Positions 1 through 64,000 of a stretch of 64,000 nucleotides of DNA are shown piece after piece. A program made the position numbers and the translations under genes. The stretch is from Streptosporangiales bacterium (GTDB lineage Bacteria; Actinomycetota; Actinomycetes; Streptosporangiales; WHST01), in contig WHTA01000006.1 in assembly GCA_009379825.1 (NCBI GenBank), positions 65,858 through 129,857 on the forward strand, read 5' to 3'. How positions within the stretch are numbered: position 1 is the first letter of the stretch; each line of letters begins with the position of its first letter. The notes under the pieces are model-generated. The model was given only the letters and a program-made list of their open reading frames with translations. It had not been told where the DNA came from and did not search any database.

Positions 1-582
1 GTGGACGAGGTGTACCCCGTGGGCTTCAGCACAAGCGTGCAGGTCACGGGTCCACTCACCGAGACGCTTGAAGGCGCGCAGCGCGGCGCGGGACACTTCC
101 ACGGCGTGACCACCGTGGTGACCAAGCTGCTCTGCATGAGCCTGCCCGACGTCGCGTACTTCGGCCAGAAGGACGCTCAGCAGTGCGTGGTCGTACGGCA
201 GCTGGTGCACGACCTCGACCTGCCGGTGCGGATCGAGGTCTGCCCGACAGTACGGGAGGCCGACGGGCTCGCGCTGTCGAGCAGGAACGTGCGGCTGGAC
301 GACGTCGACCGTAAGCGGGCCCTGGCGCTGCGTCGTGGCCTGGACACCGCGGAGCACACCGTGCGCGCCGGCGACGGGGACGCAGCGACCATCCGTACGG
401 CGGCGGTCACCGCCATGGCGGAGCTGGCCGTACAGCCGGAATACTTCGAACTGGTCGAGCCGACCACGCTCGCCCCGGTCACCGTCGTCGATGGCCCCAC
501 CCTGGTGGTCGTGGCCGCCTGGATCGGCGACACCAGACTGATCGACAACACGGTCGTTCGAGCGAACGGATGGGCAGCATGA
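1..582 (+). CDS. panC: pantoate--beta-alanine ligase, C-terminal part (5' end lies outside the window)
   Basis: The frame is open from base 1. Motifs HFHGVTTVVTKLL, YFGQKDAQQ and LALSSRN are typical of PanC. panB follows immediately. Confidence 0.9.
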   Translation: MDEVYPVGFSTSVQVTGPLTETLEGAQRGAGHFHGVTTVVTKLLCMSLPDVAYFGQKDAQQCVVVRQLVHDLDLPVRIEVCPTVREADGLALSSRNVRLDDVDRKRALALRRGLDTAEHTVRAGDGDAATIRTAAVTAMAELAVQPEYFELVEPTTLAPVTVVDGPTLVVVAAWIGDTRLIDNTVVRANGWAA

Positions 583-1475
583 GCAGTGCACCGAAGGCGG
601 CGGAGTCCGACCAGCGCAAGCCGGTGACGGTGCCGTCACTGCTGGCGCGGAAACAGCGCGGCGAGCCGATCGTCATGGTCACCGCGTACGACTACCCGTC
701 CGCACGAGCCGCGGAACGCGCGGCCGTGGACATCGTCCTCGTCGGCGACTCGGCCGCCACCACGGTGCTCGGCTACGACGGCACGACCACCCAGATCACC
801 ATGGCCGAGATGGTCATGCTCGCCAAGGCCGTACGTCGTGGGCTGCGCACCCCGCTGCTCGTCGGCGACCTGCCGTTCGGCTCGTACGAGGTCAGCGACG
901 AGCAGGCCGTCGCGACGGCGATCAGGTACGTAAGGGAGGCCGGCTGCGACGTGGTGAAGCTCGAGGGCGGCGGCGCCATGTCGGTGGCGAGGGCGAAGGC
1001 GATCGTGGACGCCGGCATCCCGGTGATGGGGCACGTCGGCCTCACCCCGCAGACCGCCACCGCGCTCGGCGGCTGGCGCGCGCAGGGCCGGTCGGCCGAC
1101 GCGGCGCTGGAGATCGCCAGAGGCGCCAAGGCACTCCAGGACGCCGGGTGCTTCTCGATCGTCTTCGAGGCGGTGCCGTCGCCGGTGACCGAGGCGATCG
1201 TCACGACGTTGACCATCCCCGTCATCGGCATCGGCGCCGGCCCGTCGGCCGACGGTCAGGTGCTGGTGTTCCACGACCTGCTGGGTATCCGCGACGGTGT
1301 CGGCGCCAAGTTCGTGAAGCGCTACGCGGACCTGCAGGACGCCATGGACGCCGGGGTGACCGAGTACGCCGACGACGTACGCAACCGGCGCTACCCGGCC
1401 GCAGAACACGGCTACGCCGCCGACCCCGAGATGGTCGCCGAACTGCAGCGTCGACTCGCGGAACAGCCGGCATGA
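570..1475 (+). CDS. panB: 3-methyl-2-oxobutanoate hydroxymethyltransferase
   Basis: VTAYDYPSA, DIVLVGDS, VVKLEGG and GHVGLTPQ motifs. An alternative start at ATG 579 overlaps the panC stop (ATGA). Confidence 0.9.
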   Translation: MGSMSSAPKAAESDQRKPVTVPSLLARKQRGEPIVMVTAYDYPSARAAERAAVDIVLVGDSAATTVLGYDGTTTQITMAEMVMLAKAVRRGLRTPLLVGDLPFGSYEVSDEQAVATAIRYVREAGCDVVKLEGGGAMSVARAKAIVDAGIPVMGHVGLTPQTATALGGWRAQGRSADAALEIARGAKALQDAGCFSIVFEAVPSPVTEAIVTTLTIPVIGIGAGPSADGQVLVFHDLLGIRDGVGAKFVKRYADLQDAMDAGVTEYADDVRNRRYPAAEHGYAADPEMVAELQRRLAEQPA

Positions 1476-2080
1476 GCACGCCTTCACGACCGGGGCACGA
1501 CGCGGCCGTGTGGGACGATCGCTACGCGAACACGGACCGGCTCTGGTCCGCCACCCCCAACGCCACCGTGGCCACGCTCGTCGGCGACCTGCCTGCCGGA
1601 CGCGCCCTCGACGTCGCCGCCGGCGAGGGCAGGCACGCGGTATGGCTCGCCGGACGCGGCTGGGACGTCACCGCGGTGGACTTCTCCGCTGTCGGCATCG
1701 CACGTGGCCGCGCGGGCGCGGCCGACAGCGACGTACCTGTCGACTGGGTGGTGGCCGACGTCACCACCTGGGCACCGCCCGCGGACACCAGCTACGACCT
1801 GATCCTCGTCGCGTACCTGCACGTCCCAGAGGACGTGTTCGGCCGGCTGCGCGAGTGGCTGGCGCCCGGCGGCCGGCTGGTCGTCGTCGGGCACGCACTG
1901 CGCAACCTCACCGAAGGCGTCGGCGGGCCGCAGAACCCGCAGTTGCTCTACGACGAGGAGAAGCTGCAGGCCGCGGCCGCCGGGCTGCGTGTGGAGCGGC
2001 TTGGCGAGGTGTTCCGAGAGACCCCCGACGGCACCGCCATCGACGTGTGCCTGGTGGCCACCGACCCCCGGTCGGTGTGA
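1472..2080 (+). CDS. class I SAM-dependent methyltransferase
   Basis: Start ATG 1472 overlaps the panB stop (ATGA). It has a glycine-rich SAM motif (ALDVAAGEGRHAVWLA), then an acidic loop (VTAVDFS) and PGGRLVVVGH. The upstream part of the 310-aa ORF is out-of-frame overlap with panB. Confidence 0.75.
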   Translation: MSTPSRPGHDAAVWDDRYANTDRLWSATPNATVATLVGDLPAGRALDVAAGEGRHAVWLAGRGWDVTAVDFSAVGIARGRAGAADSDVPVDWVVADVTTWAPPADTSYDLILVAYLHVPEDVFGRLREWLAPGGRLVVVGHALRNLTEGVGGPQNPQLLYDEEKLQAAAAGLRVERLGEVFRETPDGTAIDVCLVATDPRSV

Positions 2081-2083
2081 CCG

Positions 2084-2665
2084 TCAGTTCCGCTGCGCCA
2101 GCGCGCGGCGGACGACCGTGTACGTGATGTCGTGGCGGGCCATGGTCTCCGCGACGACCCCGTCGCCGTTCAGCAGGGCGACGAGCACGTGCCCGTCGTC
2201 GATGTGCGCGTCGCGGCGGTCGACCGCCTCCCGCAGTGCCCGTTCGAGCACGCCCTTCGCGTTGTCCGACCACGGCACGGCCGGTAGCACGGTGCCGTCG
2301 CTCACCCGCCGCCGGAAGAGCCGGTCCCGCAGCCGGGTGGCCGGCCACCCGGCGGGGACCTGGGCCAGCTCCTCCAACCGGTCGAGCACCTCGTCCACGT
2401 CGATGCCGAGCTCACGCAACGCGTCCGCGTCGGCGTCGGTGACGCCTGCGCGTCTGCAGAGCGCGATCAACTCGGCCTGCAGCCGGGCACGCACCTCCGC
2501 CGTGGCGCCGGCCAGCTCCAGTGCCGAGACCGCCGGACTGTCGGTCGCGGTGACCACACCGAGCGCCAGGTGCTCCTCGCGCACCTCGACGGCGTGCACC
2601 TCGGCGGCGTACTGCTGAGCCGTCTCGACAGCCCTGCGGGCGTCCTTGGTGAAGCGTTCGAACAT
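2084..2665 (-). CDS. Clp R (Clp_N) repeat domain protein with no ATPase domain
   Basis: MFERFTKDARRAV...A...EHLALG, with a second repeat GVLERALREA...HIDDGHVLVALL, is the double Clp_N repeat. Start ATG 2665 lies 4 nt after the upstream HTH gene's stop. Confidence 0.75.
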   Translation of the reverse strand: MFERFTKDARRAVETAQQYAAEVHAVEVREEHLALGVVTATDSPAVSALELAGATAEVRARLQAELIALCRRAGVTDADADALRELGIDVDEVLDRLEELAQVPAGWPATRLRDRLFRRRVSDGTVLPAVPWSDNAKGVLERALREAVDRRDAHIDDGHVLVALLNGDGVVAETMARHDITYTVVRRALAQRN

Positions 2666-2669
2666 CGGC

Positions 2670-2879
2670 CTAACGCCCTCCATGCTTGCGATGCACCGCT
2701 TGCCGACTCACCCCGAGCTGGTCCGCGATCTCCTGCCAGGACCACCCCTGCCGCCGGGCGTTGTCGACCTGCACCACCTCGAGCCGCTCGAGCAGCCGCC
2801 GCAACGCGGCCACCGCACGCAGGCCGACGTGGGGATCGCGGTCGCTCGCCGCTCTGGCGAGTTCAGTGGCTTTCGTCAT
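2670..2879 (-). CDS. small helix-turn-helix DNA-binding protein (sigma-70 region-4-like)
   Basis: C-terminal WSWQEIADQLGVSRQAVHRKH HTH. ATG 2879 is preferred over the TTG at 2888. It is tightly coupled to the downstream Clp_N gene. Confidence 0.7.
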   Translation of the reverse strand: MTKATELARAASDRDPHVGLRAVAALRRLLERLEVVQVDNARRQGWSWQEIADQLGVSRQAVHRKHGGR

Positions 2880-2882
2880 AAC

Positions 2883-2928
2883 TGTCAATCTACGTTGACA
2901 AAGGCTGCCGTGTCAACGCACGTTGACA
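2883..2928. promoter_or_regulatory. two adjacent TGTCAA/TTGACA palindromes (putative operator/promoter of the HTH-Clp_N operon)
   Basis: TGTCAA-N6-TTGACA (2883-2900) and TGTCAAC-N4-GTTGACA (2911-2928). That is four TTGACA hexamers in 46 bp of a ~72% GC genome, directly upstream of the HTH start. Confidence 0.5.
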
Positions 2929-2942
2929 GAGCGAGGAGCGTG

Positions 2943-3596
2943 CTATTCGCCGGGTTCTGCCACGGTGATCCGTACGGCACGGAACTTCGCCGGCATCTGC
3001 TCGAGCACCTTGCGCCGCGGGTCGGGCACGGCGTAGAGCCTTCGGTCGGCGATCTCCGCGACGCTGGCCAACCGCGGGTCGGCGAGCACGGCGTCGACGG
3101 CGAACCGGTCACCGCCACAGACCACTGCGTCCAGGTCGCCGAGCGCCGGACCGAGCACCAGGTGCGCGGCGTCCGCCGCGGCGGCGAAGGCGACCCTGGC
3201 CTGCTGCTCACGCCGCCGCGCGAACCGTTGCTGCGACCAGCCACCGGCCTTCGACTTGCCCTGCACGTGGCGCTTGCCGACCTTTACGGCCTGCAGCTCG
3301 TCCCCGGCGAAGACGCCGACCGCGTGGCCACCGCGCCGCACGAGCAGCACCCCGACCCGACGCTCGCGGTTGGCGTGCTCGACCAGACCGCCGTCGGGCA
3401 GGTCGGCACGCACCCGCAGCGGCGGGAACGGCACGGCGCACGTCGCGACGGCACCGTCGGCCGCCGTGACCACCACCTCGTCGCCGGAGGCGGCGCAGGT
3501 CGAAGTACCGTGCCGGTCCGCGAAGTTGTCGAGCCAGCGCGCCAGCCGCTGCGGCGGGACGCGGACCACCGTCGGCCCGCCCGCACCGCCGCTCAC
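2943..3596 (-). CDS. acVLRF1-type (Vms1/ANKZF1-like, eRF1-related) peptidyl-tRNA hydrolase family protein
   Basis: The 217-aa protein has VGVLLVRRGGHAVGVF, GKSKAGGWSQQRFARRRE (the GGQ-like Gln loop region) and VVCGGD, as I recall for the actinobacterial VLRF1 family. Confidence 0.7.
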   Translation of the reverse strand: MSGGAGGPTVVRVPPQRLARWLDNFADRHGTSTCAASGDEVVVTAADGAVATCAVPFPPLRVRADLPDGGLVEHANRERRVGVLLVRRGGHAVGVFAGDELQAVKVGKRHVQGKSKAGGWSQQRFARRREQQARVAFAAAADAAHLVLGPALGDLDAVVCGGDRFAVDAVLADPRLASVAEIADRRLYAVPDPRRKVLEQMPAKFRAVRITVAEPGE

Positions 3597-3680
3597 CGGC
3601 AGGTACCGGGGACGGGGAAGTCGCGACGAAGGTCAGTACCAGGCATGGTGGACAGCTCGATCGGCTCGGCTCAGCCGGGA

Positions 3681-3738
3681 GGGTGTGTCTCCCAATGGCG
3701 GTCCGGGTACGCCTCGAACGCCATTGGGAGACACGCCC
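3681..3738 (-). terminator. GC-rich hairpin downstream of bldC (putative intrinsic terminator)
   Basis: A perfect 16-bp inverted repeat, GTGTCTCCCAATGGCG (3685-3700) / CGCCATTGGGAGACAC (3719-3734), extendable to about 20 bp. The loop is 18 nt. It begins 8 nt after the bldC stop. There is no clear U-tract. Confidence 0.5.
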
Positions 3739-3745
3739 TGGCGCG

Positions 3746-3961
3746 TCAGCTCGCCGGCTCGTCTTCTACCGCATGGGGAACACCCTCGAGCAGCGCCCTC
3801 ACCTCGGATTCCAGATACCGTCGATGACCGCCCAGCGTGCGGATCGAGGACAGCTTCCCTGCCTTCGCCCAACGGGTGACGGTCTTCGGATCGACACGAA
3901 ACATCGCCGCCACCTCGGCTGGTGTCAGCAACGCCTCCGCGTCGCTCTTGCGAGTGCCCAT
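3746..3961 (-). CDS. bldC: BldC-type MerR-like/excisionase-family developmental DNA-binding protein
   Basis: LLTPAEVAAMFRVDPKTVTRWAKAGKLSSIRTLGGHRRY is near-identical to the Streptomyces BldC core as I recall it. 71 aa. Confidence 0.9.
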   Translation of the reverse strand: MGTRKSDAEALLTPAEVAAMFRVDPKTVTRWAKAGKLSSIRTLGGHRRYLESEVRALLEGVPHAVEDEPAS

Positions 3962-4130
3962 ATGGACCTTCTCCTGTTACCGGTCTACGACCCCCCGTCG
4001 CACCCTGTGGAGCATGTCGGGTAAGTGCACATATGACGCACTTCATGCTCCGAATGCTCCGCAGCGTAGTGTCTCACGCTTGTGCACATCATGACAGCAG
4101 GTCGCAAAGGGAACGCATCGCGTGAAGGCG

Positions 4131-5036
4131 TTAGTTGGCGCATTCCCGTCGTTCCACCGCGGACCACCGGGTCATAACCGCCTGATAGTGGCGCGCTGCT
4201 TGCTCCCCGTCACCGTCCGCTAGCGCGGCTAGACCCTCCGCAACATCCACTACCGAACGGTCAGTCAACAAGAACGCGTCATCGACCAGACTGACCAACC
4301 CACCGTAGTCGAGCTCCACCAGCGCGTGTGGGTGGAACTCCTCCAACCAGCGGCCCAGTGCCTCGACCTCGTCCACGACGGTCCCGTCGACGGTCTTGCG
4401 CAGGACCGCCAGGCTGCGGGCCAGCCGCTTCCTGGCCTCGACCATCCGGGTGAGGTAGCTCATGGTGCGATCCGCACCCTCGGCGGGCACGGTGACCGGC
4501 TCGGTCCCGCCGTCCTCGCCGCCGGCCACCTCGGTACCCGCGCCGCCGGCGTGGGTCACGTCGTCCGGAACCAGGACGAGCCGGCGCTCGGTCTGCCTGA
4601 ACAGGATGAACCACGCGACCGGCACGTGCCATCGTGCCTGCTTGATGTAGGTCTGGGCGCCACCCGACTCGCTGGCGCGCGTCTCCGCCAGTGCCCGCGA
4701 CTCCGCCGGCGCCGCAGCCTCGAAGACCTCCCTGGGCAGCAGCTCCTCCAGCGTCGCGTAGGCGGCGATCGACCGGCTGCGCGTCTGCAACGGGCAGATG
4801 TACGTCGTCTGGTCGATCCGATGCACGAGCGCGTGGTCGCTCTCCCTGTCGGGCACCAGCACAGGCGGGGTGGCCGCCAACCGGCGCCGCGCCGCCGCCT
4901 CCTCGACGGCCAGCAGCTCGCGCGGGTCAGGCGTGTCCACCTCGGGGTCGGAGTAGAGCGCCCAGGCCGCGCGGGCCGGCTCGCGGAACGCGACGAGCGG
5001 CTCGTACACACGCAGGTAGGCCGAGTACGGCGACAT
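4131..5036 (-). CDS. conserved hypothetical protein
   Basis: A 301-aa ORF with ATG start and normal codon bias. It begins MSPYSAYLRVYEPL. I recognise no domain. Confidence 0.6.
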   Translation of the reverse strand: MSPYSAYLRVYEPLVAFREPARAAWALYSDPEVDTPDPRELLAVEEAAARRRLAATPPVLVPDRESDHALVHRIDQTTYICPLQTRSRSIAAYATLEELLPREVFEAAAPAESRALAETRASESGGAQTYIKQARWHVPVAWFILFRQTERRLVLVPDDVTHAGGAGTEVAGGEDGGTEPVTVPAEGADRTMSYLTRMVEARKRLARSLAVLRKTVDGTVVDEVEALGRWLEEFHPHALVELDYGGLVSLVDDAFLLTDRSVVDVAEGLAALADGDGEQAARHYQAVMTRWSAVERRECAN

Positions 5037-5095
5037 ACCCGCATCGTCGCACGATTAGGTGACCGATTCCTACGCCAGCCGACCGCGCTGCCCGG

Positions 5096-5749
5096 CTAGC
5101 CGAGCAGCTCGTACCCGCTGACCAGCACTGCTACCAACGCGCCGGCGAGCATGAACGGCCCGAACGGGATCCGGCTGCGCCGGTCGGCCACCCGCAGCAC
5201 CAGCAGCGCCAGCGCGAACAGGCCGCCGAACAGCACGCCGAGGAACGCGCCGACGACCCAGGTGTCCGGCCCCAGCCAGCCCAGGTACGCGCCGAGCACC
5301 CCGGCGAGCTTCACGTCGCCGAGCCCCATGCCGTCGCGGTTGACCAGGTGCAACAGGCCGTAGCACAGGCCGAGGCCGAGCATGCCGAGCAGCACGCCGA
5401 GCAGCCGCCTGCCGCCGCCCTCGATGAACGGCGCCGCCAGCGCGAGCAGTCCCACCCCGATCGGGTACGACGGCAGCGTCAGCAGGTCGGGCAGCCGGTG
5501 TTGCTGCACGTCGACGGCGGCCAGCGGCACGGCGACGAGCGCGAGGTAGAGGTACGCGGGCAGCTCGGGGGCCAGACCGAAGCGCACCGCGAGCGCCGCG
5601 CACGCCGCCGCCGACAACACCGGCAGCAGCACGTCGCGGGGTCGCTGCACCCGCGGCCGGTGCGCCGGCCGCCCGGCGAGCACGGCCGCCACCACCAGCC
5701 CGACGAGCAGGCCGAGCAGGCCGGCCACCGCCGGGACGAGGTACGTCAC
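5096..5749 (-). CDS. A24-family prepilin peptidase
   Basis: Polytopic protein with [14 protein letters not shown] and [10 protein letters not shown] motifs (the two catalytic-Asp regions of type IV prepilin peptidases). GTG 5749 is chosen as start; the ORF is open to 5821. Confidence 0.75.
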
Positions 5750-5913
5750 CGCGGCGTCCCTGCCTCGTCCATGGCCGGGCAATCTACCGGCATCCCCGTA
5801 CCGGGAACGCGCCGTCCACACCGACGACTACAGCCGGCAGGCGCCGGGCGAATAAGCTGGATGCAGTACCCGCGTCACCATGCGTGGGGGCGAACGGACA
5901 GGAGACACCACCC

Positions 5914-7041
5914 ATGTCGCAGTCCGACCACGAAGGGACCTATCAGGTCCAGTCGGCAGCTGGCACCGACCAACCGATCGTCTTCGGCAGGCACACCGGC
6001 CACGAACAGGTCGTCTTCTGCCAGGACGAGGCGAGCGGCCTGAAGGCCATCATCGCCATCTACAGCACCGCGCTCGGCCCCGCGCTCGGCGGCACCAGGT
6101 TCCACCCGTACCGCACCGAGCAGGCCGCGCTCGACGACGCGCTCAGCCTCGCCAAGGCGATGGCGTACAAGGCCGCGGTCACCGGGCTCGACCTCGGCGG
6201 CGGCAAGGCCGTCATCCTCGGCGACCCGAACACCGACAAGAGCGAGGCGCTGCTGCGCGCCTACGGCCGCTTCGTGCAGTCGCTCGGCGGGCGGTACCTC
6301 ACCGCGTGCGACGTGGGCACGTACGTGGCCGACATGGACGTCGTCGCCAGGGAGTCGCGCTACGTCACCGGCCGCTCCACCGAGAACGGCGGCGCCGGCG
6401 ACTCGAGCGTCCTCACCGCGTACGGCGTCTACCAGGGCATGCGGGCCTGCGCCGAGCGGCTCTGGGGCAGCCCGAGCCTGCGGGGCAGGCGGGTCGGCGT
6501 GGCCGGTGTCGGGAAGGTCGGATATCACCTGGTCGAGCACCTGGTCGCGAACGGCGCCGAGGTGGCCGTCACCGACGTCCGCCAGGACCGGGTGGCCAGG
6601 GTCACCGGCGACCACCCGCAGGTGCATGCCGTAGCCGACACCGACACGCTCGTACGCACCCCGCTGGACGTGTACGCACCGTGTGCACTCGGCGGCGCGC
6701 TGGACGACGCGACCACGCACGCGCTGCGCGCGACGGTGGTGTGCGGCGCCGCCAACAACCAGCTGGCGCACCGCGGGGTGGAGAAGCAGCTGCAGGACCG
6801 CGGCGTCCTCTACGCCCCCGACTACGTGGTCAACGCCGGCGGGCTCGTCCAGGTCGCCGACGAGATCGACGGCTTCAGCTTCGACCGGGCGAAGAAGCGG
6901 GTCGAGGGCATCTACGAGACGGTGGCCAGCATCTTTACCGTCGCCGCCGAGGAGGGCGTGCCGCCCGCGGTCGCCGCGGACCGGATCGCGCAGCGGCGGA
7001 TGGAGTCGATCGGCCGGCTACGGGGCATCCACGTGATGTGA
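5914..7041 (+). CDS. Glu/Leu/Phe/Val dehydrogenase family enzyme (valine/leucine dehydrogenase-like)
   Basis: [28 protein letters not shown] and [12 protein letters not shown] (Rossmann). Start ATG 5914 is preceded by AGGAGA. Confidence 0.85.
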
Positions 7042-7112
7042 CTGATGGCCACTTCGGCGACCGTGGCGTCGCCGACCGGCTCACTGGCACGATACGGTGG
7101 GACCCAGCAACC

Positions 7113-7137
7113 AGGACCCGGCTCCGTTGCCGGGGTC
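7113..7137 (+). terminator. possible hairpin terminator after the dehydrogenase gene
   Basis: GGACCCGGC-tccgtt-GCCGGGGTCC, a 9-bp stem with one bulged G, 72 nt after the stop. No U-tract. Confidence 0.3.
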
Positions 7138-7192
7138 CGCAACTCGTGTAGTCCATCGGGGTTGGTTACTCCGCGTTGAGGGGGTCGAGCCA

Positions 7193-7423
7193 ATGGGGCG
7201 CGGCCGGGCTAAGGCCAAGCAGACGAAGGTCGCCCGCAAGCTCAAGTACCAGACTGGCGGCACTGATCTTTCGCAGCTTGCCGAGGAGCTTGGGGCATCG
7301 TCGCCGACCATCGACGGTACGGATGACGTAGGGCAACGTGCCGATGACACGGCACGCGACGACGACGATCTCGTCGCGCGGTATTCGGATTACGCGGACA
7401 ACCCGAATCCGTCTGCGCGCTGA
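7193..7423 (+). CDS. DUF3073 family protein
   Basis: An N-terminal MGRGRAKAKQTKVARKLKY followed by an acidic tail is the DUF3073 signature as I recall it. Confidence 0.8.
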   Translation: MGRGRAKAKQTKVARKLKYQTGGTDLSQLAEELGASSPTIDGTDDVGQRADDTARDDDDLVARYSDYADNPNPSAR

Positions 7424-7471
7424 CACCTAGCTGGCAGCGGTCCCGGCGGCCTGCCGGGACCTTCCGGCGCG

Positions 7472-8530
7472 CTATTTCGGGTGCGCACCCAACAGCTGTA
7501 CATCGCCGCTTCCCGCGACGATCTCGCCGCCGACCCACGCCGGCACCTTGCGCCCGACGAGGATCGCGAGCGCCCGGTCCACGTCGTCCTGGCCGAGCAC
7601 GGCCAGCATGCCGACGCCGAGGTTGAAGGTGCGCTCCATCTCGTCCCACTCGATCCGGCCCTTGGCCTCGATCAGCCGGAAGACCGGCTGCGGTGTCCAG
7701 GTCGCCCGGTCGATCCGCGCGTCGAGTGCCTGCGGCAGCGCCCGCGACAGGTTCGCTGCCAGCCCACCGCCAGTGACGTGCGCAAACGCGTGCACGTCAG
7801 TCTCCGCCGCGATGGTCAGGCACGCCTGCGTGTAGATGCGGGTGGGTTCGAGCAGCTCCTCCCCCAGCGAGTGGCCGAGCTCCTCGGGCTCGGCGTCGTA
7901 GCTCATCCGGCCCATCCGCAGCAGCGCGTGGCGCGCCAGCGCGTACCCGTTGGAGTGCAGTCCGGACGAGCCCATGGCGATCACCACGTCGCCCTCGCGC
8001 ACCCGCTCCGGGCCGAGCACCGCCTCTTCCTCGACGATGCCGGTGCCCGCGCCGGCGAGGTCGTACTCCTGCGGCTGCATCAGCCCGGGGTGCTCGGCCG
8101 TCTCACCGCCGAGCAGTGCGCAGCCGGCCTGCCGGCAGCCCTCCGCGATGCCGCCGACGATGGCGGAGATCCGCTCGGGCACCACCTGGCCGCACGCGAT
8201 GTAGTCGGTCATGAACAGCGGCTCGGCCCCGCAGACCACCAGGTCGTCGACGACCATGCCGACCAGGTCCTGGCCGACGGTGTCGTGCTTGTCCAGCGCC
8301 TGCGCGACCGCCAGCTTGGTGCCGACGCCGTCGGTGGACGTCGCGAGCACCGGGGCCGTGTACCTGCCCACGTCCAGCCGGAACAGGCCGGCGAACCCGC
8401 CGAAGTCGCCGAGCACCTCGGGCCGGCTGGCCGCCTTGACCTGCTTGGACATCAGGGCCACCGCACGCTCGCCGGCCTCGATGTCGACCCCGGCAGCCCC
8501 GTACGTCCCGCTGTCGTTCCCCGAGCTCAC
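7472..8530 (-). CDS. purM: phosphoribosylformylglycinamidine cyclo-ligase (AIR synthetase)
   Basis: AGVDIEAG, GGFAGLF, DGVGTK and HITGGG-like (HVTGGGL) motifs. Confidence 0.95.
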   Translation of the reverse strand: MSSGNDSGTYGAAGVDIEAGERAVALMSKQVKAASRPEVLGDFGGFAGLFRLDVGRYTAPVLATSTDGVGTKLAVAQALDKHDTVGQDLVGMVVDDLVVCGAEPLFMTDYIACGQVVPERISAIVGGIAEGCRQAGCALLGGETAEHPGLMQPQEYDLAGAGTGIVEEEAVLGPERVREGDVVIAMGSSGLHSNGYALARHALLRMGRMSYDAEPEELGHSLGEELLEPTRIYTQACLTIAAETDVHAFAHVTGGGLAANLSRALPQALDARIDRATWTPQPVFRLIEAKGRIEWDEMERTFNLGVGMLAVLGQDDVDRALAILVGRKVPAWVGGEIVAGSGDVQLLGAHPK

Positions 8531-8552
8531 GGGTGTGCCTCCTCAGGCGCGT

Positions 8553-10052
8553 TCATGCGTTCGTCGACTGCGGCTGCGGCTGCGGGACGTCCTCCAGCAG
8601 ATGCTTGCCGAGCAGGTTCTCGTCCGGCAGCGCGATCGGGTAGTCGCCGTCGAAACAGGCGGTACACAGCCGGGACCTGTCGATCGTGGTGGCCTCGACC
8701 AGACCCTCGAGCGAGATGTAGCCGAGTGAGTCGGCCCCGAGCGAGGTAGCGATCTCGTCGACGGACAGGTCCGCGCCGATCAGCTCCGTACGGGACGCGA
8801 AGTCGATGCCGTAGTAGCACGGCCAGCGCACCGGCGGGCTGGCGATCCGCACGTGCACCTCGGCGGCGCCGGCCTCCCGCAGCATCCGGACGATGGCCCG
8901 CTGAGTGTTGCCGCGCACGATCGAGTCGTCCACGACCACCAGCCGCTTGCCGGCGATCACCTCGCGCAGCGGGTTCAGCTTGAGCCTGATGCCGAGCTGC
9001 CTGATCGTCTGGCTCGGCTCGATGAAGGTGCGCCCCACGTACGAGTTCTTGGTCAGCCCCTGGCCGTACGGGATCCCGCTCTCCTGCGCGTACCCGATCG
9101 CCGCCGGGGTGCCGGACTCCGGGGTGGGGATCACCAGGTCGGCGTCGGCCAGCGCCTCCTTGGCCAGCCGCCGGCCGATCTCCACCCGGCTGGCGTGCAC
9201 GCCGCGGCCGGCGATGGTCGAGTCGGGCCTGGCCAGGTAGACGTACTCGAAGATGCAGCCCTTCGGCTTCTGCTGCGCGAACTGCGACGACCGCAGCCCG
9301 TGCTCGTCCACCGCGACCAGCTCGCCTGGCTCCACCTCGCGGACGAACGCGGCACCGAGGATGTCCAGGGCGCAGGTCTCGCTGGCGACCACCCAGCCCC
9401 CGCTGTCCAGCCGGCCGAGGGCAAGCGGCCGCACGCCGTACGGGTCGCGGGCCGCGTAGAGCGTGTTCTCGTCCATGAAGACCAGCGAGAACGCCCCCTG
9501 CACGTCGGGGAGCAGCTCGAGTGCCGCCTGCTCGACGGTGGTGTCGTCGCTCTTCGCGAGCAGCTCGGTGAGGATGCCGGTGTCGGTGCTGGACTCGCCG
9601 CCGATGCCAGGAAACAGGATCTCGTCGGCGAGCGCCTGCCGCGCGCGCAGCGCGAGCTCACCGGTGTTGGTGAGGTTGCCGTTGTGTGCCAGCGCGACGC
9701 CGCCCGCGCCCGTCGGCCGGAAGGTGGGCTGCGCGTTCGCCCACACCGATGACCCGGTCGTGGAGTAGCGGCAGTGGCCGACCGCGACGTGGCCGGTCAG
9801 CGACGCCAGGGTGGACTCGTCGAAGACCTGCGCTACCAGGCCCATGTCCTTGACCACGAGGATCTGGTGGCCGTCGCCGACGGCGATGCCGGCCGACTCC
9901 TGGCCGCGGTGCTGCAGGGCGTAGGTACCGAAGTAGGCGAGCTTGGCGACCTCCTCGCCGGGCGCCCAGACGCCGAGGACGCCACAGGCGTCCTGCGGGC
10001 CACGGTCGTGGGGATCGATTTCGTGCGTCAACTTGCCGTCACGCATAGGCAC
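8553..10052 (-). CDS. purF: amidophosphoribosyltransferase
   Basis: Propeptide followed by CGVLGVW (N-terminal nucleophile Cys), HRGQESAGI, a PRTase loop (VVVDDSIVRGNT) and C-terminal Cys ligands. Confidence 0.95.
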   Translation of the reverse strand: MPMRDGKLTHEIDPHDRGPQDACGVLGVWAPGEEVAKLAYFGTYALQHRGQESAGIAVGDGHQILVVKDMGLVAQVFDESTLASLTGHVAVGHCRYSTTGSSVWANAQPTFRPTGAGGVALAHNGNLTNTGELALRARQALADEILFPGIGGESSTDTGILTELLAKSDDTTVEQAALELLPDVQGAFSLVFMDENTLYAARDPYGVRPLALGRLDSGGWVVASETCALDILGAAFVREVEPGELVAVDEHGLRSSQFAQQKPKGCIFEYVYLARPDSTIAGRGVHASRVEIGRRLAKEALADADLVIPTPESGTPAAIGYAQESGIPYGQGLTKNSYVGRTFIEPSQTIRQLGIRLKLNPLREVIAGKRLVVVDDSIVRGNTQRAIVRMLREAGAAEVHVRIASPPVRWPCYYGIDFASRTELIGADLSVDEIATSLGADSLGYISLEGLVEATTIDRSRLCTACFDGDYPIALPDENLLGKHLLEDVPQPQPQSTNA

Positions 10053-10061
10053 ACCACGAGT

Positions 10062-10463
10062 CTACGTGCTGCCACCGGCCATCGGCACATGCGCAGGTCC
10101 CCGGCCGGTCACCGGCAGGTACGCGGAGAGATCGGCCCGGCTGCCGGTCGCGCGCACCCGGCCGTCGTCGGTCGCTGCCGCCCAGGTCAACCTGCCGGTC
10201 GCGAGGCACAGCCAGGTGACCGGGTCGGTCTCCACCACGTTCGGCGGTGTGCCCCGTGTGTGGCGCAGCCCTTCGACACACTGCACGGCGGCGAACGGCG
10301 GCACCCGCAGCTCGACCGCCTTGCCTGGGGCCTGCCTGGCCAGCGCGTTCGCCAGCTGGCGGACGGCGGCGGCGAGATCGGCGCGCGCCGGTTCCGTATC
10401 GGCGTCGACGGCGGCCAGGGCGCGGTCGACGGCGGCGGGGTCAGCCTGGCGTCTGCTCGGCAC
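10062..10463 (-). CDS. sterol-carrier-like (bacterial SCP) family protein
   Basis: A 133-aa ORF directly upstream of purF. The call rests on position and an SCP-like C-terminal pattern recalled from actinobacterial annotations. It is weak without an HMM. Confidence 0.5.
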   Translation of the reverse strand: MPSRRQADPAAVDRALAAVDADTEPARADLAAAVRQLANALARQAPGKAVELRVPPFAAVQCVEGLRHTRGTPPNVVETDPVTWLCLATGRLTWAAATDDGRVRATGSRADLSAYLPVTGRGPAHVPMAGGST

Positions 10464-10694
10464 GTCGCCAGCATAGGGCGCGGGCGCCGGTGGGCATGGA
10501 AAACGCCGGGGCGAAGGCCTTCCCCTCCCTCGCGCCCGGCGCTGTCAGCTAGTCCATCACGAGCCGCCGTCAACCACGGCACCGACACGCCGAGGCGAGC
10601 GCTCGGATTGCCGTCCGCCTGGCCGACCGGGTCGACGTAGCGCTGCGTGCCGCGCTGGGTCTCTGACCGCGCGCACCGCGATACCGTCAGGGGC

Positions 10695-11387
10695 ATGGAC
10701 AGTGCGGCGTACCTGACCCACCTGCGCAACGAGATGACGTCCTTCGCGGCCTGCCTGGACGGCGACCTGGACACACCGGTCGAGCACTGCGGCGACTGGA
10801 CGCTCTACGACCTGGCCGATCATCTCGGCAACGGCCACCTGTGGTCGGCGGCGGCAGTCACCGAACGTCGTAAGGACTACCGTGGCCCGGCGGCGCCGCG
10901 GGACCCGAAGGCACTCGCCACCTGGTTCGACCAGACGTGCACGGTGCTGCTGACGGTGTTGGACACCGACCCGTCGACCGAGGCCTGGACGTTCTTCCCG
11001 CCGCACACCGTCGCGTTCTGGCAACGCCGTCGCTGCCTGGAGGCGCTGGTGCACCGTTGGGACGCCGAGCACGCGGTCGGTCGACCGGGCAAGCTCGACC
11101 CGACCCTGGCCGCCGACGGCGTCAGCGAGGTGTTCGACACCATGGCGCCGCGACAGGTCAAGCGCGGCCGGGCGGACGAACCCGACGTGGCGGTGCGGTT
11201 CACCGCCGACGACGCCGGCACGTCGTGGACGTACGGCCCGGGCGAGCCGGTCGCCGAGGTCAGCGGCTCCGCCGCGGACCTGCTGCTCCTGCTCTGGCAC
11301 CGGCTGGACAGTGCCGCCCCGAGCCTGGCGTGGCAGGGCGACCGCGCCGCCGGTCAGCGCCTGCTGGCCGGCCTCATCGTGCCCTGA
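10695..11387 (+). CDS. maleylpyruvate isomerase-family mycothiol-dependent (DinB-like) enzyme
   Basis: N-terminal YLTHLRNEM...CGDWTLYDLADHLG...HLW resembles the TIGR03083 DinB-fold metal site. Start ATG 10695. Confidence 0.75.
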   Translation: MDSAAYLTHLRNEMTSFAACLDGDLDTPVEHCGDWTLYDLADHLGNGHLWSAAAVTERRKDYRGPAAPRDPKALATWFDQTCTVLLTVLDTDPSTEAWTFFPPHTVAFWQRRRCLEALVHRWDAEHAVGRPGKLDPTLAADGVSEVFDTMAPRQVKRGRADEPDVAVRFTADDAGTSWTYGPGEPVAEVSGSAADLLLLLWHRLDSAAPSLAWQGDRAAGQRLLAGLIVP

Positions 11388-11392
11388 CCTGG

Positions 11393-11989
11393 CTACCTGT
11401 CCGCCAGCCCGGCGAGCAGCGTGGTGGTGATGCCGGCGGCGAACTCGTCCTTGGCCTTGTCGTCCTGCTCCTCGCCGGTGAAGTGGCGCAGGAACGCGAA
11501 GTGCAGGCAGGCCCCGACGAGCAGCGCGGCCGCGGCGGTCGGGTCCACGTCGCTGCTGATCCGGCCGCGGTCCCGTTCGTCCGCCAGGTACGCGGCCACC
11601 GCTGCGCTGACGTGCTGCGGTCCGGCGTTGCGCGCCCGCAGCGCCTCGCGGTGGGCGGCGAGCAGACGCGGTTCGGAGAACAGCGACGCGCCGATGGGGA
11701 ACGTCTCCTCGTAGAACTCCACCGCGGAACGCGCGACGGTCTGCAGCACCTCAGCCACCGGCTGCGTGCCCACCAGCTCGGGCAGGCTGGTCAGCAACGG
11801 GTTGAAGTCACCGCCGCCGCGCTCCTCGAGCACCGCTAGGAACAGCTCGGTCTTGTCGGTGAAGTGCTTGTAGAGCGCGGCCTCGGAGTACCCGGCCGCG
11901 CGCGCGATCTCCTTGGTGGTCGACCGGGCGAGCCCGCGGGTGCGCATGACCTCCGCGGCAGCGTCCAGCATCCGGTCGCGCGTGCTCAT
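11393..11989 (-). CDS. TetR/AcrR family transcriptional regulator
   Basis: RDRMLDAAAEVMRTRGLARSTTKEIARAAGYSEAALYKHF is a TetR HTH. Start ATG 11989. Confidence 0.85.
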   Translation of the reverse strand: MSTRDRMLDAAAEVMRTRGLARSTTKEIARAAGYSEAALYKHFTDKTELFLAVLEERGGGDFNPLLTSLPELVGTQPVAEVLQTVARSAVEFYEETFPIGASLFSEPRLLAAHREALRARNAGPQHVSAAVAAYLADERDRGRISSDVDPTAAAALLVGACLHFAFLRHFTGEEQDDKAKDEFAAGITTTLLAGLADR

Positions 11990-12011
11990 GCGCACCTCCG
12001 CTTGACAAGTC

Positions 12012-12059
12012 GGTGAGTACTCACTAACCATAGCAGAGAGCGGTTAGTAAATACTCACT
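12012..12059. promoter_or_regulatory. pair of inverted 18-bp TetR-type operator sites
   Basis: GGTGAGTACTCACTAACC (12012-12029) contains the perfect palindrome GTGAGTACTCAC. Its reverse complement matches GGTTAGTAAATACTCACT (12042-12059) at 15/18 positions. The sites lie between the divergent TetR and NAD(P)H-binding genes, and a TTGACA sits at 12002-12007. Confidence 0.5.
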
Positions 12060-12075
12060 CACGTAGGAGCAGACG

Positions 12076-12705
12076 ATGCGGACCGCCGTCTTCGGGGCCA
12101 CCGGTGGCGTAGGCAGCCAGCTGGTCGAGCAGGCCACCAACGCCGGGCGCGAGGTCACCGCCGTGGTCAGGGACGCCAGCAAGCTCGCCGCCCGTCCCGG
12201 CCTCACCGTCGTGCCCGCGGACGTGATGCAGCCGGCCGCGATCGCCCCGGCGATCGCCGACAGCGACGCGGTGGTGTCCGCGCTCGGCAGCCGCGGCATG
12301 CGCACGCCGAGCAGCATCTGCACGGACGGCGCCACCAGCATCGTGCGGGCCATGCACGACACCGGCGTACACCGGCTGGTGGTGGTCAGCGCCAGCGGCC
12401 TCGCCCACGGCGGCGACGGCCCGCTCGTCCGGCTGCTGGTCAAGCCGATCCTCGGCGCCGTACTCAAGCACCCGTTCGCCGACATGCGCGCCATGGAGGA
12501 CGTGGTTCGCGACAGCGGCCTGGACTGGACGATCGTGCGTCCACCGCAGCTCACCGACGGCCCGCGCACCGGCACGTACCACAGCCGGGTCGCGCTGAAC
12601 GTGCGCGGCAGCTACCGCATCTCCCGCGCCGACGTCGCCGACTGCCTGCTGCGCTGCCTCACCCAACACGGGCCGATCGGTGCACCCGTCTCCATCGCGA
12701 GTTAG
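12076..12705 (+). CDS. NAD(P)H-binding (atypical SDR / NmrA-like) protein
   Basis: N-terminal VFGATGGVGSQLV Rossmann motif. 209 aa. Divergent from the TetR gene. Confidence 0.8.
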   Translation: MRTAVFGATGGVGSQLVEQATNAGREVTAVVRDASKLAARPGLTVVPADVMQPAAIAPAIADSDAVVSALGSRGMRTPSSICTDGATSIVRAMHDTGVHRLVVVSASGLAHGGDGPLVRLLVKPILGAVLKHPFADMRAMEDVVRDSGLDWTIVRPPQLTDGPRTGTYHSRVALNVRGSYRISRADVADCLLRCLTQHGPIGAPVSIAS

Positions 12706-12786
12706 CCGCAGGTTGCCCTGTGGACGGCGAGGGAACGGGGTCATCGCGCGCTCAGACTTGACAGATGAGCAGCGAACGGAGCGACC

Positions 12787-13406
12787 ATGACTGTCATGAC
12801 CGTCCAGGACACGGTGACCATTGGCGAGTTGCAGGCGTACCCTCCCGACGCGATCGTGCAGATCGTCGAAGGCACGATCTACCTCAGCCGCGCCGGAGGC
12901 TTCGACGTAGCGGACCTCGACGAGCTGCCCGACGACCGGCGCCGGCACGAGCTGGTCGACGGAGTCGTCGTCTTGAGCCCCGCGCCCCGCCGCATCCACC
13001 AGCGCGGTCTCCTCGAACTCGCGAGCGCACTACGCGCCGCAGCGCCCGCACACCTCGAGGTCGTGGTTGCCCCGTTCGATGTGGACGCCGGTCCGCGTAG
13101 CCAGGTGGAACCGGACATCCTCGTGCTCCCCGCGACAACCGCGACGGTCCGGTTCCGCCGCCGCTGCTCGCCGTCGAGGTGTTGTCACCGTCGAACCGCG
13201 GCTACGACCTGGTGACCAAGCGCAACCTGTACGAGCGCGCTGGCGTGCCTTCGTACTGGATGCTCGACCCGGACGAGCCCTCGGTCACCGTGTTGGAGCT
13301 CGGCGACGACAGCACCTACACCGCGGCGGCCACGGTGACCGGTGTCGGTGTCGTCGCGGTCGAGCAGCCGGTCGAGGTGACTTTCCGACCGACCGACCTG
13401 GTCTAG
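12787..13406 (+). pseudogene. Uma2-family (DUF820) endonuclease, interrupted by a 1-nt frameshift
   Basis: The N-terminal part is in frame 1 (to ...EPDILVL). The C-terminal part is in frame 3 (PPLLAVEVLSPSNRGYDLVTKRNLYERAGVPSYWMLDP, the Uma2 core). The frames rejoin if one C is added to the CCCC run at 13129-13132. Total length is 620 nt (3n+2). Confidence 0.7.
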
Positions 13407-15703
13407 CCGAACAGGCCGGGCAGCGTGCCCGTGGACGCTTCGCGCAGCTGCGCCAGCGAGACCTCGAACAGCGGGGTGCCGTCCAGGTCGGCCTCGTGCT
13501 CGCGGAAGCGCAGCGCGTCGCCGGTTACCGCGCCGAGGTGCTCGTACGGGAGGCTCAGCTCACGGCAGTGCCGGATGAACTCGTGCTCGGCGTCGCCGCG
13601 CAGCGCTACGAGCACCCGGCCGCTCGACTCACTGAACAGGGCGACGAACGGGTCGATGCCCGCCGGCAACGCGACGGTTGCGCCGCGACCGCCGGCCAGG
13701 CAGCTGTCCACCAGCGCCTGCGACAGCCCGCCGTGCGACAGGTCGTGCGCCGCCTGCGCCAGGCCGCCGCCGGTCAGCCGCTGCATCAGCTCGCCGAGCG
13801 CCCGCTCGACCGCCAGGTCGACCAGCGGCGGCTGACCACCGAGGTGGCCGTGCTCGACGTGCGCCCACACCGACCCGCCGAGCTCCTCCCTGGTCGTGCC
13901 CACCAGGTAGAGCAGCAGGTCGTCCTCGGGGAAGCCGACGGGCAGCCGGTCGGTGACGTCGTCGAGCACGCCGAGCACGCCGACCACCGGGGTGGGGTGG
14001 ATCTGCTGCTCCCCCGTCTGGTTGTAGAAGCTCACGTTGCCGCCGGTCACCGGCGTGCCCAACGCCAGGCAGCCGTCGGCGAGGCCGCGGACGGTCTCGG
14101 CGAACTGCCACATCACGCCGGGCTCCTCCGGGGAGCCGAAGTTCAGGCAGTCGGTGACCGCAACCGGCCGGGCGCCCTTGACCGCCACGTTCCGGTACGC
14201 CTCGGCGAGCACCAGCTGCGCCCCGACGTACGGGTCGAGCGCGCAGTACCTGCCGTTGCCGTCGAGCGCGAGCGCGACGCCGAGCCCGGACTCCTCGTCC
14301 ACCCGCAGCACGCCGGCGTCGTCCGGCGTGGCGAGCACGGTGTTGCCGAGCACGTACCTGTCGTACTGGTCGGTCACCCAGTCCTTGCTCGCGAGCTCCG
14401 GCGACCCGACCAGCCGCTGCAGGGTCGACCGCAGCTCGTCGCCGGTGGCGGGCCGCGGCAGCACCACCGGGTCGTTCGCCCGGCTGACGTCGAGCGCGGA
14501 CGGTCGCTCGTACGGCCGCTGGTACACCGGCCCCTCGTGCGCGACGGTGCCAGGCTCGACGTCCACAATGGTCTGCCCGTGCCAGCTGATCCGCAGCCGG
14601 CCGCCGTCGGTGACCGTGCCGACGACGGTCGCCTCAACCTCCCACTTGGCGCAGGTGGCCAGGAACGCGTCGACGTTGGCCGGCTCGACGACCGCCATCA
14701 TCCGCTCCTGCGACTCGCTCATCAGGATCTCTTCCGGCGTGAGCGACGGGTCGCGCAGCGGCACGTCGTCGAGTACGACGTCCATGCCGCCGGTGCCCGC
14801 GGACGCGAGCTCGCTGGTGGCGCACGACAGGCCGGCGGCGCCGAGGTCCTGCAGGCCGACGATCAGCCCGGCGCGGAACAGCTCGAGCGAGCACTCGATC
14901 AGCAGCTTCTCGGTGAATGGGTCACCGATCTGCACGCTCGGCCGCTTCGCCGGCTTGCCCTCGCCGTCGAACGTCGCCGACGCGAGCACCGACGCGCCGC
15001 CGATGCCGTCGCCGCCGGTCTTCGCGCCGAACAGCACCACCTTGTTGCCCGGGCCAGGTGCCTTGGCGAGGGTGACGTCCTCGTGCCGCATCACCCCGAC
15101 GCACAGCGCGTTCACCAGCGGGTTGCCGAGGTAGCACGGGTCGAAAGACACCTCGCCGCCGATGTTCGGCAGGCCGAGGCAGTTGCCGTACCCGCCGACG
15201 CCGGCGACCACGCCGGGCAACACGCGCGAGGTGTCCGGTGCCTCGGCCGGGCCGAACCGCAGCGCGTCCATCACCCCGACCGGCCGGGCGCCCATGGCGA
15301 GGATGTCGCGGACGATCCCACCGACGCCGGTGGCGGCGCCCTGGTACGGCTCCACGAACGACGGGTGGTTGTGCGACTCCGCCTTGAACGTGACCGCGTA
15401 TCCCTGGCCGATGTCGACGACGCCGGCGTTCTCGCCGATGCCGACCATGAGCGCGTCGCTCGCCGGCGCCCGCTCGCCGAACGTACGCAGGTGCACCTTG
15501 CTCGACTTGTACGAGCAGTGCTCGCTCCACATCACCGAGTACATGGCCAGCTCGCTCGCGGTGGGCCGCCGGCCGAGGATCTGCTCGATCCGCTGGTACT
15601 CGTCCGCCGTCAGGCCGAGCTCGCCATACGGCAGCGCGACCTCGGGTGTCGCCGCCGCCCGCTCGACCGTGTCCAGCTGTTGCGCGTCCGTCGGCGCCGT
15701 CAT
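13403..15703 (-). CDS. purL: phosphoribosylformylglycinamidine synthase subunit PurL
   Basis: [27 protein letters not shown] and GGNVSFYNQ motifs. 766 aa. Confidence 0.95.
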
Positions 15704-15997
15704 GAAGCGGAGACCTCCACCAGTCGGGTCAGCACCGAGGCGTAGAACGGGAGCGCGACCTCGGGTGTTATCGCCGCCGCCCGCTCGACCGTGCCCAGCT
15801 GCCGCGCGACCGTCGTTATCGGCGCCGTCATCAAGCGGAGACCTCCACCAGTCGGGTCAGCACCGAGGCGAAGAACGGGAGCGCGACCTCGGGTGTCGCC
15901 GCCGCCCGCTCGACCGTGTCCAGCTGTTGCGCGTCCGTCGTCGCCGTCATCAAGCGGAGACCTCCACCAGTCGGGTCAGCACCGAGGCGAAGATCGG
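15631..15997. repeat. three tandem copies (120, 128 and 119 bp) of the purQ-3'/purL-5' junction
   Basis: Copies lie at 15631-15750, 15751-15878 and 15879-15997. The outer copies are near-identical. The middle copy carries several substitutions plus in-frame 3-nt and 6-nt insertions. The plus-strand ORF track also shows the same peptide three times. Confidence 0.9.
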
Positions 15998-16636
15998 CAG
16001 GCCGTCGGTGGTCGGGCCGGTCAGCTCGTCGACCGCGTGCTCCGGGTGCGGCATCAGGCCGACCACGTTGCCCGCCTCGTTGCAGACGCCCGCGATGTCG
16101 CGGGCGGAGCCGTTCGGGTTCACCTCGAGGTACCTGCCGACGACCCGGCCCTCACCCTCCAGCCGGTCCAGGGTCGCGTCGTCGGCGACGTAGCCGCCTT
16201 CCCCGTTCTTCAGCGGGATGACGACCTGCTGGCCGTCCGTGTAGCCGCTGGTCCACGCCGTGCGCGCGGTCTCGATCCGCAGCCGCTGGTCGCGGCAGAC
16301 GAAGTGCTGGTGGTCGTTGGCCACGAGCGCACCTGGCAGCAGGTGCGCCTCACACAGCACCTGGAAGCCGTTGCAGATCCCAAGCACCGGCAGCCCGCGG
16401 CCGGCCGCGGCGATCAGCGAGTTCATCACAGGCGCGAACCTGGCGATCGCGCCGCAGCGGAGGTAGTCGCCGTACGAGAAGCCGCCGGGGAGCACGACCG
16501 CGTCGACCCCGTGCAGGTCGTCGTCGCCGTGCCAGAGGGCGACCGGTTCTGCGCCGGCCAACCGTACCGCCCGGCGGGCGTCGCCATCGTCGAGCGACCC
16601 GGGGAAAGTGACCACGCCAACGCGAGGTGACGACAC
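15950..16636 (-). CDS. purQ: phosphoribosylformylglycinamidine synthase subunit PurQ (glutaminase)
   Basis: [19 protein letters not shown] (nucleophile Cys) and MPHPEH. GTG start at 16636. The rest of the 615-aa ORF is read-through. Confidence 0.9.
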
Positions 16637-16689
16637 CGAAGACTCCAGGCTCGGGATTGTGCGGACGCTCGCAGAGTACCGCGAGGACC

Positions 16690-16935
16690 TCACGGCTCGG
16701 CGCGGACGGTGAAGTCCTCGATCACCGGGTTGGCGAGCAACGTGTCGGCGATGCCGCGGACCCGTTCGAGCGCGGCGGCGTCGGCCTCGCCCTCGACCTC
16801 CAGCTCGAACCGCTTGCCCTGCCGCACCGACGTGACACCGGCGTGCCCGAGCCGTTCGAGCGCCTTCGCGATTGCCTGCCCCTGCGGATCGAGCAGCTCG
16901 GGCTTCAGCATGACATCGACCACGACGCGGGCCAT
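16690..16935 (-). CDS. purS: phosphoribosylformylglycinamidine synthase subunit PurS
   Basis: The 81-aa [22 protein letters not shown]... is typical of PurS. AGGAGA precedes ATG 16935. Confidence 0.9.
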
Positions 16936-16999
16936 CGTTCTCCTTCGGCTGGGCATTCGGCGCGGGGACGGTCCTCGCACTGAGCGTATCCTCGGCTGC

Positions 17000-17698
17000 G
17001 TGTCCGACGCCGTCACGGGTGCCCGCCCGAGCCCGAACATCTGGCGCCATCCGCGTACCTACGAGAAGGAGAACGAGGGCGTCGACCCGGACGGCGCGAT
17101 CGAGCAGGCGATACGCGAGATCCGCGACTGGGCCGGCGCGAACGTGCTCGACGTCGGCTGCGGCACCGGCTACCACCTGCCCTGGTTCGCGGCGTCGGCC
17201 GCACGCGTCGTCGGGGTCGAGCCGCACCACGGGCTGGTCGCCGCGGCCCGCCGCCGGTGTGCGGGGCTGCCGAACGTGCGGGTAAGGGCCGGCGTCGCGC
17301 AGGCGCTGCCGGTGCCGGACCGGTCGGTGGACGTCGCGCATGCGCGGTGGGCGTACTTCTTCGGCCCCGGCTGCGAGCCCGGGCTGGCCGAGCTCAGCCG
17401 GGTGATGCGGCGCGACGGGGTGGCGTTCGTCATCGACAACGACGCCACGCGGAGCACGTTCGGCGGCTGGTTCAGGCGCACGTTCCCCCGGTACGACCCG
17501 CGAGCGGTGGAGGACTTCTGGGCGCGCCGCGGCTGGACCAGGCACACCGTCGACATGCGTTGGCAGTTCGCCGACCGGGCGGACTTCGAGGCGGTGGTCG
17601 GGATCGAGTTCAACCCGCAGGTGGCCGCGGAGGTCATCGCGGAGCACCAGGGGACGGGCGTCGACTACGCCGTCAACCTGTGGTGGCGCCGGTTCTGA
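17000..17698 (+). CDS. class I SAM-dependent methyltransferase
   Basis: [14 protein letters not shown] motif, VVGVEP and [10 protein letters not shown]. The GTG 17000 start is an estimate; the upstream part of the ORF is antisense to purS. Confidence 0.7.
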
Positions 17699-17752
17699 CC
17701 GGCAGTCGACCGGTTCCCCCGTGACCGGCCGACAACCTCCGTGCGTGGTGGA

Positions 17753-17785
17753 CCGGAGGCGGTGTAGCACCCCCACCGCCTCCGG
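17753..17785. terminator. hairpin between convergent genes (possible bidirectional terminator)
   Basis: A perfect 12-bp stem, CCGGAGGCGGTG / CACCGCCTCCGG, with a 9-nt loop. It lies between the methyltransferase stop (17698) and the regulator stop (17875). Confidence 0.45.
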
Positions 17786-17874
17786 TACTAACCACATGGG
17801 CGGCGTACTCGCCCATGCCGGTGACGTGGTCGGTGGTCACCGTCCAGGCGACATTACGAGGGCCAACGTTGCAA

Positions 17875-19218
17875 CTAGGTTGCGATAGACAGTTGACGGT
17901 GCAACCAGTGCAGCTGGCTGCGCACTCTGCTGTACGTCGGCGAATCGGCCGGCAACCGGTCGAGGCAGGCCTGCCACACCTCGACGTCCTCGCGCCCGTC
18001 GGAGTCCTCCGCGTAGCGCAGCAGCACCTCGGGCGAGGCGTGGCCGAGCAGGGTGTCCCTGAGATGGCGCCGGATCTCCTCCCGCGCCTCGATGATCGTC
18101 GGCGACTCCGACCGCGGGAGCACCGGTCCCGCGTACAGGTCGAGCGCCTCGGTGAACGCACCGCGATCGAGCGCGCGGCGCAGGTCGTCGATGTCCGTGT
18201 CGAGCCGCTCCAGGATGCGGTACGGGCGGGAGGCGAGGAACGCCCCGCCGAGGATGCGCCGCAACCGCGACATCTCCGCCCTGATCGTCACCGACTGCAC
18301 GTCGTGCTCGTGCAGCCGTACGGACAACTGCTCGGCCGTCAGGCCCTCCGGGTGCATGGCCAACAGCAGCAGCAGCTCGCCGTGCCGCTGGCTGAGCCGC
18401 GTCGTGCGGGCCGGCATGTGGAGCACGGCGGCGTCAGTACCGAGTACCTCCAGCCGTGCACTCGGCACGATCGGTGGCGGCATCTTCAGGCGGCCGGCCG
18501 CGTGCCGGCCCGCGCCGATCAACTGGCGCAGCCGCAGCTCGCCTTCCGCCGCGGCGACCACGGCCTTCACCATGGTCAGCGCGTTCGGCAGGGCGACCGG
18601 GCCGGCGCCGGTGACGTCCACCGTGCCGAGCACCAGGCCGGTCGACGGGTCGTGCACGGGTGCGGCCGCGCAGTTCCAGGGCTGGACCTTGCGCTTGAAG
18701 TGCTCGGCACCCGCCACCTGGAGCGGCTGGTCGAGGAGCAACGCCGTGCCGGCCGCGTTGGTACCTGCGAGGTCCTCGCGCCAGTTCGCGCCCTCGACCA
18801 GGTTGACGTGCTCACCACCGGCGCGCAGCCGGTGATCGCCCTCGACCCACAGCACGCGCCCGTTTCCATCGCTGATGACCACGATGAACGAGTTGTCGTG
18901 TGCATCGTCGACGAGCAGCTCCCTGACGATGGGCAGTACCGCGGCCATCGGGCTGGCCTGTCGGTACTCGTCGAGCTCGTCACCGACCAGCTCGAGCGGC
19001 GCGGCGCTCTCCGGGTCGACGCCACCGTCGGCACACCGCCGCCACGAGTCGGCGACGAGTGCACGCACCTGCGCGCCGAGCATGCCGGTGGCGACGAACT
19101 GCTCGTGTGCGATGTGCAGCTGCCTGGAGGTGTACGACAGCGCCGGCGGCGTCCAGGGCGCGTTCGTGACGGAGCCGCCGCTCGCGGCCGTCACCGACAA
19201 GTCTTGATTGGGGCGCAC
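17875..19218 (-). CDS. GAF-domain transcriptional regulator (AcoR/PucR-like N-terminal sensor with a C-terminal helical DNA-binding region)
   Basis: A GAF-like region (VVISDGNGRVLWVEGD...AGTNAAGTAL...WNCAAAPVHDP) and a C-terminal region resembling a response-regulator or BTAD-type winged helix. Assignment is from pattern recall only. Confidence 0.65.
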   Translation of the reverse strand: MRPNQDLSVTAASGGSVTNAPWTPPALSYTSRQLHIAHEQFVATGMLGAQVRALVADSWRRCADGGVDPESAAPLELVGDELDEYRQASPMAAVLPIVRELLVDDAHDNSFIVVISDGNGRVLWVEGDHRLRAGGEHVNLVEGANWREDLAGTNAAGTALLLDQPLQVAGAEHFKRKVQPWNCAAAPVHDPSTGLVLGTVDVTGAGPVALPNALTMVKAVVAAAEGELRLRQLIGAGRHAAGRLKMPPPIVPSARLEVLGTDAAVLHMPARTTRLSQRHGELLLLLAMHPEGLTAEQLSVRLHEHDVQSVTIRAEMSRLRRILGGAFLASRPYRILERLDTDIDDLRRALDRGAFTEALDLYAGPVLPRSESPTIIEAREEIRRHLRDTLLGHASPEVLLRYAEDSDGREDVEVWQACLDRLPADSPTYSRVRSQLHWLHRQLSIAT

Positions 19219-19355
19219 ACCGACCAGCTTTCAAATCCTCCGAGACGAGAGTAGCCCTTTCCGTACCCGATACAGAAACTCCAATCACTGCGACGGTACG
19301 ACTACGGCGGCACAACTTCATTCCTTGACACACACTTGTCGGCTGTCCAAACAAC

Positions 19356-20222
19356 TCAGCTACCGAGAAGCGCCAGCGGTTTCCGGTCTTCGGCGGCGGC
19401 GCAGGCCATCGCATATTCCACCGGGGACGCGCCGACATGTGCACGGAAATCGCGGGTGAAATGCGCCTGGTCGAACCACCCGAGTTGTACCGCCAAACTG
19501 GCGACGTCGGCACTCTTGTCGGTCGCGAGCAGCTCGGCGCCGTCGTGCAGTCGGTAGCGCCTGATCATCCATTTCGGACCAACGCCGACGTACTTATGAA
19601 ATACGCGCTGTAACGAGCGCACGGACATCCCGAAGCGGTCGGCGACGTGACCGACCCGGGTGATGGACCGGTCCTCCAACATCACCGCGGCCATCTCGGT
19701 CAGCCGGAGGTACGTCGCGTCGGCGGCGGCGGGCAGCCGGCGGCGCAGGAACTCCTCGACCACCTCGACCACCTCGACCCGGCGGCCGTCGGTATCGATT
19801 TCCGCAACGGTCGCCGCGAGCCCGTCCGCGGCCGGCCCGAACAACTCGCGCATCGGCAGCGACCTGTCGGTGAGCGCTGCCACCGGACGGTCCGCGAATG
19901 CCCGGAACCCGCCGGGCCGGAACTTCACGCCGAACACCGAGCCGGAGCCTGACAACGGGTGGGTGGACGTGGTCGTGCCCACCCCGTGCACCTGGGCGCC
20001 GACACCGTCGAGGAAGGTGACGTTCACGCAAGGATGCGAGATCAGCCGCACCGCGTAGCTCTCGCCGGGCCCGAGGCTCCAGTGCACCGCCCAGTAGCGC
20101 TCCACGAAGCGTCCGACGTCGGGCGCGGCCGGGTACCGCCGCAGGTCGATGTGCTCGGCGGCCTGTTTGGGCTGCAGGATGCCCTTCGTACTCGTGGTCG
20201 GGCCGGTCGGCACCGCCGTCAC
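19356..20222 (-). CDS. AraC family transcriptional regulator
   Basis: C-terminal double HTH (VGHVADRFGMSVRSLQRVFHKYVG ... LAVQLGWFDQAHFTRDFRAHVGASP). Confidence 0.85.
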   Translation of the reverse strand: MTAVPTGPTTSTKGILQPKQAAEHIDLRRYPAAPDVGRFVERYWAVHWSLGPGESYAVRLISHPCVNVTFLDGVGAQVHGVGTTTSTHPLSGSGSVFGVKFRPGGFRAFADRPVAALTDRSLPMRELFGPAADGLAATVAEIDTDGRRVEVVEVVEEFLRRRLPAAADATYLRLTEMAAVMLEDRSITRVGHVADRFGMSVRSLQRVFHKYVGVGPKWMIRRYRLHDGAELLATDKSADVASLAVQLGWFDQAHFTRDFRAHVGASPVEYAMACAAAEDRKPLALLGS

Positions 20223-20241
20223 GCTCCCTCTACTCGGCGGT

Positions 20242-20277
20242 GTCGCGTTCTTACAAGACGCAGGGAACGAACGCGAC
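20242..20277. repeat. inverted repeat with 9-bp arms in the AraC/VOC divergent intergenic region
   Basis: GTCGCGTTC (20242-20250) and GAACGCGAC (20269-20277), with an 18-nt spacer. The repeat itself is certain. Its function (operator or hairpin) is unknown. Confidence 0.5.
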
Positions 20278-20337
20278 GAGGATCGACCTCATCGACAGTA
20301 CTCCCGCCCTACGACGACACCAGGAGAAGCAACCCCC

Positions 20338-20814
20338 GTGACCACATCCGACGACATCCCGCTGCCAGCCGGTTACCGCAGCCTCACGCCGTTCATCGTC
20401 GTCACCAACGCGGCGAAGGCGATCGAGTTCTACCAGCAGGTTTTCGACGCCGAGGTGATCAGCCGCAACGACACCCCCGACGGCAAGGTCGCGCACGCGG
20501 AGCTGCGGATCGGCGACTCGATGCTGCAGCTCGGCGACCCGAACCCTGCCTTCGGGCTGGTCTCGCCCGGCACCGACGACCAGGGCTCGGCGTCGCTGGC
20601 GCTCTACTGCGCGGACGCCGACGCCACCGTCGCCCGTGCCGTGGCCGCGGGTGCAACCCTGCGCGAACCGGTGCAAGACTTCGTGACCGGCGACCGGTTC
20701 GGGAGCATCCTGGACCCGTACGGCCGGCGCTGGGCGGTCATGACGCGCATCGAGGACATCTCCCGCGGGGAGGCGCAGCGGCGCGTCGACGAGTGGCTCG
20801 CGGCGCAGCAGTAG
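20338..20814 (+). CDS. VOC (glyoxalase/bleomycin-resistance fold, PhnB-like) family protein
   Basis: LTPFIVV..A..AIEFYQQVFDAEV....P.GKVAHAELRIGDSMLQLGD ... DRFGSILDPYGRRW pattern. GTG 20338 is the estimated start. Confidence 0.75.
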   Translation: MTTSDDIPLPAGYRSLTPFIVVTNAAKAIEFYQQVFDAEVISRNDTPDGKVAHAELRIGDSMLQLGDPNPAFGLVSPGTDDQGSASLALYCADADATVARAVAAGATLREPVQDFVTGDRFGSILDPYGRRWAVMTRIEDISRGEAQRRVDEWLAAQQ

Positions 20815-20842
20815 CTGCGGCGCCGAGGGAGCGGAGGTAGTC

Positions 20843-21382
20843 ATGGCGAGGTACGCGGCGCTGCTGCGGGGCATCAACCTCGGCCGCACGCGTAAGGTCC
20901 CCATGGCCGACCTCCGCGCCCTGCTCGACCGGCTCGGCTACCGCGACGTGTGGACCGTGCTGAACAGTGGCAACGCCGTCTTCACCGGCGACGACATGGA
21001 ACCGGCGGACCTGGAGAAGGAGCTCGAAGCCGCCCTCGCGGCGGAGTTCGCCATGGACGTGCCGTGCCTCGTACGTACGGCCGACGAGATGCGCGCCACG
21101 GTCGCGGACAACCCGCTTGGCCAGATCGCCACCAACGGCTCGCGGCTGATGGCACATTTCCTTTCCGTACCTCCGGAGCCGGCTGTCCTCGCCGCCCACG
21201 ACCCGGTCGAGCTCGACCCGGAGCGGGTCCGCGTCGGCGACCGGGTGATCTACCAGTGGTGCCCGGACGGGCTGGTGGCCGCCCCTCCGGTCGGCGACTT
21301 CGTCGCCAAGCACCTCGGGGTCACCGTGACCACGAGGAACTGGAACACCGTCACCAAGCTCGGTGACCTGCTCGACAGCTGA
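20843..21382 (+). CDS. DUF1697 family protein
   Basis: N-terminal YAALLRGINLGRTRKVPMADLRALL...GY..V.T.L.SGN is the DUF1697 signature. Confidence 0.8.
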   Translation: MARYAALLRGINLGRTRKVPMADLRALLDRLGYRDVWTVLNSGNAVFTGDDMEPADLEKELEAALAAEFAMDVPCLVRTADEMRATVADNPLGQIATNGSRLMAHFLSVPPEPAVLAAHDPVELDPERVRVGDRVIYQWCPDGLVAAPPVGDFVAKHLGVTVTTRNWNTVTKLGDLLDS

Positions 21383-21391
21383 GGAGAGATC

Positions 21392-21970
21392 GTGGCGACC
21401 GAACCGCTGGCCCTGCTTGACCGCGCACTCGACCAGACCGAGCGGGTCATCGCGGGCATCCGTCCCGACCAGGCCCACCTACCGACCCCGTGCAGTTCGT
21501 GGGACGTGCGGGCGCTGGTCGGCCACCTGGTGGACGTGCTTGGCACCTTCGCCGCCCGGGCACGGGGCGAGTCCCCCGGCATGCCCGCATCGGCCGCCGA
21601 CCCCGGCGACGACTGGCCGGGTGCGTTCCGCGCACGGGCCGACGAGCTGCTCGCCGCCTGGCAGGCCGCGGGCGACCTGGACCGCAAGGTGGACCTGGGC
21701 ATCGGCGAGCTGCCGCTGCGGTTCGTCATCGACCAGCAGGTGACCGAGTGCGCCGCGCACACCTGGGACCTGGTCACCGCCACCGGACAGCGCGCCGACC
21801 TGGATCCCGAGATCGCCGAGCACGCGCTCGACTGGGCCCGCGGCGCGCTGCAGCCGGCGTTCCGCGGCACGGAGGCCGAGGGCAAGGCGTTCGGCCCTGA
21901 GGTGCAGGTGCCGGCGGACGCACCGGCGTACGACCGGCTGGCCGCGTTCTTCGGCCGCCAGGCGGGCTGA
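21392..21970 (+). CDS. TIGR03086-type mycothiol-dependent DinB-like metal-binding protein
   Basis: LDRALDQTERVIAGI...PTPCSSWDVRALVGHLV and a C-terminal AYDRLAAFFGR. Confidence 0.75.
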   Translation: MATEPLALLDRALDQTERVIAGIRPDQAHLPTPCSSWDVRALVGHLVDVLGTFAARARGESPGMPASAADPGDDWPGAFRARADELLAAWQAAGDLDRKVDLGIGELPLRFVIDQQVTECAAHTWDLVTATGQRADLDPEIAEHALDWARGALQPAFRGTEAEGKAFGPEVQVPADAPAYDRLAAFFGRQAG

Positions 21971-21997
21971 CCGGCGTCCCGGTGGGAGACTGGGCGC

Positions 21998-23428
21998 ATG
22001 ACCGGTGCCCCGCTCCCGAACGTGCTCGCCACCCGCTACGCGTCCGCCGCCATGACGCGGCTGTGGTCGGCGGAGCACAAGGTCGTGCTCGAACGCCGGC
22101 TGTGGCTGGCCGTGCTCCGCGCGCAGCGCGAGCTCGGCGTCGAAGTGCCGGACGGGGTGCTCGAGGCGTACGACCGGGTGGCCGAGCAGGTCGACCTGGC
22201 CTCGATCGTCGAGCGGGAACGTCACACCAGGCACGACGTGAAGGCCCGCATCGACGAGTTCAGCGCGCTCGCCGGCCACGAGCACGTGCACAAGGGCATG
22301 ACCTCGCGCGACCTGACCGAGAACGTCGAGCAGCTGCAGGTACGCGACGCGCTCGGCATCGTCAGGGACCGGGTGGTCGCGACGCTCGTACGGCTGACGG
22401 CGCTCGCGGGTGAGCACGCCGAGCTGGTCATGGTCGGCCGCAGCCACAACGTCCCCGCGCAGGCGACGACGTTGGGCAAGCGGTTCGCCAACGCCGCGCA
22501 GGAGCTGCTCGTCGCGTACGACCGGATCGACGAGCTGCTGCGCCGGTACCCGCTGCGCGGCCTCAAGGGCCCGATGGGCACCGCGCAGGACCAGCTCGAC
22601 CTGCTCGGCGGCGACGAGGCGAAGCTCGCCGACCTGGAGGCGGCCGTCGCCAGACACCTCGGCTTCGCGCAGGTGCTGACCAGCGTCGGCCAGGTGTACC
22701 CGCGGTCGCTCGACCACGACGTGCTCTCGGCGCTTGTACAGGCAGGGGCCGCGCCGGCCAGCCTCGCCACCACCGTCCGGCTGATGGCCGGCCAGGAGCT
22801 GGCCACCGAGGGCTTCCAGCCCGGCCAGGTGGGCTCGTCGGCGATGCCGCACAAGATGAACGCCAGGTCGTGCGAGCGGGTGTGCGGGCTGCAGGTGGTG
22901 CTGCGCGGCTACCAGTCGATGACCGCCGAGCTGGCCGGCGGCCAGTGGGCGGAGGGCGACGTGTCGTGCTCCGTTGTGCGCCGGGTGGCGCTGCCGGACG
23001 CGTTCTTCGCCGCGGACGGCATGTACCAGACGTTCCTCACGGTGCTCGACGAGTTCGGCGCGTACCCGGCGGTGATCGACCGGGAGCTGCGCCGCTACCT
23101 GCCGTTCCTCGCCACCACGAAGGTGCTGATGGCGGCGGTGAAGAAGGGCGTAGGCAGAGAGCAGGCACACGAGGCGATCAAGGAGCACGCGGTCGCCGTC
23201 GCGCTCGCCATGCGGGAGCAGGGCCAGGAGGGCAACGACCTGCTCGACCGGCTCGCCGCCGACGACCGGCTGCCGCTCGACCGCGCCGAGCTCGACCAGG
23301 TGCTAGCCGACCCGCTGACCTTCACCGGCGCGGCCGCCGCCCAGGTGTCCACCGTCCTCACCCGCGTGGACGAGATCGCCAAGTCCCACCCCGAGGCCGC
23401 GAGCTACGCCCCCGAACCGATCCTCTGA
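21998..23428 (+). CDS. purB: adenylosuccinate lyase
   Basis: LATRYAS..M..LWS, HDVKA, TSRDLTEN and the SSAMPHKMNARSCERV signature loop. Confidence 0.95.
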   Translation: MTGAPLPNVLATRYASAAMTRLWSAEHKVVLERRLWLAVLRAQRELGVEVPDGVLEAYDRVAEQVDLASIVERERHTRHDVKARIDEFSALAGHEHVHKGMTSRDLTENVEQLQVRDALGIVRDRVVATLVRLTALAGEHAELVMVGRSHNVPAQATTLGKRFANAAQELLVAYDRIDELLRRYPLRGLKGPMGTAQDQLDLLGGDEAKLADLEAAVARHLGFAQVLTSVGQVYPRSLDHDVLSALVQAGAAPASLATTVRLMAGQELATEGFQPGQVGSSAMPHKMNARSCERVCGLQVVLRGYQSMTAELAGGQWAEGDVSCSVVRRVALPDAFFAADGMYQTFLTVLDEFGAYPAVIDRELRRYLPFLATTKVLMAAVKKGVGREQAHEAIKEHAVAVALAMREQGQEGNDLLDRLAADDRLPLDRAELDQVLADPLTFTGAAAAQVSTVLTRVDEIAKSHPEAASYAPEPIL

Positions 23429-23432
23429 CGGG

Positions 23433-24217
23433 TCAGTCCATCGGGTAGAGGCTGGCACCACCGTCGACGACGAGGACCTGACCGGTCAGGTAGCTGGCCA
23501 GCGGGCTGAGCAGGTACAGGACGTGTCCGCGACGCTCTGCGGCGGCTGCAGGTACCCCACCGGGATCGCGCGCTGCGCACGCGCCCGGTAGTCGGGCTCG
23601 GTGTGCCACTGCCGCTTGGCCATTCCCGCCGCGACGATGCCCGGCGCCACCGCGTTCGCCCTGATCCCGTTCGGCGCGAGCTCGCGGGCGAAGCTCCGGG
23701 TCAGCGACTTCAGCGCCGCCTTCGTCGCGCTGTACGGGGCGATGCCCGGCCACGGCACGTCCTGCACCCAGGACGTGGTGAAGACCAGCTGGCCCGCGAC
23801 GCCGTCCGCCACCCAGCGCGCCGCCGCCGCCCTGGCGAGGACGTACGCCGCGCGCAGGTTCACCCGCACCAACTGGTCGAACTCGTCGAGCGGGAACTCG
23901 TGCACCGGGTGCGACGCGGCGACGCCGGCGTGACAGCAGACGGCGTCCGGCAACCGCCCGAGCTCGCGCACGCAGTCGTCGAGCAGCCCGTCGACGGCCT
24001 GCTGGTCCGCGGTGTCGGCAGACAGGTACACCACCCGGTCGCCCGCCGGCAACACCGCACGGGCGTCGGTGGTCGGCAGCACGTCGTTCACCACGACCGT
24101 GGCGCCGAAGCGGTGCAACGTCTCGACGATCACCCGCCCGATGGCTCCGGCGCCTCCGGAGACCAGCACCACCCGGTCGGTGAGCCCGAGCGGGTTCGAC
24201 GGGTCGGCCGCAACCAT
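23433..24217 (-). pseudogene. SDR-family oxidoreductase, interrupted by a 1-nt frameshift near the 3' end
   Basis: VVLVSGGAGAIGR (TGxxxGxG-like), YSATKAAL (YxxxK) and NAVAPG. The C-terminal YLLSPLASYLTGQVLVVDGGASL is in another frame, and the join at about 23521-23527 needs one extra base. Length is 785 nt (3n+2). Start ATG 24217 is preceded by GGAAGGAGG. Confidence 0.7.
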
Positions 24218-24334
24218 CAGTCGCCGCCTCCTTCCACGTCGAGCACACGAACCTGGTACGAGCCGAACGCTATCGGCGTGCGCCACCCGGCACCGACCAA
24301 CCGCGCCGACGACCGCCGCAACCATCAGTCGCCG
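24207..24334. repeat. direct repeat at the GH13/SDR gene junction: an exact 20-bp core present twice, 108 bp apart
   Basis: GCCGCAACCATCAGTCGCCG occurs at 24207-24226 and 24315-24334. On the minus strand each core reads CGGCGAC-TGATG-GTTGCGGC, a stop/start overlap. The sequence between them is a diverged copy of the GH13 3' end. Confidence 0.85.
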
Positions 24335-26543
24335 GCGTCGTCCCAGACGTCCCGCAGCACCACCGGCCCTCACCGAGACCGAGCCGCTCGGCGTCGATCG
24401 AGCAGCCGGTATCCACCGGTGTCGCGGATAGGTTGACGAGCACCACGCTGCACCGCCGCCCGCTACGGCGGACGACCGCGTAGACGGCACGGTCGTCGAC
24501 CTCGACGGCCGCGTAGTCGGTGACACCACGGCGAATCTCCGGGTGCTCGCGGCGCAGCCGGTGCACCCTGCGTACATCCGGCTCGATGCCTGCCTCGCCA
24601 CCCACGAACGTCATGTACGCGCCGCCGCCCAGCGCGAAGACCGCGAGCAACGCCCTCGTGGCGTCGAGACCGTACTGCTCACGGCGCCACTTCTCGCCGG
24701 GCAACGGCCACCAGAACGTGTCGTGCGAGTCGATGTGGTGCGCGATCACCGAGCCTTCGGGCAGCACGGCGTCGCGGTCGCGGAACCACGCGGCCAGATC
24801 CGCGGCATCCCGGACGCCGCACGCCCGCACTCCCGTCCGTGCCCCGAGCACGGCGGGGATCAACCACTGCTCGTCGTAGTTGTACGTGATGTCCATGGTC
24901 TGCCGGAACAGCAGACCGGACGGCTCGGTGTAGAGCATGATCGAGTCGTTGAGCTTCCGCAGCCGTGGCCGCAGCTTCCCGAACAGCTCCAGGCAACCCA
25001 ACGGCGAGTAGCTCGCCCGCCGCCTGGTCGTCGGCGACCAGTTCGGCAACGCGGTGTACGTCGGCGCGTCGAAGCGGAAGCCGTCGACGTCGAGCCTGCG
25101 CACCAGCTGCTCCGCCGCCGCGCAGAAGTACTCCTGCCAGGACGCGTTGGCGACGTCGAACGCCTTCGTGTAGATGCCGATGACCTCCCCGGCCGAGTCG
25201 CGCAGGAACCACTCAGGATGTCGCTCGGCAAGTGGGTGACGCGCGGGTGAGCCGTCCGACCAGTACTGCTCGAAGTCGAGAATGTGCCGCGACCAGGCGA
25301 TGTCGCGCGCGTCGACGGCCGCCGCACCGCTCCCCCAGAACTGGGTGCTGCCTTCCGCGAGTCGCTCGAAGTACGGTCCGCGCCGCACCCGGTCGGCCGT
25401 CTGCGCCATCACCTCCATGTCGATGACGCCGTGCAGCAGGATGTCGAGGATCACCTTCATCCCGTGCCGGTGACAGGTCGCGACGACTTCGCGCAGCACT
25501 GCCTCGTCGCCGTACGTGGTGGTGATGTCGGCGTAGTCGTGCACGTTGTAGCTGGGGTACGGCTGCCGCGGCATGATCTGCAGCACGTCGTAGCCGAGCT
25601 CGTGGATCCGCGGCAGGTCGTCGAGCAGCGCCCGGGCGTCCGGATATGGACCGTAGCGGTAGTCACCGGCGAAGACCGAGTAGCCGATCTGCACCTCGAA
25701 GATGCTGGCGGGAGCGATCCAGTCAGGCCGGTCGCCCGGAGTGGCGATGCCGAGACCGGGGTACCACGACGGGACCTGGTCACGTACCTGCGGCCAACTC
25801 GCGTCGAGGACGTCCAGGTGCACCGCCTCGTAGCGCAGCGCCTCGGTCTCCTCGAGGTGCCCGGCCAGTCCGGTCCGTACGTCCACCCGCAGCGCCTCGG
25901 GGAGGCTGCGCACCCGCACGTCCCCGACCTCGGTGCGACACAGTGGCCACACCACGACCGTGTGCTCGTCCCTGTGCAGGACGACCAGTCCGGTCGAGCC
26001 GCGTACGCCGCCCGCGGTGGAGATCGCCAGTTCCTCCTCCTCGAGCGCCGCCGCGGAAAGCCCCGGGCGGAGCTCGTTGCCCGGTGCCTCCACACACCAT
26101 GTCCCGAGATCGGGCACCCGCACGTCGAAGGTCAACCGCAGGTCGCGCAAGGTCGCGGCCGCAGCCCCGGCTGCCGGTGTCAGCTCGACGGCGATCGCCA
26201 GCCGCGGGCTGCGCGAGCGGAGCGTGTACTCCCACCGCAGCGTCCAGCCGTCGGCTTCCGCGGTGATCGTGTAGACGTCCGCAGGGCCGTCGACGCGGCG
26301 TCGCAGCGAGCCGGGGACCACCGTGAACCGGTCGAGGTCGACGGTGTCCAGATAGCCGAGATCGTGTGGTGGCAGGTAGACCTCGTCGCCTCCGGTGCGC
26401 AGCGTCGCCGCAACCGCGATCGGTTGCCGGCGTTCGGACCGGCCGGCCACGGCCACCGGCAGCCCCGTGTCCGGGTCGAGGTACAGCAACGGCTGGCCAT
26501 CGCGGCCGCCGACCGTCAGCTCCGTCTCGGGTACCACCGCCAC
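24270..26543 (-). CDS. GH13-like (alpha-amylase family) glycoside hydrolase with a ~300-aa N-terminal extension; probable 3' frameshift
   Basis: LGYDVLQIMP, KVILDILLHG and VDGFRFDAP (GH13 region II). GTG 26543 is preceded by AAGGAGG. After ...GLGEG the tail turns Arg/Gly/Cys-rich. A 1-nt correction near 24360 gives ...GPVVLRDVWDDAGD with its stop at 24325-24327 (24325..26543 is 3n+2). Confidence 0.7.
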   Translation of the reverse strand: MAVVPETELTVGGRDGQPLLYLDPDTGLPVAVAGRSERRQPIAVAATLRTGGDEVYLPPHDLGYLDTVDLDRFTVVPGSLRRRVDGPADVYTITAEADGWTLRWEYTLRSRSPRLAIAVELTPAAGAAAATLRDLRLTFDVRVPDLGTWCVEAPGNELRPGLSAAALEEEELAISTAGGVRGSTGLVVLHRDEHTVVVWPLCRTEVGDVRVRSLPEALRVDVRTGLAGHLEETEALRYEAVHLDVLDASWPQVRDQVPSWYPGLGIATPGDRPDWIAPASIFEVQIGYSVFAGDYRYGPYPDARALLDDLPRIHELGYDVLQIMPRQPYPSYNVHDYADITTTYGDEAVLREVVATCHRHGMKVILDILLHGVIDMEVMAQTADRVRRGPYFERLAEGSTQFWGSGAAAVDARDIAWSRHILDFEQYWSDGSPARHPLAERHPEWFLRDSAGEVIGIYTKAFDVANASWQEYFCAAAEQLVRRLDVDGFRFDAPTYTALPNWSPTTRRRASYSPLGCLELFGKLRPRLRKLNDSIMLYTEPSGLLFRQTMDITYNYDEQWLIPAVLGARTGVRACGVRDAADLAAWFRDRDAVLPEGSVIAHHIDSHDTFWWPLPGEKWRREQYGLDATRALLAVFALGGGAYMTFVGGEAGIEPDVRRVHRLRREHPEIRRGVTDYAAVEVDDRAVYAVVRRSGRRCSVVLVNLSATPVDTGCSIDAERLGLGEGRWCCGTSGTTPATDGCGGRRRGWSVPGGARR

Positions 26544-26564
26544 TCGGGCCTCCTTGGCCTAGGT

Positions 26565-27413
26565 CTACTTGATGCCGGAGATGCCGCCGGCACTCTCCAG
26601 GAACTTGCGTTGCGCGAGCAGGAAGATGATGACCGAGGGAAGCGCGGCCACTACGGCTCCCGCCATCAGCAGGTGCCACTGGTTCTGGTGCTGCTCGAGG
26701 AAGTGCGCGAGCCCGATCGTCACCGTCCTGTGCGCGTCCGTCGTGGTGACGATCAACGGCCAGAGGAACTCGTCCCAGTTGGTGACGAACGTGAGCACGG
26801 CCAGCGTCGCCATCGCGGGACGGCACAGCGGAGTGATGATCCGCAGGAAGATCCGCAACTCACTGGCGCCGTCGATACGCGCTGCCTCGATGTACTCGTC
26901 CGGGATGCTGGCGATGAACTGGCGCATCAGGAACACACCGAACGCGGTGAGCGCGAACGGTGCGATCAGGCCCTGGTAGCTGTCGATCCAGTCGAGCGAG
27001 CGCACCAGCAGGTACAACGGGATGGCGATGACTGTGAACGGGATCATGAACGTGCCGAGGATGAAACCGAAGACGAGGTTGCGGCCCGGGTAGCGGAACT
27101 TCGCGAGGCTGTACCCGGTCATGGTGCAGAACACCACGTTGAGCGCGATGACAGTGCCCGTCACGATGCCGCTGTTCATGATGTAGTGACCGATGTTGAA
27201 GGCAGTGAAGATCTCGGCGTAGTTGCGCAGCCGCCAACTCGGCGGCAACAGGTTGACGGGGCTGGACATGATGTCGTCCCTGCCCATGAACGACGCCGAC
27301 ACCATCCACAGCACAGGAGCGAGCATGAGCAGTAGCCCTGCGGTGAGCAGTACGTAGAAGCCCGTCCTACGCACCGCGGCTTCCACAGCTAATCGCATGT
27401 TCGTCCCCTTCAT
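26565..27413 (-). CDS. carbohydrate ABC transporter permease (MalG-like)
   Basis: Six-TM profile with the EAA loop [21 protein letters not shown]. Confidence 0.9.
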
Positions 27414-28333
27414 GTGCGCGCACGCAGTAGCCGGAACTGCACCACGGTCAGCACCATGAGGAGCAGGAACAGCACGATCGAGGCGGCGCTCGCGTAGCCC
27501 ATCTCGAAGTACTCGAAGGCATGCTGATAGACGAAGATCGGAAGCACCCGGGTAGCCGAACCCGGACCACCGTGGGTCAGCAGGTATGCGGGCGTGAACA
27601 CCTGGAACGCCGTGATGATCGAGATGACGGCTACGTAGAGCATCACCGGCCGCAGCAGCGGCAAGGTGACGTACCAGAACCGCTGCACCGCGTTGGCTCC
27701 GTCCACCCGAGCGGCCTCGTGGTACTCCTCAGGGATGGCCCGCAAGCCGATCAGGTAGATGAGCATGTACACGGGGATGCCCTTGATCACGCTCAACAGG
27801 ATCAGCGAGGGCATGGCCAGGTTCTCGCTGGACAACCACCGCACGGTGCCCAGCCCCAGTGGCTCCGTGATCACCGTCAGCAGGCCGAACGACGGGTTGA
27901 ACATGAGCAGCCAGACGAGCGACCAGACCGTCAACGACACGACCGCCGGCAGATAGTACGCGGCGAGGAACGCCTGCCTGAACCGGAACGCGCGGTTGAT
28001 CACCAGGGCGAGGCCCAGCGCGATCACCCAGATCGGTGCCACCGTGCCGATCGTGTAGTACAGCGTGACCTTCAACGAGTTCAGGAACTCCGCGTCGGTC
28101 AGTAGGCGCAGGTAGTTCGCCGCACCCACGAACCGCGGTGCGCCGAGCAGGTTCCAGTCCTGCAGGCTGATCCATCCGGCCCAGCCGAGCGGGTAGACGT
28201 AGAAGACCGCGAAGAACACGATGGCCAGCAGCGCGAAGAGGATGCCGTACTTGACTTCCCGTACCGGTGCCCGCCGCGATCGTCTGGGCGTAGCGGGCAA
28301 CGCGCGACGGTCGGTGGTGGCCGAGGTAGCCAT
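27410..28333 (-). CDS. carbohydrate ABC transporter permease (MalF-like)
   Basis: EAA loop [21 protein letters not shown]. Start ATG 28333; the stop overlaps the next permease start (27410-27413). Confidence 0.9.
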
Positions 28334-28341
28334 GCCCGTTC

Positions 28342-29654
28342 CTACGCCTCCGCCTCTTTCTGCGCCTTCGCCAGCGTCGCCTTGACGTCCTGCCCCTGCA
28401 GCACCCTCGATTGCGCACGTTGCAGCGCCGACGCGACCTTGTAGTAGTCGGTAGACCTGAACTGGTACCTGCCGTACTCGTAGTCCTCGAGCGATACGGC
28501 GAACGTCGGGGAGGTCCCCGTGCGGTAGTCGTTGATGCTCTTGCCGCCCGCTACCTCGAGCTTGCGTGCCTGCGGGTACCGCACCTCGTCCCACCAGAGC
28601 TTGCCCTGTTTGGTGAGGAAGTCCACGAACTTCCACGCGGCCTGCTGCTTCTTGTCGTCGGCGTTCGCGTTCACGAACCAGGCCCACGAGTACACGGTCG
28701 TCACCCGTTCTCCGCCTTCCATCACGGGCAGCGGGGCGGCCCGGTACTCGGCGTCCGGGTTGGTGTCCTCGATGAGCGACGGCTGGTACGGCCCGCTGAC
28801 GTTCATGGAGAGCCGGTCCTCGGCGAAGTACTGCACCACGTTGTTCGGTGTGTAGAAGGCGGGATCGATGGCCTGATGTTCGAAGCGCAGGTCCCGCAGG
28901 AACTCCATCACCTGCACCACTTCGGGTGAGGTGAACAACGGCTTGCCCGCCTTCTCGTCGTAGATCTCGCCGCCGAGTTGACGCACCAGCGGCTCCAGGA
29001 CGAGGACCGACCAGATGTTGACGTTCAACTCCCACTGCAGCCCGTTACGGGTGCGCTTGCCGCCCTTCTTCTCGACGGTCTTACCCGCGTACTCAGCGAG
29101 CTGGTGCCAGCTCACCGGATCGTCCTTCGACAGCGTCTTCGGCAGGTTCGCCCCGACCAGGTGCTGTGGGTGGTAGAAGAGGCTCAGCACCTCGTACTCG
29201 GAGACACCACCGCTGTAGACGTCGGCGCCTTGACGAACGGGTCAAGCGCACCTTCGTCGAACAGCGCGAGGAACTCGTCCTTGTCCTTGACCCCGAACGC
29301 CGCGTAATCGACGGGCGCGATCACGTTGTTCTCCATGAACTGCGGGACCAACCAGTCGCCGGCCCAGAAGACGTCAGGTCCGGTACCGCCGGCGAGCGCG
29401 GTGAACAACTTCTGCTCGTAGTTGGCGTGCGGCACGTAGTCGTACGTGATGGTGATGCCTGGGTTCTTCTTCTGGAACTCCTTGATCAACCTCTTGTTCA
29501 CGCCGATCGCCGGGTCGTACTGGTGTGTCCAGTAGGTCAGCGATGCTTCACCTGAACCGCCACTGCCGCACGCGGAGAGCAACGGAGCCGCCGCGGCAAG
29601 AGATGCACCCGCGCCCACCGTTCGCAGGAAGCTGCGCCGGGTCGGGCGACGCAT
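28342..29654 (-). pseudogene. ABC transporter sugar-binding lipoprotein, interrupted by a 1-nt frameshift
   Basis: N-terminal MRRPTRRSFLRTVGAGASLAAAAPLLSACGS (Tat-like signal plus lipobox). The two halves are in different frames. The minus-strand GTCAAGGCGCC near 29227-29230 would restore the frame if it read GTCAAGGGCGCC. Length is 1313 nt (3n+2). Confidence 0.75.
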
Positions 29655-29695
29655 GGCCGTACTCGGGGATTGCCGACTGGTCGATGACACGACTC

Positions 29696-30847
29696 TCACT
29701 CCTTCGTAAGCTGCCGGACGACCGGACTCTCGTCCGCAGAGAGGTTGGTCGCGCAGTCGTGGATCTGCGCGGTCAGACGCTGGTGCCAGCCCACGTCGCG
29801 CCACATGCCGGCGAACTGCGGGCCACAGAAGTTGCTGGTCGCGAGCGCGGCCCACCGACCGGTCGCCAGCGCGGTCGTCAGGCCGTGCTCGCAGAGCTCC
29901 TTGACCCAGCCCCAGTCGAGTCCCGGCCAGTCCTTGTAGTTGACGATCGCCCAGCACTCGGTGGTGATCAGCGGCTTCGCGACATGCCTGGACCAGTCGG
30001 CTGCGCGGCGGATGTGCCCGTCCAACCGGGCCTGCCAGTGCTCCGGGTCGCTGCGGTACAGCGCCTCGCCACGCGCGGCCAGGCGGCTGTAGTGCGCCGG
30101 GTCGAACCGGTCCGGGCCGAGTCCGTAGTCGAGCCGCCGGTAGAAGTCGCTGCACTCTTCTTGCACCATCCACAGGTGCGGCTCGAGGAAGTCGAGGCAA
30201 TCGACGTCCTGTTGTGCGTAGCTGTCGAACTCGTTGCAGAACGAGAAGCAGTACGGCACGCCCGGATGCCGTGCACGCACGGTCGCGATCGACTCCGCCA
30301 TCCAGCGCACGACCTCGGGGTCGGTCCTGGACGCCGGTTCGCCCTCTTCCGTGCCGTAGAGGAACGGTGTCCACAGCGGCAACGGGTACTCGTTGCAGAG
30401 GTCCGCGTAGAGCACGTGCCCCATCAGGCCGTCCGCGGCGATGCCGTCCAGCGTGCGTACCCACATCTCGCCCAGTCGCCGCGGGTTCGCAATGGTCATC
30501 CGCGCTGCGCTGCGGTCGTCGCGGAACCAGGACGACAGTGCGACCGCGATGCCGCGCTGCGCACAGGCTGCGATGAACTCGTTCAACGCCGGTTGCACCC
30601 GCACCCGGAGCCGGTCAGGTGCACCCCAGGCGTGCTGGGTCCACACCGGGCGCAACTCCCACTCCCGCTGCGGGTCGATGCCCACCAGGTGCGGGTACGC
30701 GTCTATACGAACCGCGTCGTAGCCACGCTCGGCGAGACCGTCGAGCGCTGCTCCCCAGTCCTCGTAACCGCCGCCGGACCAGCGGCGTTCGAGCCAGGAG
30801 AAGTCCCACATCGCGATGGCGAGCGGGCGGCTGCCGCTGGTCAACAC
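29696..30847 (-). CDS. cellulase-like (GH5-related TIM-barrel) family protein
   Basis: A 383-aa cytoplasmic protein: AMWDFSWLERRW..., DAVRIDAYPHL, YADLCNEYP (NE acid/base-like) and ITTECWAI (nucleophile-like Glu). Assignment is from pattern recall. Confidence 0.55.
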   Translation of the reverse strand: MLTSGSRPLAIAMWDFSWLERRWSGGGYEDWGAALDGLAERGYDAVRIDAYPHLVGIDPQREWELRPVWTQHAWGAPDRLRVRVQPALNEFIAACAQRGIAVALSSWFRDDRSAARMTIANPRRLGEMWVRTLDGIAADGLMGHVLYADLCNEYPLPLWTPFLYGTEEGEPASRTDPEVVRWMAESIATVRARHPGVPYCFSFCNEFDSYAQQDVDCLDFLEPHLWMVQEECSDFYRRLDYGLGPDRFDPAHYSRLAARGEALYRSDPEHWQARLDGHIRRAADWSRHVAKPLITTECWAIVNYKDWPGLDWGWVKELCEHGLTTALATGRWAALATSNFCGPQFAGMWRDVGWHQRLTAQIHDCATNLSADESPVVRQLTKE

Positions 30848-30994
30848 CGTTAGTCACCTGCGCACTTTCGGTGTCTACGGGTCTCTGGATAGAGTGGTCT
30901 GACTGGTCATACCGCTCATACCGCACTACTGTGCACTTAGCGCGGCAAGGCGTCAAGCCTCGGCGAACGGGTATACACGGAAGGACGGGGTGGC

Positions 30995-31813
30995 ATGGCG
31001 GCGCAGATCGATGTCCCACGGCAGGCGCTGTTGGAGCGCCTGACGAACGAGCTCCTGGACGGTGGCACCGAGCCGGGCGCCAAGCTGCCGTCCGAGCGAC
31101 AGCTCGCCGAACGCTTCCACATCTCCCGGCCGGTCGTCCGCGAGGTGCTCAGGGAGCTGCAGGAGCGCGGGCTCGTCGAGATCTCCCCCGGCCGCGGCAC
31201 GTTCGTCCGCGCCGTTGGCGCACTGGACGCCGGCCGCCTGGTCGAAGTGCTCTACCGCCGCGGGCAGACCACGCCGCGGCAGCTCGTCGAGGCACGCACC
31301 ATGCTGGAGGGCCAGGCCGCGGCGCTGGCCGCCGAGCGCGCCACCGACGACGACGTCGCGGCGATGGGGCGTGCGCTGGAAGGGTTCGACCGGGCCACCG
31401 GCGTGATCGGCAGGGCGAAGGCGGACATCGCGTTCCACGCGCTCCTCGCCCGGGCTTCGCACAACCCGGTGCTCGACATCATGTTCGGTTCGATCTCCGG
31501 ACTCGTGTTCGAGCAGATGCTGCGCAGCCTGGACGATCCGCACGTCGCCGCAGAGGGGGTGCCGTACCACCGGCAGGTGCTCGCCGCGATCGAGAACAGG
31601 GATGCGGCCGCGGCCGGCGCGGCGATGACCGAACACCTGACGCTCGCGCTCCGCACGTACGGCAGCGACCTCGACGAGTCGCTCGAACGCATCGCCATGC
31701 GCAAGGTCGACGACCTGTTGGGCAAGGGCGCCTCGCTGCAGTCGGTGATCTCGTCGGCGCTCAGCCAGTTCACCGAGGACGCCGAGGAGCGGCTGATCGG
31801 CGGTGGGGCGTGA
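30995..31813 (+). CDS. GntR (FadR-subfamily) transcriptional regulator
   Basis: LPSERQLAERFHISRPVVREVLRELQERGLVEISPGRGTFV winged HTH, plus an FCD-like C-terminal domain. Confidence 0.85.
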   Translation: MAAQIDVPRQALLERLTNELLDGGTEPGAKLPSERQLAERFHISRPVVREVLRELQERGLVEISPGRGTFVRAVGALDAGRLVEVLYRRGQTTPRQLVEARTMLEGQAAALAAERATDDDVAAMGRALEGFDRATGVIGRAKADIAFHALLARASHNPVLDIMFGSISGLVFEQMLRSLDDPHVAAEGVPYHRQVLAAIENRDAAAAGAAMTEHLTLALRTYGSDLDESLERIAMRKVDDLLGKGASLQSVISSALSQFTEDAEERLIGGGA

Positions 31814-33012
31814 TCATCGATCGCGTCGACACGGTGCGTGTCGGCGAGTTCCCCAACCTGCTGTTCGTGCAGGTGTTCACCGACGACGGCCTGGTCGGAC
31901 TCGGGGAGACGTTCTACGGTGCGGCCGCGGTGGCCACGCACATCCACGACGCCGTCGCGCCGAAGCTGCTCGGCGAGGATTCGCGGCAGATCGAGCACCT
32001 CAACGGGGCGCTGGCCGGCTACGTCGGCTTCGCTGGCACGGGTGTGGAGACCCGTGCGCGGTCCGCGGTCGACATCGCGCTGTGGGACCTACTCGGGAAC
32101 GCCTCCGGGCTACCTGTGCACGACCTGCTCGGTGGCCGCACCCGCGAACGCATCCGGCTCTACAACACCTGCGCCGGCACCCGCTACATCAGGCAGCACA
32201 CCGGCCAGAACGTCGCCAACTGGGGCGTCGAAGAACAGCCCACCGGGCCGTACGAAGACCTGTACGCCTTCCTGCACGACGCCGGAAAGCTTGCCACCGA
32301 CCTGCTCTCGTCCGGCATCAACGGCATGAAGATCTGGCCGTTCGACCCGTACGCGGAGGCCAGCCGGGGCACCCACCTGAGCCCGGACGAGCTGCGCCGG
32401 GCCACCGAGCCGTTCCGGCTGATCCGCGACGCGGTCGGCGACGCGATGGACGTCATGGTCGAACTGCACGGTCTGTGGAACGTGCCCGCAGCGCAGCGGA
32501 TCGCGGCGGCCCTGCAGCCGTATCAGCCGTCCTGGCTGGAGGACCCGGTGCGTGCCGACCTGGTCGACGGCCTGGCGGCGGTCAGCCGGCGGACCGACAT
32601 CCCGATCGCTGCGGGCGAGACACTCGCCGGTCGCGCTGCCTTCCTCCCGCTGCTGGCCGAGCAGGCACTCGGCGTCGTCACCGTCGACCTCACCTGGACC
32701 GGCGGCCTCACCGAGGCGCGCAAGATCGCGACCCTGGCGGACACCTACGGCGTGCCCGTGGCCCCGCACGACTGCACGGGTCCGGTCGCCTTGACCGCGT
32801 GCACGCACCTGTCCACCTCCGCACCCAACGCGCTGGTGCAGGAGTTCGTACGGGCGGCGTACTACGGCTGGTACGGCGACCTGGTCACGGCGCTGCCGAC
32901 GGTCGCCGACGGCACCATCGCGCCACCGCAGGGCGCCGGCCTCGGTACCGCACTGCGCCCGGACCTCGACGACCGCCAGGACGTCGAGCGCCGGACCACG
33001 ACCCGCGACTGA
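31810..33012 (+). CDS. enolase-superfamily enzyme (mandelate racemase/muconate lactonizing family, sugar-acid dehydratase-like)
   Basis: GLVGLGETF, AVDIALWDLLG, MVELHG, LEDP and APHDCTGP motifs. GTG 31810 overlaps the GntR stop (GTGA). Confidence 0.8.
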   Translation: MIIDRVDTVRVGEFPNLLFVQVFTDDGLVGLGETFYGAAAVATHIHDAVAPKLLGEDSRQIEHLNGALAGYVGFAGTGVETRARSAVDIALWDLLGNASGLPVHDLLGGRTRERIRLYNTCAGTRYIRQHTGQNVANWGVEEQPTGPYEDLYAFLHDAGKLATDLLSSGINGMKIWPFDPYAEASRGTHLSPDELRRATEPFRLIRDAVGDAMDVMVELHGLWNVPAAQRIAAALQPYQPSWLEDPVRADLVDGLAAVSRRTDIPIAAGETLAGRAAFLPLLAEQALGVVTVDLTWTGGLTEARKIATLADTYGVPVAPHDCTGPVALTACTHLSTSAPNALVQEFVRAAYYGWYGDLVTALPTVADGTIAPPQGAGLGTALRPDLDDRQDVERRTTTRD

Positions 33013-33022
33013 CCGAGCTCCG

Positions 33023-34267
33023 CTAGCTGTGCGCCGCGGCGGCTGCGATGTCCGTGCGGTGCTGGCTGCCGCGGATGCGGACGTGGCCAAGTGCCTGGTA
33101 CGCCGTCTGTCGGGCGGCCGCCACCGTCGGGCCGGTGCCGATCACGTCGAGCACCCTGCCGCCTGCGGTGACCAGCGCGTCGCCGGTGCGCTTGGTGCCG
33201 GCATGCAGGACGTACGCTCCTGGCACCGCCGCCGCCTCGGCCAGGCCCTCGATCGGGTCGCCCTTCACCGGCGCGGCCGGGTAGTGCTCCGCGGCGACGA
33301 CGACGGTCACCGCCGCGGCGCCTGACCAGGCCGGTGCCGGCACGGCGGCGAGGTCGCCGACGGCCGCGGCATGCAGCAACGGCAGGAGCGGCGACTGCAG
33401 CCGCGCGAGCACGACCAACCCGTCCGGGTCGCCGAGCCGACAGTTGAACTCCACCACCCGCAGGCCACGGCTGGTGGCGGCCAACCCGGCGTAGAGCATG
33501 CCGGCGAACGGCGTGCCGCGGCGGCGCATCTCGTCCACGGTCGGCTGCACGACCTGCGCAAGCACCTGGTCAACCAGGTCGGGCGGCGCCCACGGCAGCG
33601 GCGAGTACGCGCCCATGCCACCGGTGTTCGGCCCGTCGTCGCCGTCGTACGCGCGTTTGAAGTCCTGCGCCGGCTGCAGCGGCACCACGGTCGTGCCGTC
33701 GGTGACGGCGAACACGGACAGCTCGGGGCCGTCGAGGTACTCCTCGACCACCACCTTGCCGGCAGCGGAGGCGTGCGCGACGGCGGCGGCCCGGTCTGGC
33801 GTGACGAGCACGCCCTTGCCGCCGGCCAACCCGTCCTGCTTCACCACGTACGGCGCGCCGAACGCGTCCAGCGCCTTCTCCACCTCGGCCGGCGACTCGC
33901 AGGTGTGCGCGGCAGCGGTCGGCACCCCGGCCGCCGACATCACGTCCTTGGCGAACGCCTTTGAGCCCTCCAGCTGCGCGGCGGCGGCCGTCGGGCCGAA
34001 GCAGGCGATGCCCGCCTCCGTCAGCGCGTCCGCGAGCCCGGCGACCAACGGCGCCTCCGGGCCGACGACGACCAGGTCGACGCCCAGCCGGCGCGCGAGG
34101 TCCACCACCGCGGCGACATCGTCGACCGCGACCGCATGTACCTCCGCCTGCGCCTCCATGCCGGGGTTGCCTGGCGCCGCGTACTGCTGCGTGACGCCGC
34201 CATCCGCGGCGAGCGCGCGGACGAACGCGTGCTCGCGACCGCCGCTGCCTACGACCAAGACCTTCAC
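33023..34267 (-). CDS. purD: phosphoribosylamine--glycine ligase
   Basis: MKVLVVGSGGREHA, the ATP-grasp motif LAGGKGV and EFNCRLGDP. Confidence 0.95.
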   Translation of the reverse strand: MKVLVVGSGGREHAFVRALAADGGVTQQYAAPGNPGMEAQAEVHAVAVDDVAAVVDLARRLGVDLVVVGPEAPLVAGLADALTEAGIACFGPTAAAAQLEGSKAFAKDVMSAAGVPTAAAHTCESPAEVEKALDAFGAPYVVKQDGLAGGKGVLVTPDRAAAVAHASAAGKVVVEEYLDGPELSVFAVTDGTTVVPLQPAQDFKRAYDGDDGPNTGGMGAYSPLPWAPPDLVDQVLAQVVQPTVDEMRRRGTPFAGMLYAGLAATSRGLRVVEFNCRLGDPDGLVVLARLQSPLLPLLHAAAVGDLAAVPAPAWSGAAAVTVVVAAEHYPAAPVKGDPIEGLAEAAAVPGAYVLHAGTKRTGDALVTAGGRVLDVIGTGPTVAAARQTAYQALGHVRIRGSQHRTDIAAAAAHS

Positions 34268-34325
34268 GACCGGCGAGCCTACTCAGGGTGGGCGCCCTGG
34301 AACTCAGTGGGGACCAGCCGTAGGG

Positions 34326-34925
34326 CTACTGTTCGAGCTCCTCGGGCTCGGCGCGGTGCACGGTGATCGAGCCGAGCAGCGCCACCGCCTTGATGTCAAT
34401 CCGTGGACCGTCGGCTGGTCCCGGCTCCCTGGTGGGGCTGAGCGCGCCGAGCAGCGGCATACCCGTCAGGTTCACCCTGGCGTTCGCCGGCACGACGATG
34501 TCTACCGAACCCATGATCGCCTGCGCAGAGATCTGCACGCCTCCCTCGTCGACCGTCGCGTACGACAGGTCGATGCGCGCGCTGCCGAAGAAACCGACGC
34601 CTGACATCCGCCCCCGCACCCGGCCGGTCGGCCGCACCATGGTGGACGCGAGGATCGCGACCTGCGGGGCCACCCGCTCGACCGGCACCGCGTCCGCGGA
34701 CCGCCGGCGCTCGACGTCGCGCCCCACGGTGCCCAGGTCGGCGGTCAGCGGCGTCAGCTCTGCGTGCGTCTTGGTGGCGTAGAGCCGGTCGATGCGCTCC
34801 TTGTGTTCGTCAACGGCCAGCCGGCCGTCGGCGAGCGCCTCGTTGAGCAGCTCGGCGACGCGTTCGCGGTCGGCGTCCGAGGCGCGGGCCGGCGGTGCAG
34901 GGTGATCGTCGGACATGTCCTGCAC
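34326..34925 (-). CDS. DUF1707 (SHOCT-like) domain protein with a C-terminal beta-rich domain
   Basis: ASDADRERVAELLNEALADGRLAVDEHKERIDRLYATKTHAEL is the DUF1707 signature. Confidence 0.7.
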   Translation of the reverse strand: MQDMSDDHPAPPARASDADRERVAELLNEALADGRLAVDEHKERIDRLYATKTHAELTPLTADLGTVGRDVERRRSADAVPVERVAPQVAILASTMVRPTGRVRGRMSGVGFFGSARIDLSYATVDEGGVQISAQAIMGSVDIVVPANARVNLTGMPLLGALSPTREPGPADGPRIDIKAVALLGSITVHRAEPEELEQ

Positions 34926-34934
34926 CCTACGACC

Positions 34935-36218
34935 TCAGTGCAGGTCGCGGAGCTGGACGACCGCGTCGCGGGAGGCACCGACGCCGACGCCGGACACCGA
35001 CACCCCGGTGAACTCCTCCACCGTGCGCACGTACGCCTGCGCCTCGGCCGGCAGATCGGCGAACGACCTGGCACCGGTGATGTCGCTGCACCAGCCGTCG
35101 AGGTACTCGTACACCGGCGTCGCGTGGTGGAAACCGGTCTGCGTGAGCGGCATGTCGTCGAGCCGCTCGCCGTCGACCTCGTAGCCGACACACACGGGGA
35201 TCTTGTCGAACGTGTCGAGCACGTCGAGCTTGGTGATGAACAGGTCGGTGAGCGCGTTGACCCGCGCCGCGTAGCGCAGCACCACCAGGTCGAGCCAGCC
35301 GCAGCGGCGCGGCCGGCCGGTCGTGGTGCCGTACTCGTGGCCGAGATCGCGCAGCCGCTCGCCACTGTCGTCGAGCAGCTCGGTAGGGAACGGCCCCTCA
35401 CCCACCCGCGACGTGTACGCCTTCGCGACTGCGACCACCCGGTCGATGCGGGTCGGACCGATACCCGAGCCGGCACACGCACCGCCGGCCGTCGTGCTCG
35501 ACGAGGTGACGAACGGGTACGTGCCGTGGTCGACGTCGAGCATGGTCGCCTGGCCCGCCTCGAGCAGCACCGTCCTGCCGGCGTCGAGCGCCTGGTCGAG
35601 CAGCAGCGAGGTGTCGGCGACCATCGGGCGCAGCCGGTCGGCGTGCGCGAGTAGCTCGTCGACCACCTCGTCCACGTCCACGGCGCGCCTGTTGTAGACC
35701 TTCACCAGCAGGTGGTTCTTCTGCTCCAGGGCGCCTTCGACCTTCTGCCTGAGGATCTTCTCGTCGAACAGGTCCTGCACCCGGATGCCGACGCGGTTCA
35801 TCTTGTCCGCGTAGGTAGGGCCGATGCCGCGGCCGGTCGTGCCGATCTTGCGGTTGCCGAGGAAGCGCTCGGTCACCTTGTCGACCGTCTGGTTGTACGA
35901 GGCGATGACGTGTGCGTTCGCGCTCACCACGAGCGCGGATGGGTCGACGCCGCGCGCGACGAGCGCGTCGATCTCCTCGAACAGCACGTTCAGGTCGATG
36001 ACGACGCCGTTGCCGATCACGGGAACCACGCCGGGCGTGAGGATTCCGCTGGGCAGCAGGTGCAGGGCGTACGTCTCGTCGCCGATGACCACCGTATGGC
36101 CGGCGTTGTTGCCACCGTTGAACTTCACCACGTAGTCGACGGCGCTGCCGAGGGTGTCGGTGACCTTGCCCTTGCCCTCGTCACCCCATTGGGCACCGAG
36201 CAGCACGATCGCAGGCAT
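34935..36218 (-). CDS. purA: adenylosuccinate synthase
   Basis: [28 protein letters not shown] and [12 protein letters not shown]. Start ATG 36218. Confidence 0.95.
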
Positions 36219-36252
36219 CAGGCACGCACCTCTGTCACCGCTGTAACGGCGT

Positions 36253-36672
36253 TCACTGGCCGAGTGTCTCGGCAGCCGTGCGGCTGCTCTCGCGGAGGAA
36301 CGTCGCGCAGCGCTGCGCCTCTTCGTCCTCCCCGATCGCCGCGGCCGCCCGGGCAAGTGCATGCAGAGCCCGCAGAAAGCCGCGGTTCGGTTCGTGTTCC
36401 CACGGAACTGGACCATGCCCGTGCCAGCCCGCTCGCCGCAACTGATCGAGCCCGCGGTGGTACCCGGTGCGTGCATATGAGTACGAAGCGACGACATCGC
36501 CAGCCTCGTACGCCCGGTCGGCGAGCGTGGCCCAGACCAGCGACGAGGACGGGAACGCCGGCACGACCTCGGCCGGATCAGCCGCTGCGGCCAGCGCGGC
36601 ACGCTCGTCGGCGTCGTCGGGCAGCTGCGTCGGGGGCGGGGAGGCGAGCAGGTTCTCGCGTGGCTCGGTCAT
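36253..36672 (-). CDS. DUF3151 family protein
   Basis: A 139-aa protein between fbaA and purA. The [18 protein letters not shown] pattern matches my recollection of DUF3151. Confidence 0.7.
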
Positions 36673-36688
36673 CGGTGGCTCCCGCCGC

Positions 36689-37717
<1,029 letters not shown>

Positions 37718-37882
37718 CGTCCGCACACTCCTCGCCAGACCATGGGATTCGACGTCCAGTCTCTCAACCCCAGCCGGTCGCGTCATCACCTGCCCCCGGT
37801 GCGACGGGCCCGCGTTCTCCCTGGGCACACCAGCCGCCGCCCGACCGCCGGAAAACCGCCGTGGCCGGGTAGCGTGAGCGGG

Positions 37883-38878
37883 ATGAAGTCGTCCGCGACC
37901 GGCCGGTCGTCGTCTTGGCCAACCCACCTGCTCAACGTCGTACGCGGTGCGCTGATCGGCACCGCGGAGACGGTCCCCGGCGTCAGCGGCGGCACCGTTG
38001 CACTCGTCGTGGGCGTCTACGACGCGGCCATCGACGGCGCCGGGCACCTGCTGTCGAGCGTGCGCTGCGCGATCGCCGACGTGCCGCGCGGCCGCGGCTG
38101 GGCCCGCGCGGGCGAACAGTTCCGGCTGATCCGGTGGCGGGTGATCATCCCGCTGGTCATCGGCATGTTCGCGGCGCTCGTCGTGATGGCCAGGTTCATG
38201 GAGACCTGGGTGCACGACTACCCGATCCAGACCCGCGGCCTGTTCTTCGGGCTCGTGCTCGCGTCGCTGTGGGTGCCGTACTCGCTGGCCGACCAGGCCG
38301 CACGGCTGCACGGCGACGACGGCTGGCGCTGGCGCGACGCCGTCGTCGCCCTCGTCGCGGCGGTCGCGGCGTACCTGGTCGTCAGCCTGCCGCCAGGCAA
38401 CCTGCAGCCGACGCCGGTCGTCATCGTCCTGGCCGCGGCGATCGCCATCTCAGCGCTGGTGCTGCCCGGCCTGTCCGGCTCGTTCCTGCTGCTCACACTC
38501 GGGCTCTACGCGCCGACGCTCGGCGCGGTCAACGACAGGGACCTCGGCTACCTCGGCCTCTTCGCGCTCGGCGCGGCCATCGGCCTCGGCTCGGTCGTGA
38601 AGGTCCTGCAGTGGCTGCTCGAGCACAGGCGCCGGGTGACGCTGGTGGTCCTGACCGGCGTGATGGCCGGCTGCCTGCGCGCGCTGTGGCCGTGGCAGGA
38701 CGGCGACCGGTCGCTGCTCGCGCCCGGCGACCACGTCCCCGCTGCGGCCGGACTGGCTGCGCTGGGCTTCGTGCTCGTGGTCGCCGTCATCCTGGTCGAA
38801 CGCCGGGTCGTCCGCCACCGGCAGCCGGAGCAGCCGGCGGCGGACAACGACGAGCAGCCGGCCGACACCTCCCGCTGA
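37883..38878 (+). CDS. DUF368 family polytopic membrane protein (family recently linked to undecaprenyl-phosphate recycling)
   Basis: GTAETVPGVSGGTVALVVGVY and a second LPGLSGSFLLL repeat are the DUF368 hallmarks. ATG 37883 is the estimated start. Confidence 0.8.
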   Translation: MKSSATGRSSSWPTHLLNVVRGALIGTAETVPGVSGGTVALVVGVYDAAIDGAGHLLSSVRCAIADVPRGRGWARAGEQFRLIRWRVIIPLVIGMFAALVVMARFMETWVHDYPIQTRGLFFGLVLASLWVPYSLADQAARLHGDDGWRWRDAVVALVAAVAAYLVVSLPPGNLQPTPVVIVLAAAIAISALVLPGLSGSFLLLTLGLYAPTLGAVNDRDLGYLGLFALGAAIGLGSVVKVLQWLLEHRRRVTLVVLTGVMAGCLRALWPWQDGDRSLLAPGDHVPAAAGLAALGFVLVVAVILVERRVVRHRQPEQPAADNDEQPADTSR

Positions 38879-38884
38879 CGCAGC

Positions 38885-40102
38885 TCAGCGACCGGTGGCC
38901 GCGATGTCCCTGACGCCGGCGAGCAACCGGTCCACGTCCTCCTCGTTGGTGTACGGCGCGATGCCGGCGCGCACGCCGCCGGCCTCGCCGAGGCCGAGCC
39001 GCTCGGCGCACTCGAGCGCGTAGAAGCTGCCCGCCGGCGCGTTGACGCCGCGCTGAGCGAGCAGGTGGTGCACCCGGGCACCGTCCACCCCGGCCACGGT
39101 GAACAGCTCCGTCGGCGTGCGTCGGGCGGCGTGCCCGTACGTCCGCACGCCGTCGATGGCCGCCAGCCCTTCGGCGAGCCTGGCGGCGAGCCGCTGCTCG
39201 TGCTCCTCCAGCACGGTCACCGACCTGGTCAGCCTGGCCCTGCGGTTGCCGTCGCCGCGCACCAGGCCGGCGAGGAAGTCGACCGCAGCCGTGGTGCCGG
39301 CGAGCAGCTCGTACGGCAGCGTGCCGAGCTCGAACCGTTCCGGCACCTCGTCGGTGGCGGGCCTGAGCTTGTCCGGGTGCAGCCGTTCCAGCGTCTGCGG
39401 GCTTGCGGCGAGCACACCCAGGTGCGGCCCGAGGAACTTGTACGGCGAGCAGGCGAAGAAGTCGGCGCCCATCGCGTCCATGTCGATGACCGCGTGCGGT
39501 GTCAGGTGCACGCCGTCGACGTACAGCAGGGCGGCGGCCTCGTGCACCGCACGGGCGAGCGCGAGGATGTCGGGTCGGGTGCCGATCAGGTTCGACGCGC
39601 CGGTGACGGCCACCACCCGGGTGCGCTCGGTCAGCAACGACGCGACGGCGTCGGTGCCGAGCTCGCCGGTGGCCGGGTCGAACTCCGCCCAGCGCACCTT
39701 GGCGTCGACGGTGTCCGCCGCCTGCACCCAGGGCCTGATGTTGGCGTCGTGGTCCAGGCTGGTCACCACGACCTCGTCCCCGGCGCGCCACTGCTTGGCC
39801 AGGGTGCGGGCGAAGTCGTACGTCAGCTGCGTCATGCTCCGGCCGAACACCACGCCCCGCGGCTCGGCGCCGAGCAGGTCGGCCATGGCGACCCTGGCGT
39901 CCCTGACCGCGTCGTCGGCGTGGCGCTCCGCCCTGGTCACCCGGCCGCGGTTGGCCACGCCACCGGCGAGCAGCTGCACCATCGCCTGCCCCACCTGTTC
40001 CGGCGCTTGTGAGCCGCCGGGTCCGTCGAAGTACGCAGTGTCGTCGCGCAGTGCCGGGAACCGCCCCCGCACCGCTGTCACGTCGAACTCAGCCACGCTC
40101 AC
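38885..40102 (-). CDS. cysteine desulfurase-like class V aminotransferase
   Basis: FDGPGGSQ, SLDHDAN, YVDGVH and SPYKFLGPHLG (PLP-Lys region). Confidence 0.8.
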   Translation of the reverse strand: MSVAEFDVTAVRGRFPALRDDTAYFDGPGGSQAPEQVGQAMVQLLAGGVANRGRVTRAERHADDAVRDARVAMADLLGAEPRGVVFGRSMTQLTYDFARTLAKQWRAGDEVVVTSLDHDANIRPWVQAADTVDAKVRWAEFDPATGELGTDAVASLLTERTRVVAVTGASNLIGTRPDILALARAVHEAAALLYVDGVHLTPHAVIDMDAMGADFFACSPYKFLGPHLGVLAASPQTLERLHPDKLRPATDEVPERFELGTLPYELLAGTTAAVDFLAGLVRGDGNRRARLTRSVTVLEEHEQRLAARLAEGLAAIDGVRTYGHAARRTPTELFTVAGVDGARVHHLLAQRGVNAPAGSFYALECAERLGLGEAGGVRAGIAPYTNEEDVDRLLAGVRDIAATGR

Positions 40103-40105
40103 CCC

Positions 40106-40639
40106 TCAGATGCCGAGGTCCGCCAGCTCGTAGGCGTACCTGTAGGTCAGGCCCTGTGCCTCGATCGCCGCCTTCGCGCAGCGCTCGACGATCACCGCGA
40201 CGCCTACGACGTCCGCGCCCGCCTCGACCAGCGCGTCCACCGCAGTGAGCACCGACCCGCCGGTGGTGGACGTGTCCTCCACGGCGAGCACCCGGCGGCC
40301 GGCGACGTCGGGACCCTCGATCCGCCGCTGCAGGCCGTGCGCCTTGCCGGCCTTGCGGACGACGAACGCGTCGAGCGGCTCGCCGGCAGTGGCAGCCGCG
40401 TGCATCATGGCCGTCCCCACCGGGTCGGCGCCCAGCGTCAGGCCGCCGACGGCCTGGTAGTCGAGGTCGGCGGTCAGCTCGCGCATCACCCGGCCGACCA
40501 GCGGCGCCGACGACCCGGCAAGCGTCGTCCTGCGCAGGTCGACGTAGTGGTCGGCGACCTGCCCTGAGCTCAGCGTCACGGCGCCGTGGACGACCGCGTG
40601 TTCTTTGATGAGGGCGAGGAGGTCATCGCGATCGGACAT
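40106..40639 (-). CDS. pyrE: orotate phosphoribosyltransferase
   Basis: TLSSGQVADHYVD and the PRPP loop VLAVEDTSTTGGS. Confidence 0.9.
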   Translation of the reverse strand: MSDRDDLLALIKEHAVVHGAVTLSSGQVADHYVDLRRTTLAGSSAPLVGRVMRELTADLDYQAVGGLTLGADPVGTAMMHAAATAGEPLDAFVVRKAGKAHGLQRRIEGPDVAGRRVLAVEDTSTTGGSVLTAVDALVEAGADVVGVAVIVERCAKAAIEAQGLTYRYAYELADLGI

Positions 40640-40672
40640 GCCAACGACCCTACTGGCCCCCGGCCCGGCGGA

Positions 40673-41431
40673 CTACTGGCGGCCGAGGCGGCTACTGATC
40701 GCCGTGACCAGTTTGCGCGGCGCACGCCGGGACAGCTGGGTGATCACCTTGTAGCGCAGCGAGGGGACGCTGACGATCACGCCACGGCGCAGGTCGTCGA
40801 ACGCGCCGTCGACGACCCGCTCGACGTCCAGCCACAGCGGCTCGGGGATGGCGCCCTTGTCGATGCTGGCCCGCTCGTGGAACTCGGTGTGCGTGTAGCC
40901 GGGGCAGAGGGCGAGCACGTGTACGCTGGTGCCCTTCAGCTCGGTCGCGACGCTCTCCGTCAGCGCGGTGACGTAGGCCTTCGCCGCGTTGTACGTGCTC
41001 TGCGGCACGAACCCCGCGACGCTGGACACGTTGATCACCACGCCGCGACCGCGCCGCACCATCGCCTGCACACCCACGTGGGTCAGTCGCAGCACCGCGC
41101 GGACGAGCACGCGGAGCAGTCGGTCTTCTTCGTCGACGCTGGTCGAGAGGAAGCTGCGCCGGATCGCGAAGCCGGCGTTGTTCACCAGCATGTCGACCGG
41201 TTCGGTGTCGTCGGCGAGGCGCTGCTCGACGGTCGCGAGGCTCTTGTCCTCGCTGAGGTCGGCAGGGAGCACCTCGACGTCGACGGCGTACCGCTTGAGC
41301 TGCCCGGCGGCCTCCTCGAGCCGCCCCGCGTCGCGGGCGACCAAGACCAGGTTCCACCCGGCCTCGGCCAACCGTTGTGCGAAGGCTCGACCGATTCCCG
41401 CCGTAGCGCCAGTCACGAGTGCGCGTGCCAT
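40673..41431 (-). CDS. SDR-family short-chain dehydrogenase
   Basis: LVTGATAGIG, NNAG and YNAAKAY (YxxxK). Confidence 0.85.
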   Translation of the reverse strand: MARALVTGATAGIGRAFAQRLAEAGWNLVLVARDAGRLEEAAGQLKRYAVDVEVLPADLSEDKSLATVEQRLADDTEPVDMLVNNAGFAIRRSFLSTSVDEEDRLLRVLVRAVLRLTHVGVQAMVRRGRGVVINVSSVAGFVPQSTYNAAKAYVTALTESVATELKGTSVHVLALCPGYTHTEFHERASIDKGAIPEPLWLDVERVVDGAFDDLRRGVIVSVPSLRYKVITQLSRRAPRKLVTAISSRLGRQ

Positions 41432-41526
41432 GCTCCAAGCCTCGCACGCCCGGAAGATCGCCTGGTAAGCGGTCCACAGATACCCGGAGGTGGGCGCGCT
41501 CGGCCGGGTCGGGGAAGCTGTAGGCA

Positions 41527-43005
41527 GTGCGAAATCCCTTGCTGCTCGGCATCGACCTCACGGCGGCCACCACGGTAGCCGTCGTCGAGCCAGGACGCGG
41601 CGTCGTCGCCTACGACAGCCGCGCCGCCGACGTGCGCAGCACACGCCCCGGCTGGGCGGAGGTCGACCCGCGGCAGTGGTGGCGGCAGGTCTGCGAGCTG
41701 CTGCCCAAGGTGGTGAAGACGGCCGGCGCCACGCCCGGCGACATCACCGCCGTCGCGGTCGCCGGCACGGCACCCGCGGTCGTCCTTGCCGACCAGGCGG
41801 CCAAGCCGCTGCGGCCGGCCATCCTCCCCGCCGACGAACGGGCGGTGGAGCAGCGCGCCGGCCTGCACCTCCAGCTCGCCGGCGTGGACCTGCTGAACCT
41901 GACCGGCAGCGCGCTGACCCGGCCGGCGGTCGCGCCGCTGCTGATGTGGCTCACCACGCACGAGCCGGAGGCGTGGCGGCGTACCGCCGCCGTGCTCGGG
42001 CCGGCGGAGTGGCTGGCCACCGTGCTCGGCGCGACCGTGCACATCGAGACGAACTGGGCGCGTGCGAGCGGGCTTTACACACTCGCCGGCGAGCCGGCGG
42101 ACGCCGTGCTCGACGCGGCCGCGCTGTCGGGCGAGCGGTTGGCGCCGGTGCGGCGGGCCGGCGAGCAGGTGGGCACGGTCAGCACCGCGGCGGCCGAGGC
42201 GACCGGCCTGACTGCGGACACCCCGATCGTCGCCGGCAGCGCGGACCACGTGCTCACCGCGTGCGCCGCCGGCCTCACCGACCCGGGCGACCTGCTGCTC
42301 GGCCTCGGCGACAGCGGCGAGCTGCTTGCCGTCGCCGGCGAGCGGCTCGTCGACCAGCGGCTGTTTCTCGCCGAGCACCCGGTGCCCGGGCGCTGGTTGC
42401 CGTACGGCCGGATGGCCACCACCGGCGCCCTCGTCCGGTGGGTCGAACGGCTCACCGGCACGCCCCGGCCGGGCACCCTGGACGCGGCGGCCGCCGACCG
42501 GCTGCCGGCGACCATCGTCTGCCAGCCGTACTTCGACGGCGAGCAGTCGCCGCTGCACGACCCGCTGCTGCGCGGCTCGTTCGTCGGGCTGCACCTGGGG
42601 CACGACGCCGCCGACCTGTACCGGGCCTGCCTGGAGGCCACGGCGTACGGCTTTCGGCAGCTGGTCGAGGTGCTCACCGAGCACGACCTGCGCCTCGGCC
42701 TGGCCCGGCTCACCGGCGGGGCGACGTCGCCGCTGTGGCGGCAGATCCTCGCCGACGTGCTGCGCCGGCCGCTCTACCCGCTGATGGACACCCCGGTCGC
42801 TGCCGTCGGTGCGACGGCAGCGGCCGGCGTCGGTACCGGGGCGTTCGCCGACTGGGCCGAGGCGGTGGGCCTGATCCGGATGGGCGCGCCGGTGGAGCCG
42901 ACCGGCAAGGCGGAGCTGGCGTACGAGGAGAGCTACCAGGTGTACCGATCGCTCCAGGACGAGCTGCGGCCCGCCTCGCACCGGCTGGCACCGCGCAGCC
43001 GGTAG
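41527..43005 (+). CDS. FGGY-family carbohydrate kinase (xylulokinase-like)
   Basis: LLLGIDLT, WAEVDPRQWW, AGSADH and LTGGATSPLWRQILADV. Confidence 0.8.
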   Translation: MRNPLLLGIDLTAATTVAVVEPGRGVVAYDSRAADVRSTRPGWAEVDPRQWWRQVCELLPKVVKTAGATPGDITAVAVAGTAPAVVLADQAAKPLRPAILPADERAVEQRAGLHLQLAGVDLLNLTGSALTRPAVAPLLMWLTTHEPEAWRRTAAVLGPAEWLATVLGATVHIETNWARASGLYTLAGEPADAVLDAAALSGERLAPVRRAGEQVGTVSTAAAEATGLTADTPIVAGSADHVLTACAAGLTDPGDLLLGLGDSGELLAVAGERLVDQRLFLAEHPVPGRWLPYGRMATTGALVRWVERLTGTPRPGTLDAAAADRLPATIVCQPYFDGEQSPLHDPLLRGSFVGLHLGHDAADLYRACLEATAYGFRQLVEVLTEHDLRLGLARLTGGATSPLWRQILADVLRRPLYPLMDTPVAAVGATAAAGVGTGAFADWAEAVGLIRMGAPVEPTGKAELAYEESYQVYRSLQDELRPASHRLAPRSR

Positions 43006-43041
43006 CGTCGGGTGCGCAAGCGCGACCCGAGTGGGAGGCCG

Positions 43042-43836
43042 ATGCCGGACGACAGCTGGGACCTGGCCGAGCTCGCGGCGCTGGCGGTGGACGCGGCGCG
43101 GGCCGCGGGCACGCTGCTCCTCGACCGGCAGTCGGGGCCGCTGCAGCTCGATACCAAGTCCAGCGACACCGACGTGGTCTCCGACGCCGATCGCGCTGCC
43201 GAGCAGGCGGTCACCGCCACGATCGCGGCACGCCGGCCGCACGACGCCGTGCTGGCCGAGGAGTCCGGCGCCACCGCGGGCGGCAGCGGGCTGCGCTGGG
43301 TGATCGACCCGCTGGACGGCACGGTGAACTTCGTCTACGGGCGCGGCGAGTGGGCGGTCTCTGTCGCCGTGGAGGACGACGCGAACACGCTGGCCGGCGC
43401 GGTCTACGTCCCGACGCGGGACGAGATGTACCACGCCACCCGCGGCGGCGGGGCGTACCGCGGCGACACCCGGCTGGCCGTCCCGGACCCCGCGTCGCTT
43501 GGCCAGGCGATGCTCGCCACCGGGTTCTCCTACGACGCGAAGCGGCGGGGCGAGCAGGGCGGCAAGATCGCCGAGATCCTGCCGCTGGTGCGCGACATCA
43601 GGCGCACCGGCTCCTGCGCCGTGGACCTGGTCGACCTCGCCGCCGGCCGCGCCGACGCGTTCTACGAGGACGAGGTGAACCACTGGGACGTCGCCGCGGC
43701 CGCGCTCGTAGCGCGCGAGGCCGGCGCGACCGTGGGCATCGCCACCGGCGGCGCGGGCGAACCCAGTCTCGCCGTGCTCGCCGCCGGCCCGACGCTCTAC
43801 CCCGCCGTAGCCGCCGCGCTCACCTTCCGGTCCTGA
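43042..43836 (+). CDS. inositol monophosphatase family protein
   Basis: LAEES, WVIDPLDGTVNF and WDVAAA motifs. ATG 43042 is preceded by GGGAGG. Confidence 0.85.
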   Translation: MPDDSWDLAELAALAVDAARAAGTLLLDRQSGPLQLDTKSSDTDVVSDADRAAEQAVTATIAARRPHDAVLAEESGATAGGSGLRWVIDPLDGTVNFVYGRGEWAVSVAVEDDANTLAGAVYVPTRDEMYHATRGGGAYRGDTRLAVPDPASLGQAMLATGFSYDAKRRGEQGGKIAEILPLVRDIRRTGSCAVDLVDLAAGRADAFYEDEVNHWDVAAAALVAREAGATVGIATGGAGEPSLAVLAAGPTLYPAVAAALTFRS

Positions 43837-43848
43837 CCGGCCAGGCGG

Positions 43849-44412
43849 TCACTTCGAGCGGCGGCGGTCCCACTCCGACTGGTACCAGCGGTTGGCGCCG
43901 CGGACCCAGAACAGCACCGCCGCGGCGACGACGTACGCCGCCATCGCCAGGGCGGGCAGGGAGCCGTCCACGGCGGCCATGAGCAGTGGCAGCACGTAGA
44001 GCACGGCGAGGACGGTCAGCACGATGCGTGCCCGGCGCCGGCCGCGCTGCGCGAGCGCCGCCACCACGATCCCGATGGCGCCGAACACCGCGACGACGAT
44101 GCTCAGGTCGCGCACGAACTGGTTGAAGACGGCAGTCGGTATGTCCGCGAGGCCCGCCGACGACTCCACACTCCGCAGGAACGACGGGTCGGTCGACCCG
44201 ATCACGACCAACACCCCGAACAGCGCGACCAGCCCGGCGCCGACGTAGACCAGCACCGCACCGACGAGCACCGTCCGCGGCCGGCGTCCCCACTCCTCGG
44301 TGGCAGCGGCCTCCTCGCCCCCATCGGCAGCCGGCGTCACCTCGTCGTCGGCCGGCGTCGCCTTCCGCGCACCGCGCCGCCTGGACCGCGACTTGGCCGA
44401 TGCCTTGCCCAC
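43849..44412 (-). CDS. hypothetical membrane protein (basic N-terminus, about four hydrophobic segments)
   Basis: Hydrophobic segments VLVGAVLVYVGAGLVALFGVLVVIG and others. The GTG 44412 start is chosen because the longer ORF would run through the strong hairpin at 44518-44547. Confidence 0.5.
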   Translation of the reverse strand: MGKASAKSRSRRRGARKATPADDEVTPAADGGEEAAATEEWGRRPRTVLVGAVLVYVGAGLVALFGVLVVIGSTDPSFLRSVESSAGLADIPTAVFNQFVRDLSIVVAVFGAIGIVVAALAQRGRRRARIVLTVLAVLYVLPLLMAAVDGSLPALAMAAYVVAAAVLFWVRGANRWYQSEWDRRRSK

Positions 44413-44517
44413 ATCACTCCCAGGTGCAGCAAACGCCGGCGGCCGGCCGACGCCTCGGACCAGATGATCGTTGCACGGATGAGCCGACCCATGGTCGATA
44501 CGGCGGGTGCAACTACG

Positions 44518-44547
44518 CGGGCCCGGAGCCGATCTCGGCTCCGGGCC
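44518..44547 (-). terminator. GC-rich near-perfect palindrome / hairpin terminator
   Basis: GGGCCCGGAGCCGA-tc-TCGGCTCCGGGCCC, with 14-nt complementary arms. It starts 9 nt after the stop of the small ORF downstream of clpB. Confidence 0.55.
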
Positions 44548-44555
44548 CAGCGATG

Positions 44556-44741
44556 TCACCGAGATTTCCCGGGCTTCCAGCGCGGGTTGCTCTTGTGGAA
44601 GGCGGCAAGGTCGTCGCCCGTCTTCTTGGTCTTCGCCTCCCGGGCTTTCGCCGCCTCGCGTGCCTGCCTGGCCTCCTCGCGCTTCTTGAGTACCTCAGCA
44701 AGCTCCCGAGCCTTGCGCTCGGCCGGCGTCTCGTTGGCCAC
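44556..44741 (-). CDS. small, highly charged hypothetical protein (61 aa)
   Basis: GTG start preceded by GGAAGGGG. Lys/Arg/Glu/Ala-rich, helix-like sequence, followed by the strong hairpin. No homology recognised. Confidence 0.4.
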   Translation of the reverse strand: MANETPAERKARELAEVLKKREEARQAREAAKAREAKTKKTGDDLAAFHKSNPRWKPGKSR

Positions 44742-44834
44742 GCGCTACCCCTTCCGTTGGAGGTACGCCATTCGGTCGCGGCGCACCGTCGGACGGCGCT
44801 CGGACGACGAGCTACGAGAATCCGTTCCTAGCCG

Positions 44835-47447
<2,613 letters not shown>

Positions 47448-47466
47448 CTCTTTCCCTCGTCCCCCG

Positions 47467-47898
47467 TCAGAAATCGTGCGGCGGCTGCCACCGCATGATG
47501 GCTGTTCCGTCCAGCCCGGACACGTCGCGCTCGCTACGGCGCGTCGTACGCCCGGTCGCCCGGCCCTGTGTCGCGCGCTGCAGAGCCGCGTGCGTGTTCG
47601 CCAGCTCGGACTCCAGCTGCAGCACCCTGGCCGCGAGCCGGCTCACCTGTTGCTGCAGCGCGAGCAGGCGCTTGATGCCGGCGAGGTTGACGCCCTCCTG
47701 CGACAGCCGCTGCACCTCGCGGAGCAGCTCGATGTCGCGCAGCGAGTAACGACGGCCGCGCCCGGCAGTACGGTCCGGTGAGACCAGCCCCAACCGGTCG
47801 TACTGCCGCAGCGTCTGCGGGTGCATGCCGGCCAGCTGCGCGGCAACCGAGATCACGTAGACCGGCGTCTCGTCGGTCAGCTCGAAGTGATCAGCCAT
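47467..47898 (-). CDS. hspR: heat-shock repressor HspR (MerR family)
   Basis: [37 protein letters not shown]. It sits directly after dnaJ. Confidence 0.9.
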
Positions 47899-47907
47899 CG
47901 CACACCC

Positions 47908-49062
47908 CTAGCGCTCTGCCGAACCGGTGCCCTCACCGGTTGCGGCGCGATACTTCTGGAGTAGTTCCTTCGCTTCGTCGTCCAGGTGGTCAGGCACCGC
48001 GACCTCCACGGTCGCCAGCAGGTCACCGCGGGTGCCGTCCTTGCGGCGTATGCCACGGCCCCGTACCCGGAAGACCCGCCCGCTCGGCGTGCCCGCTGGC
48101 ACCCGCAACGTGACGGTGGTGCCGTCCAGCGTGGGCACCCGCATCTCGCCGCCGAGCGCCGCGTCCGGGAACGACAGCGGCACGGTCACCGTGAGGTGGT
48201 CGCCGGAACGCCCGAACGTCTCGTGCGCACTGACTTTCACCATGATGTAGAGGTCACCGGGGTTGCCCCCGTTCTCACCCGGTGCCCCCTTGCCCCGCAG
48301 TCGGATCCGCTGCCCGTCGGCGACGCCGGCGGGGATCCGCGCGCGGATGGTGTGCTCGCTGGTGGCACGACCGCTGCCGCTGCAGACCGGGCACGGGTCG
48401 TCGACGACCAGCCCCCGGCCACGGCAGTCACGGCACGGCTCGGTCAGCGAGAACGTGCCCTGCCCGCGGGCCGTCACCCCGGTGCCCTCACAGCTCGGGC
48501 ACACCCGCGGCAGCGTGCCGGCCTTCGCGCCGGTACCCGCACAGGTGCGGCACGGGTGCGGGCTGCTCGTCTTGATCGGGACGGTCGTGCCTGCGATCGC
48601 GTCGTCGAACGACAGCGTGGCCTCGGTCTCGATGTCCGCACCGCGGCGTGCGCGGCGCGTAGTCGTGCCGCCGGCGCTGCCCGGCGACCGCCGTTGCCCG
48701 AAGATGCCACCGAGGATGTCGCCGAGCCCGCCCTGTCCTGCGCCGGTCGTGCCGCCACCGAACAGGTCGCCGAAGTCGAACGTCGTGCCGCCGCCTGAGC
48801 TACCAGGGAAGCGGAAGCCACCGCTGCCGAACATCGTGCGCGCCTCGTCGTACTCCTTGCGCCGCTTCTCGTCGGCGAGCACGTCGTAGGCCTCGGAGAT
48901 CTCCTTGAAGCGCTCCTCGGCGTTCGCATCGTTCTTGTTCGAGTCGGGGTGGTACTGGCGCGCGAGTTTGCGGTACGCCTTCTTGATCTCCGCGGTGCTG
49001 GCGTCCTTACTGACGCCCAGGATCTTGTAGTAGTCCTTCTCCACGTAGTCCTTCGTGCTCAC
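47908..49062 (-). CDS. dnaJ: molecular chaperone DnaJ
   Basis: J domain (YYKILGV...HPD), a G/F region and four CxxCxGxG zinc-finger motifs. Confidence 0.95.
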   Translation of the reverse strand: MSTKDYVEKDYYKILGVSKDASTAEIKKAYRKLARQYHPDSNKNDANAEERFKEISEAYDVLADEKRRKEYDEARTMFGSGGFRFPGSSGGGTTFDFGDLFGGGTTGAGQGGLGDILGGIFGQRRSPGSAGGTTTRRARRGADIETEATLSFDDAIAGTTVPIKTSSPHPCRTCAGTGAKAGTLPRVCPSCEGTGVTARGQGTFSLTEPCRDCRGRGLVVDDPCPVCSGSGRATSEHTIRARIPAGVADGQRIRLRGKGAPGENGGNPGDLYIMVKVSAHETFGRSGDHLTVTVPLSFPDAALGGEMRVPTLDGTTVTLRVPAGTPSGRVFRVRGRGIRRKDGTRGDLLATVEVAVPDHLDDEAKELLQKYRAATGEGTGSAER

Positions 49063-49128
49063 GCGCCCTCCTCCCCACTCGATCCGCAGCCACGTGACTG
49101 CCCTGGAAGCTCAGCACGGCGTCCGCGC

Positions 49129-49821
49129 TCAGCTCGACGCTTCGTCGCCGTCGGCCTGCGCGGTGCCCGCGGCGTCGTCGACGGACAGCGCGCCCTCGAC
49201 CGACGCCGGCATGGCGCCGCCCTCGGCCTCGGTGACCGCCACCCGGGCGGCTCGCAGCACCCTCGTCCCCACCCGGTAACCGGGTTGGTAGATGCGGGTG
49301 CACATGATGCCCTCGACGTCCGGCGAGTACTCGTGTGTCAGCGCCTCGTGCACGGTCGGGTCGAACGGCTCGCCCTCGGTGCCGAAGCGTTCCAGACCGA
49401 GCCCGCTCGTGGTCTTCTCCAGCGAGTCAGCGACCGCCTTGAAACCGCCCTGCAGCTCGCCGTGCTCCCTGGCGCGGTCGAGGTCGTCGAGCACCGGGAG
49501 CAACGAGTTCAGCACCTTGCCGATGGTCTCGGTGCGCAGCGCTTCCTTGTCGCGGTCGACCCGCCGCCGGAAGTTGACGTACTCGGCCTGCACCCGCTGA
49601 AGGTCCTTTGTGCGCTCCTCCAGCTCGGCACGCAGCTTGGCCACCTCGTCGTCCTCCCCGGCACTAGCGGCGTCCGCCGCCGGAGCCGGCTCTTCGGCCG
49701 GCTCCGGCGACGACTCGCGGACCTCCCCGGTCTCCGGGTCGATCCGACGGCGATCCCTGAACACGAGACCCGACGTCTGCTCGTCTTCCGGAGAGTTCCC
49801 CTGAGCCGACGGGTCCGTCAT
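49129..49821 (-). CDS. grpE: nucleotide exchange factor GrpE
   Basis: The [12 protein letters not shown] motif and its position between dnaK and dnaJ. The start overlaps the dnaK stop. Confidence 0.95.
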
Positions 49822-51722
49822 GCAGCACCACCCTCGCGCTTGTCCTTGTCCTCGTCGACGATCTCGGCGTCCACGACGTCGTCGTCGGCGGGGGTGGAGT
49901 CACCGGCACCTGCGTCGCCGGCCGCGGCACCCTCGGCGCCGGCGGGCTGCTGCTCCTGCTGCGCCTGCTGCGCCTGCGCGTACATCGCGGTGCCGATCTG
50001 CTGGGCCGAGGTGGCCAGCTTCTCCGTCGCCGCCTTGATCGCCTCGGTGTCGGAGCCCTCGAGCGCCTTCTTCACGTCGGCAATGGCGTCCTCGACCTCG
50101 CGCTTGCGCTCGTCCGGGATCTTGTCGGCGTTCTCCTTGACCAGCTTCTCCGTCGAGTACACGAGGGTGTCGGCCTGGTTGCGGACCTCGACCTCTTCGC
50201 GACGCTTGCGGTCTTCCTCCGCGTACTGCTCGGCGTCGCGGACCATCTTGTCGATGTCCTCCTTCGGCAGCGCGGAGCCACCGGAGATGGTCATCGACTG
50301 GTTCTTGCCGGTCGCGAGGTCCTTCGCCGAGACGTTCACGATGCCGTTCGCGTCGATGTCGAACGCGACCTCGATCTGCGGTACGCCCCGCGGCGCCGGC
50401 GGGATGCCGTCGAGCTCGAACGTGCCGAGCTTCTTGTTGTACGCCGCGATGTCGCGCTCACCCTGGTAGACTTGGATGCCCACGGTCGGCTGGTTGTCGT
50501 CCGCGGTGCTGAAGATCTCCGACTTGCGGGTCGGGATCGTCGTGTTCCGCTCGATCAACCGGGTGAAGATGCCGCCCTTGGTCTCGATGCCCAGCGACAG
50601 CGGGGTTACGTCGAGCAGCAGGACGTCCTTGACCTCGCCCTTGAGCACGCCGGACTGCAAGGTGGCGCCGACGGCGACGACCTCGTCCGGGTTGACGCTC
50701 TTGTTCGGCTCCTTACTGCCGGTGAGCTCCTTCACCATCTCCTGCACGGCGGGCATCCGGGTGGAGCCACCGACGAGCACGACCTGGTCGATCTTCGAGA
50801 CGTCGACACCGGCGTCCTTGATGACCTGGTGGAACGGCGCCTTGCACCGGTCGGCCAGGTCCGAGGTCATCTGCTGGAACTGCGCCCGGGACAGCGACTC
50901 GTCGATGAACATCGGGTTCTTGTCACCGTCCACGGTGATGTACGGCAGGTTGATCGAGGTCTGCTGCGTGCTGGACAGCTCGATCTTCGCCTTCTCCGCG
51001 GCCTCCCGGATGCGCTGCATGGCCATCTTGTCCTTGGACAGGTCGATGCCGTTGGCGCCCTTGAACCGGTCGACCATCCAGTCCACGATGCGCTGGTCCC
51101 AGTCGTCACCGCCGAGGTGGTTGTCGCCGTTGGTGGCCTTCACCTCGATGGTGGAGAAGCCGTCGTCGTCCTTCGCGACGTCGAGCAGCGACACGTCGAA
51201 GGTGCCGCCACCGAGGTCGAAGACGAGGATTGTCTGGTCTTCCTGCTTGTCCAGGCCGTACGCGAGCGCCGCGGCGGTCGGCTCGTTGATGATGCGCAGG
51301 ACGTTCAGTCCCGCGATCTCACCGGCCTCCTTGGTGGCCTGCCGCTGGGCGTCGTCGAAGTACGCCGGCACGGTGACGACCGCGTCGGTGACCGTCTCGC
51401 CCAGGTAGCTCTCGGCGTCGCGCTTGAGCTTCTGCAGGATGAACGCGGAGATCTGCTGCGGGCGGTAGTCCTTGCCGTCCGCCTCGGTGTTCCAGCCGGT
51501 CCCCATGTGCCGCTTCACCGAGCGGATAGTGCGATCGGCGTTGGTGACCGCCTGCCGCTTGGCCACCTCGCCAACGAGCACCTCGCCGTTCTTGGCGAAG
51601 GCAACGACGGATGGCGTGATCCGTGCTCCCTCGGCGTTGGTGATGACGGTGGCCTCGCCACCCTCGAACACGGAAACCACCGAGTTCGTCGTCCCCAGGT
51701 CGATCCCGACCGCTCTTCCCAT
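49818..51722 (-). CDS. dnaK: molecular chaperone DnaK (Hsp70)
   Basis: [17 protein letters not shown] and [13 protein letters not shown] 51722 is preceded by GGAGG. Confidence 0.98.
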
Positions 51723-51752
51723 CAGGTTGCCTCCGATAGTTCTGAACAGAAA

Positions 51753-51773
51753 CTTGAGTTCTTCACGCTCAAA
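51753..51773 (-). promoter_or_regulatory. HAIR (HspR-associated inverted repeat) operator, promoter-proximal
   Basis: The minus strand reads TTTGAGC-gtgaaga-ACTCAAG, against the consensus CTTGAGT-N7-ACTCAAG. It abuts the putative -10. Confidence 0.7.
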
Positions 51774-51799
51774 GCTAGCAGCTGGTTTGGAAACGTCAA
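51772..51799 (-). promoter_or_regulatory. putative dnaK operon promoter
   Basis: On the minus strand: TTGACG (51799-51794), a 16-nt spacer, then TAGCTT (51777-51772). It is flanked by the two HAIR-like sites. Confidence 0.5.
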
Positions 51800-51804
51800 G
51801 ACAC

Positions 51805-51823
51805 CTTAGTGGCCTCGACTCAA
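51805..51823 (-). promoter_or_regulatory. second, weaker HAIR-like inverted repeat upstream of the -35
   Basis: The minus strand reads TTGAGT-cgaggcc-ACTAAG. Confidence 0.45.
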
Positions 51824-51902
51824 CTTTCCCGCGCAGACCAATTCTGCCTGGCGGACAAGGTGGTCACCACCAGGAGAGCGGCGAACCAGGAGAACGGGCA
51901 GC

Positions 51903-52172
51903 TCAGGCGGCCAGGGCGGTTGGCCCGGCGTCGGCCGGGCTGGACGCGGCCCGGGCGATCCGCGCCCGGGACAGCCGCACCAGCCGGCGGTGGCTCAGCG
52001 CGAGCAGGTCGGCGAGGTCGAGACCGAGCGCGTCGGCGGTCGCCGCGAGGACCTCGGAGGACGCCTCCTTGCGGCCGCGCTCGACCTCGGAGAGGTACGG
52101 CATGGAGATGCCGGCGGCGTCGGCGACCTCCTGCAGCGTCAGGTCGCGGTCAAGGCGCTCGCCGCGCAGCAC
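51903..52172 (-). CDS. XRE-family helix-turn-helix transcriptional regulator
   Basis: LTLQEVADAAGISMPYLSEVERGRKEASSEVLAATADALGL. GTG 52172 is the first standard start in frame. The frame is open for 27 more codons upstream, without an ATG, GTG or TTG. Confidence 0.75.
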   Translation of the reverse strand: MLRGERLDRDLTLQEVADAAGISMPYLSEVERGRKEASSEVLAATADALGLDLADLLALSHRRLVRLSRARIARAASSPADAGPTALAA

Positions 52173-52383
52173 CTGACCGACGAGAGCACGCCAGAGCGGC
52201 TCCGTCGGCCCGGTCGTGCGCAGCGGGACGAGCGGGCGTGGTCGTGTGGCCGACTACTCACCCGTCTCACGGTAGAACCGAAGAGCTGCCGGAACGGCCG
52301 ACCGCGTTCTGCCCTGCGCGAAGGAATCGGCCGGGGTCCCGTACCGTTCCCAGGGGTGATATTCGTTATCGTAGTTACCGACG

Positions 52384-52399
52384 GGTAACATCTACCCTG
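52384..52399. promoter_or_regulatory. palindrome GTTACC-gacg-GGTAAC in the XRE / Fe-S reductase divergent region
   Basis: 6-bp perfect arms within the AT-richest stretch of the intergenic region (GTGATATTCGTTATCGTAGTTACC...). A possible operator; function unproven. Confidence 0.3.
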
Positions 52400-52460
52400 G
52401 TGATGCGCTCCTGGCGTTGCTCTCCTGGCCCCGTTGGAAAGCTCAGGTGATCGTCCCGTG

Positions 52461-54608
52461 ATGTGGGTACGGCTGGTCGTCGGTCTCGGCCTGACAGCGG
52501 TGGCCCTCGTGTTCGCCGGTCGGCGGCTGTGGTGGCTGTTCCAGGTCATCCGCACCGGACAGCCTGCGCCTGAGCGTACGCAGGGGATGCGAGAGCGGAT
52601 CGCCACGCAGTTCACCGAGGTGCTCGGCCAGCGCAAGCTGCTGAAGTGGTCGGTGCCCGGCCTGGCGCACGCGTTCACGTTCTGGGCCTTCCTGCTGCTG
52701 CTGACCGTCTACATCGAGGCGTACGGGGCGCTGTTCGACCCGCACTTCACCATCCCGCTGATCGGCCACTGGCCGGTGCTCGGGTTCCTGCAGGACACCA
52801 TCGCGGTGCTGTGCCTGCTCTCGCTCGTGGTGTTCGCGGTCATCCGGGTGCAGAACTCGCCGCAGAAGCTCGACCGGCAGTCCAGGTTCAAGGGGTCGCA
52901 CACCGGCGGGGCGTGGCTGATCCTGTTCATGATCTTCAACGTGCTGTGGACGCTGTTCGTACTGCGTGGCTCGGCGATCGTCGCGGGCGAGTTCCCTTAC
53001 GAGTCCGGCGCGTGGATGTCCGAGCTGGTGGGCATAGCGCTGGCGCCGATCGGGCAGCCGGCCGCCGAGGTGCTGACCACGGTGATGATCCTGGCGCACC
53101 TGGCCGTGATGCTGTCGTTCCTGCTGATCGTGCTGCACAGCAAGCACATGCACATCTTCCTGGCACCGCTGAACGTGCTCACCTCCAGGCGGCCGAACGC
53201 GCTCGGCCCGCTCGAGCCGATGATGAGCAACGGCAAGCCGCTGGACTTCGAGGAGGCCGACCCCGACGTCGACGTCTTCGGCCGCGGCAAGATCGAGGAC
53301 TTCACCTGGAAGGGCCTGCTCGACTTCTCCACCTGCACCGAGTGCGGCAGGTGCCAGTCGCAGTGCCCGGCGTGGAACACCGAGAAGCCGCTGTCGCCGA
53401 AGATGCTGATCACCGACCTCCGCGACCACATGTTCGCGAAGGCGCCGTACCTGCTCACGCCGGAGGACCAGCGCGACTCGCTGCCGGACGCGCTCAAGGC
53501 GGAGGCGGAGCGACCGCTGGTCGGTGGCGCGGACGTGAACGGCGTGATCGACCCGGACGTGCTCTGGTCGTGCACCAACTGCGGTGCGTGCGTCGAGCAG
53601 TGCCCGGTCGACATCGAGCACATCGACCACATCGCAGACATGCGCCGCTACCAGGTGCTCATCGAGTCGAGCTTCCCGTCCGAGGCCGGCACGATGCTGA
53701 AGAACCTGGAGAACAAGGGCAACCCGTGGGGCATGAACGCATCCTCGCGGCTGGACTGGACCGAGGGCCTGCCGTTCGAGGTGCGGGTCGTCGAGGACTC
53801 CATCCCCGACGACGTGGAGTACCTGTTCTGGGTCGGCTGCGCGGGCGCGCTGGAGGACCGGGCGAGGAAGACCACCCGTGCGGTCGCCGAGCTGCTGCAT
53901 ACGGCGGGCGTGGAGTTCGCCGTGCTGGGGCCGATGGAGTCGTGCACCGGTGACCCGGCCAGGCGGCTGGGCAACGAGTTCGTCTACCAAATGCTGGCGC
54001 AGCAGAACGTCGAGACGCTCAACGAGATCGGCGCGAAGAAGATCGTCGCGACCTGCCCACACTGCTTCAACACCATCGCGCGGGAGTACCCGCAGCTGGG
54101 CGGCAACTACGAGACCATCCACCACACCCAGCTGCTGGCCAGGCTCGTGGAGGACGGCCGGTTGAAGCCGGTCACCGCAGTCGAGGAGAAGGTCACTTAC
54201 CACGACCCCTGCTTCCTCGGCCGGCACAACAAGGTCTACACCCCGCCGCGGGAGCTCCTCGCGAACGTCCCGGGACTGAAGTCCGAGGAGATGCACCGGT
54301 GCAAGGAGCGCGGCTTCTGCTGCGGCGCCGGCGGCGCACGGATGTGGATGGAAGAGTCCATCGGCAAGCGCATCAACACCGAACGGGTGGACGAAGCGCT
54401 CGCCCTCGACCCCGACACGGTGTCGACCGCGTGCCCGTACTGCCTGGTCATGCTCGGCGACGCGATCAAGGCCAAGCAGGCCGACGGGGAAGCCGCCGAC
54501 ACCCTCGAGGTCGTCGACGTCTCGCACCTGCTGCTGCGTTCGCTGCAGGAACCGGGCAACGGTGCCACGGAGGAGACCCCGGAGCCGGCCCCGACCAGCA
54601 CCGACTGA
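52461..54608 (+). CDS. membrane-anchored (Fe-S)-binding reductase (HdrD/GlpC-like: N-terminal multi-TM domain, two 4Fe-4S motifs, two CCG domains)
   Basis: CTECGRCQSQCP and CTNCGACVEQCP ferredoxin motifs. CCG-type motifs CPHCFNT and FCCGAGG. About six N-terminal TM segments. Confidence 0.85.
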   Translation: MWVRLVVGLGLTAVALVFAGRRLWWLFQVIRTGQPAPERTQGMRERIATQFTEVLGQRKLLKWSVPGLAHAFTFWAFLLLLTVYIEAYGALFDPHFTIPLIGHWPVLGFLQDTIAVLCLLSLVVFAVIRVQNSPQKLDRQSRFKGSHTGGAWLILFMIFNVLWTLFVLRGSAIVAGEFPYESGAWMSELVGIALAPIGQPAAEVLTTVMILAHLAVMLSFLLIVLHSKHMHIFLAPLNVLTSRRPNALGPLEPMMSNGKPLDFEEADPDVDVFGRGKIEDFTWKGLLDFSTCTECGRCQSQCPAWNTEKPLSPKMLITDLRDHMFAKAPYLLTPEDQRDSLPDALKAEAERPLVGGADVNGVIDPDVLWSCTNCGACVEQCPVDIEHIDHIADMRRYQVLIESSFPSEAGTMLKNLENKGNPWGMNASSRLDWTEGLPFEVRVVEDSIPDDVEYLFWVGCAGALEDRARKTTRAVAELLHTAGVEFAVLGPMESCTGDPARRLGNEFVYQMLAQQNVETLNEIGAKKIVATCPHCFNTIAREYPQLGGNYETIHHTQLLARLVEDGRLKPVTAVEEKVTYHDPCFLGRHNKVYTPPRELLANVPGLKSEEMHRCKERGFCCGAGGARMWMEESIGKRINTERVDEALALDPDTVSTACPYCLVMLGDAIKAKQADGEAADTLEVVDVSHLLLRSLQEPGNGATEETPEPAPTSTD

Positions 54609-54677
54609 GCCTGCCGGAACCGGCCGATCCGACCTGGCGTCGCAAGCCGCATGGCGAGTAGCGGCATCAAGAGGACC

Positions 54678-55697
54678 ATGGGGCGCGACGAGCTGCTGTC
54701 CGCAGTACGCGCGCTCGGCCTGCCGGAAGGGAAGTACGCGGTGTTCGGCCGCGGCCCGCTGGTCGTCCGGGGGCTGAGGACGAGCAACCACATCACCATC
54801 GCGGTCACCGTCGACGTGTTCAGGCGGCTGATCGCGGCGGACGGGTGGGACGTCCACCGCGCCGACGACGGCCGCGAGGTGTTGCGCTGCGGCAGCTTCG
54901 AGGTCGTCGACCGGATCGAGCTCCCCGGCTACCAGCGCACCGGCAAGGCGCTCGTCACCGCGTCCGAACGGGTCGACGGCGTGCCCGTGGTCCGCCTGGC
55001 CGAGCTGCAGAAGCTGCTCGAAGCCCGCAAGCACCGCGACGACGAGACGGACCTCAACCTGGTCCGCCGCGCACTCCGCGACGCCAGCCCGCGCCCGCAG
55101 GAACCGGGTCTGCAGCGGTCGCCGGAGGAGGGCACCTGGGATGGCACGGGGCTGGCGTTCCTCGTCCGGGCCCTCACCAAGCCGGCCGCCACGTTCGCGA
55201 CAGGCCACGGCGTGCGGTTCTGGCCGACCGCCTACCTGGTCTCCGTGGCGAGCGTGGCAGTGAACGGTCTCGGCGCCGCCATCCACGGCAACGGCGACGC
55301 CCCCGGGTCCCCACTACTCCCGCTCGTGGGCGCACCGCTCATCGCAGCGCTTGGACTGCTGGTCTCCCTCCTGATCTCCCGGGTCGCGCTCGGCGTCGCC
55401 CGCGGGGGCGGCGGGGACGGTGACTACGTCGCGGCAGCCAGCCAGGCGGCGATCGTCACGGCCGTGTGGGACCTGCCGGCCAGCCTGGTACAGCTGGCGG
55501 TCGGGCCGGGCGCGGCCGCGGCGCTCAAGTTCGTCTCCCTCGTTGCGTACGTGTATCTCGCCTACCTATACGCCGGCGCGTACCGGGTGTCGGTCGCCCG
55601 CGGCCTCTTCGGCGCGGTGGTCGGCACGCTCGCCCTGCTCGCCGGCGTGATCTCCGTCGCCGTCGTCGTCGCCCTGCTGGTGATGGCGGGTACCTGA
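54678..55697 (+). CDS. fusion protein: degenerate nucleotidyltransferase-like N-domain plus a Yip1-like polytopic membrane C-domain (paralog A)
   Basis: It aligns along its whole length with the next gene. The NTase motif positions read FGRGPLVVRGLRTSNHITIAV, with no Ser and no DxD. The C-terminal half begins LTKPAATFA and has about five hydrophobic segments. ATG 54678 is preceded by AAGAGGA. Confidence 0.6.
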   Translation: MGRDELLSAVRALGLPEGKYAVFGRGPLVVRGLRTSNHITIAVTVDVFRRLIAADGWDVHRADDGREVLRCGSFEVVDRIELPGYQRTGKALVTASERVDGVPVVRLAELQKLLEARKHRDDETDLNLVRRALRDASPRPQEPGLQRSPEEGTWDGTGLAFLVRALTKPAATFATGHGVRFWPTAYLVSVASVAVNGLGAAIHGNGDAPGSPLLPLVGAPLIAALGLLVSLLISRVALGVARGGGGDGDYVAAASQAAIVTAVWDLPASLVQLAVGPGAAAALKFVSLVAYVYLAYLYAGAYRVSVARGLFGAVVGTLALLAGVISVAVVVALLVMAGT

Positions 55698-55722
55698 CGC
55701 CGCTGGCGCCTATGCTCGTCGC

Positions 55723-56763
55723 GTGGGCATCGACCGCACGCAGCTGCTCGACGTCGTACGTGCGCTCGACCTGCCCGCCGGTCAGTACGTGGTCTTCGGC
55801 AGCGGGCCGCTGGTCGTCCGCGGCCTGCGGGAGGGCCGCGACGTCGACCTGGTCGTCACCCCGGAGCTCTACGAGCGGCTGCGCGACACCGGCTGGACGG
55901 TGGTGGCGAAGGACGACGGCGGCGAGCTGCTGCAACACGGCGACGTCGAAGCGATGACCCGGCTGGAGTTCCCCGGCTACCACCGCGACCCGCGTACGCT
56001 CATCGCCGGCGCGGAACACATCGACGGCGTGCCGTTCACGCCGCTGGCCGAGCTGCGTACGTTCAAGACGGCGCTCGGGCGTCCCAAGGACCAGGTCGAC
56101 CTCGACCTGATCGACGCGGCGCTCACCCGGCAGAACGGTGCGGCGTCCGGCGAGGAGCGGGCCGAGTGGGCACGTCAGCTGCTGGCCGACCGTGCGGCGC
56201 CGGGCCGGCCCGAGCCGCCGCCTTGGCCGGGCAGCGGCTGGACCTTCCTCGCCGGCACGGTCACCCGGCCGAGTGCGACGTTCGCCGCCGCGGCGGGCAC
56301 GACGTTCTGGGGCACCGCCCTCGTGGTGTTGTTCGCCAGCGCCGTCGTCCGGAGTGCCCGGGTGCTCGTGCACGGCGGCCCGGTGAGCGAGCTGGTGCTC
56401 GGCCCGGTGGTCGCGGTCGCCGGGTTGGTGCTTGCGGCCATCGTCGGCGGCATCGCGCACGCCACGGCGCGGCCGGCCGGCGACGACCCGGCGCCGGTCG
56501 CGAGCCAGACCGGCGTCGTGCTCGGCCTGGCCAGCCTCCCGGCGACCGTCACCCATCTGCTCACCGGCACCGCCGCGGCGGCCGGCCTGGCGGCGCTGGC
56601 CACCTGCCCGGTTGCACTGTGCCTGCTCGCGCTGCTGTACGCGCGGTCGCTCGACGTACCGTACCGCCGCGGACTGCTTGGTGCCGTCGCCGGCGGCGTG
56701 ACGGTCGTGGCCGTGCTCATCCTGCTCGGTTTCGTGGTGGTGCTGGTCACCTCGCTGGCGTAG
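55723..56763 (+). CDS. fusion protein: minimal Pol-beta-type nucleotidyltransferase-like N-domain plus a Yip1-like polytopic membrane C-domain (paralog B)
   Basis: FGSGPLVVRGLREGRDVDLVV fits the hG[GS]-x(9-13)-DxD NTase signature. GRPKDQVDLDLI follows later. The C-terminal half begins VTRPSATFA and has about five hydrophobic segments. GTG start. Confidence 0.6.
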   Translation: MGIDRTQLLDVVRALDLPAGQYVVFGSGPLVVRGLREGRDVDLVVTPELYERLRDTGWTVVAKDDGGELLQHGDVEAMTRLEFPGYHRDPRTLIAGAEHIDGVPFTPLAELRTFKTALGRPKDQVDLDLIDAALTRQNGAASGEERAEWARQLLADRAAPGRPEPPPWPGSGWTFLAGTVTRPSATFAAAAGTTFWGTALVVLFASAVVRSARVLVHGGPVSELVLGPVVAVAGLVLAAIVGGIAHATARPAGDDPAPVASQTGVVLGLASLPATVTHLLTGTAAAAGLAALATCPVALCLLALLYARSLDVPYRRGLLGAVAGGVTVVAVLILLGFVVVLVTSLA

Positions 56764-56792
56764 CCAGGCACCGCACGAAGTACGCTCGAAGG

Positions 56793-57182
56793 GTGCGCAA
56801 GCTGCTGACGCCCAAATGGTTGGCCTTGCATGCCCTGGCGGTCGTGCTGGTCATCGCCTTCCTCGCGTTCGCGTACTGGCAGCTGCAGCGCGGGGCGGCG
56901 GGCAACGCCCGCAGCCTCGGCTACGCGTTCCAGTGGCCGCTGTTCGCGCTGTTCGTCGTCTACATGTGGGTGCGGATGGTCCGCGAGGAGCTGCACCCGA
57001 AGCCGGACACCGAGCCGAAGGCGCCGCGGGTGGCCACCGCCGTCCCCGCGGCACGGCCGGCCGCCGTCACCACGGCCGAAGAGGACGACGACGAAGACGA
57101 CCCGGAGCTCGATGCCCAGCTGGAGGAGTACAACCAGTGGCTGGCGCAGCTGAATCGGCAAGCGGAACGGACGGCGAAGTGA
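56793..57182 (+). CDS. small two-TM membrane protein with an acidic C-terminal tail
   Basis: WLALHALAVVLVIAFLAFAYW and WPLFALFVVYMWV segments, then EEDDDEDDPELD. GTG 56793 is the estimated start. The stop overlaps the next gene's start (GTGA). Confidence 0.55.
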   Translation: MRKLLTPKWLALHALAVVLVIAFLAFAYWQLQRGAAGNARSLGYAFQWPLFALFVVYMWVRMVREELHPKPDTEPKAPRVATAVPAARPAAVTTAEEDDDEDDPELDAQLEEYNQWLAQLNRQAERTAK

Positions 57183-57553
57183 CCGACGTCGCGAACGACA
57201 CCGGGGCCGAGCCTGCCGCGGAACCGGCGGGCGAGCTGCCCAAGCCGGTGCGGGGGGCGCTCACCAGGTACCGGGTGATGGCGTACGTCACGGGCGTGCT
57301 GCTGATCCTGCTGGTGTTCGTCGCGATGCCGTTGAAGTACCTCGGCGGCATCGAGTGGCCGACGGTGGTGATCGGCCAGGTGCACGGCTACCTGTACATG
57401 ATCTACCTGGTCGCGGCGGTCGACCTGGCCAGGCGGGTGCGGTTCAGCTTCCAGCGGATGGTCGCCATGTTCCTCGCCGGCGTCGTGCCGACCGTCGCGT
57501 TCTTCTGTGAACGCCGCGTCACCCGCTGGGCGCGGGAACGGTACGCCGGCTGA
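57179..57553 (+). CDS. DUF3817 family membrane protein
   Basis: LTRYRVMAYVTGVLLILLVFVAMPLKY...GQVHGYLYMIYL matches my recollection of the DUF3817 pattern. Confidence 0.8.
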   Translation: MTDVANDTGAEPAAEPAGELPKPVRGALTRYRVMAYVTGVLLILLVFVAMPLKYLGGIEWPTVVIGQVHGYLYMIYLVAAVDLARRVRFSFQRMVAMFLAGVVPTVAFFCERRVTRWARERYAG

Positions 57554-57557
57554 CCGG

Positions 57558-58133
57558 TCAGATCCTCGTGCGGTGGAAGTTCAGGTGCGACCGCGACGGG
57601 GTCGGTCCGCGCTGGCCCTGGTAGCGCGAGCCCGCCGCGCCCGACCCGTACGGAAACTCCGCGGGCGAGCTGAGCTGGAAGAAGCACAGCTGGCCGATCT
57701 TCATCCCCGGCCACAGCTTGATCGGCAACGTGGCGACGTTGGACAGCTCCAGGGTCACGTGGCCGGAGAAGCCGGCGTCGATGAAGCCGGCGGTCGAGTG
57801 GGTCAGCAGCCCTAGCCGGCCGAGTGAGCTCTTCCCCTCCAGCCGGCTGGAGATGTCCGGCGGCAGGCTGACGATCTCGTACGTCGAGCCGAGCACGAAC
57901 TCGCCCGGGTGCAGGATGAACGGTTCCTCACTCTTCGCCTCGACCATCCTGGTCAGGTCCTCTTGCTCCTGCGCCGGGTCGATGTGCGGGTAGCGGTGGT
58001 TCTCGAACACCCGGAAGTAGCGGTCCAGCCGGACGTCCACGCTGGCCGGCTGGACCAGCGAAGCGTCGTACGGCTCCAGACCGATCCGCTTCGCCTCGAT
58101 CTGCGCCTTGATGTCACCGTCGGAGAGCAGCAC
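57558..58133 (-). CDS. dcd: dCTP deaminase
   Basis: [26 protein letters not shown] and [16 protein letters not shown]. Confidence 0.95.
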
Positions 58134-58157
58134 CCGGTGAAGCGTACCGGCTGCCCG

Positions 58158-59693
58158 TCACCGCTGGACGTACGCCATCGGCTTTCGCTTGCAGCCCTTC
58201 TCTTCGCCGTCCTTGACGAGGCAGGTCCTGGTGGTCAAGGTGTTCCGCTTCCACGACCAGTGCCCGCGACGGGTCTCGCACTGTTCCCCGTCGGTGCTGG
58301 TCGCCCAGGTCACCACGTCGCCGACACCGTCGATGGCCTCCGTACGGACCGTCCAGCCGTCGACCTTGTCGTCACACGCACGCACCGTCACACCGTTGTC
58401 CACGCCGACGCGGTACTGCACGTGCCCGGCCCGCTTCTCCTGGCCGAGGTAGATCCGCTCCAGCATGCCGTGCTTGCGGCAGTCCTTGCGTTCGCCGGTG
58501 TGCTTGTTCTTCAAGCAGGTCTTGAGCGCCATGTGTCTGAAGTTCGCGTCCTCGATGGGCTCGTACTTCTGGCACATGCCCCGGTAACTGCCGCCATCGG
58601 ACCCCTTGATGAAGTTGTCGCCCTGGTACGGGACGTACCCGCGGGCCTTGACCCGCCAGTCCCCACCCCGGTTGTCGCACACGATGAGCCTGGAGCTGGA
58701 CTTGCCGTAGACGATGAGATGTGCCCAGCCGGCCTCACCCTTGGCGCCGGCGCGTACCGAGCCAGAGATCTCGATGCCGCCCTTGACGTGCATCCGCATG
58801 ATCACCGGCTTGTGGTCGGACGCCCTCGTCTTGCACGCGACCTTGCCGCCGTCGGTGACGATGGCCGGGGACGCGAAGACGTAGTCGATGCGCTTCACCT
58901 TCTTCTCGCCCTCTTCCGGGCGGCACTTCTCACCCTTCGGCACGCTCGTGGTCACGCCGGCGACGCTGTTCTTCACCATCGTCCAGGTGTCGATGAGGCC
59001 ACGGTTGGCGATCACCGACTTCATCGGGTCGTCCGGCCGCAGGTTGAAGTCGCCCATCAGCACTATCGGTCGGTTCAGGTAGTCGAGCATCTCCGAGCGC
59101 AGGATGTACTTGACCTCGCGGTCGCGCAGCCGCTCCCAGTAGTCCGCAGGCACGTCCTTCTCGTCCTGACACTTCTGCGGCGTCGGTTTCGGCGCCTGGG
59201 TGTGCGTGTTGATGACGTGGATCCGCGTGCCACCGACCTCGATCCCTGCCTTGACGATGCTTCCCGTCTTCCCGCACTTGTCGCGCGGGAGGGTGTCGGT
59301 CTCCGGGTTGTGCAGCTCGCGCTTGGACGCCAGCAGCTTGCCCATCTGGCCAGGTTTGGTGTTGTAGAAGTACTTGTAGCCGAGCTCGGGCAGCTCGCGC
59401 TTCATCCACTTGATCTCGTCCGGGTGTCGCGGATGGTCGTCGGGCCAGTCGGCACCGTGATCGCGGTGGATCTCCTGCAGGCCGACGATGGTCGGCGAGT
59501 GCTTGGCGATCACGTTCTTCACCGCGTCCAGGTTGACAGCGTCGTCGTCCGGGCCCTGGGCGAAGTGGATGTTCCAGGTCATCGCCGTGAACGAGGTGCT
59601 CGCCGCCCTCTCCGCGGGGGCGGTCTCCGCCGCCAGAGCACCCCCCGGGGTGAGCGTGGCCGCCGTGAGCACCAACAACAGCGCCTTCAACAA
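58158..59693 (-). CDS. secreted endonuclease/exonuclease/phosphatase (EEP, DNase I-like fold) family protein with a duplicated Cys-containing C-terminal module
   Basis: Signal peptide MLKALLLVLTAATLTPGGALA. EEP catalytic motifs TWNIH, GLQEI, INTH, GDFN, IDYVF and SDHKPV. TTG start. G+C is markedly lower than in neighbouring genes. Confidence 0.8.
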   Translation of the reverse strand: MLKALLLVLTAATLTPGGALAAETAPAERAASTSFTAMTWNIHFAQGPDDDAVNLDAVKNVIAKHSPTIVGLQEIHRDHGADWPDDHPRHPDEIKWMKRELPELGYKYFYNTKPGQMGKLLASKRELHNPETDTLPRDKCGKTGSIVKAGIEVGGTRIHVINTHTQAPKPTPQKCQDEKDVPADYWERLRDREVKYILRSEMLDYLNRPIVLMGDFNLRPDDPMKSVIANRGLIDTWTMVKNSVAGVTTSVPKGEKCRPEEGEKKVKRIDYVFASPAIVTDGGKVACKTRASDHKPVIMRMHVKGGIEISGSVRAGAKGEAGWAHLIVYGKSSSRLIVCDNRGGDWRVKARGYVPYQGDNFIKGSDGGSYRGMCQKYEPIEDANFRHMALKTCLKNKHTGERKDCRKHGMLERIYLGQEKRAGHVQYRVGVDNGVTVRACDDKVDGWTVRTEAIDGVGDVVTWATSTDGEQCETRRGHWSWKRNTLTTRTCLVKDGEEKGCKRKPMAYVQR

Positions 59694-59913
59694 TCTCGGT
59701 CATCCCCTTCGTCGGTAACACAGCGCAACGAGGGCCTGAAACGGTTCACGTTTCCCCGGCCCGTCAGCCTGCTCGGTCGTACCTTTTTACGGTGCGGCCG
59801 AGTTGTTCGGTACCCGTCAGCAGCACCGAACGTGGCCGGCTGCGGACAACCGAGGGCGACAACCGGGGGCGGCGGCGGTGCGTCCCCGACAGGTCGTCCA
59901 GTCCGATGGTGGG

Positions 59914-62900
59914 ATGGGTATGCCTCGTCCGGAACGCCCTGTCGAAGGTGCCGACGGCGTGGCCGAGCGGTTCGCCGTCGAGCTGCGCGCGCTGCGCCAG
60001 GACGCCGGCCTGCCCTACCGGAATCTCTCCGCCCGCACCGGCTACTCTCCGTCGACGCTGTCCGCCGCCGCGGCGGGACACCGGCTGCCCATCCTGGACG
60101 TGGCGGTCGCCTACGCCACCGCCTGCGGCGGTGACGAGCAGGAGTGGACGGCCAAGTGGCAGGCGGCCGCGCTGTCCGCCGCCACCGAACGGCTCGACGA
60201 CGCGTCGGCCACCGCCGACCGCGCGCCCTACCGCGGGCTGACCAGCTTCACGACCGCGGACGCCGACCTGTACTTCGGCCGGGAGGACCTCGTCGCCGAG
60301 CTGGTGACGCGGGCGACCAGCCGTCCGGTGACCGTGGTGCTCGGCGCGTCCGGTGTCGGCAAGTCGTCGCTGCTTGCCGCGGGCGTGGTGCCCGCGCTGC
60401 CGCGGGACGTGCACGCCGTCGTCACCACCCCGTGCGGCCGGCTGCGGGAGAGGTTGGCCGAGGAGCTCACCGGTCACAGCACGTGCGTCCTCGTCGTCGA
60501 CCAGCTCGAGGAGGTCTTCACGCACTACCCGGCCGAGGAGCGGGCCGCGCTCGTCGAAGGCCTGCTGGAGCTCGCGGACCGGTCGGACGGCCGGGTGCGG
60601 CTGCTGCTGAGCGTGCGCGCCGACTTCTACGGCCGGTGCGCGGAACACCCGCGGCTGGCCGCCGCACTGCGCAACGACCAGGTGCTCGTCGCGCCGATGA
60701 CCGACGAGGAGCTGCAGGCCGCGGTCGCCGGGCCGGCAACGGCGGTGGGCCTGTCGGTGGAACGGGCGCTGCTCGCCGCCGTCGTCAGGGACGCCCGCGG
60801 CCAGGCCGGCTGCCGCTGCTCTCGCACGCAATGCTGGAGACCTGGCGCCGACGCAGGGGTGACGTGCTCACGCTGGCCGGCTTCACCGCGGCCGGCGGGC
60901 TCGGTGGTGCGGTGGTGCAGACGGCCGAGGCCGCGTACGCCGAGCTCGACCCGGCCGCGCAGCGGCTGACCGCGGAGCTGCTGCTCCGCCTGGTCACCGT
61001 CGACGAGGACACCACGGCGACGGGGCGCCGGGCGGAGCTGACCGAGCTGCTCGACCTGGACCCGGTGGCACAGACCGTCGTCGACCGGCTCGCCGAGGCC
61101 CGGCTGGTCACCGTCGACGAGGACACCGTGCAACTGGCGCACGAGTCGCTGGTCACCGCGTGGCCGCGGTTGCGCGCGTTGATCGACGACGACCGCGAGG
61201 CGTTGCGCAACCACCGCAAGATCACCGAGGCGGCACGGATCTGGGTGGAGACCGGGCGCGACGGCTCCACGCTCGCCGCCGGCAGCCGTCTTGCGCTGAT
61301 GCAGGCACAGGTCGAGTCCGCACCGGCCACGCTACGGCTCACCACGGTCGAGCGGGAGTTCCTCGACCAGAGCGCGGCCGAGGAACGGCGGGTGCAGGCG
61401 GCGGCCGTCCGGCGGGCGAAGGGGCTGCGCGCGCTGACCGCGGCGGCCGTGGTCTGTGCTCTCGTCGCGGCCGTGCTTGCCGGGGTCGCCGGCCGGGCCC
61501 GCACCGACGCGCTGGCCGCGCGCGACACGGCGCTCTCGCAGCAGATGGCGCTGACTGCCGACGAGCTGCGCCAGACCGACCCCACCCTGGCCGGACAGCT
61601 GGCCGTCGCCGGCTACGGCATAGCGAAGACCAGGGATGCGCGGTCCTCGCTGCTGGAGTCGGCGACCGGGCCGACGGCGGCGAGGTACCTCGGCGGCCCA
61701 GGGCCGACGGCCATGGCCGCGGCCACCGACGGCGGCCTGGTCGCGGCCAGCGACGCGACCGACGGTTCGGTCCGGCTGTTGACCGAGGCGGACGGCAGGC
61801 TGGTGCGTACGGGCACCATCGCCGCCGGCGCACCAGGAGCGCTCGTCTACGCGCTGGCGCTGTCGCCCGACGACCGGCTGCTCGCCGTAGGTGACACGAC
61901 GGCGACGATCGCGTTGTGGGACGTCACGAACCCGCGGTCACCGCGGCGGTTGGCCACCCTGCGCGGCGGTCCACAACACGCGATCGAGCGGCTCGCGTTC
62001 GCGCCGAGCGGGGACGAGCTCGCCGCCGCCGGCGGCAACGGCGTCTTCCGCTGGGACACCGCGGAACCGACGCAACCGCGGCGGCTCGCCCGGCTGCCGG
62101 CCACCGCGACCACCCGCACAGTCAGCTACGACGCCGGCGGCGACCGGCTGGCGTTCGGCACCGACAGCGGCGAGGTGCAGCTGTGGGACGTGGCGGACGA
62201 CGAGCGCCGCACGGCCGTGCTTGCGGCCGGCGACCGCCCGGTGCCAGCGCTGGCGTTCGCCCCCGACGGCGGCACGCTCGTCACCGGCTCGCACGACCGC
62301 GCCGTGCGGGTGTACGACGTCACGCCACCACAGCGGCCGCGGCTGCGTACCGTCCTCGACGACCTGTTCGAGCTCTACGTCACCACGGTTGCGGTGAGCC
62401 CGGACGGGCAGTACCTGGCGGCAGGCAGCTCCGACTCCACCATGCGCGTGATCGACACGTCCACCTGGACGAGCGTGCAGACGCTGCCGCATCCGGACGT
62501 GGTCACCTGGGCCACGTTCACCGACGACGGACAGACCCTCGCGTCCGTGGCCACCGACGGGGCCGTGCGGCTGTGGGACCTGGCGACTGCGCTACCGCAG
62601 CACACCGAGGCACCGATCCTCGATCTCCCGTTCAGCGCCGACGGGCACCGGCTGGCGGCCTTCTCCGCCGGCCAGGCGACCGTGTGGGACACCACCCAAG
62701 CCATGCACCCGACACCGCTGGCCGAGAGCGTCACCGCACCCGACGATGCAGCGGCCTTCAGCGGTGCCGGCGACATCGCCGCCGACGGGGAGTTGGTTGC
62801 CGCCGGCAGCACACAGGGCGACGTGCACCTGTACGACCTCCGCGACCCGTTGGAGCCACGCCATGCCGCCACGCTCGGCGGCTCCGCCGCGGAGGTGTTC

Positions 62901-63647
62901 ACCGTGGCGTTCAGCCCGGACGGCTCGCTGCTCGCCGCGGCCGGCCGCGACAACGCCGTGCGGCTGTGGGACGTCAGCTCGCCCGGCCGGCCACGACAGC
63001 TCGCCACCATGGGCGCACCGCGCGACGTGGTGCTCGACCTCGACTGGGCACCGGGCGGCCGCACCCTCGCGGCCGCGAGCGCCGACAGCAAGGTGTACCT
63101 CTACGACCTTGCCGAGCCGGCCCAACCCCGCCGTCGCGCAGTGCTCGACGGGCTGGACAGCTACGTCTACAGCGCCACGTTCAGCCCGGACGGCGACGTG
63201 CTCGCCATCGGCGGGGTGGACAGCACCGTGCTGCTGTGGGACGTGCACCGACCCGACCGGCCGCACCGCATCGGTGCACCGCTGAGCGGACCGTCAGGAC
63301 GCATCTTCGAGCTCACCTTCCACCCGCGCGGCCACCTGCTCGCCGGGTCGGTCATCGACGGCACCACGTGGCTGTGGGACGTCTCGCAGCCACGCCGGGC
63401 GACGACGCAGGCGGTGCTGGCACCGACCGGCTCGCCGCAGAACGCGGCCACGTTCCGGCCCACGGGGGACGCACTGGTCGCCGGCGGCGGCGACCAGGTG
63501 ATCCGCACCTGGCGCACGAACGAGGCCGCGGTGATCGAACGGATCTGCGCCCGCAGCGGCGACCGAATCACGAAGGGCGAGTGGCGTACGTACCTGCCCG
63601 ACCTGCCGTACGACCCGCCCTGCCGGCGGGACGGCACCCCCGCGTAG
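59914..63647 (+). pseudogene. HTH / P-loop STAND NTPase / hydrophobic helix / ~14 WD40-repeat protein, interrupted by a 1-nt frameshift
   Basis: XRE-like HTH (RNLSARTGYSPSTLSAAAAG). PYRGLTSFTTADADLYFGRE, Walker A GASGVGKSS and Walker B LVVDQLEE. The frames switch near 60808-60809; GCCGGCTGCCG would restore ...GQAGLPLLSHAMLETW if it read GCCGGGCTGCCG. About 14 repeats end in xWD(V/L). Length is 3734 nt (3n+2). Confidence 0.8.
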
Positions 63648-63651
63648 GCGG

Positions 63652-64000
63652 TCAGGGCACGACGCCGAGCAGTTTCGGCAGCTCGCGCATGTCGTCGAAG
63701 ACCACCGTGCCCAGGCCGCTCAGCCAGTCGGCTGGCGTGATCCCACCCGCATAGCCAAACGCGCGCATGCCCGCGGCGCGCGCGGCCTGCACGCCGTAGT
63801 GGCTGTCCTCCACCACGGCGCACCCGGCCGGCTCGACGCCCAGCTGGCCGGCGGCGTGCAGGAACAGGTCGGGTGCGGGCTTGCCGTGCTCGACCTCGGT
63901 GGCGCTGTAGATGCGGCCGGCGAACCGGTCGTACAGCCCGGTCAGCCCCAGCGTGCCGCGCATCTTCCTGTGGCTGCCGCTGGACGCGACGCAGGTCGCC
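63652..64000 (-). CDS. HAD-IA family hydrolase (beta-phosphoglucomutase-like), C-terminal part; 5' end lies outside the window
   Basis: GKPAPDLFL and [17 protein letters not shown] (HAD motifs III/IV). The frame stays open upstream of the first Met to the window edge (..[10 protein letters not shown]..). Confidence 0.8.

Follow-up and report, generated by a model that had tools for sequence, protein, structure and literature searches.

The junction between purQ and purL in the genome of an uncultured soil actinobacterium of the Streptosporangiales is present three times in tandem, and this array is most probably a real, lineage-specific triplication that arose in two steps and is tolerated as a series of complete translation cassettes. 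It lies on the minus strand of the window, i.e., the whole 64-kb stretch of DNA that was analysed, and inserts two short chimeric ORFs between purQ and purL, both of which are full length (228 and 766 aa) with complete Pfam domains in spite of it. The array is an ordinary mutational by-product, a fresh case of a known type of event and no new kind of system.

Anatomy of the purQ-purL boundary

The array belongs to a purS-purQ-purL cluster (Table 1) in which Pfam searches recover the order PurS, PurQ (GATase_5) and a small PurL (FGAR-AT linker plus two AIRS/AIRS_C units). The PurL protein is 100% identical to NCBI MQA02091.1, the C-terminus of PurQ has the same length as in the relatives L081 and L082, and gene order, including a flanking methyltransferase, is the same as in L081. 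The preliminary description of this DNA had spoken of an essential operon, but the purine pathway is only conditionally essential; it had also given a GC content of about 73%, whereas the values measured here are 70.7% over the whole window and 70.8% within the array. ORFs of 343, 279 and 892 aa on the plus strand over the array were set aside as antisense shadows, with GC3 values of 0.71-0.88 and a high GC1, versus 0.92-0.96 in the minus-strand genes (0.92 in purQ and 0.963 in purL).

The three copies proposed from a first reading were recovered both in the minus-strand sequence and by TRF (15628-15997; period 119, 3.0 copies, 88% matches, score 596), which found no other tandem repeat scoring at least 80 in the window. 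They follow each other head-to-tail without intervening sequence, with start-to-start spacings of 128 and 119 nt in a repeat search. The first purQ segment of the array corresponds to the last 14 purQ codons, and the duplicated PurL head (residues 1-25) stops where the first Pfam domain of PurL starts. The purQ stop codon (TGA at 15952-15950) overlaps the ATG of mini-ORF1, and the stop codon of mini-ORF2 overlaps the purL ATG at 15703. As had been described, every copy retains such an overlap, the three junctions reading TGATG, TGATG and ATGA, i.e., stop/start overlaps of 1 or 4 nt between co-directional ORFs. An identical GGAGG stands 10 nt upstream of all three ATGs, inside the 3' end of the upstream ORF.

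Table 1. Features of the purS-purQ-purL cluster and of the junction array, in window coordinates.
Feature	Position	Strand	Basis
purS, 81 aa, first gene of the cluster	16690..16935	-	Pfam PF02700 PurS, E=3.4e-29
purQ, 228 aa, glutaminase subunit, GTG start	15950..16636	-	Pfam PF13507 GATase_5, E=2.5e-32
Array with the purQ-tail/purL-head junction in three tandem copies	15628..15997	-	TRF, repeat search, alignment of copies
Shine-Dalgarno GGAGG of mini-ORF1, within the purQ 3' end	15961..15965	-	10 nt upstream of ATG
Mini-ORF1, 39 aa, PurL residues 1-25 (one substitution, P4T) plus PurQ tail	15831..15950	-	translation
Join 1, purL head to purQ tail, CTCCCGTTCTTC	15870..15881	-	ancestral purQ sequence, homologue comparison
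Shine-Dalgarno GGAGG of mini-ORF2	15842..15846	-	motif position
Mini-ORF2, 43 aa, diverged PurL head plus PurQ tail	15700..15831	-	translation, alignment
GTTATCG (coding strand CGATAAC), from the +6 insertion in the middle copy, in-frame ATA codon	15815..15821	+	motif positions, alignment
GTTATCG due to the +3 insertion (middle copy), giving the other in-frame ATA codon	15767..15773	+	motif positions, alignment
Join 2, CTCCCGTTCTAC, as join 1 except for a single later change (TTC>TAC)	15742..15753	-	alignment
Shine-Dalgarno GGAGG of the real purL	15714..15718	-	motif position
purL, 766 aa, FGAM synthase subunit	13403..15703	-	Pfam PF18072 (residues 25-66), PF00586, PF02769

The translations of the two in-frame PurL-head/PurQ-tail chimeras were reproduced, and alignment of the copies bore out the divergence of the middle one, whose insertions of 6 and 3 nt are both in frame. 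The PurL head of mini-ORF2 thus carries four substitutions besides these insertions and two ATA codons, versus none in the 766 codons of purL (2/43 against 0/766). Both ATA codons come from the insertions, which share the context CGATAAC and lie 48 nt apart. Each insertion does create a GTTATCG, as reported at the outset, although one base to the right of where it was first placed; two of the three occurrences of this motif in the whole window are in the middle copy. Markers that distinguish the copies include the T of CCGTTCTTC at ~15875, A/T at 15991 versus 15872, A/C at 15941 versus 15822 versus 15694, GATAAC at 15815-15820 and 15767-15772, TAC at ~15744 and TCA at ~15704. Divergence is very uneven, with most changes in the middle purL head, zero to two in each of the other free segments, and ~50 nt upstream of the real purL start unchanged; such unevenness is not predicted by simple neutral decay.

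A stop codon mutated from TGA to TCA is rescued by an adjacent, tandem TGA. This rescue, the in-phase fusion of the two genes (chance 1/3) and the in-frame state of the indels (chance ~1/9) could hint at selection for open frames, in which case the array would not be entirely neutral. The idea that a frameshifted mini-ORF would send ribosomes deep into purL out of frame turned out to be only partly true: frame 0 is closed by a stop codon at 15731 and frame 1 coincides with that of purL, which leaves the penalty of a frameshift less clear than first assumed.

Relatives and the probable order of events

Judged by sequence comparison, the array is a lineage-specific, derived state and the single copy is ancestral. 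Comparison of the junction across relatives, which had been suggested as a check, was made against a background panel of actinobacterial loci obtained by a genome-contig scan with PurQ, in which nothing was closer than 79% among the matches listed. The nearest relatives among these matches, L081 (83% identical in PurL) and L082 (78%), have a single junction, as do all 96 of the listed actinobacterial loci in which purL directly follows purQ, 87 of which have the two genes overlapping (-4 or -1). In none of the 162 listed actinobacterial loci (821 kb in total) is the purQ-purL junction crossed by a long-period repeat, and the long-period repeats found in L035 and L059 were rejected as counterparts, being unrelated and away from gene junctions. 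Metagenome scans gave no match to the exact junction DNA and nothing closer than 73% to the PurL head, and neither these scans nor exact-protein look-ups of PurL and both mini-ORFs yielded another genome or metagenome contig of this species. The diverged middle purL head was also considered as an allele of a relative or a copy of another locus, and this was discarded: the heads of relatives read differently, and a search of the 64-kb window for a second copy found none.

The two joins retain information on how the array was made. In the join, GAGGTCGCG is followed by CTCCCGTTCT, which connects purL codons 23-24 to purQ codon -14. CTCCCGTTCT is present at both joins and equals the ancestral purQ sequence, being exact in L081, while the working purQ of the window has Ile at the same position and its tail reads CTGCCGATC. 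Among the matches listed, the 12-mer CTCCCGTTCTTC is identical in purQ of L081 and at five other loci, Phe occupies this position in 121 of 134 homologues, and the codon is TTC in 114 of 134. The presence of the ancestral CTCCCGTTCT at both joins indicates that the duplication came before the change in the tail of the working purQ. In addition, joins 1 and 2 are identical over more than 30 nt apart from TTC>TAC, a sign that the second step was driven by homology.

At the first join, microhomology is weaker than initially thought. The preliminary description had invoked a perfect CTGCCG, but purL GCGCTGCCGT and ancestral purQ GGCCTCCCGT have in common CT and CCGT (7 of 8 over CTSCCGT), the actual switch from purL to purQ falls at or before CT, and the shared hexamer at the repeat boundary was, on comparison of these sequences, probably CTSCCG. 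The shortness and imperfection of this match count against the two-step reading.

The order of events and the near-neutrality of the array that follow are what we infer from these comparisons. In a first step, an illegitimate, short-homology duplication would have linked purL, at codon ~24, with purQ, at codon -14, in the imperfect CT-S-CCGT patch, giving a 119-nt unit that by chance fused both frames in phase. The third copy would then have come from unequal homologous exchange between the two repeats or from slippage during their replication, which would leave both joins identical. Later point mutations may account for two changes in the real purQ tail, one in the first purL-head copy and two in the last purQ-tail copy, and would have been heaviest in the middle purL-head copy (four substitutions and the insertions). 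Each unit would constitute a self-contained translation cassette, with GGAGG, a distance of 10 nt, and an ATG that overlaps the preceding stop codon, and it is because every unit is a complete termination-reinitiation cassette that the array may be tolerated. Ribosomes ending purQ would reinitiate, or new ones would bind, at successive ATGs, so that the two short chimeric peptides would be by-products while ribosomes still arrive at the purL start site. Translation of the mini-ORFs and their coupling are predicted from the sequence signals, by analogy with experiments in E. coli and Haloferax (PMC6728339, PMC10666635).

Selection, assembly and peptide function

A different reading holds that the array was selected as a regulatory or stoichiometric device, in which a relay from purQ through ORF1 and ORF2 to purL, or extra ribosome entry, would tune PurL relative to PurQ; the rare ATA codons of ORF2 might slow ribosomes, and selection would hold the frames open. 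The SD/ATG/stop cassettes are intact in three of three cases, reading frame is kept by the fusion as well as by the two indels, with the mutated stop rescued, and ORF2 has ATA codons where purL has none, all of which fits such a device, as does the enrichment of overlaps among genes whose products form heteromeric complexes and for which stoichiometry is important (PMC10666635). We nevertheless consider it unlikely. The array is missing from every relative examined, the divergence is too small to prove conservation of the signals beyond chance, and the combined in-frame odds of ~1/27 are only suggestive, having been noticed post hoc. Moreover, a ribosome stalled at the ATA codons would be 65-110 nt upstream of the purL start, a distance too great for that site to be occluded. 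A structured RNA, riboswitch or attenuator was also rejected, as the fold z-score is +1.32 and no alternative RNA structure, inverted repeat, terminator-like site, promoter or Rfam match was found.

An assembly artefact, in which the assembler looped through the repeat or merged strain variants in a three-sample co-assembly, is very unlikely, although several aspects of the data invite the suspicion. The source is a short-read MAG of the Streptosporangiales from a Centrosaurus fossil-bone and mudstone metagenome, obtained by co-assembly of three metagenomes and re-assembled from recruited reads (PMC8067395). Three other Streptosporangiales bins are present in the same data, and the copy number was deduced by k-mer logic, rather than from inspected reads, on the only assembly of this population. 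No independent assembly spans the array: the exact PurS protein recurs on Logan contig SRR10173838_276598, a 1.1-kb sequence that matches window positions 16290-17383 at 100% identity and hence ends 290 nt short of the array. Exact-protein look-ups with TTG and ATG starts found neither mini-ORF among called proteins.

The documented assembly parameters weigh more heavily, and they strengthen the case that had already been made against an artefact from the divergence of the copies. Reads of 2x150 were assembled with MEGAHIT at k up to 137 and SPAdes at k up to 77 (PMC8067395). Exact repeats between copies reach 61 nt at most, which is less than either final k, and the array contains no repeated (k-1)-mer for k of at least 63, so that its path is unbranched at a final k of 77 or 137. 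Furthermore, the three-copy path includes 20 77-mers and 80 137-mers that are unobtainable from any mixture of single-junction and single-duplication haplotypes; together with the shortness of the repeat, this makes an artefact unlikely. The chimeric joins could in any case not exist without one or more real duplications, PurL of the nearest bin in the same data shows an identity of only 83%, which is too low for long k-mers to be shared, and the window is otherwise free of tandem repeats at the TRF threshold given above.

That the PurL-head/PurQ-tail chimeras are new functional micro-proteins, e.g., modulators of the assembly of the FGAR-amidotransferase complex, is highly improbable, for in spite of strong initiation signals at both ORFs and their derivation from conserved end segments of two proteins that belong to the same complex, all six of the six substitutions between the free segments and their parents are non-synonymous in the mini-ORF frames and three codons are inserted, arguing against purifying selection, neither ORF has a Pfam match, mini-ORF2 has no homologue in a collection of 5.8 billion proteins, and both ORFs are missing in relatives. 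There is, on these sequence criteria, no sign of a function for the peptides. Taken as one claim, selection of the array as a serial termination-reinitiation relay whose ATA codons set the PurL:PurQ translation ratio, or the emergence of the peptides as newborn micro-proteins acting on FGAR-amidotransferase assembly, is distinctly unlikely; if true, a gene boundary would here have become a functional module by natural duplication.

Known systems and significance

The preferred reading, a tolerated two-step triplication, places the array close to classical bacterial duplications and amplifications (PMC3411829), which it resembles in its head-to-tail arrangement without spacer, the single new distal-to-proximal join sequence, a possible short homology at the join, the intactness of both flanking genes, the chimeric ORF created at each join, and the presence of the same join in the extra copy. 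It departs from them in scale, its segment being 119 nt whereas the duplications usually studied range from kilobases to hundreds of kilobases, and in the position of its endpoints, 25 codons into purL and 14 codons before the end of purQ, so that the gene boundary alone was copied. Its copies have also had time to diverge, and its join, with CT inside a 7-of-8 match, has a shorter homology than the confirmed spontaneous duplications of Salmonella, whose endpoints carry short direct homologies of at least 11 bp (PMC3411829). Small in-frame tandem duplications at the 5' end of purL occur in other Actinomycetota, for instance in Streptomyces sp. ODS28 (locus L001, MTEAHTTEAHTT), at the same place in the gene, where it encodes the variable N-terminal head that precedes the FGAR-AT linker domain; these are of 15-24 nt, lie wholly within purL and merely lengthen the protein, without a stop/start junction or a new ORF.

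The individual junctions are like those of ATGA and TGATG coupled gene pairs, in that the ORFs are co-directional, overlap by 4 nt (ATGA) or 1 nt (TGATG), and have the SD inside the upstream ORF, and purQ and purL encode subunits of one heteromeric enzyme. Strict coupling was found for 13 of 14 overlapping gene pairs tested (Huber et al. 2019, PMC6728339), and termination-reinitiation needs no more of the upstream gene than its last 15 nt (Huber et al. 2023, PMC10666635), versus the ~50 nt of upstream gene retained in each unit of the array. In contrast to those pairs, the array has three overlap junctions in series with two relay ORFs of ~40 codons, its coupling is predicted, and a serial arrangement of this sort is outside the scope of the constructs of both studies. 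The mini-ORFs also recall leader peptides and regulatory uORFs, as short ORFs predicted to be translated that lie directly upstream of a biosynthetic gene and overlap it, with rare codons in ORF2. Unlike leader peptides, they are not conserved in L081, L082 or the listed panel, have neither a terminator/antiterminator structure nor a run of pathway-relevant codons, and stand between two cistrons inside an operon instead of in a 5' leader.

The array thus reveals neither a new system nor a new pathway. On the practical side, gene callers may overlook such mini-ORFs or choose the wrong purL start, and the documented k of an assembler can be used for judging how far a repeat in a MAG is to be trusted. 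The array is in addition a ready-made serial termination-reinitiation construct. Above all, it is a clean natural example of a stop/start-overlap junction (SD, overlapping stop and start, and first codons) as a portable module, copied in tandem inside an operon with both genes preserved. Each copy automatically yields a well-initiated chimeric small ORF, and duplication of a junction is plausible raw material for new small proteins.

The triplicated purQ-purL junction

On the minus strand, the junction between the purQ 3' end and the purL 5' end is repeated in tandem, as the preliminary description had claimed: Tandem Repeats Finder detects one array there and, at a score of at least 80, no other tandem repeat in the whole 64-kb window. 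Minus-strand translation likewise bears out the two in-frame ORFs joining a PurL head to a PurQ tail (ORF1 and ORF2), and a stop/start overlap is kept in every copy, at purQ/ORF1, ORF1/ORF2, and ORF2/purL. That description stands in its structure, with minor corrections to its coordinates and GC figure.

Features of the array and purL-head duplications at panel loci (162-locus actinobacterial comparison panel)
Feature	Position	Strand	Remarks
Array	15628-15997	-	period 119, 3.0 copies, 88% matches, score 596
purQ stop TGA	15952-15950	-	its A is the first base of the ORF1 ATG at 15950
ORF1, 39 codons	15950..15831	-	purL codons 1-25 (sole change P4T) and last 14 purQ codons; stop overlaps ATG at 15831
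ORF2, 43 codons	15831..15700	-	architecture as ORF1, purL-head portion diverged
purL true ATG	15703	-	overlapped by ORF2 stop (ATGA)
purL first-codon tandem duplication, in-frame, 15-24 nt	L001 3672-3702		Streptomyces sp. ODS28
purL first-codon tandem duplication, in-frame, 15-24 nt	L002 3659-3706		
purL first-codon tandem duplication, in-frame, 15-24 nt	L097 2467-2515		

The 3' end of purQ reads GGC CTG CCG ATC TTC GCC TCG GTG CTG ACC CGA CTG GTG GAG GTC TCC GCT TGA, and ORF1 ends in the same GCT TGA. In every repeat unit, about 50 nt of purQ 3' end, including a strong SD, are followed by the overlap and by 25 codons of purL. The 30 nt 5' of all three ATGs are identical, save for the final base ahead of the purL ATG (TTG>TTC), and include a GGAGG placed 10 nt ahead of each ATG. 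ORF1, ORF2, and purL lie in frames 0, 2, and 1, respectively, purQ also being in frame 1. Pfam recognizes PurS, PurQ (GATase_5), and PurL (FGAR-AT_linker, AIRS, AIRS_C), with no match for either mini-ORF; the duplicated purL head ends exactly at the start of the first PurL domain, at residue 25. The minus-strand genes have a GC3 of 0.92-0.96, as is typical of genuine genes where GC is high; the long plus-strand ORFs across the region do not show this pattern and were set aside as antisense shadows. For the array region, there was no Rfam match, no inverted repeat or promoter- or terminator-like site was found, and the RNA fold is not more stable than that of shuffled sequence (z=+1.32).

Upstream, a 53-nt spacer (window 16637-16689, minus strand) lies between purS and purQ, the latter beginning at a GTG with GGAG ahead of it. 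In L081, the nearest relative, purS and purQ instead overlap by 1 nt, so that this second junction of the operon, too, has been remodelled in the window lineage.

Comparison with relatives and order of events

The nearest PurL proteins, both from MAGs, are 83% (L081) and 78% (L082) identical, and purQ abuts purL once on each contig. In L081, 2 nt separate the purQ stop from the purL start, and L082 has an ATGA overlap; none of the 162 panel loci (821 kb in total) carries a long-period repeat across the junction. The array is known from one uncultured genome and is absent from the relatives examined. Among the 96 panel loci where purL directly follows purQ, the genes overlap by 4 nt in 67 and by 1 nt in 20, which indicates that the overlap is the conserved ancestral state, merely inherited by the repeat units. 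Shorter in-frame duplications of the purL head occur at three panel loci (e.g., MTEAHTTEAHTT in Streptomyces sp. ODS28), and in Actinomycetota the 5' head of purL seems to undergo, and to tolerate, tandem duplication repeatedly.

Two further panel loci carry tandem repeats elsewhere. In the complete genome of Streptomyces sp. KM77-8 (L035 6193-6540; 117-nt x 3.0, TRF score 633), the repeat follows purL at a distance of a few hundred nt and is surrounded by GC-shadow ORFs only. In Streptomyces sp. I05A-00742 (L059 1485-1901; 113-nt x 3.7, score 725), it adjoins a tRNA-Gly(GCC) gene on the upstream side of purS; since ARAGORN finds a single tRNA there, the repeat does not consist of intact tRNA genes.

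Both chimeric joins read GCG CTC CCG TTC T.., where the working purQ has GGC CTG CCG ATC TTC and purL has GCG CTG CCG TAT. The join 12-mer CTCCCGTTCTTC is found exactly in purQ of L081 and of five other loci, and Phe occupies this position in 121 of 134 PurQ homologues (codon TTC in 114), so that the joins preserve ancestral purQ sequence. The working PurQ has Ile there (L-P-I-F codons, window 15989-16000), the repeat copies retaining the ancestral Phe codon. The microhomology proposed earlier, CTGCCG, is revised: the crossover would have occurred at CT or immediately ahead of it, in an imperfect CT-S-CCGT patch, and the working purQ tail would have gained CTC>CTG and TTC>ATC (F>I) after the duplication. 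The joins match each other across >30 nt, so that expansion of a duplicated array, through slippage or unequal homologous exchange, is the probable source of the third copy, rather than another illegitimate event.

Later changes number one in the first purL-head copy (CCG>ACG) and two in the last purQ-tail copy (TTC>TAC; TGA>TCA, a neighbouring TGA now serving as stop). Divergence is concentrated in the middle purL head, with four substitutions besides the in-frame insertions of 6 and 3 nt already described. Both insertions do yield the heptamer CGATAAC (GTTATCG on the plus strand), at coordinates now corrected to 15815-15821 and 15767-15773; the two are 48 nt apart, each with one in-frame ATA, a codon absent from the 766 of purL. 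No other template for the diverged segment was found within the window, and an origin as a relative's purL head was rejected, there being no resemblance to these heads. GTTATCG occurs three times in the 64 kb, the third time in an AT-rich intergenic patch (52340-52400), unrelated to the array, that holds an operator-like inverted repeat, GTTACC-N6-GGTAAC (TAGTTACCGACGGGTAACATCTA).

Selection, assembly, and the peptides

Selection for ribosomes to terminate at the overlaps could lie behind the in-phase fusion (chance 1/3) and the in-frame indels (chance ~1/9). These are modest odds, remarked on after the fact, and a frameshift would not be obviously catastrophic, since a stop at 15731 closes frame 0 and purL itself is read in frame 1. 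A selected regulatory role is unlikely.

An assembly artefact is unlikely as well. The window PurL is 100% identical to NCBI MQA02091.1 ('MAG: Streptosporangiales bacterium'), and the exact PurS protein is also encoded on a Logan contig, 100% identical to window 16290-17383, from SRR10173838, a run of a Centrosaurus fossil-bone/mudstone metagenome study with Illumina 2x150-bp reads and four Streptosporangiales bins (PMC8067395). Exact-protein look-ups and metagenome scans for the junction DNA and PurL head found no independent contig spanning the array. The longest exact inter-copy repeat is 61 nt, and no (k-1)-mer is repeated in the array region at any k of at least 63, so that the array is an unbranched path at either documented final k (77 for SPAdes, 137 for MEGAHIT). 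When hypothetical haplotypes were built with unit 1 only, unit 2 only, or zero extra units, 20 77-mers and 80 137-mers of the assembled path were obtainable from none of them. A chimeric join, moreover, is possible only with at least one real duplication. From k-mer content, the question thus seems largely settled in favour of a real array, in agreement with the preliminary description.

That the peptides are functional micro-proteins is very improbable, as all six substitutions in segments outside the real genes are non-synonymous in the mini-ORF frames, with nothing pointing to purifying selection, and ORF2 has no homologue in a 5.8-billion-protein collection.

Expected translation and meaning of the array

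Translation was strictly coupled in 13 of 14 overlapping gene pairs tested (PMC6728339); coupling collapses at gaps of ~20 nt and needs no more of the upstream gene than its final 15 nt (PMC10666635). By analogy, the boundary hosting the array is probably translationally coupled: ribosomes ending at the purQ stop would reinitiate at ORF1, or fresh ribosomes would load on its SD, and the same would follow at ORF2 and then purL. As the purL start would retain its native upstream context, purL expression is presumably little affected and the array tolerated, the ORF1 and ORF2 peptides being by-products.

The array adds a case to events already known, in which a small tandem duplication expands and leaves chimeric ORFs at its join points, and is no new system. 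It shows, in a natural setting, how modular stop/start-overlap junctions are and by what route small ORFs may be born.

Follow-up and report, generated by a model that had tools for sequence, protein, structure and literature searches.

LnuA, a lincosamide adenylyltransferase (4fo1), and ANT(2'')-Ia, an aminoglycoside nucleotidylyltransferase (4wqk/5cfu), are small single-domain enzymes with the nucleotidyltransferase (NTase) fold, and both are small-molecule O-nucleotidyltransferases. Minimal NTases also occur in HEPN-MNT or AbiE-like toxin-antitoxin or anti-phage systems. The core of FKRP resembles the NTase fold of LnuA and ANT(2'')-Ia, but this enzyme transfers ribitol-phosphate and not a nucleotide (PMC6965139). 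Among the membrane proteins of the Yip1 family (PF04893) are 'Yip1 family proteins' of Streptomyces and also YknW of Bacillus, which serves the YknXYZ ABC efflux pump as an accessory subunit (PMC4887032). A fusion of the two kinds of domain, an NTase followed by a Yip1-like membrane domain, is a new domain architecture made of known kinds of parts. Neither database scans nor the literature gave a described function for it, in agreement with the sequence-only reading, and none of the literature was informative on the function of DUF6036 or DUF3817, two families that are met below. Two genes of this architecture lie side by side in the window, a 64,000-nucleotide stretch of Streptosporangiales contig WHTA01000006.1.

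The tandem genes and their neighbours

Paralog A (54678..55697, + strand) encodes 339 aa and is identical to GEV07_05180, and paralog B (55723..56763, + strand) encodes 346 aa and is identical to GEV07_05185 of a Streptosporangiales MAG; the intergenic gap is 25 bp. The two proteins are 36% identical across 291 aa (BLASTP, E 4e-43), a similarity far beyond chance, and they are full-length paralogs. The sequence-only reading had described two tandem genes of ~340 aa that align over their full length, and it had quoted their motifs exactly: FGSGPLVVRGLREGRDVDLVV at residues 25-45 of B and FGRGPLVVRGLRTSNHITIAV at residues 23-43 of A. The sequence AAGAGGA precedes the ATG of A, and a second in-frame ATG is found at 54651. 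B starts with GTG, and its homologs, of which 16 are full-length, begin with a matching 'M(A/G)IDR'. In both genes the GC pattern by codon position is that of real genes in this genome, with GC3 of 0.92 and 0.93.

B is followed on the + strand by the gene for a 129-aa protein with two transmembrane (TM) segments, termed here mini-SURF1-like (56793..57182), and then by a DUF3817 membrane protein gene (57179..57553; Pfam PF12823, E 2.7e-27; TIGR03954), whose start codon overlaps with the stop codon of the 2-TM gene. All eight 2-TM proteins that were compared have a weak match to SURF1_Mycobac, confined to the terminal TM segments. The 2-TM gene always follows the B-type fusion gene, adjoining it in 9 of the 9 loci with a visible downstream flank, and the DUF3817 gene is always next, before a convergent dcd; the gaps at these two small genes are 12-43 bp. 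This adjacency could be inherited synteny and not functional coupling, because it is confined to a single clade. Upstream of A lies a gene for a 724-aa membrane-anchored 4Fe-4S/CCG protein. The proposal that 52461-57553 forms one unit fails at this end, since of 9 informative loci only 3 have the Fe-S gene upstream, and the others have LacI, a luciferase-like gene or AAA_33 there; the Fe-S reductase was therefore rejected as a member. The survey of conserved linkage bore out the two small downstream genes, which had been placed correctly at 56793-57553 with their start/stop overlap, but neither the A-B pair nor the Fe-S linkage is conserved.

The soluble and membrane domains

By its AF2 model (pLDDT 97, pTM 0.90), the N-domain of B (residues 1-135; 55723..56127, + strand) has a minimal NTase fold of the Pol-beta type, with secondary structure running H5-14, E22-25, H28-32, E41-45, H47-55, E59-62 and onward. 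The best Foldseek match is LnuA 4fo1 (E 3.3e-4), followed by ANT(2'')-Ia (E 3e-3), and these two enzymes fill the top five places with probabilities of 0.99-1.00. All leading matches are NTases, with poly(A) polymerases and CCA-adding enzymes predominating further down. The domain evolves under strong purifying selection in B (dN/dS 0.11). Its family consists of widespread ~135-aa stand-alone proteins, which occur in Patescibacteria, DPANN archaea and actinomycetes. Weak, sub-threshold Pfam matches among 88 stand-alone relatives fall solely in the NTase clan (DUF6036 in 13, NTP_transf_5 in 8, NTP_transf_2 in 6 and Polbeta in 3; best E 3e-5), so that the earlier assignment to NTases holds on both structural and profile grounds. 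A and B themselves did not reach the Pfam gathering threshold and had no match, even at E <= 10, to Pfam including DUF6036 and NTP_transf_2. Scans of Pfam, NCBIfam and PADLOC and sequence searches of the PDB with A, B and the A2 and A3 profiles returned nothing significant, and sequence-level membership of ANT(2'')/Lnu was not found with the A2 and A3 profiles, which drew no PDB relative at E < 0.3. The precomputed Pfam entry is '-' for all 94 stand-alone family matches, and the family is effectively without annotation. It was considered whether the stand-alone proteins are split fusions, and this was rejected on 53 loci without any Yip1-like ORF.

The catalytic motif of B, F25-G26-S27 ... D40-V-D42 (hG[GS], DxD; 55795..55857, + strand), is marked by conservation in 86 stand-alone homologs, where D40 and D42 are present in 100%, G26 in 97% and S27 in 93%. 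The hG[GS] and [DE]h[DE]h elements of the NTase signature are present in B, as F25-G26-S27 and D40-V-D42-L. Every family residue conserved at >=90% is kept, and the sole miss among 27 conserved positions is W81 (76% conserved). Candidates for a third acidic residue are E76, which lies on a strand (77% D/E), E98 (72%) and D101 (87%). Aligned to this motif, A has the degenerate F23-G24-R25 ... H38-I-T40 (54744..54806, + strand), as identified from the alignment and from family conservation, with G-R in place of hG[GS] and H-I-T-I in place of [DE]h[DE]h. Its substitutions are S27R, D40H and D42T and, further on, K115L, R120H and K122D (B numbering), all at positions conserved family-wide at 84-100%; the loss of the Ser and both Asp had already been recognized, and K115, R120 and K122 now join them. 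Non-conservative changes hit 6 of the 8 polar conserved positions and 1 of the 19 structural ones (p = 6e-4), and the structural and hydrophobic core of the NTase fold is retained. Judged from these residues, A is probably non-catalytic, with a degenerate active site and a preserved core.

A Pro/Gly/Arg-rich linker joins the N-domain of B to its C-domain (56224..56760, + strand), which has an amphipathic helix with an RPSATF box and then five TM helices. The C-domain of A (55137..55694, + strand) is likewise 5-TM and Yip1-like, with the invariant residues of the family (W, P, ASQ, LY, RG..G) still in place. In the AF2 model of the B C-domain (pLDDT 90) the five helices have 22-32 residues each, in agreement with hydropathy. 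The (T/L)(K/R)P(A/S)ATFA box is present in A and B both, and true Yip1 proteins have it too, as 'RP.ATF'. First, hhalign of the C-domain against Pfam-validated Yip1 proteins gave 92.5% probability (E 5e-7, 147 columns). Second, a C-domain profile search of 1.84 billion sequences reached three proteins (P0118, P0119 and P0122; E 6e-6 to 2e-4) that score 44 bits against Pfam Yip1 and are annotated 'Yip1 family protein'. A and B gave no match to Pfam Yip1 (PF04893; threshold 28.6 bits), and PF04893 matches were seen in 2 of 17 members of the NTase-Yip1 family at E ~0.005. The C-domain is thus a divergent 5-TM relative of Yip1, which is the kind of domain that the sequence-only reading had associated with this half. 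An N-in topology is favoured because the Arg-rich linker and the TM4-TM5 loop of the 5-TM model fit it, and the N-terminus with its NTase domain is probably cytosolic.

Evolution and status of paralog A

The fusion is a very rare architecture assembled from known parts, found in ~20 proteins from metagenome genomes of soil Streptosporangiales and Nocardioidaceae-type organisms. In 8 of 10 B-type loci the gene is single-copy. A is found only at this locus and in one close relative, the sister organism L069, which also carries the A-B pair, and had no further match among 5.8 billion clusters. In a tree of C-domains the B sequences group without A (97% bootstrap), and the A lineage therefore appears older than the radiation of the B clade. 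A recent tandem copy of B was rejected as the origin of A, since the grouping of A with B_win and P0002 received 1%, against 97% for the B clade without A. A second fusion clade with a dead N-domain, of Nocardioidaceae type, stands alone upstream of two ABC half-transporter genes at 5 loci (L064-L068), where an active partner was not found nearby. Placement of A in this clade was also rejected (0% bootstrap), despite the common F105V, K115L and K122D and the 'ASQAAIV' motif.

On the best reading of these data, A is a dispensable non-catalytic relative of B, at most an optional accessory and not an obligate partner. It is also conceivable, but unlikely, that A is an old duplicate that is decaying into a pseudogene and has no function now. 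Besides its narrow distribution and the loss of the polar conserved residues, decay is suggested by the rate of change: A shares 54% aa identity over 80 residues with its ortholog in L069, whereas the B proteins of these two genomes are 87% identical, and dN, each against the closest ortholog, is 0.39 for A and 0.07 for B (~5x), with dN/dS of ~0.66 and 0.26, the estimate for the A lineage resting on 80 alignable codons of a single 1.5-kb contig. Moreover, the L069 copy has an internal deletion of ~30 residues, which takes away TM4 and the invariant LY..RG motif. However, the 339 codons of A are intact with GC3 of 0.92-0.95 in both halves, the Shine-Dalgarno sequence is good, the invariant residues of the membrane domain are all present in the window copy, and dN/dS stays below 1. 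The apparent age of the lineage is also long for a neutral ORF to remain open.

To the sequence-only reading, the two genes had looked like an enzyme/pseudo-enzyme pair at the membrane. The contrast of a dead A with an intact signature in B stands, but the pairing fares less well. In its strict form, A and B would make an obligate heterodimer through the NTase domains, the Yip1-like domains or both, with A regulating or scaffolding B; this is unlikely. The tandem arrangement of two intact genes with coding-type GC3, the retention in A of the hydrophobic core and of all invariant membrane-domain residues, and the presence of the pair in L069 are consistent with it, and an ORF still open in a lineage that predates the B-clade radiation points to some retained function. 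In addition, YknW contributes to dimerisation in a proposed assembly model (PMC4887032). Against this, the single-copy loci indicate that B works without A, the L069 ortholog of A lacks ~30 residues with TM4 and the LY..RG motif, and A evolves several times faster than B. Nor does a dead domain imply such a pair, because the Nocardioidaceae-type dead clade exists without an active partner.

Possible functions of B and relation to known systems

Taken as a whole, the explanation preferred here makes B a transferase of the NTase fold that is tethered to the membrane, and A its non-catalytic, optional relative; with the chemistry and a role of the Yip1-like domain as adaptor included, the full statement has a little less than an even chance of being right. 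Its parts differ in strength, as the identity and architecture are very probable and the chemistry and substrate are tentative. The N-domain of B, most likely cytoplasmic, would bind NTP-Mg2+ via G26-S27, D40/D42 and the K115/R120/K122 cluster, and at the inner side of the membrane would transfer a nucleotidyl group, or a related one that is phosphoryl-linked, to a substrate with a hydroxyl. The Yip1-like domain would anchor B and probably link it, as an adaptor, to further membrane proteins or to a transiting substrate. A would share this architecture, be catalytically incapable and act as an optional accessory at most. We infer the topology, the chemistry, the adaptor role and a small-molecule class of substrate, the last because LnuA and ANT(2'') act on such molecules.

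The fold does not by itself fix the chemistry of B, because FKRP with a similar core transfers ribitol-phosphate (PMC6965139). B might thus have another chemistry or target: protein AMPylation/NMPylation, as in minimal MNT-type NTases, or transfer of a CDP-activated phospho-alcohol onto an envelope polymer or lipid in the manner of LicD, fukutin and FKRP, possibly on or with the mini-SURF1-like and DUF3817 proteins. The strongest Pfam signal among the relatives, DUF6036, is a minimal NTase without assigned function, and the two small membrane-protein genes are always adjacent, as such a scheme would have it. We nevertheless hold this improbable, since structures of FKRP and LicD are absent from the top 50 Foldseek matches and the adjacency, limited to one clade, may be inherited. 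Furthermore, the 2-TM protein is 60-69% identical across 8 loci as against ~38% for the membrane domain of the fusion, which suggests independent constraints.

Two separate associations of the module with membrane transport favour the preferred explanation, although both come from other branches of the family: stand-alone homologs follow an MFS transporter gene at a distance of 13 bp at 5 loci in 3 phyla (5 of 53 stand-alone loci), and ABC genes lie beside the dead-type fusions. The precedent of YknW favours it too, whereas the lack of a transporter gene next to the window pair counts against it; ABC transporter genes were found at neither this pair nor any B-type locus. A bolder generalization would make the fusions and their relatives transporter-coupled modification devices, in which the NTase tags a small molecule (antibiotic, toxin or metabolite) in passage, the Yip1-like domain docks to a transporter or channel, the dead versions (A and the Nocardioidaceae-type clade) are substrate-binding adaptors and the MFS-linked NTases are the unfused form. 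This is quite doubtful. Finally, it is highly improbable that the locus is a HEPN-MNT or AbiE-like module of the toxin-antitoxin or anti-phage kind whose effector is a membrane protein: minimal NTases occur in such systems, and the K..GR.KD..D..L helix may resemble a motif of AbiEii-type NTases, but PADLOC gave no match, the weak Pfam matches of the relatives do not include PF08843 (AbiEii), no HEPN or AbiEi-like neighbour is present among the membrane proteins, dcd and Fe-S protein around the pair, and the synteny beside dcd is stable and chromosomal.

If B, as preferred here, is a real membrane-tethered nucleotidyltransferase, its Yip1-type domain would be the first in bacteria to carry an enzyme, and it would give a handle on bacterial Yip1-family membrane proteins and on ~135-aa minimal NTases, both poorly understood. 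The family of the latter would be a candidate reservoir of unrecognised small-molecule-modifying, resistance-like activities, because the solved structures closest to it belong to enzymes that inactivate antibiotics. The active and dead versions would also offer a natural experiment in the conversion of a catalytic domain into a non-catalytic one. The practical importance of all this is limited because the fusion is very rare and comes from metagenome-assembled genomes only.

Among the described systems, LnuA and ANT(2'')-Ia are the best structural matches of the N-domain of B (E 3e-4 to 3e-3, probability ~1.0, TM 0.43-0.55) and have the hG[GS] and DxD signature in common with it, a likeness at the level of fold only, with 15-18% identity in the structural alignment. 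They differ from B in that they are soluble proteins of 160-180 aa and have no membrane domain. The Yip1 family shares with A and B the five TM helices after an amphipathic helix with 'RP.ATF', and also an N-terminal region that is cytosolic, in A and B probably so, but this region is a low-complexity tail in Yip1 proteins and an NTase fold in A and B. The link of YknW to an ABC pump recalls the dead-type fusions, which adjoin ABC exporter genes, whereas the window pair has no transporter beside it. Fukutin, FKRP and LicD are, like B, membrane-anchored enzymes with an NTase-fold core (PMC6965139); in contrast to B, their anchor crosses the membrane only once, they carry additional domains, and their site of action is luminal or extracellular.

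The gene pair and its nucleotidyltransferase-fold half

Two open reading frames lie 25 bp apart on the + strand, with the coordinates, strand and spacing that an earlier sequence-only reading had given them. A (54678-55697; 339 aa) starts with an ATG just downstream of AAGAGGA and has a second possible in-frame ATG at 54651, and B (55723-56763; 346 aa) starts with GTG. They share 36% identity over 291 residues (BLASTP, E 4e-43), and tblastn found no additional copy in the window. Their codon-position GC has the pattern of real genes in a 70% GC genome (GC3 0.92 and 0.93, respectively; 0.95 for the N-domain of A taken alone). GEV07_05180 and GEV07_05185 of a Streptosporangiales metagenome-assembled genome (MAG) are identical to A and B, respectively. 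Neither sequence has a match in Pfam, NCBIfam, PADLOC or PDB sequences.

The N-terminal half (N-domain), modelled by AlphaFold2 with the family alignment, reaches a pLDDT of 97 and a pTM of 0.90. Its leading Foldseek matches in the PDB are all nucleotidyltransferases (NTases), as LnuA comes top (E 3.3e-4), followed by ANT(2'')-Ia (E 3e-3) and then by poly(A) polymerases and CCA-adding enzymes. The A2 profile, built from N-domains, retrieves ~90 stand-alone proteins, each ~135 aa long and without a Pfam annotation, whose sources include archaea, Patescibacteria, Amycolatopsis and Streptomyces; a genome scan adds more than 50 stand-alone relatives across very diverse taxa. Scanned singly, 88 family members gave weak matches, mostly to the NTase clan (DUF6036, 13; NTP_transf_5, 8; NTP_transf_2, 6; Polbeta, 3). 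The NTase fold is defined by an hG[GS] motif and acidic residues (PMC6965139), which are F25-G26-S27 and D40-x-D42 in B; the third carboxylate is probably one of the candidates E76, E98 and D101. Conservation in 86 stand-alone relatives is 100% for D40, D42 and K115, 99% for A97, 98% for K122, 97% for G26 and 93% for S27. These minimal NTases (P0019-P0107; L006-L059), which bear G-S, D-x-D and K...GR.KD and occur in Patescibacteria, DPANN archaea, Bdellovibrionales, Acidimicrobiia and actinomycetes, have neither a Pfam family nor a solved structure and could qualify as a newly defined family.

The Yip1-like membrane half

The AlphaFold2 model of the C-terminal half (C-domain; pLDDT 90) consists of an amphipathic helix bearing the 'RP(S/A)ATF' box and then five long helices, for which Foldseek finds no analogue in the PDB. 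The C-domain profile was run by HMMER exhaustively against 1.84 billion representative proteins and matched only 16: further fusions (P0111, P0112 and P0114), C-domain-only proteins of ~190 aa, and Streptomyces proteins labelled 'Yip1 family protein', which score 44 against the Pfam Yip1 threshold of 28.6 bits. Alignment of the C-domain with Yip1 by hhalign gave 92.5% probability (E 5e-7, 147 columns). By these profile comparisons the C-domain is a divergent Yip1 relative, so that the Yip1-type assignment of the sequence-only reading stands as kinship but not as Pfam-level membership. Both domains of the fusion are from known superfamilies; their combination is undescribed and unannotated in Pfam, NCBIfam and the literature, and is extremely rare, with all known examples coming from MAGs. 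We regard the identity and architecture of A and B as well supported.

Degeneration of A and the neighbourhood of B

The stand-alone family has 27 positions conserved at 75% or more, and B retains 26 of them, the sole exception being W81 (76% conserved). In A, S27R, D40H and D42T bear out the proposal that one copy is catalytically dead, K115L, R120H and K122D extend it, and A97S and F105V complete the list. Six of eight polar positions carry non-conservative changes, compared with one among 19 structural ones (Fisher p = 6e-4), and the Gly, Pro and hydrophobic core positions are retained. Because conserved polar positions are changed and the core is kept, nucleotidyl transfer by A is very unlikely, and A probably still folds. 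It also retains every invariant residue of the membrane domain.

The pair was found at only one other locus, the 1.5-kb contig L069 of a sister organism, in which an A-like ORF (L069:3-326) precedes a B ortholog 87% identical to B. Between the two loci, dN, dS and dN/dS are 0.070, 0.27 and 0.26 for the whole B gene, 0.024, 0.21 and 0.11 for its NTase domain, and 0.39, 0.58 and ~0.66 for 80 alignable codons of A. The L069 A-like ORF (GC3 0.83 vs 0.92 in the window) lacks ~30 residues spanning TM4 and the family-invariant LY..RG motif, a gap that may reflect either genuine decay or misassembly of this short contig. The divergence of A differs by domain: for the N-domain, identity is 45% between A and the B clade and 65-73% within that clade; for the C-domain, A is 38% identical to B, a distance like that of B from its own orthologs (36-40%). 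In a neighbour-joining tree of C-domains (1000 bootstraps), a B clade without A has 97% support, with which the N-domain tree weakly agrees; grouping A with B and its homolog P0002 received 1%, and with the dead clade described below 0%. Judged from the rates, the L069 deletion, the domain identities and this tree, A is an older paralog, catalytically dead and under relaxed constraint, that was retained or acquired only in the shallow lineage of the window and L069. Plain decay of A, for which its substitution rate and the L069 deletion speak, is rather unlikely.

A search of 5.8 billion clusters returned just 16 homologs of the B-type fusion, every one of them from a Streptosporangiales MAG or a soil assembly, and for A nothing other than A itself. 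Every locus with visible flanks has, 3' of the B-type gene, a 2-TM gene (~125-137 aa; gap 12-43 bp), a DUF3817 gene that overlaps or nearly overlaps it, and a convergent dcd. Since this adjacency is confined to one clade, it may be inherited synteny; identity across loci is 60-69% for the 2-TM protein vs ~38% for the membrane domain of the fusion. The upstream gene encodes an Fe-S/CCG protein in the window, L001 and L071, LacI in L002 and L060/L061, a luciferase-like protein in L062 and AAA_33 in L070, which places the Fe-S reductase outside any conserved unit. The 'system' that the sequence-only reading had drawn from the pair and the Fe-S block is therefore not upheld, as the upstream gene varies and the pair recurs in L069 only. 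That A and B form an obligate pseudo-enzyme pair is improbable.

The 2-TM protein encoded 3' of the fusion, a ~130-aa 'mini-SURF1'-like protein (56793-57182, +) has orthologs at L001:7079-7492, L002:6290-6697, L060:5668-6063, L062:3281-3664, L063:1866-2270, L070:2263-2640 and L071:1250-1627. All eight weakly match NCBIfam SURF1_Mycobac (best E 6.7e-9, far below cutoff) in both terminal TM segments only (motifs 'WQLQRG' and 'GYAFQWP'), and the protein looks like SURF1 minus its central domain. Its acidic C-terminal tail contains a conserved 'DDPELDA.L.EYN.WL' motif, and the stop of its gene overlaps the DUF3817 start. Elsewhere in the window, 51903-52172 (-), between dnaK and the Fe-S/CCG reductase gene and divergent from the latter, encodes a small XRE-type HTH protein (89 aa; Pfam HTH_3, E 2e-11). 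The 511-aa product of 58158-59693 (-), where local GC falls to 0.64-0.66, below the surrounding DNA, has a signal-peptide-like N-terminus, an endonuclease/exonuclease/phosphatase domain (Pfam E 7e-20) and ~200 Cys-rich C-terminal residues without a Pfam match. At 59803-60969 (+), an XRE-type HTH is fused to an nSTAND1 NTPase domain (Pfam E 3e-55), a domain set reminiscent of STAND NTPases with immune or regulatory roles.

A proposed role for B and the link to transporters

B may be a membrane-tethered NTase-fold transferase that modifies, at the membrane, a substrate with a hydroxyl group. Its catalytic domain would face the cytoplasm: no signal peptide is present, NTP is found in the cytoplasm, and this orientation is compatible with both the Arg-rich linker and the TM4-TM5 loop. 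The Yip1-like domain would serve as anchor and adaptor, and A would be a non-catalytic, evidently dispensable relative. By analogy with LnuA and ANT(2''), and because genes of the family repeatedly lie beside transporter genes, a small molecule would be the likeliest acceptor, and this chemistry and substrate class are put forward tentatively. Modification of a protein, or CDP-alcohol phosphotransferase chemistry, of which the same core in FKRP is capable, seems unlikely for B. A toxin-antitoxin or defence module is disfavoured by the lack of a PADLOC match.

Stand-alone active-type NTases lie 13 bp 3' of an MFS transporter gene at five loci, from Acidimicrobiia, Acidobacteria and an alphaproteobacterium; these MFS_1-NTase loci (L035:6746-8381, L045, L048, L054 and L055) span three phyla. 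NUDIX hydrolase genes adjoin the NTase at another five loci, and several Patescibacteria and Bdellovibrionales loci have recurrent PolX and SecA genes. No Yip1-like gene is near a stand-alone NTase in 53 loci.

A second, independent dead lineage (P0111, P0112, P0114 and P0128, one of them from a Nocardioidaceae MAG) has the same fusion architecture as A and B with a still more degenerate N-domain, in which S27 is replaced by D/E, D40 by Q/T/W/R, K115 by L/V and K122 by D/Q/E, and GRPKD is absent. These fusions are single-copy and have no active partner at five metagenomic loci (L064:1139-5999, L065:5674-8364, L066:8001-12669, L067:8001-12802 and L068:7035-9971); therefore a dead NTase-like domain on a Yip1-like anchor can be an independently stable form. 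An S9 peptidase gene lies upstream, separated from the fusion at four of the five loci by an EACC1-like gene and a divergent caspase-domain gene. Directly 3' on the same strand are two half-transporter genes, each ABC_membrane plus ABC_tran. The dead-clade fusions thus resemble YknW, a Yip1-family accessory subunit of the Bacillus YknXYZ pump (PMC4887032), in that they are likewise Yip1-like and stand beside exporter genes.
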